Assembly: GCA_011046235.1 (NCBI GenBank) | Contig: DSAX01000065.1 | Location: forward strand, 1 to 33,378 | Source of the DNA: Methanobacteriota archaeon | Lineage (GTDB): Archaea; Thermoplasmatota; Thermoplasmata; UBA10834; DTMW01 | Direction of reading: 5' to 3' | DNA length: 33,378 bases | Shown here: piece after piece, positions 1 to 33,378 of the stretch | Layout: each line of letters starts with the position of its first letter | Position numbering within the stretch: the first letter of the stretch is position 1 | Notes under the pieces: model-generated | What the model was told of the DNA's origin: nothing | Seen by the model: the letters and a program-made list of their open reading frames with translations, nothing else | The model's database searches: none | Position numbers and translations under genes: made by a program

Positions 1-2
1 CC

Positions 3-1307
3 GAGAAATCCCCGATACGATTCGGGGTAGAATCAAAGGACAACAGCTGGGAAAGTGCAATTGAGGCGAACAAGGAGCAGATCGAGAGAAGGGTCCGTGC
101 GGCTGTTGACTTTATAAGGAAAGTGTGTCGCAAACATGAGAAACCGGTTGCGGTATCCTTCAGCGGTGGAAAGGACAGCCTCGTAACCCTTCATCTCGCT
201 CTGGAAAGCGGAATTCGGCCTCACATATTATTCGTGGACACTGGAATAGAGCTCCCCGAGACCTTGAGGGAGGTCGAGAGGGTCGCGGAGGAGACAGGGC
301 TCACGCTTCTCAGGGAGTCCGCGGGCGAGGCGTTCTGGGAGGGGCTGGAGATATTCGGGCCTCCTGGAAAGGACTTCAGGTGGTGCTGCAAGAGCTGCAA
401 GCTGGGTCCTGCGACTAGGCTCATAAGGAGGCATTTCCCGGAGGGGGTTGTCTCACTGATCGGACAGCGGAGCTACGAATCGGAGCAGAGGATGCGCAAG
501 GGAGCCGAGTGGACCAACCCCTGGACCCCGGGTCAGATCGGCGCGTCCCCGATTCAGAAATGGACGGCCCTGCATATCTGGTTGTACATATTCTCCCGAA
601 ATATCAGGTACAATCCCTGGTACGAGATGGGGCTCGACAGAATCGGCTGCTTCATGTGCCCCTCTTCCGATATCGCCGAGCTGGACATCGTCAGAGCACA
701 GTATTCAGGTTTCGAGCGATGGGATCGCTATTTGGATAGATACAAAGAAAAGAGGGGCCTCCAGGAAGAATGGTTCTCTCTGGCACTCTGGAGATGGAAG
801 AGAATCCCGCCCGCAATGAGGAATAAGTTGGAGGAGCTGGGGATCGCCCTGCCGAGAACGGTGGGGAGGTCGAAGGGGACTGCCCCCTTCGCGCTGAACA
901 GAACGGGAGTATACAGACCCTGCACCTCGGGAGGATTATCGTCAGAAGGGATCTTCTCTTGCAATCTCGACCTAGAACGCGTTGCAAACCTAATGAACGC
1001 CATCGGACCGGTGGAACTGAAAGAGGGCGAGATGGCCATGACTGACGGGATCGTCGTGTTCTCGGAAGGAGCGGTCACGATCAAAGGAGAGGACGAGGAC
1101 GAGATTGACGGCAGATCCAATATGCTCGAAAAGATCGTTAGGAGGGCGATGTTCTGCGTGGGTTGCGGCATCTGCGCAGCGAGGTGCAAGAATGATGCGT
1201 TGATCGTCGATGAAAGGGCGGTCATCGATCCGAAGTCATGTTCGCACTGCGGGGAATGTCTGGGACCATGTCCGGTCGATAGCTTCGAACGGGTAGAGGA
1301 CATCTAA
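3..1307 (+). CDS. PAPS/APS reductase family protein with C-terminal 2x[4Fe-4S] ferredoxin domain (5'-truncated by window edge)
   Basis: PP-loop SFSGGKDS, RWCCKSCK and RIGCFMCP (CC...CxxC), C-terminal CVGCGICAARC / CSHCGECLGPC. The frame is open back to position 3, so the true start lies upstream of the window rather than at the GTG at 123. Confidence 0.85.
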   Translation, partial: EKSPIRFGVESKDNSWESAIEANKEQIERRVRAAVDFIRKVCRKHEKPVAVSFSGGKDSLVTLHLALESGIRPHILFVDTGIELPETLREVERVAEETGLTLLRESAGEAFWEGLEIFGPPGKDFRWCCKSCKLGPATRLIRRHFPEGVVSLIGQRSYESEQRMRKGAEWTNPWTPGQIGASPIQKWTALHIWLYIFSRNIRYNPWYEMGLDRIGCFMCPSSDIAELDIVRAQYSGFERWDRYLDRYKEKRGLQEEWFSLALWRWKRIPPAMRNKLEELGIALPRTVGRSKGTAPFALNRTGVYRPCTSGGLSSEGIFSCNLDLERVANLMNAIGPVELKEGEMAMTDGIVVFSEGAVTIKGEDEDEIDGRSNMLEKIVRRAMFCVGCGICAARCKNDALIVDERAVIDPKSCSHCGECLGPCPVDSFERVEDI

Positions 1308-2185
1308 GCTTGCAGTTTTCCGAGTGCTATTCTCAGCGCTTCGGATACCTCGCACAGGTTCGCGCCCCAGGGGAGAAAAACGGTGTTCCCATCAACCTGG
1401 ACACCGCTCTTGACCTTACAGCACCTCGCAATCGTTGGCAGGCCGATCTCCTCTGATTCACAGAAGTCTCGTGGACAGATATTGTGAAGCCTCGGCTCAA
1501 CCGAGTAAAGCTCCTTGAATATGCGGGAGGAGAGGGAGCAACCTATAAGATGTGATGAGGAAAGTCTGGAGCCGTCGACATCCGGGGACTGGTCTAGAAA
1601 CAGCGCCTCCCTTCCACTGCAGACTTCTGTCATCTCCCGGTCGGTCGCTCTGCACGGCAGGAAGATCAGATTCTCTGGCGGGATATCTTGCACAATATGG
1701 GAAAGGTCGATTTTCTTTGTCCGGAGATCTATGATTTCGTTCTCATCGCCAACTAATTGGCCAATGAGCGTCTCCAGCTTCGAAGGCTCCGGGGGCACGA
1801 CATCGATCAGCCCGATTTTCGCCGGCAGTGGTACATCTACGAACGAGACATGTTCGAACCTGCCCTGGACGATAACCAGCTTTCCTGGGTGTTCAGCCTG
1901 TATCCTGAGAAGATCGCCAATATCGAGGACATCCAAATCGGGACGGCCGACGAACTCGGTCCTGTCGGGAAGTGAGAGCACCTTCATCTCGGTAACGGGG
2001 CTGAATAGGTTTGTTCGCTTCTCCTTGGCCACTTTAACAACCGCCCACTCCTCGCCGTTTTTCAGCACGTAGAATTTGGTTCGAGAATAGGACATTCTCC
2101 CGATGAAATATCGTCTGAGGCCCTCCTCGGTGAGAAGGATGTCGGTTTCCTTGACCCCCACGTCGGCGCAATGAGATGGAATCAT
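1304..2185 (-). CDS. Conserved hypothetical Cys-rich protein (resembles the DUF7714-type family)
   Basis: Protein-like sequence begins at ATG 2185 (MIPSHCADVGVK); the ORF-track extension to 2434 overlaps carA and its promoter. Motifs GRFEHVSF, DVVPPEPSKL, FLPCR, LIGC, ICPR, ARCC, VFLPWGA. Family name is from memory and unverified. Confidence 0.7.
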   Translation of the reverse strand: MIPSHCADVGVKETDILLTEEGLRRYFIGRMSYSRTKFYVLKNGEEWAVVKVAKEKRTNLFSPVTEMKVLSLPDRTEFVGRPDLDVLDIGDLLRIQAEHPGKLVIVQGRFEHVSFVDVPLPAKIGLIDVVPPEPSKLETLIGQLVGDENEIIDLRTKKIDLSHIVQDIPPENLIFLPCRATDREMTEVCSGREALFLDQSPDVDGSRLSSSHLIGCSLSSRIFKELYSVEPRLHNICPRDFCESEEIGLPTIARCCKVKSGVQVDGNTVFLPWGANLCEVSEALRIALGKLQA

Positions 2186-2333
2186 TCGATTGATCGCCGG
2201 ACCCCCAGGTGGATGGAACGACTTAAAGTTTGATGCGCCCCTGTTGGTTTTCGAACCTATAAGCACACCATATGCACATATCGAAACAAAATCTTCATAA
2301 CCCCCTCCCTGTATTTCTGCCAGGTCATCAGAT

Positions 2334-3422
2334 ATGCAAAAATTCCTAATCCTTGAGGACGGAACGGTCTTCAGGGGGGAATCTTTTGGCGCCGATAAGT
2401 CCGTCTTCGGTGAGATTGTTTTCAATACTGGCATGACTGGATATCAGGAATCTTTGACCGACCCGAGCTACCGCGGACATATACTCACGATGTCCTATCC
2501 GATGATAGGCAATTACGGACTGAACAAATACGACGACCAATCGGCGGAGGTCCATGTGCGAGGCTTTGTGGTGAGGGAGAGCTGCGACCTGCCGAGCCAT
2601 AGGTTTAAGGATCAGACATTGCACGAGTACCTGAAGAAGCACGATGTGCCCGGGATTTTCGGCATCGACACACGGGCTCTGATCATCAAGATCAGGGAGC
2701 AGGGTACGATGCGCGCTGCAATGACCGATTCCGAAGAGCACGAGGAGGTTATTGCTCAGTTGCGCAAAATGGACTTTCCCTCGATCGAGAACCTCGTGTC
2801 CGAGGTGTCCTGTCGCGAGCCGGTCAGACACAGGGGAGGATCTCGGAAGCATGTCGTGCTTATCGACTGCGGGATGAAGAAGAATATCCTGCGGATGCTG
2901 ATGGACCGTTTCACGGTCACCCAGGTCCCCTACGATTATCCTCCTGAGGATATCATGAAGCTGAAGCCCGATGGGCTGTTCATCAGCAACGGTCCGGGGG
3001 ACCCGGCACATAACGAAATCCGGGACACGACTGTCAGGACGATCCAGGAACTGGTCGCGGAGCTGCCCATCATGGGGATATGCCTGGGGCATCAGCTCCT
3101 TGGACGAGCAATGGGGGCGAAGACCTACAAGCTGAAATTCGGACACAGGGGATCGAACCAACCGGTGGGAAAGGACGGGCGCGTCTTCATCACCGTCCAG
3201 AACCACAGTTTCACGATCGATGCCAAGAGTCTGGACAATACGGAGCTGGAGCTGACCCTGGTCAACCAGAACGACCTCACACCCGAGGGCATCAGGCACA
3301 AGGAGCTACCGGTATTCTCCGTCCAGTTCCACCCAGAAGCCAACCCGGGTCCGAGGGATACCACGTTTCTGTTCGATGACTTCGCGAAGCTATTGGAGGA
3401 CCGACATGCCTCTGAGAAGTGA
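2334..3422 (+). CDS. carA: Carbamoyl-phosphate synthase small (glutaminase) subunit
   Basis: GEIVFNTGMTGYQESLTDPSY, SNGPGDP, catalytic GICLGHQ, FHPEA. Confidence 0.97.
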   Translation: MQKFLILEDGTVFRGESFGADKSVFGEIVFNTGMTGYQESLTDPSYRGHILTMSYPMIGNYGLNKYDDQSAEVHVRGFVVRESCDLPSHRFKDQTLHEYLKKHDVPGIFGIDTRALIIKIREQGTMRAAMTDSEEHEEVIAQLRKMDFPSIENLVSEVSCREPVRHRGGSRKHVVLIDCGMKKNILRMLMDRFTVTQVPYDYPPEDIMKLKPDGLFISNGPGDPAHNEIRDTTVRTIQELVAELPIMGICLGHQLLGRAMGAKTYKLKFGHRGSNQPVGKDGRVFITVQNHSFTIDAKSLDNTELELTLVNQNDLTPEGIRHKELPVFSVQFHPEANPGPRDTTFLFDDFAKLLEDRHASEK

Positions 3423-6400
3423 TCTGAAGAAGATCATGGTGATCGGCAGCGGTCCGATTGTGATAGGTCAGGCTGCGGAGTTCGACTTCTCAGGATCTCA
3501 GGCCTGCAGGTCACTGAAGGAGGAGGGATACGAGATCGTCCTGGTGAACTCGAACCCAGCAACGATTCAGACCGACCCGGACATGGCTGACGCGGTCTAT
3601 ATCGAGCCGCTCACCGTCGAGATGGTGTCCAAGATACTGGAGAAGGAGAAGGTGGACGGCATAATGTCCGGTATGGGCGGACAGACCGCCCTCAACATTT
3701 GCTCCGAGCTGGCCGAGAGGGGATTGCTCGAGAAGCTCGGAATCGAACTCCTCGGTACGCAGCAGGAGGCGATCGCGCTTTCCGAAGACCGCGAGCTGTT
3801 CAGGAGGACGATGATCGAGATCGGCGAGCCCATCCCCAAGAGCAAGACCGTGGGATCGATAGAGGAGGCGCTCAGCGCGGTCGAGGAGATCGGAGGCTAC
3901 CCAGTTCTTATAAGACCCGCTTACACGCTGGGCGGAACCGGGAGCGGTGTGGCTTTCGACGAGCAGGAGTTCGTTCCGAAAGTCGGAATGGGGCTCGTAT
4001 ATTCGCGCATAAGACAGTGTCTGATAGAGGAAAGCGTGCTCGGCTGGAAGGAGTACGAATACGAGGTCATGCGGGACTCCAATGACAACTGTATCACCGT
4101 ATGCAATATGGAGAACCTCGACCCGATGGGAATACACACCGGCGAGAGCATCGTCGTCGCACCCGCCCAGACCCTGAGCGATTCGGATCATCAGATTCTC
4201 AGGTCTGCCTCGCTGAAGATCATCAGGGCTCTGAAGATAGAGGGCGGATGCAACATTCAGTTCGCTGTCGATTTCAATACGGGAGAATACCGCGTCATAG
4301 AGGTGAACCCGCGGGTGAGCAGGAGCTCCGCATTGGCTTCTAAAGCCACGGGATATCCTATCGCGCGCGTCGCTGCCAAGATCGCTGTCGGTAAGACCCT
4401 CGACGAGATCACCAATACCATCACCGGCAAGACCTGTGCCGCCTTCGAGCCCTCGATTGATTATATCGTGACCAAGATACCAAGGTGGCCATTCGACAAG
4501 TTCAGGACTGTAGACCGCAGGCTTGGCACCCAGATGAAGAGTACTGGAGAGGTAATGTCGATCGGTAGGATATTCGAGGAGTCTTTGTTGAAGGCGGTTC
4601 GGTCGCTCGAGATCGACAGGCTCGGCCTGGAACCGGACAGCTGGTCGGATGAAGCGATCGAGGAGGAGCTCAGGCATCCCACGGACATGAGGCTCTTCGC
4701 GATAGCGGAAGCGTTGCGGCGCGGGAACTCCGTCGAATGGATATGCAAATTGACGGACTGGGATCCTTTCTTCCTGCACAAGATTGAGAACATCATCGAA
4801 ATCGAGGGACGAATAAAGTCCGGGGAGATGGATGACCGTCTGCTCACGAAGGCCAAGAAGATCGGCTTTTCGGACGAGTACATCTCGATGCTTTCCAAGA
4901 GGACTGAGCGGCAGATTAGGAAATGGAAGAAGAAGCTGGACATTTCAACGGTTTTCAAGATGGTTGATACCTGCGCCGCGGAGTTCGAGGCTGAAACGCC
5001 CTACTTCTACTCGACGAATGAGCAGTTCTGCGAGGCGCGGCCGTCCAACAACAGAAAGGTGGTCATCCTGGGCGGCGGCCCGATAAGGATAGGCCAGGGC
5101 ATAGAATTCGACTACTGTTGCGTGCACGGGTCGCTCGCCCTTTCCGAGGAGAAAGTCGATTCGATAATCATAAACAACAACCCTGAGACCGTGTCGACCG
5201 ATTTCGACATCTCTACCCGTCTGTACTTCGAACCCCTGACAGCGGAGGAGGTCATCAAGGTAATCGAGACGGAGGATGCGGACGGCGTGATACTCCAGTT
5301 CGGGGGTCAGACAGCGGTGAACCTCGCAAAGCCGCTCGAGAAGGAGCTCGCGGGCGGCAAGTGTAAGGTCCTGGGTACCTCGCCCGAATCGATCGACCTC
5401 GCCGAGGACAGGGAGAAGTTCTCAAAGATGATGAACGAATTGGGAATCAAGCAGCCGGATGCGGGCACCGGATACTCTTTCGAAGAGGTCAAGATCATCG
5501 CCGACCGGATAGGATATCCCGTCCTGATAAGGCCGAGCTATGTGCTGGGCGGACGGGCGATGGAGATCGTGTTCAACGAAATCGAGCTCGAGGACTACAT
5601 GAGGAGCGCCGTCAAGGTATCGAAAAGGCATCCGATTCTTATCGACAAATATCTCTCTCACGCAATCGAGATCGATGTGGATGCGGTATGCGACGGCAAG
5701 GATGTGTTCATCGGGGGGATAATGGAGCACATAGAGGAGGCGGGCGTGCATTCCGGAGATGCGACCATGGTCCTGCCAACCAGGAGCCTGGACGACGACA
5801 TTCTTGAGAGGATAAGGGACATTACCAGGAGAACGGCGATCGCACTCGGGACAAAGGGGCTCATCAACCTCCAGCTGGCCGTTAGGAACGGCGAGGTCTT
5901 CATGCTTGAGGCGAACCCGAGGGCGAGCAGGACGATCCCATTCATATCCAAAGCGATAGGCATTCCCCTCGCCAAGGTGGCAACGAAGATCATGCTCGGT
6001 AGGAGCCTTGCGGACCAGGATCTTCGCGGGGAGGCTCGGATCGATCATTACGCCGTGAAGGCATCTGTATTTCCCTTCCTCAAGCTGCCCGGTGTTGACA
6101 GCATACTTGGTCCGGAGATGAAGTCGACAGGAGAGGTCATGGGTATCGACGGTAAATACGGCGCTGCCATGTGGAAAGCCATGTCTGGAGCGGGGATGGA
6201 ACTCCCCATGGAGGGAGAGGTCTACATCAGTGTCAGGGACCTTGACAAAGCGGCGGCGGGAACGCTCGCAAAAGATCTCGTGGATCTCGGGCTGAGAATA
6301 ATCGCCACCAAGGGCACTGCGGCCGCGATAAGGGAGGCAGGCGTCCCGGTGGAGACCGTCTTCAGGATCGCGGAGAAGACGCCTCCTGATGCCCTGACGT

Positions 6401-6621
6401 TGATGAGGCGCGGACGGGTCAAAATGATCATCAATACCCCGACAGAAAGCTCCGGAGCCAGGAGGGACGGGTATATGATGCGGCGTCTCGCAGTTGAGCT
6501 GCAGATACCGTTCTTCACGACGATTGAAGGGGCAAGGGCGGCTGTAGAGGCTATCCAACATGCAAAATCGCAGAAAATAGAGCCGGTCGATCTCGCCTTG
6601 ATTGCGAAATCGTCCCGCTGA
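3406..6621 (+). CDS. carB: Carbamoyl-phosphate synthase large subunit
   Basis: MPLRSD...IGSGPIVIGQAAEFDFSG, two ATP-grasp halves (GGGPIRIGQGIEFDYC), C-terminal MGS domain. ATG 3406 follows GGAGG and overlaps the end of carA. Confidence 0.97.
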   Translation: MPLRSDLKKIMVIGSGPIVIGQAAEFDFSGSQACRSLKEEGYEIVLVNSNPATIQTDPDMADAVYIEPLTVEMVSKILEKEKVDGIMSGMGGQTALNICSELAERGLLEKLGIELLGTQQEAIALSEDRELFRRTMIEIGEPIPKSKTVGSIEEALSAVEEIGGYPVLIRPAYTLGGTGSGVAFDEQEFVPKVGMGLVYSRIRQCLIEESVLGWKEYEYEVMRDSNDNCITVCNMENLDPMGIHTGESIVVAPAQTLSDSDHQILRSASLKIIRALKIEGGCNIQFAVDFNTGEYRVIEVNPRVSRSSALASKATGYPIARVAAKIAVGKTLDEITNTITGKTCAAFEPSIDYIVTKIPRWPFDKFRTVDRRLGTQMKSTGEVMSIGRIFEESLLKAVRSLEIDRLGLEPDSWSDEAIEEELRHPTDMRLFAIAEALRRGNSVEWICKLTDWDPFFLHKIENIIEIEGRIKSGEMDDRLLTKAKKIGFSDEYISMLSKRTERQIRKWKKKLDISTVFKMVDTCAAEFEAETPYFYSTNEQFCEARPSNNRKVVILGGGPIRIGQGIEFDYCCVHGSLALSEEKVDSIIINNNPETVSTDFDISTRLYFEPLTAEEVIKVIETEDADGVILQFGGQTAVNLAKPLEKELAGGKCKVLGTSPESIDLAEDREKFSKMMNELGIKQPDAGTGYSFEEVKIIADRIGYPVLIRPSYVLGGRAMEIVFNEIELEDYMRSAVKVSKRHPILIDKYLSHAIEIDVDAVCDGKDVFIGGIMEHIEEAGVHSGDATMVLPTRSLDDDILERIRDITRRTAIALGTKGLINLQLAVRNGEVFMLEANPRASRTIPFISKAIGIPLAKVATKIMLGRSLADQDLRGEARIDHYAVKASVFPFLKLPGVDSILGPEMKSTGEVMGIDGKYGAAMWKAMSGAGMELPMEGEVYISVRDLDKAAAGTLAKDLVDLGLRIIATKGTAAAIREAGVPVETVFRIAEKTPPDALTLMRRGRVKMIINTPTESSGARRDGYMMRRLAVELQIPFFTTIEGARAAVEAIQHAKSQKIEPVDLALIAKSSR

Positions 6622-6661
6622 TGTCAACAATTCCAACCGATTGAGTGAAGTCGGTTACGTG

Positions 6662-7447
6662 TTATTTCTTGCCGAGCGCTTCGAGGGCGATCTGCGCTCC
6701 CTTTCTTCCGGAAAGAAGCATCGAGCCGAAGGTGGGGCCCATCCTGGGCAGCCCGAAGGTCGTCGCGACCGCCATCCCTATGACTATCAGGCCTGGATGC
6801 GCCCATCCGCTCTTCTCGACGACCGCGTCCTCCGATGCTTCGATCCACATACCGCCCTCGCCGGGAGCATCGAGCAGGTTCCGCTTTGCCAGCTTTTGAA
6901 CGACCTGGGCGTCGTGACCGGTCCCGTCGATTACTATCTTGGATTCAAACGCGACTGGGTCGATACAGCTGATCGCTCTGGGAAGGGTCGAAACAGGCGT
7001 CCAGTTGACGACAACCCCTCCAACGCGGTTCTTCTCTCGCAGGACCACGTCATCGAACATCGCCATGTTGAGTATCTTGGCCCCAGATTCGATTGTCGAG
7101 GCTATCAGCTTAGAAGTCGCCAGCGGCCCAGGGGTCGTGTATATTGAATCGGAATACTTGTCATAAGAGATATGGAGCTCGTCAAGGACTTTTTGTGCAG
7201 GGGACCTCACAGTTATCGTATTCATAAGAAACCCGCCCATCCAGAATCCGCCTCCGAGGTAGTTGTTCCTTTCCAGTATGAGTACCCGCACCCCGTTCTT
7301 GGCCAGATCTCGTGCCGCCATGAGGCCGCTCGGCCCGCTCCCGACGACGATCACGTCCATATCAGCGAACTGATTGATGTCCTTGTAAAATTGGCTGACG
7401 ATCGCTCTCGTAACCTCCGTCTCCGAGGCCTTTTCGAATATTGTCAT
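6662..7447 (-). CDS. thi4: Thiazole synthase Thi4 (ADP-thiazole synthase), Cys-containing active-site variant
   Basis: DVIVVGSGPSGL, LGGGFWMGG, SCIDP, DGTGHDA, PRMGPTFGSMLLSG; SD GGTGA upstream. Confidence 0.93.
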   Translation of the reverse strand: MTIFEKASETEVTRAIVSQFYKDINQFADMDVIVVGSGPSGLMAARDLAKNGVRVLILERNNYLGGGFWMGGFLMNTITVRSPAQKVLDELHISYDKYSDSIYTTPGPLATSKLIASTIESGAKILNMAMFDDVVLREKNRVGGVVVNWTPVSTLPRAISCIDPVAFESKIVIDGTGHDAQVVQKLAKRNLLDAPGEGGMWIEASEDAVVEKSGWAHPGLIVIGMAVATTFGLPRMGPTFGSMLLSGRKGAQIALEALGKK

Positions 7448-7539
7448 TCAGAGTTCACCATCCGAAGCCCGTAGCAGTTCGATATAGTTAATTCTTTCAC
7501 TGTTAAATGAGGCTCAGGCACCCATATTACGCTGTAATA

Positions 7540-8040
7540 TTAATAGATTGTGAGGCTTTTGACCCCCTTGGCCGAGCGCAGCCTCGGCAACATCTCAGGA
7601 GGTACTGTGGATTCCGTGATTATGAATATCTTCGGAGCCTCAGTGGTCTCAGGATCGTCAACGATGGCCTGTCTGATGCTTATTCCCGCCTCCGAGATGA
7701 TGGTGGCGATATCGGACAGTATGCCAGTCTGGTGAGCGTCATCGGATAGGATCTCTATTGCGCCCCAACCCATTGTCGAGGCGACATCCTTGAAATTGGC
7801 AGTCGGAAGCAGGTGCGCGAAGAAGCTCGAAAGCTGCTTGTCGGCCGATATGGTCTCCACCGCTGATCTCACCACTCTTCGGTCGACGCCTGCAGCCCTT
7901 GCCAGAGCCGTGTCGGATATCGACACCTTGCCGGAGTAGACACGTCCGTTGCGTACGCTCATCCCGTTCTTTAATATAACTCTGGCCACCTTTGCCTGGG
8001 AGGGGTAGCTGGAGAAGTAATCAGATATGACCTTCCACAT
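7540..8040 (-). CDS. ACT-domain-containing predicted regulator of amino-acid metabolism (COG2150-like, N-terminal HTH)
   Basis: HTH-like ISDTALARAAGVDRRVVRSAVETI and ACT-like GILSDIATIISEAGISIRQAIVDDP; ATG 8040 preferred over TTG 8046; divergent from the aro operon. Confidence 0.85.
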   Translation of the reverse strand: MWKVISDYFSSYPSQAKVARVILKNGMSVRNGRVYSGKVSISDTALARAAGVDRRVVRSAVETISADKQLSSFFAHLLPTANFKDVASTMGWGAIEILSDDAHQTGILSDIATIISEAGISIRQAIVDDPETTEAPKIFIITESTVPPEMLPRLRSAKGVKSLTIY

Positions 8041-8064
8041 TTCCAATGAACGAAAATGTGATAT

Positions 8065-8084
8065 AATAGATAAATTTAGCTATT
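8065..8084. promoter_or_regulatory. Near-perfect 20-bp palindrome AATAGATAAATTTAGCTATT over the putative promoter of the regulator gene
   Basis: Inverted repeat with one mismatch, 25-45 bp upstream of the regulator ATG. The region is AT-rich, so chance is not excluded. Confidence 0.35.
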
Positions 8085-8149
8085 GATGAACTTATTTCAA
8101 CAAAATATCTATGGCAAGAATGAAATAGGGATTCAGATGTAGGCCTGCT

Positions 8150-8166
8150 GTGCTATATATTAGCAC
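8150..8166 (+). promoter_or_regulatory. Putative TATA box (TATATATT) inside the palindrome GTGCTA-N5-TAGCAC; candidate promoter/operator of the aro-asd-Hcy operon
   Basis: Perfect 6-bp inverted arms flanking an AT core, 30-46 nt upstream of the aroA' ATG; SD GGTGA downstream. Confidence 0.55.
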
Positions 8167-8195
8167 GGTAGCTATTCGAGAGTGGTGACGTCATC

Positions 8196-8951
8196 ATGTT
8201 GGGCAAGGAGATGCGCCTCAGGCGCATAATTGACGAGAAGACGGGAAACCTGCTGATCGTCCCAATGGATCATGGAGTATCACTGGGACCGGTCCAGGGA
8301 ATCAGCACGATTCAGGACAGCGTGAGAAAGGCGGGAGCCGGCGGAGCGACCTGTGTAGTCCTCCACAAGGGAATCGCTTCCCTGATGGATCGGGACAGTA
8401 TTGGTGACCTGGGACTGATAATGCACGTGTCAGCGAGCACATCCCTATCCTCAGACGCAAATACGAAGGTGCTGGTCGGAGGGGTGTACGATGCCATCCG
8501 GCTGGGAGCAGACGCGGTTTCTATTCATGTGAATCTCGGCGGGGCGAACGAGCCGGAGATGTTGGAGGATCTCGGTGAAATATCTTCCGAGTGCGCGGAG
8601 TCCGGCATGCCTCTCCTGGCGATGATGTACCCGCGGGGAGAGAATGTGGCAAACCAATTCGATCCACATGCCGTGATGCACTGCGCCAGGGTTGGTGCGG
8701 AACTCGGAGCGGATATCATAAAGACCAACTACACGGGCGATATCGAGTCCTTCAAGAAGGTCGTCTCGGGATGCGCTGTCCCGGTCGTGATAGCGGGCGG
8801 TCCGAAAATGGAGTCAGAAGAGGCACTGCTGACAATGGTACGAGATGCCATGACCGCAGGCGCAAGAGGCATATCGATCGGCAGGAACGTGTTCCAGCAC
8901 AAGGACATCGCCGGAATAACGAGGAAGCTTGCGGATATCGTTTTCTCGTGA
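8196..8951 (+). CDS. aroA': 2-amino-3,7-dideoxy-D-threo-hept-6-ulosonate (ADH) synthase, class I aldolase family
   Basis: IVPMDHG, LHKG, LAMMYPRG, GAELGADIIKTNY (Schiff-base Lys), IAGGPK, GRNVFQ; directly upstream of aroB'. Confidence 0.9.
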   Translation: MLGKEMRLRRIIDEKTGNLLIVPMDHGVSLGPVQGISTIQDSVRKAGAGGATCVVLHKGIASLMDRDSIGDLGLIMHVSASTSLSSDANTKVLVGGVYDAIRLGADAVSIHVNLGGANEPEMLEDLGEISSECAESGMPLLAMMYPRGENVANQFDPHAVMHCARVGAELGADIIKTNYTGDIESFKKVVSGCAVPVVIAGGPKMESEEALLTMVRDAMTAGARGISIGRNVFQHKDIAGITRKLADIVFS

Positions 8952-8999
8952 CGGAAGATCGTTGCGTCCGGGACTCCGAAAATAAGGGGGAATAGGCAA

Positions 9000-10028
9000 T
9001 TGGAGAAGGCAATTTGGATTGACGCTAGCGGCCATTCGAAGCCGGAGGAGAGGAAGAGGCTCATACTCACTGCGCTGGAGAGCGGCTTCGGCCATATAGT
9101 GGTCTCTCCCGACGATACGCAGAGCAACAAGTACGGAAGATTCCACATGGTCATATCCGATGGCGACGAGTTCCTGCTGGATGGAGAGACGATCGGCAGG
9201 TCCGTTGTCATTACGAGCAAAATGGACGAGAAGCGCGCTAGGGACCTCGCTGGGAAATACGAGATTGTGGCAATCGAGGCCGCTGACTGGAAGGTGATTC
9301 CGCTCGAAAACCTAATCGTCCATTTCGCCAAATCCGAGTCGAGACTGTTCGTGCGGTCGGACAGCGTGGACGAATCGAAACTGTTCCTAGAGACGATGGA
9401 AAGGGGAGCGGACGGAATCATCTTTGTGCCTACCAGCATCGAGGATGTGAAGAGGATGAGCGACCTTCTCAGCCGACAGCTGCCGAAACAGGAACTGGCA
9501 GAAGGAGCCATCAAGCAGATAAGACACCTCGGCCTCGGTGACAGGGTATGTGTCGATACCTGCTCCCTGCTGAGCATCGGCGAGGGGATGCTGATCGGCA
9601 GCTCCTCCTCAGGTATGTTCCTCATTCACTCGGAGACATATGAATCGGAATATGTCGCGTCCAGGCCGTTCAGGGTCAATGCCGGTGCAGTGCATGCGTA
9701 TATACTGCTCCCAGACGGTTCGACGAAGTACCTCAGCGAGCTAAAGAGCGGGGATGAAGTACTGGTCGTTGATTTCAAGGGGAATTCCCGGCCAGCGGTG
9801 GTCGGGAGGGTCAAGATCGAGAGGCGGCCTCTGCTGCTCATAGAGGCCGAGGTGAGCGGACAGCTATACTCGACGATCGTGCAGAACGCGGAGACCATAC
9901 GCCTGGTGGCGGGGGAAACCGCGAAGTCGGTGACAGAACTGATGCCCGGAGACAGGGTAATGATCAGAGTCGAGGCCGGCGGACGGCACTTCGGAAGCTC
10001 GGTCGAGGAAACGATTCGGGAGAAGTAG
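9000..10028 (+). CDS. aroB': 3-dehydroquinate synthase II (archaeal type)
   Basis: DWKVIPLENL, GDRVCVDTCS, YVASRPFRVNAGAVHAY, VGRVKIERRPL, QNAETIRL, GRHFG; TTG start. Confidence 0.95.
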   Translation: MEKAIWIDASGHSKPEERKRLILTALESGFGHIVVSPDDTQSNKYGRFHMVISDGDEFLLDGETIGRSVVITSKMDEKRARDLAGKYEIVAIEAADWKVIPLENLIVHFAKSESRLFVRSDSVDESKLFLETMERGADGIIFVPTSIEDVKRMSDLLSRQLPKQELAEGAIKQIRHLGLGDRVCVDTCSLLSIGEGMLIGSSSSGMFLIHSETYESEYVASRPFRVNAGAVHAYILLPDGSTKYLSELKSGDEVLVVDFKGNSRPAVVGRVKIERRPLLLIEAEVSGQLYSTIVQNAETIRLVAGETAKSVTELMPGDRVMIRVEAGGRHFGSSVEETIREK

Positions 10029-11510
10029 ATGACGAAGATTTGCGTCCCCATTGCGGGAGACGACATGCTGAGTGCACTCGAATTGGCACATAAGGCAATC
10101 GCTGGAGGCGCAGACCTGGTCGAGATCAGAGCGGATCTCATTCCCGGAGCAACGCCCGACTCCATCGGACAGATGTTCGGGACAGTTCTCGGAAGATCGG
10201 TGATCACGCTGAGGAGCAGGAGCGAGGGGGGGGGATCCGATCTGATCGGAAACGAGAGGTCTTCCTGGATCCGAGCTGCTTTGGAGCTGCCAGCCGCATA
10301 CATCGACCTAGAAATTGACACAGATTCTGGACTGATTCCGGAGGCGAAAAGACTGGAAAAGAAGATCATAGTCTCAAAGCATTTCTTCGACGAATGGGAT
10401 GAAGGACTTGTTTCGGATTATCTCACCAGATGCTGCGAAGACGGATCGATTGGAAAGGTCGCTGCAAGAGTCGAAAGCGTCGTTGATGCAATTGACCTGC
10501 TGAAGCTCATACCAAAGATCGGTTACGACAACCACGCACTGATGGCCATGGGAACAGGAGCGGAAATAACGAGGGCGATCGCAAATGCCGTTGGATCGAG
10601 TGTGGTCTTCTGCGCCCTCGATTCCGGAAAACAGGTCGCGCCCGGTCAGCTCGACCTGCGCTCTCAGAAACGCGTTACCGGTGATAACAGCGTCATCGTT
10701 GGGCTCATCGGACACCCGCTTCACCATTCCCTTTCACCGGTCATGCATAACGCGGCTTTCGACGCGCTCGGAATACCTGGCATATACCTGCCATTCGATA
10801 TCCCGAATCCCGAAATGGTAGATTCCTTTCTCAGGGACTGTGCGGACCTGAAGCTGCGGGGTATGAATGTCACGATCCCGTATAAGGAGGTGGCATTCCG
10901 GTCGGTCGATGAGATCGAAGGAGACGCTCAGAGGGTTGGGGCGATCAACACAATAGTAATCGACGGCCAAGGCGGACTTCATGGATACAACACCGATATA
11001 TTCGGCTTCTCGGAAGCGGTCCGTATCTCGGGTTTTGACCCGTCGGGCAAGCGAACTCTGATTGTAGGAGCTGGAGGCGCTGCGAGGGCGGCCGTCCTCG
11101 CTCTCGACAAGCTCGGTGCGGAGATATCAATAGCAAACCGCACGCCGGAGAGGGCGGTATCGCTGATTTCGGATATCGAGGTAAATGCAAGGACGATCGC
11201 TATTGCCGATCTGACAGACTCGGAACCGTTCAGCTTCATAGTCAACGCGACGCCTGTAGGAATGACTGGCTTCGGCGGTTCTGCGGCAATACCAGGCGAG
11301 CTCGTGGCCGAAGCGGAGGCGGTGATGGACATGATATATAATCCGCTGGAGACGAGGCTCATATCCGACGCAAGGAGCCATGGAAAACAGGCGATTTCCG
11401 GACTGGATATGCTACTGTTCCAGGGAGCGAAGGCCTTCGAGCTCTGGACAGGAAAACGGGCGCCTATAGATATTATGAGGGAGGCGCTTAAGAAGGAGGT
11501 CTCGGGATGA
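10029..11510 (+). CDS. aroE: Bifunctional type I 3-dehydroquinate dehydratase / shikimate dehydrogenase (AroD-AroE fusion)
   Basis: N-terminal half: ADLVEIRAD, IIVSKH, IGKVA, VAPGQL. C-terminal half: HSLSPVMHN, NVTIPYK, GAINT, NTD, GAGGAARA, NATPVG, DMIYNP. Confidence 0.92.
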   Translation: MTKICVPIAGDDMLSALELAHKAIAGGADLVEIRADLIPGATPDSIGQMFGTVLGRSVITLRSRSEGGGSDLIGNERSSWIRAALELPAAYIDLEIDTDSGLIPEAKRLEKKIIVSKHFFDEWDEGLVSDYLTRCCEDGSIGKVAARVESVVDAIDLLKLIPKIGYDNHALMAMGTGAEITRAIANAVGSSVVFCALDSGKQVAPGQLDLRSQKRVTGDNSVIVGLIGHPLHHSLSPVMHNAAFDALGIPGIYLPFDIPNPEMVDSFLRDCADLKLRGMNVTIPYKEVAFRSVDEIEGDAQRVGAINTIVIDGQGGLHGYNTDIFGFSEAVRISGFDPSGKRTLIVGAGGAARAAVLALDKLGAEISIANRTPERAVSLISDIEVNARTIAIADLTDSEPFSFIVNATPVGMTGFGGSAAIPGELVAEAEAVMDMIYNPLETRLISDARSHGKQAISGLDMLLFQGAKAFELWTGKRAPIDIMREALKKEVSG

Positions 11511-12385
11511 GACGTGGAAAAGCCTCCTGCAAGGGAGCGGTTACAGTCATGAACGCGATTCCGACAGGGATCGGATCTGCCTTGGGCATAACTCTTCAGA
11601 CGGATGCCGAGGTCGATATCGAGGACGGGGATTGCTCGATAGAAACCGATATCTGCGAGAAGGACGAGAACGACCTGCTCGCACGCGAATGCGTATACGG
11701 TGTATTCGAAAGGGCGGGAATTTCTGTTCCGCGGGTCACTGTGCGGACAAGATCATCGATTCCCATTTCACGAGGGCTGAAGAGCAGCAGCGCTGCGGCA
11801 AACGCAGTTGCCCTGGCAACGGCAAGAGGGCTGGGCATCGAACTGGAGGCCTTCGAGATAATCAAAATCGGCGTCGAGGCGGCCAAGAGAGCAAAAGTCA
11901 CGGTGACCGGGGCGCTTGACGATGCCTCAGCATGCTACTTCGGAGGAATCGTCGTGACTGACAACCTGGATATGAAGATCATAAAGAGGGACAAACTGGA
12001 GAACGAGGATCTCTGGATCATCCTGCACGTTCCGCAGGAGAAGATAAGGAAAAGCGGTCTTTCATCTTCGACCTTCTCCTCGGTAATCGAAAGATTCGCC
12101 GATGTTCAGAAGCTCGTTGACGAGGGACGGTACTTCGAAGCCCTGACATTGAACGGTGAGCTTTGCTCCGAAGCCCTGGGGCTGGATACAGACACAGCGC
12201 ACAAAGCACTGGACACGGGTGCCATCGCCGCAGGTCTTACGGGAACCGGTCCCGCAACCGCGATAATATGCGGTCAAGAATCCTTTGACGACGTCATGTC
12301 GGCGATCATGCATGATGGTTCCGACATAATCGTCGCAGAGCCAAACCTGACCCCGGCTCCGGAGGTGAGACAACGGCACTTCTGA
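11507..12385 (+). CDS. aroK: Archaeal (GHMP-type) shikimate kinase
   Basis: GAVTVMNAIPTGIGSA, IPISRGLKSSSAAANA, TVTGALDDA, GLTGTGPA; ATGA overlap with aroDE. Confidence 0.93.
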   Translation: MRRGKASCKGAVTVMNAIPTGIGSALGITLQTDAEVDIEDGDCSIETDICEKDENDLLARECVYGVFERAGISVPRVTVRTRSSIPISRGLKSSSAAANAVALATARGLGIELEAFEIIKIGVEAAKRAKVTVTGALDDASACYFGGIVVTDNLDMKIIKRDKLENEDLWIILHVPQEKIRKSGLSSSTFSSVIERFADVQKLVDEGRYFEALTLNGELCSEALGLDTDTAHKALDTGAIAAGLTGTGPATAIICGQESFDDVMSAIMHDGSDIIVAEPNLTPAPEVRQRHF

Positions 12386-13647
12386 TCTCGCACAGCTCAT
12401 TATCCGGGGAGATAGATGCCTCCCCTTCGAAAAGCTATACACACCGTGCAATTATCCTCGGAGCTCTATCGGGAGAGAAATTCCGGATCCAGAATCCCCT
12501 TATTTCGGATGATACGGCGTCAACCATGGCAGCTCTATCGATGATGGGAGCTACTATCGAGAGGACGAGCGATGCTATCATAATAGAACTGAAGGAACTC
12601 ATGGCACCCCTGGGAATCGTCGATGTTGGTAATTCCGGCACTACGTTACGACTCATATCGGGAACGGCGGCCCTGATTTCCGGAGAGACAGGATTGACGG
12701 GCGACGAGAGCATCAGGAAGAGACCGATCAAACCGTTGCTGAACGCTCTCAGGGAGCTCGGTGCGTCATGTAAAGGCACGGGCCCAGACGAATTGCCGCC
12801 TGTGAGCATCAGAGGCCCGATGACTGGGACCCAGGCGCATCTGCCAGGGGACGTCAGCTCGCAGTTCATCTCCTCTTTGCTGCTATCGTGTCCAATCAAG
12901 GAATCGGATACCGATCTGGAAATTACAGGCGAGCGGAAATCAAAGTCATATGTCGACGTGACTCTTCACATGCTCAGGGTGCTGGGAATAGAGATAGATG
13001 AGAGGGATAACGGATATCGGATCGGAGGCGGGCAGATACCGAAAGGAAAGGGATACGAAATTCCGGGCGACTTCTCGTCGGCATCGTTCCCCCTGGTCGG
13101 CGCTGCGATAACAGGCGGATCCGTAGTCATCAAAGGTCTGGATCCGAATATTCCGCAGGGCGATTCTCTGGTCATCGACGCCCTTGAGACATATGGTGCC
13201 GACATAACCTGCAGAAAGGGGTCCGTAATCTGCAGCGGCGCCAAGAAGACGCCATTCGAATTCGATGTCTCACATTCACCGGATCTGTTCCCTGTCCTTG
13301 CCGTGCTGGCTTCGACGGCTGAGGGTGAATCGACTCTGCTCGGTGGAGAACACCTGAAGTTCAAGGAAAGCGACAGGATATCGACGACGGTATCCATGCT
13401 CAATGATATGGGCGTCCATGCCGAAAGCAGAGGTGACGGATGTATAGTGTTCGGCACTGGCAGGATCAAAGGCGGTACTGTGAGCACCAAGGGAGATCAC
13501 AGGATAATGATGGCGGCGACAATTGCGGGGTTGGCCTCCGAGGAGGGTGTTAAAATGGATGACGATAATTCATATGCTGTTTCATACCCGAGTTTCCTGG
13601 ATGATATTCGCTCACTGGGAGGAGACGCGAAGGAGGTGACCGATTGA
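12373..13647 (+). CDS. aroA: 3-phosphoshikimate 1-carboxyvinyltransferase (EPSP synthase); start apparently non-canonical (ACG 12373 or CTG 12382)
   Basis: The conserved N-terminus LSGEIDASPSKSYTHRA lies in frame upstream of the first ATG (12526). Also GNSGTTLR, LTGDESIRKRP, SSQFISSLL, KESDRI, DHRI, VSYPSF. Confidence 0.92.
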   Translation, partial: TALLISHSSLSGEIDASPSKSYTHRAIILGALSGEKFRIQNPLISDDTASTMAALSMMGATIERTSDAIIIELKELMAPLGIVDVGNSGTTLRLISGTAALISGETGLTGDESIRKRPIKPLLNALRELGASCKGTGPDELPPVSIRGPMTGTQAHLPGDVSSQFISSLLLSCPIKESDTDLEITGERKSKSYVDVTLHMLRVLGIEIDERDNGYRIGGGQIPKGKGYEIPGDFSSASFPLVGAAITGGSVVIKGLDPNIPQGDSLVIDALETYGADITCRKGSVICSGAKKTPFEFDVSHSPDLFPVLAVLASTAEGESTLLGGEHLKFKESDRISTTVSMLNDMGVHAESRGDGCIVFGTGRIKGGTVSTKGDHRIMMAATIAGLASEEGVKMDDDNSYAVSYPSFLDDIRSLGGDAKEVTD

Positions 13648-14720
13648 ACTCATTCGGACAGATCTACAGGACGACCATATTCGGCGCCAGCCATGACTTG
13701 GCAATTGGCTGCGCAGTTGACGGATGCCCCCCCGGGGTCAGAATCTTGAAAGAGGAGATACAGAAGCAACTTGACAGGAGACGCCCTGGAGGATCGGACT
13801 TGAGCTCCCCCAGAAAGGAAAAGGACAGGATCGAGGTGCTCTCCGGCCTGCTGGATGGAAAGACTACCGGTGGACCCATTGCCGCAATAGTGCGGAACAA
13901 GGACGTCCAGCCGAGTGCATACGAGGCTTTCAGGAATGTCCCGAGGCCTGGTCATGCTGACTTCACCGCTTCAGTGAAGTACAAAGGACATCAGGACATC
14001 CGTGGCGGGGGCACCTTCTCCGGAAGGATGACCATTCCGATAGTCATCTCCGGATCGATCGCATCCCAGGTCATGAAGCCGAACGGCATTCGAATAGCCG
14101 CGCACAGCCTGAGGATCGGAAGGGTATGGGCGAAATCCAATCCGCCGGTTCCGAACATCGAGAGAATTGCCAGAAAAAACTCAGTCGCCTGCGCAGACCC
14201 AACAGTCGCGAAGCTCATGAAGGAGGAGATCCTCGACGCGAAGCGAGAGAAGGACAGCGTCGGCGGAATAATCGAATGCATAATGACCGGGCTCCCAGTG
14301 GGCGTCGGTGAGCCTTTTTTCGATTCGGTTGAGGGAGTGCTATCTCATCTTCTCTTTTCAATTCCAGCAGTTAAGGGGATAGAGTTCGGTGCAGGATTTC
14401 AGGTCGCGGAGATGAGGGGCAGCGAGAACAACGACGCCTTCGACATCCGAAACGGTAAGATCATCACAAGAACTAACAACGCCGGTGGCATTCTGGGAGG
14501 GATTTCGAACGGAATGCCAGTGATTCTAAGGGTTGCCGTCAAGCCCACCCCTTCGATTGGAAAATCCCAGCGCAGTATAAACTTGAAGGAAAAGAAGGTA
14601 ACAGATTTGGAGATAGCGGGAAGGCACGACCCATGCATCGTACCAAGGGCGGTTCCAGTTGTAGAATCGGCAGTCGCCATGGGAATCTTGGATCTCATGT
14701 TAGTGGGGGGCATACTCTGA
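13644..14720 (+). CDS. aroC: Chorismate synthase
   Basis: TIFGASH, RRRPG, PRPGHAD, RGGGTFSGR, IPAVKGIEFG, NNAGGILGGISNG, GRHDPCI; SD GGAGGTGA, TTG start. Confidence 0.96.
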   Translation: MNSFGQIYRTTIFGASHDLAIGCAVDGCPPGVRILKEEIQKQLDRRRPGGSDLSSPRKEKDRIEVLSGLLDGKTTGGPIAAIVRNKDVQPSAYEAFRNVPRPGHADFTASVKYKGHQDIRGGGTFSGRMTIPIVISGSIASQVMKPNGIRIAAHSLRIGRVWAKSNPPVPNIERIARKNSVACADPTVAKLMKEEILDAKREKDSVGGIIECIMTGLPVGVGEPFFDSVEGVLSHLLFSIPAVKGIEFGAGFQVAEMRGSENNDAFDIRNGKIITRTNNAGGILGGISNGMPVILRVAVKPTPSIGKSQRSINLKEKKVTDLEIAGRHDPCIVPRAVPVVESAVAMGILDLMLVGGIL

Positions 14721-15817
14721 TCGAAGAGAATATTGAGGCGTTCAGGAGATACATATCTCAGATAGACTCGGAACTGCTCAGTTTGATTTCCGAGAGACTG
14801 TCAGTCGCAAGGCGAATAGGTTCAATGAAGTACGCATCTGGAAAGGAGATAAGAGACCCAGAGATTGAGAGAAGGAACCTTTCGGCCATTAAGGAACGAG
14901 CAAAGGCAATAGATGTGCCTCCGGAATTGGCCACAAGCTTATTCGAGAAACTGGTAGACGAATCCGTCCGGGAACAGAGGGCTCTCGATGAGCTGATTCC
15001 TAACCGGGGAATATCCGGTAACTGCGTCATATACGGCGGTGCTGGAGGTATGGGGCGCCTGTTTGCAGAGCTACTGCTATTCGAAGGATACGAGGTTGTG
15101 ATTGTAAGATCATCCGGAGCAATCCTCAGATACCCGGATTTCGAGAGTACTGCACTTCCGGATGAATGTGAGCTCTCAATAGTATCGGTTCCGATGTCAA
15201 TTACGGCCGATACGATAAGCAGAGCGGCAAATGAGCTGAAATGCAAACGAATATACGAGATATGTAGCATGAAAAATCATTTAAAGGAAACAATATCTAA
15301 TGTCAGAAAATACGGTGTGGAGGTTGTCAGCCTACATCCGATGTTTGGTCCAGAGATCCGGTCCTTCAAGGACAAGCCCGTGATATTCTGCGGGAGCAGT
15401 AATACGGCATTTAAAGAGGATCCAGTCTGGAAGGCGTTTGCCTCCAGGGATGCAAGGCTGATGACCGTAGATTTTGAGATCCACGATCGGTTGATGTCCT
15501 ACATTCTTCAGACGACGCATGCTCTGAACATAATGTATTTTACACTGTTATCGAATAGCGGATTCGATCTACTCGATATCGCTGATAGGGCGAGCCCTAT
15601 ATGCGAAAGACAGCTCGAAAACGCACGGGCAGTAGCTCGTCAGGATCCGCAACTGTACTTTGAGATTCAGAAGCTCAGTGGAGTTAGAAAGGGACTGATA
15701 TCGGAATTAGAACGGGCTTTCGCAGAACTCAAGAAGGCGCTTGAAGATGACTCTGGGGAGAGATTTGAAGCGCTCATGAATATCGGAAAGGAATATTTCA
15801 AAGGAGGAGGAGCATGA
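14717..15817 (+). CDS. tyrA: Chorismate mutase (AroQ) / prephenate dehydrogenase fusion; probable CTG start overlapping the aroC stop
   Basis: AroQ pattern RRYISQIDSELLSLISERLSVARRIGSMK...IRDPEIE; GGAGGMG Rossmann motif, SLHPMFGP, HDRLMSY. The start position is inferred. Confidence 0.85.
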   Translation: MIEENIEAFRRYISQIDSELLSLISERLSVARRIGSMKYASGKEIRDPEIERRNLSAIKERAKAIDVPPELATSLFEKLVDESVREQRALDELIPNRGISGNCVIYGGAGGMGRLFAELLLFEGYEVVIVRSSGAILRYPDFESTALPDECELSIVSVPMSITADTISRAANELKCKRIYEICSMKNHLKETISNVRKYGVEVVSLHPMFGPEIRSFKDKPVIFCGSSNTAFKEDPVWKAFASRDARLMTVDFEIHDRLMSYILQTTHALNIMYFTLLSNSGFDLLDIADRASPICERQLENARAVARQDPQLYFEIQKLSGVRKGLISELERAFAELKKALEDDSGERFEALMNIGKEYFKGGGA

Positions 15818-16884
15818 ATAAGATACCAGCGGCAATATTCGGAGCATCTGGAATGGTGGGGCAGAGATTCGCCTCTCTGTTACAGAACCACCCGCAGATC
15901 GAACTGGTAGCGGCATACTCTTCAGATCGATCGAGGGGGAAGACCCTGGGAGAGATATGGAGAATCCCAGAGATACCGCTCATAGAAGATGTGTCATCTT
16001 TGAAGCTGGAGAAACTGGACGTAGAAGATGCTGCTGCGAAAGGGGTGAAAATCGCCTTCGGCGCACTTCCTGCAGACCTGGCAAGAGATGTCGAGCTCGT
16101 TGCAGCCTCAAAGGGGATCGCGGTGTTCTCAAACGCGGGAGCCTACAGGATGGAGTCAGACGTTCCGATATTGATACCGGAAATCAACTTCGACCATCTG
16201 AATATTGTGGACGTGCAGAGGAAGAACCGAAACAGCAAGGGGTTCATAGTCACGAACTCGAACTGCTCGGTTGCAGGTTTATCGGTAGCGCTTAAGCCTT
16301 TAGTAGACCGGCTCCGGTTCAAGAGGGTGTTCGTGAGCACATACCAGGCGATCTCCGGCGCGGGATATCCCGGAGTTCCTTCACTGGACATCAACGCCAA
16401 CTGCCTGCCCTTCATCAAGAACGAGGAGGAGAAGATGAATCGTGAGGCACGCAAGATACTCGGAAGCTTCAACGGCAAATCGATAGATCCACGGGATATC
16501 GAGGTCTGGGCACACTGCGTGAGGGTGCCCTGCAGGGATGGTCACCTCGAATCCGTCAGCATTCTACTGGATGGGCAACCTCCGAGCGTAGAAGAGTTGG
16601 AGCGGATATTCGATGAGTTCACGGGCGTACCACAGGAGCTGAAACTTCCGACTGCCCCGCAGCAGGCGATAATAGTGCGGAAGGAGAGGGACAGACCACA
16701 GCCCATCCTGGATGCAATGGCCGGCTATCCGGATAGAGCCAGAGGAATGGCGGTATCGGTTGGAAGGATAAGGATAGACGGCAATCTGCTGAGATTCTTC
16801 TGTCTAGTGCATAACACATTAAGAGGCGGCGCGGGAGATTCTGTGCTTAACGCGGAATGCGCAATCCATGAGGGAAAAACATAG
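15814..16884 (+). CDS. asd: Aspartate-semialdehyde dehydrogenase (archaeal/fungal type)
   Basis: GASGMVGQRF, TNSNCS (catalytic Cys), QAISGAGYPG, CVRVPCRDGH, HNTLRGGAG. Confidence 0.95.
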   Translation: MNKIPAAIFGASGMVGQRFASLLQNHPQIELVAAYSSDRSRGKTLGEIWRIPEIPLIEDVSSLKLEKLDVEDAAAKGVKIAFGALPADLARDVELVAASKGIAVFSNAGAYRMESDVPILIPEINFDHLNIVDVQRKNRNSKGFIVTNSNCSVAGLSVALKPLVDRLRFKRVFVSTYQAISGAGYPGVPSLDINANCLPFIKNEEEKMNREARKILGSFNGKSIDPRDIEVWAHCVRVPCRDGHLESVSILLDGQPPSVEELERIFDEFTGVPQELKLPTAPQQAIIVRKERDRPQPILDAMAGYPDRARGMAVSVGRIRIDGNLLRFFCLVHNTLRGGAGDSVLNAECAIHEGKT

Positions 16885-16934
16885 TCCATCAGGAGCGAGC
16901 TAGGCTTGCTGAGCGAGAAGGAGGAGTGAAAGAA

Positions 16935-18122
16935 ATGAAAAAAGAAAAGAAAATACGGACCTACGGCGAGATAAACGAGAAGATACTTGCGAAAAGTGTC
17001 TCTGTCATGACCGCCGAGGAATTCAAGGCGAAGGTTGAAACCGACGGCCTGGAGAAGGCTGCTGAGGAGGTCGATGTTGTGACCACCGGAACCTTCGGCG
17101 CTATGTGCTCCTCCGGACTGCTTCTCAACTTCGGTCACTCAGACCCACCGATAAAGATGCAGAAGATCTTGCTGGACGAGATTCCGGCCTTCGGCGGTCT
17201 CGCGGCGGTCGACACATATCTCGGCGCTACGGAGATGGACGAGAGCCTCAACTTCTTTCGCGGGGGCGCCCATGTAATAGAGGATATCGTACGGGGAAAG
17301 CCCGTGAGGCTAAAGGCTCACTCGTACGGGACGGACTGCTACCCAAGGAAGGACATTGATACATGGATATCATTGAAAACGGTTAACCAGGCCGTCCTGT
17401 TGAATCCGAGGAACTGCTATCAGAACTACGCCGCGGCGACGAACTCATCGGACAAAATAATCTACACATACATGGGCAAACTGCTGCCCGAGTTCGGAAA
17501 TGTCACATACAGCTCCGCGGGGGAATTGAGCCCGCTGTTGAACGACCCGTTCTACAGGACGATCGGCATCGGAACCAGGATATTCCTGGGAGGCGGTGAC
17601 GGATACGTCTTCTGGGAGGGGACGCAGTTCAACGCCAAGACACCGAGGGCTCCGAACGGCACGCCTACCCGTCCAGCGGGCGCCATCGCGGTGGTCGGCG
17701 ACCTGAAGAAGATGTCCGCAGATTATCTGCGGGGGCTGACGATGCACAGGTACGGGACCACGCTGGCCGTGGGGATAGGAATTCCGATCCCGATTCTCGA
17801 CCTGGAAATGGCCAAGTTCTGCTCCGTGAGAGACGCGGATATTTCTACCGCCGTCTTCGACTACAGCGAGGAGAAGAGGAGCAGAGGCGTTGTCAGGGAA
17901 GCAAATTACGAGGAGCTCAAGAGCGGCGAGTTGGAGATTAAGGGGACGAAGGTTCCGACCTCCTCCCTTTCGAGCATGTACAAGGCGAGGCAGATAACCG
18001 TCGAGCTCAAGAACCGGATTGTGAACGGGAACTTCTTGCTCCAGGAGCCAATCGAGAGATTCGACCTGGAGCATACCATGAAGCCACTTGAGATACGGAC
18101 CAGGGAGGAGGTGCTCAAATGA
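16935..18122 (+). CDS. L-aspartate semialdehyde sulfurtransferase / homocysteine biosynthesis protein (MA1821/MJ0100, DUF39 family), no CBS domains
   Basis: VDVVTTGTFGAMCSSG, GLAAVDTYLGAT, GTDCYPRK, NPRNCYQNY, TYMGKLLP, LSPLLNDP, GIGTRIFLGG, VGIGIPIP. Confidence 0.9.
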   Translation: MKKEKKIRTYGEINEKILAKSVSVMTAEEFKAKVETDGLEKAAEEVDVVTTGTFGAMCSSGLLLNFGHSDPPIKMQKILLDEIPAFGGLAAVDTYLGATEMDESLNFFRGGAHVIEDIVRGKPVRLKAHSYGTDCYPRKDIDTWISLKTVNQAVLLNPRNCYQNYAAATNSSDKIIYTYMGKLLPEFGNVTYSSAGELSPLLNDPFYRTIGIGTRIFLGGGDGYVFWEGTQFNAKTPRAPNGTPTRPAGAIAVVGDLKKMSADYLRGLTMHRYGTTLAVGIGIPIPILDLEMAKFCSVRDADISTAVFDYSEEKRSRGVVREANYEELKSGELEIKGTKVPTSSLSSMYKARQITVELKNRIVNGNFLLQEPIERFDLEHTMKPLEIRTREEVLK

Positions 18123-18520
18123 AAACAAAGCTAGTCCTGACTTTCCCTCAGATCGCTGTCCAAGAGCCAATCACATGCTCCCTGGTCGAAGAGTTCCGAA
18201 TCAAGATGAACATCCTGAGGGCACAGATCGACGAAAGAGGCGGCAAGATCGTCCTCGAACTGACGGGCACGAGCGACCAGATAAAGGACGGAATCCACTA
18301 TCTGAAGGACAAGAACGTGAAGGTCCAATCGATCGAGGAAGGGGTCAGGAAGGACGAGGACAAATGCACGCATTGCGGCGCCTGCATTTCGGTATGCCCG
18401 ACGGCAGCTCTCTGTTTTGACAAGGAGAGCTGGAAGGTGGTATTCGACGACCAGAAATGCGTAGTCTGCGGGCTTTGTATAGACGCATGTCCGACGACCG
18501 CGATGGAGCTTCTCCTGTGA
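18119..18520 (+). CDS. NIL-domain / 2x[4Fe-4S] ferredoxin partner of the homocysteine sulfurtransferase (MA1822/MJ0099-like)
   Basis: MNILRAQI NIL motif; CTHCGACISVCP and CVVCGLCIDACP; ATGA overlap with the upstream gene. Confidence 0.9.
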   Translation: MKTKLVLTFPQIAVQEPITCSLVEEFRIKMNILRAQIDERGGKIVLELTGTSDQIKDGIHYLKDKNVKVQSIEEGVRKDEDKCTHCGACISVCPTAALCFDKESWKVVFDDQKCVVCGLCIDACPTTAMELLL

Positions 18521-18533
18521 AGAGGATGCGATC

Positions 18534-19274
18534 ATGATTAAGAAGAGGGTTGAGATCGGCGAGACAGCCGCTACCATCTCTTGCGAGGAAAGGTATCTCC
18601 AGCCGGTCATCGACGGGATCATCTCGGCAAGGAAGCAGATCACGGCCTACGGGCGCGCTAACCCGGATTTCTTCCTTTCCCTGGAGCCGATGGATCCAGA
18701 GCCGGGAGCTCCTGCCATCATAAGGAGAATGTGCATTTCCTCGGGCAGATCCGGAACCGGCCCTATGTCCTGCGTCGCGGGAGCAGTGGCCGCGGCCGGG
18801 GTCCAGTCGGCCATAGAAATGGGGTCGGAGCACTGCGTCGTCGACAACGGCGGCGACCTCGCAATGATCCTGAAGAGCCCGGTAAGCGTTGGAATCCTGG
18901 ATTCGCTTGAATCGGGATTCCTTCCGACTGTGGAGGTCGGGCCGACCGGGGGCGCGATAATCGGGATTTGCACCTCTTCCGGAGCCTACGGTCATTCAAT
19001 AAGCCTCGGCAGGGCGGACTCGACCACAGTCATGGCGCGCGACCCGATATTGGCAGATGCTTTGGCGACTGCTGCATGCAACGCATGTTCGGAGCCGTCG
19101 GAGATTCGGAACGCGTTGCGAGCGCTGCAGGATTTCGACGAGGTAATTTGGGCAGTTGCGAAGATAGATGGATTCATCGGCACCTTTGGGGATATGCCCC
19201 GGGTCAAATTCACTGAGAAGAGCAGGTCAGGCCTGACAATCCATTCGGCATTCAGAGCCGAGGTGCCAATCTGA
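18534..19274 (+). CDS. UPF0280 / ApbE-like sulfide-assimilation protein (MA1715, COG2122-like)
   Basis: GPMSCVAGAVA, VDNGGDLA, GICTSSGAYGHSISLGRAD, LADALATAACN. Confidence 0.88.
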   Translation: MIKKRVEIGETAATISCEERYLQPVIDGIISARKQITAYGRANPDFFLSLEPMDPEPGAPAIIRRMCISSGRSGTGPMSCVAGAVAAAGVQSAIEMGSEHCVVDNGGDLAMILKSPVSVGILDSLESGFLPTVEVGPTGGAIIGICTSSGAYGHSISLGRADSTTVMARDPILADALATAACNACSEPSEIRNALRALQDFDEVIWAVAKIDGFIGTFGDMPRVKFTEKSRSGLTIHSAFRAEVPI

Positions 19275-19304
19275 GGACGATGACATTCGTGGGGATCGGA
19301 TAAT

Positions 19305-20669
19305 ATGAAGGTAATGAAGTTCGGCGGAACCTGTATGAGCAACAATGAGATGATGACCAAGGTCGAGGATGTCATCGCCAGGGAAAAGGAGGAGAAGGTA
19401 ATCCTCGTCTCAGCGGTTGCAGGCGTTACTGACAATATCTCCGGGTTCATAGAAAGCTTTCACTCGGATGAGGAGATCGAGAACTATGTCAAGGAGCTCA
19501 AGAAGCTCCATCTCAAGCTTCTCCCCCCGGATGAAGATCTGACGAAGGAGGCGACAACCGCGCTCGACCAGCGCTTCAACAAGCTCGAGACTCTGCTATA
19601 CGGCGTCAGCTACACCGAGGAGATCACGCCGAGGACACGCGATCTGATAATCAGTATGGGCGAGAGGCTCTCGTCGATCGTATTGGCGACAAGGCTTAGG
19701 GCGAGGGGGCTGAACTCGTCCTTCTTCAACTCAGATGAACTGGGCATCATCACGGACGGAGTCCACGGCAACGCGACTGCAGACCTGAAGGAGTGCGAAA
19801 GAAGCGTGGGTCCGAAGATATTTGCCCTTTCAAAGGCTGGCGTCATACCAGTTGTGACCGGATTCTTCGGAATTTCTCCCGGAGGACATGTGACCACTTT
19901 CGGAAGAGGTGGCACAGATTACTCCGCCTCGGTACTCGGATTCGCCTGTAGCGCTTCAGTCATCGAGATATGGAAGGATGTAGACGGTTTCATGACAGCC
20001 GATCCAAAGATGGCAACGGACGCGAAGCAGGTGGACAAACTATCATACGAGGAGGCTGCTGAGCTGGCATACTTCGGAGCTAAGGTCCTGCATCCGAGGA
20101 CCGTCTTTCCAGCTATGGAGAAGGATATACCGATCGCGGTCAGAAACGTCCTGAAACCGGATTCCGCGGGCTCAATGATATTCAAGAATTCGACGAAACG
20201 AAAGAACATCCTGAAGAGCGTGTCCTACCTGAGAAACATCGCGACGATCAAGGTCTTCGGGACGGGTGCGGGGTACAAGACCGGCTTTCTTAGAGATATT
20301 TCCGAGGCGATGTCTGAGGCCGACATCAACATCTACTCTGCGACCACCTCTCAGACATGCGTCGCGATGCTGATCGAGAAGTCCGATGTCAAGAAGGCTC
20401 AGGATATTCTGGAGAAAATGCTAGGAGGGTACTACGAGCGCCTCGAAGTGACGGAGAACATCGCACTTATCTGCACGGTGGGATCCGGCTTGGCGAGTAC
20501 TCGCGGAATAGCCGCACGCGTGTTCAAGGTGGTGGCGGCAAACGACGTGAACGTCGATCTGATATCTGCGGGAGCATCTACCGTTGCCTACCATTTCACG
20601 ATCGACAAGAAGGATCTACAGAAGACGATCAGGGCGATACACGACGAGTTCTTCCCGAAGAAATCCTGA
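19305..20669 (+). CDS. lysC: Aspartate kinase with C-terminal ACT domains
   Basis: VMKFGGT, VSAVAGVTD, SMGERLS, TTFGRGGTDYSA, WKDVDGFMTADP, ELAYFGAKVLHP. Confidence 0.95.
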   Translation: MKVMKFGGTCMSNNEMMTKVEDVIAREKEEKVILVSAVAGVTDNISGFIESFHSDEEIENYVKELKKLHLKLLPPDEDLTKEATTALDQRFNKLETLLYGVSYTEEITPRTRDLIISMGERLSSIVLATRLRARGLNSSFFNSDELGIITDGVHGNATADLKECERSVGPKIFALSKAGVIPVVTGFFGISPGGHVTTFGRGGTDYSASVLGFACSASVIEIWKDVDGFMTADPKMATDAKQVDKLSYEEAAELAYFGAKVLHPRTVFPAMEKDIPIAVRNVLKPDSAGSMIFKNSTKRKNILKSVSYLRNIATIKVFGTGAGYKTGFLRDISEAMSEADINIYSATTSQTCVAMLIEKSDVKKAQDILEKMLGGYYERLEVTENIALICTVGSGLASTRGIAARVFKVVAANDVNVDLISAGASTVAYHFTIDKKDLQKTIRAIHDEFFPKKS

Positions 20670-20674
20670 GACAT

Positions 20675-22627
20675 CTATCGAACGATTCTGACGAAGGTAG
20701 TGTGATAGGCGGAATTACCGCCGAATCGCTGGATATAGTCCGATGTAATGAAGTTAATGTTCTTTCCTTCATCGCATAATTTCGGCCAAAAACCCGTGTA
20801 GACGACGACGACTCCGACAGGAATCCTGTCTGAGATTTCCACCGGCAGGGTCAGAGAACCGGTCTGGTTCTCAATTGTGACCTTCGATTGATCCATGAGG
20901 CCCAACGTTTTCGAATCCTCCGGGCTGATCAGGATCCTCTGGGCAATATCATCCTTGAAAAGTAGATGAGTCGATGAATGGTTCATCTCGAATGTGCATG
21001 GGCTGAGGAGCTGGTAGGGATGAGTTCCCTTCAATGGGACATGGTCAGGCACAGAGGGCAAACCGTCCTCCTCCGCCGATCTTGAATATATTTCTATCTT
21101 TCCCGAGGGGGTCTGGTAGACATCTAGGGGGAGAGGGGACATCTTGGCGAATCCCCTGCGTCTCAACGCCTGCATATCGGAATCGATCCTCCTGCTCTTC
21201 TTTACGATATTGGAGATTATTGTCTTCTGGTCCTCGTATAGCTCTTTCTGCCGAAGTCCCAGAGACTTGGCGAGCGATTTAAACAGCTCCACATTGCTCC
21301 TGGATTCCTCCCACGGAGTAGCAGCTGGCTCATTGAGATTTACATAGTCATGGAAGTACGAGGAGACGAGATCCAAGTGCTCGAACATCGAAGTCGCTGG
21401 GAGAACAATATCGCTCCAATCGGCAGTATCTGTCATGAAAAGATCGTGTGTTACGATGAACGCATCGCTCGATGATAGCGCTTTCCTTAGAGCGTTCTGA
21501 TTCGGAAGAGTCGCGAGCGGGTTGGAGTTGATCACAAGCAGTACCCGAAGCCGCTCCTCCTCGATCAGCCTTGGCAGCTCAAGCACATTGAAGGAGCTAT
21601 CTGGAACCGTTCTCAGGTCGGCGGCGGTGAGGTAATCCATGTCGAAATCAGTCGCGTCGTTCGTGTATATGAATCCACGGTGCTGCCCAATAATGGATGG
21701 AATGAGCGAAATCGTTCGCACCATTTCCCCGCCATTCCTCTGCCTCTGAAGGCCTAGGCCGATTTGAATCACGCAAGGCCGCAGAGAGACGAATTCGGTC
21801 GACAGCTCGGCAATATCCGAAGGTCTCAAGCCGGTTATCTCCGATCCTCTGTTGATATCGTACTTCCTGGCGACTTCAACAAGGTTCTCGAATCCGATGG
21901 TGAATCTCTGCAGGAACTCCTGGTCGTGCATGTTGTTCTCGACGATGTGGTTTATCATCGTCAGCGCAAGTGCAGCGTCCGTTCCGGGACGGATCTGAAG
22001 GTGTCTGCCCATCTCTGCGGTCGGCGTTCGAATTGGGTCGATCACCCATACCGAGGCGCCCTTCTTCTTTGCCTTCTGGACTAGCTGCGCGCCATGCATG
22101 TTCGTCCACTTCGAATTGATGCCCCATAGGACAATGAGCCGGGCTTCGGGTATTTTCTCTGCGGGATAACCGTTCTGGCTTCCGAAGTTGTACTCTAAAG
22201 CCGCGTCCCCCGCGGCGGAGCAAATCGTATCGGCACTAATCGATCCGTTTATCGCGTTCATGAACCTGAGCGGGAAATATCGGGATAGAGTTCCGGTGTT
22301 TGCGTGTGTGTCGTATAAGCCTATAGACGAAGATCCAGACTCCCGAGTGGCGGTCTTGATGCGATCCGAGATCTCTTTCAGGGCGTCATCCCAGGTGATC
22401 GCAGTGAACTGGCCCGATCCTCTTTCACCGATTCTCCTTAGCGGCGTCCCGATCCTCAGGTCTGACTGCACCTTCTTGGAAAAAGCGCGGATCCTGGGGC
22501 ATATGACGCCCTGGGTAATCGGATGGGATTTATTACCATCAATCCCTACGATTGCATTATCCCTTACGCGGATGATAAGACTACAGGCGTCGTAGCAATC
22601 TCTGGTACATGCACAAATGACATTCAA
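20675..22627 (-). CDS. Molybdopterin-dependent oxidoreductase (DMSO reductase superfamily, uncharacterised cytoplasmic subfamily)
   Basis: N-terminal CTRDCYDAC...C [4Fe-4S] motif, TICSAAG (putative Cys ligand), IDPIRT, IRPGTDAAL, DLFMTDTADWSDIVLPA, C-terminal molybdopterin-dinucleotide domain; no Tat signal; TTG start. Confidence 0.88.
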   Translation of the reverse strand: MNVICACTRDCYDACSLIIRVRDNAIVGIDGNKSHPITQGVICPRIRAFSKKVQSDLRIGTPLRRIGERGSGQFTAITWDDALKEISDRIKTATRESGSSSIGLYDTHANTGTLSRYFPLRFMNAINGSISADTICSAAGDAALEYNFGSQNGYPAEKIPEARLIVLWGINSKWTNMHGAQLVQKAKKKGASVWVIDPIRTPTAEMGRHLQIRPGTDAALALTMINHIVENNMHDQEFLQRFTIGFENLVEVARKYDINRGSEITGLRPSDIAELSTEFVSLRPCVIQIGLGLQRQRNGGEMVRTISLIPSIIGQHRGFIYTNDATDFDMDYLTAADLRTVPDSSFNVLELPRLIEEERLRVLLVINSNPLATLPNQNALRKALSSSDAFIVTHDLFMTDTADWSDIVLPATSMFEHLDLVSSYFHDYVNLNEPAATPWEESRSNVELFKSLAKSLGLRQKELYEDQKTIISNIVKKSRRIDSDMQALRRRGFAKMSPLPLDVYQTPSGKIEIYSRSAEEDGLPSVPDHVPLKGTHPYQLLSPCTFEMNHSSTHLLFKDDIAQRILISPEDSKTLGLMDQSKVTIENQTGSLTLPVEISDRIPVGVVVVYTGFWPKLCDEGKNINFITSDYIQRFGGNSAYHTTFVRIVR

Positions 22628-22787
22628 ATGAAATCACATCCGGATGAGAGCGTCAGGCGGCCAATAGCTCGGTTCCAGCCTTTGATAGCAATTTTCTGAA
22701 ATAAAAAATGATTGACGGCAATTGATTTTGGTACAGGGTAGAAGGAGTCTATCGAAAACCCTCCCATCTTCTGATCCTGAGGCATCA

Positions 22788-23189
22788 TTAGCTCTGCTCG
22801 ATTGTCTTTCTGTATTGTTCTGCTGAGATCAGCTCCTCGAGTTCGGATGGGTCTGTGATCTCGATCTCCACCAACCAGCCGGACCCATACGGGTCTTCGT
22901 TAATGAGCTCGGGCTTCGCCGGCTCGTCGTTCCCAACAAGCTCGACATTCACCTTTGCGATTTTCCCGCTGATTGGAGCATAGATTTCAGACCTGGCCTT
23001 GACCGATTCCACCGCGGCGAACTCCTCCCCCTTCTCGACACTCCTGCCCGCTTCTGGAAGCTCCACATAGACTACCTCGTGCAGCTCCTCCTGGGCAAAA
23101 TCGGTGATACCGATAACGGCGATGTTATCCTTGATCCTGATCCATTCGTGCGTGTCCACGTATTTCAGGTCATCTGGAACCTCGCTCAA
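22788..23189 (-). CDS. gcvH: Glycine cleavage system H protein (lipoyl carrier)
   Basis: HEWI, GITDFAQEEL, VESVKA (lipoyl Lys), APISG, PELINEDPYGSGWL. Start placed at TTG 23189 (MSEVPDDLKY) after GGGGA. Confidence 0.92.
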   Translation of the reverse strand: MSEVPDDLKYVDTHEWIRIKDNIAVIGITDFAQEELHEVVYVELPEAGRSVEKGEEFAAVESVKARSEIYAPISGKIAKVNVELVGNDEPAKPELINEDPYGSGWLVEIEITDPSELEELISAEQYRKTIEQS

Positions 23190-23262
23190 TGTGAATATCC
23201 CCTGCGTGGCGAATCCTCCTGATGGGATAAATAAGTTGAGAGATGTCATCTAATTTGCTGAG

Positions 23263-23754
23263 CTATAGGAACTCGGTGCAGGTCACGGCGGCGACGATCA
23301 GGATTAGACCGAGAACGGAGAGCGCTGAGTTGGCTACTATATCGTTATACTTGAAGTCGCCCCTGAACCTCCTGTTCGAGATGGGCCATAGCAGCCTGGT
23401 TCCCGCCCGAGTGAGCGAGTCGGTGGCCGGGTGCGAGAATGTCGATAGAAAAAGTGAAGCAAATATCGGGGCGATCCACCAATTGGAAAGGACAAATCCG
23501 GTGTATCGGACGATGAGTACGCATGGAATCATCATAGCCGCGGCAATCACGAGGGAAGAGCCGAGGCTATGGCTAAATTGGCTTCTGTGCGCCTTTTCAT
23601 CGGCCGCCGCGAAAATGAGATCCATATCGGGTATCACCGCGGATACACCGCCGAGGATGCCGAGCAAGCTAGCCATCGCAGCCTCGTGAGTGATCTGCGC
23701 GCCCGAAATCCACGAAATGCCCGCACCGAGGAGAAAATGCGTCTTGGTCTTCAA
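23263..23754 (-). CDS. Membrane-bound metal-dependent hydrolase (YdjM/DUF457-like)
   Basis: KTH, IPDMD, HRSQFSHSL, SHPATDSLT..G..LLWP motifs; several hydrophobic helices. Confidence 0.82.
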   Translation of the reverse strand: MKTKTHFLLGAGISWISGAQITHEAAMASLLGILGGVSAVIPDMDLIFAAADEKAHRSQFSHSLGSSLVIAAAMMIPCVLIVRYTGFVLSNWWIAPIFASLFLSTFSHPATDSLTRAGTRLLWPISNRRFRGDFKYNDIVANSALSVLGLILIVAAVTCTEFL

Positions 23755-23928
23755 GTCTGCACGTTCCTAAACGGCGATGATATTGAGTTCTATTTCAATT
23801 TGATTTTGCCTGTCTCAAAAGATTTATTGTTACAATATTGTGAACCTAATTCTCCCCGACAGGTTCTCGGGAAGCTTATTTAGTCCTTGAACAATCTACC
23901 CGGTCAATAGATATTGGAGGGATATCTC

Positions 23929-25047
23929 ATGGAGAAGAATTCGATCTCATTCCTTGAGCGACTGACGAACTGCTTTGGACCCTCGGGGTTCGAACGGGAG
24001 CCGCTCCTGATCGTCAAGGAATACGTCAAGCCGCATGTCGACAAGATCACGACAGACAAGCTCGGCTCCCTGCACTTCGAAAAGCGGGGTAGCGCCGACT
24101 TCCCCAGAGTCCTGCTGCCGGGACATGTCGACGAGGTGGGATTCGTCATATCCGGCATCAATAAGCAGGGATTTCTGACATTCAACCCGCTCGGAGGATG
24201 GTTCGACCAGATACTTCTCGGCCAGAGGATCCGTGTACGAACCAACCTGGGGGATGTGGACGGAGTGATCGCGGCAAAGCCGCCCCATCTCCTCCAGGAG
24301 GAGGAGCGCAACAAGGTGTTCAAGAAGGAGCAGATGTTCATAGATGTCGGGGCATCAAACGAAGACGAGGCCAAGGCCATGGGGATTCGCATCGGCAACC
24401 CCGCCGTTCCGATCTCAGACTTCTCGACTGTATCGAAGAAGAAATACAAGGATGGCAAACTCTCCGGGAAGGAGACCATCTGCTTCGGAAAGGCCTTCGA
24501 CGACCGGGTAGGCGCGTTCATATCTGCCGAGAGCGTCAGGATAATAGCGACTCAGAAGATAAAACACCCGAACACCGTGATCGGAGCCGCCACGGTTCAA
24601 GAGGAGGTAGGTCTTCGAGGCGCGAGGACCACCGGGTTCGTCACACAGCCCGATGTATGCATCACTCTGGAGGTTGACATATCCGGAGATGTTCCTGGGA
24701 TAGAGCCGCACCAGGCCCCGACTCGCATGGGCGATGGCCCGGGAGTGACGACATATGATGGATCGATGATTCCGAACCAGGGGCTCGTGGAGTTCGTGAT
24801 TGACACCGCGAAAAGGGCGAAGATACCATACCAGCTTTCGCAGATCGCGAGGGGAGGCACGGACGCGGGGATAATACATATTTCCAATGCTGGCTGCCCG
24901 AGCGTCGTCCTCGGTGTGCCCACGCGGCACATACACTCACATGTTGGCATCTGCAGCATGAAGGATATCGAGAACTCCGTGAAGCTCGTGGTGGAGCTGG
25001 TCAAGAAACTGGATAAGAAGACCGTTAACGATTTCACGAAGATTTGA
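23929..25047 (+). CDS. M42 family aminopeptidase (TET-like)
   Basis: GPSGFE, GHVDEVG, LGGW, KAFDDRVG, QEEVGLRGA, GGTDAG, RHIHS; ATG 23929 after GGAGG. Confidence 0.93.
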   Translation: MEKNSISFLERLTNCFGPSGFEREPLLIVKEYVKPHVDKITTDKLGSLHFEKRGSADFPRVLLPGHVDEVGFVISGINKQGFLTFNPLGGWFDQILLGQRIRVRTNLGDVDGVIAAKPPHLLQEEERNKVFKKEQMFIDVGASNEDEAKAMGIRIGNPAVPISDFSTVSKKKYKDGKLSGKETICFGKAFDDRVGAFISAESVRIIATQKIKHPNTVIGAATVQEEVGLRGARTTGFVTQPDVCITLEVDISGDVPGIEPHQAPTRMGDGPGVTTYDGSMIPNQGLVEFVIDTAKRAKIPYQLSQIARGGTDAGIIHISNAGCPSVVLGVPTRHIHSHVGICSMKDIENSVKLVVELVKKLDKKTVNDFTKI

Positions 25048-25063
25048 ACGGGAAGCTATACAG

Positions 25064-25552
25064 ATGTTGCTCTCTGACGGGGATATACTGAGACTGCTCG
25101 GGAGCGGGGAGCTGGTAATCGAGAACTTCCACAGGGAGAACCTGACCCCGAACGGATATGACCTGACGATCGCGCATATCTCTATACCCTCAAAGGATGC
25201 GGAAATTGAAGAAGAAAAAGCCGTTATCCCCCCAATGACCTGGTTTCTGGTCGGGACCGAGGAGGTGTTATCGCTCCCGGACGATTTGGCATGCGACCTC
25301 TGGATCAAGACTTCCTGGGCGAGAAAGGGGGTCATCAGCTCCTTCGGCAAGATCGATGCCGGCTTCAGGGGAAACCTGACTCTCTCGGCTTTCAACGCCT
25401 CTCGGAACGAATTGGATATCTCCATCGGGCAGAAATTCGCCCAGATGAGCCTGATTCCACTGCATTCCCGAGCGGAAAAGGGGTACGCCGACAGGAGCGG
25501 GAACTTTCAGGACCAGCGTGGAATTACAATAGAGCCGCGCAAGCTCATTTGA
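25064..25552 (+). CDS. dcd: dCTP deaminase/dUTPase family protein (probably a dUTPase)
   Basis: MLLSD, LTPNGYDL, KTSWARKG, IDAGFRGNLTL, KFAQ, YADRSGNFQDQRGIT. Confidence 0.85.
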   Translation: MLLSDGDILRLLGSGELVIENFHRENLTPNGYDLTIAHISIPSKDAEIEEEKAVIPPMTWFLVGTEEVLSLPDDLACDLWIKTSWARKGVISSFGKIDAGFRGNLTLSAFNASRNELDISIGQKFAQMSLIPLHSRAEKGYADRSGNFQDQRGITIEPRKLI

Positions 25553-26552
25553 GCGAGATGTCGAAGCCGTAGTATCTGAGGGTAGGGGAGTAGCTCTTTA
25601 CCATCCTGCTGTCTATATTTTCGACAGACCTGCCCAGTTCCGATATCTTGCACGAGATCGCATCAATTCTGTCCTCGAGCTCATCCTCGGCCATGATGTC
25701 GTATAGATGTATGATTCCGCCGTCCAGAAGCATTTCGCAGGCGATATCGAGGAAGTCAAAGGCGGAATGTGGCAGGTTCATTATTATGCGGTGAACGGGC
25801 GGTATTTCGGAATATATTTCCCTCACATCTCCCAAGAACGGTTTAACGACCTCCGTCACCTTGTTCAACTCGATGTTTTCCTTTAGCAGCTGGAACGCGA
25901 CTTCGTTTATGTCGCACGCGTAGACCATCTCCGGTGAATGGGTCTTAGCGATCAATATTGTAAAAGGGCCTACACCAGCAAACATGTCGAAGACTCTTTC
26001 ACCGTTGCGGACCTGGTCCGCGACGAGCTTCCTCTCGGTCGCCAGCCTCGGTGAGAAGAACATGGTCCGCGGATCGACTGAGAACACGAGGCCGTGCTCT
26101 CTGTAGCTCGTGAGCGTATCCGAAGAACCGTATATGATCTCCAGGTCCCTTGTACGCTCCTCACCTCTCACGCCCGAGTCGAGGCAGACCGTCTTGACCG
26201 GTTTGTTCACCTTCGCAATCGCCCTCCCGATCTTCTTCCGGTGCTTCCGGAGCTCATCCGAAAGCCTCACTATGGCCACATGACCGATGATGTCAAGAGA
26301 GCTCGGGAGAAGCGTTTCGAGCTCATCAGGCATATCCAGCAGATCCCTGTAATCTGTCGGCAGCTGCTTGAGCTCCCGGAAAGAGCGGGTGACCAGTTCG
26401 TAGCCCAGATCGACATTTATCTTGATAGGGAAGTAGACGTTCTTCGAATCTGAGCCGACCTGGAGGTCGGTCCTGAGGGCGCCCTTCTCCATCAACTTCT
26501 TCCTCAGCTGCTCCGCCTTTTTCTTGGGCACGACGACTGCGATGCTCTCCAT
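25545..26552 (-). CDS. trm5: tRNA (guanine37-N1)-methyltransferase Trm5 (Met-10+ family)
   Basis: SLDIIGHVAI, FFSPRLATER, DMFAGVGPF, DINE, IIMNLP (Trm5b/c-type NLP motif). Confidence 0.82.
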   Translation of the reverse strand: MESIAVVVPKKKAEQLRKKLMEKGALRTDLQVGSDSKNVYFPIKINVDLGYELVTRSFRELKQLPTDYRDLLDMPDELETLLPSSLDIIGHVAIVRLSDELRKHRKKIGRAIAKVNKPVKTVCLDSGVRGEERTRDLEIIYGSSDTLTSYREHGLVFSVDPRTMFFSPRLATERKLVADQVRNGERVFDMFAGVGPFTILIAKTHSPEMVYACDINEVAFQLLKENIELNKVTEVVKPFLGDVREIYSEIPPVHRIIMNLPHSAFDFLDIACEMLLDGGIIHLYDIMAEDELEDRIDAISCKISELGRSVENIDSRMVKSYSPTLRYYGFDISLK

Positions 26553-26659
26553 TTCGACCCTGGGAGCGTGTTACAGAAGAATAACAGTTGCGGAGGCACA
26601 TATCCGGCCATGGGAAACAATATCTACCCTGTAATAGCTAGCACTGACGGCGTTGTCCA

Positions 26660-27451
26660 ATGGGCAAGATAGTTCTGATCGGGCTCGGCCTGCACGACGA
26701 GAAGAGCATAACGCTGGAGGCTCTGGAATGCGCCAAAGGGTGCGACATGCTGTTCGCTGAGCAGTACACATCGCTTCTCGCGGAGGGCTCAATCGAGAGA
26801 TTGGAGCGAAGGATCGGCAAGGAGATACAGCTGCTCGACAGAAAGCGCATCGAGGACGGCAGCTTCTTGATTCTAGCAAGGGAGATGGCAATCGGCCTTT
26901 TGATCCCGGGAGATCCTATGACAGCGACCACCCATGTCGACCTCCGGATAAGGGCGCACGAGAAGGACATCGAATGCGAGATAGTGCACGGGACTTCCGT
27001 AATCGTCGCCGTCCCCGGGATACTGGGGTTGCAGCATTACAAGTTCGGCAGGACCGTGACAATACCTTTCAACGAGGCAGGATATGACCCGACAAGTCCT
27101 CTGGAACTCCTGATGAAGAACCTAGAAAACGGTCTGCACACACTAGCGCTGCTCGATATACAGGCGGACAAGGAGAGATACATGACCGCCAACGAAGGGC
27201 TCGAATGGATACTGAGAACGGCCGAGAAATTGGGATATGATGTCATAGGAGAAAATTTGCTTGCATGCGTAGTTGCAAGAGCTGGATCGAAGGATTGCAT
27301 GGCACGCGCCGATAAATTGTCGGAGCTCATCAAAATGGAATTCGGACCGCCCCTGCACACGATCGTGATACCTGGGAAACTGCACTTCCAGGAGACAGAG
27401 GCACTGATACGCCTCGCGAAGGCTCCTCCTGAGTTGTTCATGAAGTTATAA
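26660..27451 (+). CDS. dph5: Diphthine synthase
   Basis: IGLGLHDE, AEQYTS, GDPMTATTH, GLQHYKFGRTVT, GLHTLALLD, FGPPLHTIVIPGKLHFQE. Confidence 0.95.
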   Translation: MGKIVLIGLGLHDEKSITLEALECAKGCDMLFAEQYTSLLAEGSIERLERRIGKEIQLLDRKRIEDGSFLILAREMAIGLLIPGDPMTATTHVDLRIRAHEKDIECEIVHGTSVIVAVPGILGLQHYKFGRTVTIPFNEAGYDPTSPLELLMKNLENGLHTLALLDIQADKERYMTANEGLEWILRTAEKLGYDVIGENLLACVVARAGSKDCMARADKLSELIKMEFGPPLHTIVIPGKLHFQETEALIRLAKAPPELFMKL

Positions 27452-28312
27452 TTTCGGTTTTCCTATGAGAAGGGATATCCTTAGCCGGTCCCCAAGAGAC
27501 GGGTCCTCGTAGCTTCCGATCATCAGCTTAGAGTTGGGAAGCCAGTTGTGAATCTCCCCGACCACATCCTCGACCTCCTTTTCATCGACTGGGTGGGAGG
27601 AGATAATGGCAAATGCGGAGGGAGAAGATTTCAGGTCGAAATCGAACCAGGGAGATTCGAACGCTTCTCTGATCGCATTTCTGTCCCGGTATGTTCCCCG
27701 GCCCAAGCCCACGCCGAGTCTAAAAGAGCCTGAGTTGCCAGCAACCTGCCTCATTACCGGAATGTCCGCGTTAGTCATCACCCTCGACAGGTCGAGGATG
27801 GGTCTCTCCATTATCGAATTCATTATCTTGAACGCCTTGTCGATAGGCATCCTGGGAACCAGATCCTTCAGCTTGTCGTTCTCGAAGCAGATGAGCAGCT
27901 CGGTTCTCCCCTCAATATCTTTCATCGCTTCTAATGCGGCGTTCCTTCTGGTTTCGCTTTCCACTGAGAAAGGCAAGGAAGAGATGCATAACGCATTCTT
28001 TCCAAGTATTTTGGCGACGGTAGAAAGAAATCTCATCCCGTGGCTTCCTGTTATTCCGCCCAGTCCTGCAATCAATATCGAAATCTCGCACTCCTCGAAT
28101 TTATCCCTGATTTGCTGCGGGATAATGTTCTTGGACAGCATGGATGGATCGGTCAGCGCGAAATTGACAAACTGCTCGGAAGAAATCACGAGCTTCTCTG
28201 CCCGCTGACAGCGCTCCAGGTCCGCTGCCGTGCTCCCAATCGCGACGCTCGGCAGTTTCGTCCCCGCGACGAAGTTGCAGCCCGCGCCTCCGATCCCGAA
28301 AATCTTGAACAT
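27446..28312 (-). CDS. Divergent FtsZ/tubulin-family protein
   Basis: GIGGAGCN, AGLGGITGS (tubulin-signature variant), PFSVE, ENDKL, FESPW, GSYEDPSL. T3 and T7 loops are degenerate and there is no C-terminal tail. Start at ATG 28312. Confidence 0.82.
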   Translation of the reverse strand: MFKIFGIGGAGCNFVAGTKLPSVAIGSTAADLERCQRAEKLVISSEQFVNFALTDPSMLSKNIIPQQIRDKFEECEISILIAGLGGITGSHGMRFLSTVAKILGKNALCISSLPFSVESETRRNAALEAMKDIEGRTELLICFENDKLKDLVPRMPIDKAFKIMNSIMERPILDLSRVMTNADIPVMRQVAGNSGSFRLGVGLGRGTYRDRNAIREAFESPWFDFDLKSSPSAFAIISSHPVDEKEVEDVVGEIHNWLPNSKLMIGSYEDPSLGDRLRISLLIGKPKL

Positions 28313-28624
28313 GAGCGGCTCTCGGCCGGGATTCAATCCGAAAGCCGTCTGGAGAGCGCACATCGTCACTTCGGATTACCGCATGCTGATATAATCTTAT
28401 TGCCAGTAATGCGGAAACGGAGGTAAGGAAAACTTGCCAATATTCCACTCACCTCAGCATAATTAAGTACTTACGCCATTATTCTCAGATAGGGGGAAAA
28501 CGATGATTAACCCAAGGGTATTAGATCTGGAAATATGGGGAGAGGAATTATTTCAATTAAAATCATACGGTTAGAATCCAAATTAATTGGCAAGTATGGA
28601 CATTATTGAAAAAAGGGGCTCTGA

Positions 28625-29731
28625 ATGAGGATATTTCATGTCTCGGACACGCACATAGGATATTCGGCGTTTGCCAGAATCGACCCGGATACTGGCATAA
28701 ATCAGAGAGAGGCAGATTTCTACGCCTCATTCGAGAGATTCGTGGAAATCGCTCTAAAGGAGCAGCCGAACCTTGTGATTCACTCAGGCGACCTTTTTGA
28801 CACGGTTCGGCCTTCGAACCGAGCTATTTCATTTGCACTCAGGCAGATTAAAAAATTGTCCGATGCAGGAATACCGTTCATCGCCATCTCGGGCAACCAT
28901 GAAACCCCGAGGCTTAGGGAAACGGGGAGCGTGTTCAGGATCCTCGAGCATCTGCCCAATTGCAGCTTCGTGTACGAGAACGGATTCGAGAAGATAGTCA
29001 TGGATGGTGTGGAGATCATTTGCCACCCGCATTCTTCCGAGGATGAATTCAGGGAGGGTATGGCAGAGGCATCGAAGATAGAAAAGGAGCATCCACGGGT
29101 AGTGATACTTCATGTTGGCATAGTGGGTTTGGGCGTTTTTCGCACTGATGAAATCAACGAGCTGATCCTGAAACCTTCCGATATGGATCCAAGGGCGGAC
29201 TACATCGCCCTCGGTCATTATCACAAGTTCACCGAGATTTCGAAGAACACGGCCTATGCGGGATCGACTGAGAGGTTAAGCATTTCCGAGGCGGACAGCG
29301 AGAAGGGATTCATCGACCTCGAACTTGACTCCGGAAAGAAAAGGTTCGTTATGCTTCCGACGAGGCCGATGATAGACATACCCGCGTTGAAGGTTGATGG
29401 CGAGGATGCATCGACGGTCAGGGACAGGATATCGGAGGAGCTTGACAGAAGAGAGATCGACGACGCGATCGTCAGAATGGTAATTCGCGGGATTTCTCGG
29501 GAGGCTCATCGGTCGCTTGACCTGAACAGGATAAGAAAATCCGCCCAGAAGGCGCTCAATTTCGAACTCAGAATCGAGAGGGACGAGAAGGAGCAGGTGA
29601 TTAAGGGAGCGACTTCACAAATCGGCTCTCTGGAGGAGGAGTTCCGGAGATATCTGGAACAGCGCTGCCCGGAGCCCGAGGAAAGGAAGAAGCTCCATTC
29701 GATCGCAATGGACTTCTTCGAGGAGAAGTAG
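28625..29731 (+). CDS. mre11: Mre11/SbcD DNA repair nuclease
   Basis: SDTHIG, SGDLFD, SGNHE, ALGHYH, YAGSTER phosphoesterase motifs. Confidence 0.93.
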   Translation: MRIFHVSDTHIGYSAFARIDPDTGINQREADFYASFERFVEIALKEQPNLVIHSGDLFDTVRPSNRAISFALRQIKKLSDAGIPFIAISGNHETPRLRETGSVFRILEHLPNCSFVYENGFEKIVMDGVEIICHPHSSEDEFREGMAEASKIEKEHPRVVILHVGIVGLGVFRTDEINELILKPSDMDPRADYIALGHYHKFTEISKNTAYAGSTERLSISEADSEKGFIDLELDSGKKRFVMLPTRPMIDIPALKVDGEDASTVRDRISEELDRREIDDAIVRMVIRGISREAHRSLDLNRIRKSAQKALNFELRIERDEKEQVIKGATSQIGSLEEEFRRYLEQRCPEPEERKKLHSIAMDFFEEK

Positions 29732-29733
29732 CA

Positions 29734-32157
29734 ATGAGGCTGAACTACATCGAGCTGCGGAACTATCGTAAGTTCGAGAGGATCAAGCTGGAGTTCCCCG
29801 ATGGATTGGTCGGGATCTTGGGAAACAACGGCGTTGGCAAGTCGACCCTCGTAGAATCGGTCAGCTGGGCGCTTTTCGGCAATCAGAAGGAGATAGTCAG
29901 GACCGGCAAGGAGAGCATCAGGAGGAGCGACGCCCCGGATAACGAACCGACTTTCGTGAAACTGGAGTTCAGGTTCGCGGGCGACGAGTACGTCGTGACG
30001 AGGGAAATGAGTGGAAAGTCGCTCTCAATGGATGCTAAGCTGCTCATCAACGGGCATGTAGTCGCCACGGGGGCGAACGAGGTAACAAGCCTCGTACAGG
30101 AGAAGCTTGGAATGGACTACAAGTCGTTCTTCATCTCGGTCTTCGCGAGGCAGAAGGAGCTCAATGCACTATCGTCGCTGACCGAGAGAGACCGGAGGAT
30201 CACGATCGTCAGAATGCTAGGGATAGATCAACTGGACGATATAATAGACAACATTTCGAAATACGAGAGGGGTTCGCGGGAACGGACATCGGATCTCAGG
30301 TCTTTGCTGATAGACGAAGGCGGACAACCGAAGTCAAAGATCTTGGAGTCGAGTAGGAGCGAACTCGAAAAAGAGGCTACCGCGCTTTCGAAGGAAATCG
30401 AGTCGATGCGAGGAAGGCAATCGAAGCTCAAGGAGGAAGAGAAGGATACAGAGGACAGGTTGAGTAGACTATCCGAAAAGTTGCGAGGTCTTAGAGAGGC
30501 GCAGAAACTCCTGGAGAAGGATAAACGGATGCACGATTCAAGAAAGGAAAGAAGAGATCAGCTGGAGGGGGAGATCGCGGAGGCGAGAAAAGCAGCTGAG
30601 GAAGCTTTATCCTTACCGGAGCTGAACTCGGAGTATCAGACTCTCAAGAAGCAGACGGAGCAACAGATCTCGAATAAATCGAAGGCCGAGAGACTGAAGG
30701 AGATCGTGGGGGAAATCGAAGCCATCGATCAGGAGATCGCCGAGAACAGAGAAGAAATAGAAGAACTCAGCGAATCCCTTGAAAAGACCGCTTCGATCAA
30801 GGAAAAGGCCGACAAGACCGTTGAGATGATGAAGGCATCCGAGAAAGATCTCGTCGAACTGAGGAACGAAAAATCAAAGCTGGACCAGCAGATGACCAGC
30901 ATCGAGGAGAATATGAACTCGGAAAGGGAGCACCTATCTCAAATCGAAAAGTTGGGTCCTGAGAGCGTATGCCCTACATGCGAGAGACCCCTCGGGGACC
31001 ACTACGAACATCTCATGGAGAAGATGTCCTCGTCGATGAAATCCTCTGAGAATAAGCTTGAAGAGATACGAATTGCCAAGGAGATTGCAGAATCTGAAAT
31101 CAACGACCGGGCAAAGAAGATGGAGGCGCTCAAGAAGCGGCAGGAGGCCATTAAGCGGGAGGAGATGGCGCTTCAACAGGCCGAGCACTCAATGAAGGCG
31201 GCGAGTAAGAACATCGATAAAAACTCGCGTAGACGAGAAAAACTGGTATCGCAAATGAAGTCGATCGGAGAGATTGAATTCGATTCCGAAAAATTGAGCT
31301 CGCAGGAATCGAAACTCCGAGAGATCGAAAAGAGGAGGGACAGGCTGATAGGGCTGTCCACAATAGCAGGCAGATTGCCGGAACTGGAAAAGACCTTTAA
31401 GGAGATCGAAACTGAGCTGAAAAAGATGGGGGAGAAGATCGAGTCGGTACGAATCGATACAGGTGAAATAGTGAAGCTGGAAACCCTCGAAACCGAGCTG
31501 GTGGAAAAGAGAAAAGAGCTTAAGAAAAAATCGGAGGAGACTTACGAATCGATCGTCGGGCTGTCGGCAAAGAGGGAGTCGATCTCTGCGGAGATGAAAT
31601 CCATCGAGAGAGAGAAAAAATCACTTGGAGAGATCGAAGCACAACTCGCAGGTATTGAGGATAAACAGCGGAGCAGCTCGAAGCTGCTCGAGATAATGAA
31701 GGAGTTCAGAAAGGACCTGATCTCCAGGATCATCCCGACGCTCTCCCAGGTGGCGACGGACCTCATCCTCCAGCTGACGGAGGGGAAATACACCGCGCTC
31801 ACGCTCGACGAGGGGTACAACATATACATCGAGGACAACGGGGAGGAGCACAGGCTGGAGAGATTCTCGGGCGGGGAGACCGACCTCGCGAACCTATGTC
31901 TCAGGCTGGCGATATCCAAGGTGATTTCGGAGCGCGCGGGAACCGAGGGAATGAACTTCATCGTGCTCGACGAGATCTTCGGCTCGCAGGATGCCCTCCG
32001 GAAGAGGAATCTGCTGTCCGCGTTCAACGCGCTCTCGAGACAGTTCAGGCAGATATTCCTGATTACCCATATCGAGGAGATCAAGGACTCCCTCAGCGGG
32101 ATAATCGAGGTCTACGAGGACGAGCGGGGCGTGAGCCACGCGAAGCTGACCGCGTGA
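29734..32157 (+). CDS. rad50: Rad50/SbcC SMC-family ATPase
   Basis: Walker A GNNGVGKS, Q-loop FARQ, coiled coils with central zinc hook CPTC, signature FSGGE, Walker B IVLDE, ITH. Confidence 0.93.
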   Translation: MRLNYIELRNYRKFERIKLEFPDGLVGILGNNGVGKSTLVESVSWALFGNQKEIVRTGKESIRRSDAPDNEPTFVKLEFRFAGDEYVVTREMSGKSLSMDAKLLINGHVVATGANEVTSLVQEKLGMDYKSFFISVFARQKELNALSSLTERDRRITIVRMLGIDQLDDIIDNISKYERGSRERTSDLRSLLIDEGGQPKSKILESSRSELEKEATALSKEIESMRGRQSKLKEEEKDTEDRLSRLSEKLRGLREAQKLLEKDKRMHDSRKERRDQLEGEIAEARKAAEEALSLPELNSEYQTLKKQTEQQISNKSKAERLKEIVGEIEAIDQEIAENREEIEELSESLEKTASIKEKADKTVEMMKASEKDLVELRNEKSKLDQQMTSIEENMNSEREHLSQIEKLGPESVCPTCERPLGDHYEHLMEKMSSSMKSSENKLEEIRIAKEIAESEINDRAKKMEALKKRQEAIKREEMALQQAEHSMKAASKNIDKNSRRREKLVSQMKSIGEIEFDSEKLSSQESKLREIEKRRDRLIGLSTIAGRLPELEKTFKEIETELKKMGEKIESVRIDTGEIVKLETLETELVEKRKELKKKSEETYESIVGLSAKRESISAEMKSIEREKKSLGEIEAQLAGIEDKQRSSSKLLEIMKEFRKDLISRIIPTLSQVATDLILQLTEGKYTALTLDEGYNIYIEDNGEEHRLERFSGGETDLANLCLRLAISKVISERAGTEGMNFIVLDEIFGSQDALRKRNLLSAFNALSRQFRQIFLITHIEEIKDSLSGIIEVYEDERGVSHAKLTA

Positions 32158-33054
32158 TCAGGCGAACTCCCCGAGCTTCTTCTGGTCCTGGATGACTATC
32201 TCCTTTTCCTCGTGCGGGATGCCGAGCAGGTCCATCATGTACAGCGCGTTCTTGGCGGCCTTGGCCATCCCGTGGTTGTTGAAGTATATCCTGACCTCGT
32301 CCGCGTTCTGGATGATCTCCTCAAGGCGGGGCTTCCAGCGGCCCAGCTGCTCCTCGGAGTAGAGGTAGTCGTATCGGTTTATCCGGTGGTCGTCCTCCCT
32401 TTCGTCGTCCTTGAACCAGATATCGTAATTTCTCCCGTGGAACCTGACATAGGCGTGCCTGGCCGTAAGGGAGCGGGTAATCGGAAATGCCGGGCCGTCG
32501 ACTATCGTGTTGGTGATCCCGAACTCCACCAGAAGATCGAGCACATCCGATTTGAGCTCAGTCCCTCGATCGTTCAGCCAGCTCCTGTGGCGGAACTCTA
32601 CCGCGTACTTGAAGCGGTCCGCGCTGACGACCTCGAACAGCTTCCTCAGCTTCTGCATGCTCGCCTCGTCCAGGAGCTTGAAGTACGGCGAGAGCTGGAT
32701 CAGGACGGTGCCGAGGACTCCTCCGTCGGCGAGCGGTCTGATGCAGATATCCTCGAAGCTGGACGCCTGGGCCGCGGCCTTGTCTGCTGCGTCGTTCACG
32801 ATCGTCTGATGGGTTATTATCTGGGGCATCTTGACCGAGAAATCGAAGTCCGGGATCTGAGAGCTCTTCTCCACCCAGCTCTTCACGATATCCTCAGTCG
32901 GCACCCTATAGAAGGTTGAATTAATCTCGACCGTCGGGAAGAACTTGCCGTAGTAGTGCAACCACTCGAACCGCCTGTTTGCCAGGCTCGAGGGATAGAA
33001 CCGGCCTATCCAGTCATCGTATGACCAGCCCGAGCAACCGATCGAGACAACCAT
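32158..33054 (-). CDS. DUF72 family protein
   Basis: IGCSGWSYDDW, VEINSTFY, FSVKMP, LIQLSP, AVEFRH.SW, YVRFHGRN, RYDYLYS, YFNNH. Confidence 0.92.
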   Translation of the reverse strand: MVVSIGCSGWSYDDWIGRFYPSSLANRRFEWLHYYGKFFPTVEINSTFYRVPTEDIVKSWVEKSSQIPDFDFSVKMPQIITHQTIVNDAADKAAAQASSFEDICIRPLADGGVLGTVLIQLSPYFKLLDEASMQKLRKLFEVVSADRFKYAVEFRHRSWLNDRGTELKSDVLDLLVEFGITNTIVDGPAFPITRSLTARHAYVRFHGRNYDIWFKDDEREDDHRINRYDYLYSEEQLGRWKPRLEEIIQNADEVRIYFNNHGMAKAAKNALYMMDLLGIPHEEKEIVIQDQKKLGEFA

Positions 33055-33151
33055 ATCAATAATGATAATTGATTGAAGATAAAAAAATGTTATGCTCCTA
33101 TCTGATTTTTATCACTGTTTTATCTATACCGGCTTTTCGACATCACAACGC

Positions 33152-33158
33152 TTAATAT
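33152..33158 (+). promoter_or_regulatory. Putative TATA box (TTAATAT) for the downstream sRNA
   Basis: Lies ~24 nt before the start of the GC-rich structured region at ~33182, consistent with archaeal TATA-to-TSS spacing. Confidence 0.45.
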
Positions 33159-33181
33159 CCAGGGACAACCTGATATTCCAT

Positions 33182-33377
33182 GTCCGAGGTTCACCGCGAA
33201 AGCGATCGGCCCCGGGCGATCGTGCACCGAAATATGGGCCCCTTCAGGACCTTTGGGTGGGAACCCCAGGCATGACTGAGGGACAATAAGGTGCACAACA
33301 TTCCCCGGGCATGGGTCAGACCAGTGAGAGTGCGAGGAGCATACCGTGACCTGCGTTGTTATGCTCGGGGTACAATG
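33182..33377 (+). ncRNA. Archaeal box H/ACA pseudouridylation guide sRNA (5' GNRA hairpin plus two guide hairpins; may continue past the window)
   Basis: Hairpin 1: stem 33222-33228/33290-33296, K-turn GA 33248-49 / CAU-GA 33271-75, ACA 33298-33300, 15 nt from pocket top. Hairpin 2: stem 33303-33310/33363-33370, K-turn GA 33326-27 / CGU-GA 33345-49, ACA 33372-74, 14 nt from pocket top. Pockets are complementary to conserved 23S rRNA sequences. Folded by eye. Confidence 0.8.
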
Positions 33378-33378
33378 C

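Follow-up and report, generated by a model that had tools for sequence, protein, structure and literature searches.

A probable HgcG/Pab40-family box H/ACA guide RNA gene with two intact hairpins in an uncultured Thermoplasmata genome, and its predicted targets in 23S rRNA

What kind of gene occupies the 3' end of this archaeal contig, and which rRNA nucleotides might it serve? The stretch analysed here, referred to as the window, is a whole contig of 33,378 nt from a MAG (89% complete, 154 contigs). At its end, two consecutive H/ACA hairpins can be read from the sequence at 33222-33374 on the plus strand, in both of which a lower stem leads through a pocket to an upper stem bearing a K-turn, with an ACA box following, and the contig stops 4 nt 3' of the terminal ACA. 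We conclude, with a probability of roughly 0.9, that 33182-33374 (+) is a box H/ACA guide sRNA gene, an orthologue of HgcG/Pab40/Pf7/Afu4 with predicted targets in helix 69 and the A loop; the H/ACA interpretation of the locus as such is about equally probable.

All features below lie on the plus strand. The first hairpin (HP1, 33222-33296, corresponding to HgcG motif 2) was delimited from the sequence, from covariation and from the RF00064 alignment of the orthologue in genome G001. Its lower stem P1 pairs GUGCACC (33222-28) with GGUGCAC (33290-96), and its pocket strands lie at 33229-40 on the 5' side (guide 33229-39; C33240 is either unpaired or belongs to P2) and at 33283-89 on the 3' side. 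A 7-bp upper stem P2 (33241-47/33276-82) leads into a K-turn in which G33248 and A33249 face a CAU bulge (33271-73) followed by G33274 and A33275, giving the G:A pairs G33248.A33275 and A33249.G33274; a C-stem (33250-52/33268-70) and an apical hairpin (33255-67) lie beyond it. The ACA box, in the H-box position at 33298-33300, follows the lower stem after one A and is separated from the upper-stem base (33282) by 15 nt.

Across a linker of 6 nt, the second hairpin (HP2, 33303-33370, HgcG motif 3, delimited on the same three kinds of evidence) has a lower stem P1 of CCCCGGGC (33303-10) and GCUCGGGG (33363-70) with one G.U, pocket strands that serve as guides at 33311-18 (5') and 33358-62 (3'), and an upper stem P2 at 33319-24/33351-57 with C33354 bulged. 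Its K-turn comprises U33325.C33350 and then G33326 and A33327 set against a CGU bulge (33345-47) followed by G33348 and A33349 (pairs G33326.A33349 and A33327.G33348). The C-stem (G33328-C33344 plus 33330-33/33339-42) closes a 5-nt loop (33334-38), and the terminal ACA box at 33372-33374 is 14 nt from the pocket top. The G:A pairs of both K-turns are presumably sheared, and the distal pair lies 9 positions from the upper-stem base in HP1 and 9 (5' strand) or 10 (3' strand) in HP2. Other registers of the HP2 K-turn, with a GGUCA/UGACC pairing or 5'-bulged with UCA, were discarded: they are broken in G001, where the key pair becomes G.A, and they also invert the orientation relative to HP1. The rules given for archaeal H/ACA RNAs in the Introduction of PMC7075261 are an ACA at 15 +/- 1 nt, G:A pairs at 9-10 positions and at least 8 bp of guide pairing, and the two ACA spacings of the window RNA, 15 and 14, fall within the first of these.

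An initial annotation of this DNA had described the two hairpins, their K-turns and the 3' ACA boxes much as given here, with coordinates right to within 1 nt, and its spacings of 15 and 14 nt can be read directly from the sequence. It had also placed a TATA-like box and a CGC-GAAA-GCG hairpin (33195-204) ahead of the two hairpins, and both are there. The box, UUAAUAUC at 33152-33159, sits about 23 nt 5' of the first stem and aligns with a "GAAAnnGAUAUAUCC" BRE/TATA block that 28 sister-family relatives conserve ahead of the RNA; it is a putative promoter. In relatives a conserved GAAA..GAUAUAU promoter block lies about 25 nt 5' of the motif 1 hairpin.

Comparison with relatives, not the fold of the single sequence, was decisive in showing that the locus is more than a chance arrangement. 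The minimum free energy of the window RNA is unremarkable (z = -0.75; 47 of 200 shuffles fold equally well), and the opposite strand does not stand out from its shuffles either (z = -0.75 and -1.34 for the two strands). A BLAST-type search of 41 relatives returned a single clear homologue, at 80% identity, in G001, which belongs to the same family but another genus; the other nucleotide matches in these genomes (E 0.017-0.9) were treated as noise. The two homologues differ by four compensatory double changes within stems. A covariance model built from this pair found exactly one full-length match in each of 45 genomes out of the 49 from the order. A second model, built from 30 of the order sequences, found one match per genome in 117 of the 151 sampled genomes of the class (a tally that includes the unpublished genome G136, counted nowhere else). 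A pattern scan of named genomes gave 38 loci, and the relatives are uncultured Thermoplasmata MAGs. The DUF72 neighbourhood, proposed earlier as a guide to relatives, was not needed, and DUF72 synteny is absent in G001.

Covarying stems, which the initial annotation had suggested looking for, are pronounced. In the 30-sequence alignment 16 pairs show double changes, a number reached by none of 500 shuffles. Class-wide (49 sequences), 90.8% of cells are paired, 37 of 39 pairs have changed on both sides, and a covariation score of 0.624 stands above the shuffles (0.218; none of the 500 gets as high) and above slid partners, which give 0.104 at most. As this alignment had been fitted to the model, we checked it independently with MAFFT and RNAalifold on 16 diverse sequences, which recovered both lower stems, both upper stems (bulge included) and the apical hairpin; compensation was seen at 29 of 34 pairs. 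The letters that hardly vary among the 49 sequences are precisely those that form the ACA boxes, the pocket strands, and the G.A pairs together with the U ahead of them. In the HP2 K-turn, U, G and A are each kept in all 49 sequences, opposite G in 46 and A in 48; in HP1 the counts are U 48, G 48 and A 43, opposite G 44 and A 45. Guides are retained as GGGUCA (42-49 of 49) and GUUA (47-49) in HP2 and as GGG (45-48) and CAA (44-47) in HP1, while the columns of the ACA box read A 47, C 41 and A 48 in HP1 and A 47, C 45 and A 49 in HP2. Spacing is kept across the class as well: the HP1 ACA lies 15 or 16 nt away in 46/49 sequences and the HP2 ACA 14 nt (44/49) or 15 nt (4/49), that is 14-15 nt in 48/49, with the distal G:A pair 9 positions from the upper-stem base in HP1 (45/49) and 10 in HP2 (48/49). 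The locus is a real, conserved gene of a class of uncultured Thermoplasmata.

To which family does it belong? Rfam reports nothing for the window RNA: a gathering-threshold search of the whole window gave no hits, and neither did a search of 33150-33378 at E <= 10, so that the copy goes unreported even at this permissive setting and falls short of the RF00064 gathering score. At the same E-value limit, 33000-33378 gave only three weak C/D or sRNA matches in the AT-rich spacer at 33070-33145, which we attribute to chance (best 22.4 bits, cut-off 42). The relatives do match: 15 of 20 class loci hit RF00064, the HgcG RNA (Pab40), at E <= 0.01. Folding and Rfam, the checks first proposed for this locus, gave no support for the window copy itself (z = -0.75, no match); the support came from its relatives. 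A full match to a different RNA family, named in advance as evidence against the H/ACA reading, did not appear, as no other Rfam family matches. Against a gathering score of 77 bits for RF00064, locus L138 scores 78.7, while the orthologues in G001 (model positions 1-276, 43.1 bits, E 1.7e-9) and G006 (full length, 47.7 bits) remain below it. HP1 and HP2 of G001 fall on model positions 118-199 and 200-276, and the three H/ACA motifs of RF00064 map onto a 5' hairpin (HP0), HP1 and HP2.

Judged by homology, the window RNA is the Thermoplasmata orthologue of the three-hairpin family HgcG/Pab40/Pf7/Afu4; its membership is transitive, through 80% identity to G001 and the covariance models. The hairpin order is the same, the family guides of motif 3 (GGGU.A ... 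UGUUA) and motif 2 (GGUC ... AACCC/ACAA) can be aligned with those of the window RNA, and both have K-turns, ACA/ANA boxes and an AT-rich promoter on the upstream side. The earlier suggestion of a possibly undescribed RNA has to be withdrawn, given that its orthologues at the levels of family, order and class, tied to it by the 80% identity and the covariance model, match RF00064 over its full length. The kind of RNA is already known, and the window copy is a new, shortened member of it. It differs from HgcG in having two of the three consecutive H/ACA motifs of RF00064, motifs 2 and 3, with motif 1 represented by a 36-nt remnant that lacks pocket and ACA; in being too diverged for an Rfam report at E <= 10; and in its motif 2, where, unlike in HgcG, the K-turn is complete and a distal hairpin follows. 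A literature search for H/ACA RNAs in Thermoplasmata found none, a weak negative since the term "H/ACA" may go unmatched; the word "Thermoplasma" occurs 0 times in PMC4652768.

The remnant, HP0, is a 36-nt stem-loop predicted by folding at 33182-33217, with a basal 5-bp stem (33182-86/33213-17), a GGUU/GGCC segment and the CGC-GAAA-GCG hairpin at its top, and with no pocket. Relatives carry a full H/ACA hairpin of 53-62 nt with a K-loop at this position, and 29 of 30 order sequences have xACA before HP1 where the alignment places AUC (33219-33221) in the window. Because of these differences we regard motif 1 as decayed in the window lineage, which has evidently lost about 20 nt, the pocket and the ACA to arrive at a two-hairpin version. 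The 3' half of HP0 can still be aligned to G001; this half alone is usable, since in the 5' half MAFFT misplaced the window HP0, which is the shorter sequence. Across the class, an ACA before HP1 is present in only some lineages, and motif 1 seems to have been lost repeatedly. Scans of the G006 LSU, the window organism's own SSU and LSU and its own genome for a target of the relatives' motif 1 gave nothing convincing. The CGC-GAAA-GCG hairpin, initially taken as a separate feature, is therefore what is left of the family's third hairpin, located 5' of the other two. The initial annotation had allowed for a further hairpin at the opposite end, beyond the window; in relatives only a convergent gene follows the second ACA, and the RF00064 model likewise ends a few nt after it, so no hairpin has been cut off by the end of the window.

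The protein partners of an archaeal H/ACA RNP, of which cbf5, l7ae and nop10 had been proposed as a check, are all encoded in the same genome together with Gar1. Cbf5 (TIGR00425) scored 388.8 bits, Nop10 72.6, Gar1 37 and L7Ae 94.9, each above its curated cut-off. The Cbf5/L7Ae/Nop10/Gar1 guide layout proposed at the outset is in this way borne out by geometry, K-turns, ACA boxes, covariation, rRNA complementarity and four protein genes. By analogy with the archaeal RNP whose structure has been solved, the RNA would be transcribed from the TATA box at 33152-59; L7Ae would be bound at the K-turn of each intact hairpin and Cbf5-Nop10-Gar1 at the lower stem and ACA box; and the pocket strands would base-pair with the 23S sequences flanking an unpaired UN, the U of which Cbf5 would isomerise to pseudouridine. 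We infer transcription, RNP assembly and the actual pseudouridines from these features.

Which uridines would be served? The pocket strands were scanned against both rRNAs of the genome, whose single LSU gene (3653 nt) and single SSU gene lie on different contigs. HP2 pairs with its own LSU over 11 bp (5+6, one G.U) around U1963, in GUAAC-UA-UGACCC. HP1 has a single 11-bp site (5+6, one G.U) around U3320, in GUUGU-UC-GCCCAU. Both hairpins thereby offer bipartite complementarity of at least 8 bp around an unpaired UN (11 bp each). Shuffled guides equalled this pairing in 10 of 2,000 trials for HP1 and 23 of 2,000 for HP2, and shuffled rRNAs in 1 and 4 of 300, respectively. The G006 guides match the same two sites in the LSU of G006, and each of the three LSUs examined contains the two target sequences. 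E. coli numbering was taken from an alignment of the own LSU to K-12 23S, calibrated on what we take to be the position of the sarcin-ricin loop; by this alignment U1963 is E. coli U1915 in helix 69 and U3320 is U2555 in the A loop (helix 92). A scan of 12 x 11 combinations of HP2 pocket boundaries listed many further sites of 9-12 bp rich in G.U, which we dropped since they do not fit the pocket defined by covariation (33318/33358). According to Table 1 of PMC2377435, Pab40 motif 3 forms pseudouridine in vitro in domain IV of P. abyssi 23S, at position 2016. Pab 2016 would be the equivalent of E. coli 1915. HP2 is predicted to target U1915 of helix 69, in agreement with Pab40 motif 3; the domain IV target expected of motif 3 in RF00064 is recovered at the level of complementarity only.

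For HP1 the choice lies between two uridines. The A-loop site requires C33240 to be unpaired or part of the upper stem; if it is counted as guide, no site reaches 3+3 bp. The 5+6 bp of the window, with one G.U, are also weaker than the 7+6 that the class consensus ACAACCC would give. Tang et al. are said to have proposed an A-loop site for Afu4. Section 27 of PMC2377435 records an early assignment of Afu4 motif 2 to A. fulgidus 2601 (Pab 2647), which Muller et al. (2008) rejected by their own rules, assigning motif 2 of Afu4 and Pf7 to the equivalent of Pab 2678, a pseudouridine in H. marismortui. The distance from the A-loop site to Pab 2678, on its 3' side, is 31 nt, the same as between U3320 and C3351 of the own LSU (E. 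coli 2555 and 2586, respectively); the motif 2 site is ambiguous because GGGUU precedes both. Position 2586 is C in the window organism and in all 10 other readable order genomes (11 of 11 readable, 18 sampled, strict pattern), with U in none, so that the site preferred in the HgcG literature is replaced and the A-loop U2555 is the sole remaining candidate of the two.

We lean towards the A loop as the target of HP1, through U2555 in the canonical register or U2554 if A33283 is unpaired, at odds somewhat better than even. This preference follows from C2586 with HP1 nevertheless intact in 30 of 30 order sequences (compensated stems, conserved AUGGG(U/C) and ACAA), from the retention of letters needed only for A-loop pairing, C33284 (47/49) and G33236 (45/49), and from a U-to-C change at 33239 in the window that turns a G.U into a G-C with the A-loop target and would break a pair required by the 2586 register. 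The 2586 register would moreover give an ACA spacing of 13, outside 15 +/- 1. Motif 2 stays under purifying selection in the order despite C2586. More tentatively, and at a little under even odds, motif 2 may serve U2555 (or U2554) of the A loop, in this order at least and perhaps as its ancestral role, or else be a dual-site pocket that used the shared GGGUU and lost one site with the mutation of U2586. If that were true, the order would amount to a natural experiment on the old dispute over the HgcG motif 2 site.

In a competing account, which we consider unlikely, a genuine HgcG-family sRNA guides through HP2 alone, HP1 having been orphaned when U2586 became C and being kept for RNA stability or RNP assembly, its A-loop complementarity fortuitous. 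Such fortuitous pairing is to be expected in that the A loop and 2581-85 share GGGUU. The 2586 site is a pseudouridine in haloarchaea and the preferred target for motif 2 of Afu4 and Pf7 in the cited section of PMC2377435, and the 31-nt offset of the site chosen there by Muller et al. (2008) matches that of C3351 from U3320. The class consensus AACCC with GGUC could pair 5+4 bp with GGGUU-UA-GACC. AACCC is kept in all six aligned U2586 genomes (G053, G140, G144, G150, G054 and G168), and its CC is lost in the window, G001, the sister family and G138, where 2586 is C or unknown, an association drawn from a small sample without phylogenetic control; G086, with C2586, keeps the CC. Across the class, the strict patterns could be read in 11 C-type genomes, five of them from other orders, and in 11 U-type genomes. 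HP0 displays in the same RNA what true decay looks like, and an orphaned HP1 would leave unexplained its integrity in all 30 order sequences, the two letters accounted for only by A-loop pairing, the direction of the change at 33239 and the 13-nt spacing in the 2586 register.

Decay of the whole locus, with motif 1 lost and motifs 2 and 3 non-functional, is a far less probable reading. It would account for the degenerate motif 1, for a window copy below Rfam detection and for an HP1 3' guide two pairs short of the class consensus. It is hard to square with stems, K-turns and ACA boxes that are all intact at exact spacing, with stem differences from G001 that are compensatory (four double changes), with the presence of the four RNP protein genes and with two rRNA target sequences that are themselves intact. 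We give almost no credence to the idea that the locus is not H/ACA at all and that its hairpins arose by chance in a GC-rich spacer, belong to some other class of RNA or sit in a short coding region. A minimum free energy no better than that of shuffles and the overlap with short ORFs at 33092-33289 (+) and 33120-33377 (-) would suit it, yet the element is conserved class-wide in single copy with RNA-type covariation, its indels are not multiples of three, its relatives match an Rfam H/ACA family, and no other Rfam family matches.

With the window locus, an uncultured Thermoplasmata genome in which model-based annotation finds nothing gains an H/ACA gene with correct boundaries, and the HgcG/Pab40 family takes its place among the near-universal single-copy genes of the class (117/151 sampled genomes). 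The locus also documents the modular decay of one hairpin: motif 1 has been shed in the same lineage that keeps the other two, which would show that multi-hairpin H/ACA RNAs lose modules singly, and it supplies a testable argument on the 23S uridine served by motif 2. The knowledge of how H/ACA RNPs work is left unchanged. Both predicted targets belong to the functional core of the ribosome, where helix 69 bridges to the small subunit and the A loop holds the end of the A-site tRNA. Eukaryotic helix-69 and A-loop guides take H/ACA RNPs to the same functional regions of LSU rRNA, with yeast snR10 and the A-loop Psi2923 as examples, and Badis et al. reportedly described in 2003 a yeast snoRNA for the two most conserved pseudouridines. 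The yeast A-loop pseudouridine is presumably the equivalent of E. coli 2554, one nt 5' of our prediction. The eukaryotic RNAs, unlike the window RNA, rely on Nhp2 and lack a K-turn, and their H box has the form ANANNA.

A two-hairpin RNA of comparable layout is sR-h45 of H. volcanii, for which we take Hvo 2605 to be E. coli 2586 (our own assumption, together with PMC2377435, section 27). Both RNAs, as sR-h45 is presented in PMC7075261, have a 5' hairpin directed at domain V near the peptidyl-transferase centre and a 3' hairpin directed at helix 69. They share the G:A pairs of the K-turns, the 3' ACA and, between the hairpins, an H-box ANA. SL1 of sR-h45 makes Psi2605 (PMC7075261); the corresponding position is C in the window organism's LSU and in 10 other readable order genomes, and the 5' hairpin of the window RNA would thus not guide the Hvo 2605 equivalent. 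SL2 leaves UNUN unpaired and yields two pseudouridines, 1940 and 1942 (PMC7075261), whereas the guide of HP2 in the window RNA can also base-pair with U1917 and G1918 of the rRNA, as is typical of a layout for a single site. The hairpins of sR-h45 are separated by a linker of 56 nt (PMC7075261), compared with 6 nt in the window RNA, and the likeness of the two RNAs is one of layout.

The 23S (LSU) rRNA gene that carries the predicted target of hairpin 2 lies on the minus strand of contig C4 of the same genome (G000:C4, 19886-23538), and is interrupted by an intron of ~725 nt, at about own-LSU positions 1972-2696 (about 2458-3182 of L032, the stretch with the LSU gene). The insertion point falls 1 nt past the end of the duplex predicted to form between hairpin 2 and helix 69, counted from its final base pair, with exon/intron junctions of ...GACCCU / intron / CUUAAGG.... 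Within the intron, a 185-aa ORF (L032:2492-3049, minus strand) encodes a LAGLIDADG endonuclease (PF00961, E = 1.1e-16). Among relatives, the LSU of G006 carries an insertion of 254 nt slightly 3' of the own-LSU intron position, by a few nucleotides, and the LSU of G014 has no insertion at the corresponding 23S site.

The K-turn of hairpin 2 is canonical in all sequences of both the order-level (A2) and class-wide (A3) alignments. In hairpin 1 of the sister family, the second A of the bulged strand (the column of window position 33275) is replaced by U, giving GU instead of GA; this family accounts for 5 of the 49 sequences aligned across the class and most of the 30 from the order. Its hairpin 1 thus has a G.U at the expected A.G pair, and the adjoining C-stem is poorly paired. 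In G001, which belongs to the same family but another genus, motif 1 (about 1448-1510 of locus L003) has kept its K-loop and ACA, but the combined length of its 3' pocket strand and stem sets the ACA at ~18 nt from the upper stem, beyond the 15 ± 1 nt rule. This motif may be en route to decay, as in the window motif 1.

Upstream of the guide RNA gene, an ORF for an 807-aa SMC/Rad50-like ATPase (29734-32157, plus strand) and a DUF72 ORF (32158-33054, minus strand; PF01904, E = 1.4e-57) are convergent, their stop codons abutting with zero spacer. DUF72 and the guide RNA are divergent and separated by an AT-rich spacer of 97 nt. Weak Rfam matches to C/D-box snoRNAs in this spacer (33070-33145, plus strand) were judged to be chance, the SNORD73 match reaching 22.4 bits (E = 0.18) against a gathering score of 42.

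The LSU and SSU genes are on separate contigs (G000:C4 and G000:C25), in line with PMC3608112, where the rRNA genes of Thermoplasma are described as unlinked; the L7Ae gene lies upstream of the SSU gene, at a distance of 8 kb. In the single-contig relative G018, the LSU model matched piecewise at two loci almost 1 Mb apart, C1:817568-818398 (model positions 2144-2973) and C1:1770008-1770802 (model positions 16-851, in three pieces), which could mean that the rRNA gene is fragmented or masked, or that the split is an artefact of assembly.
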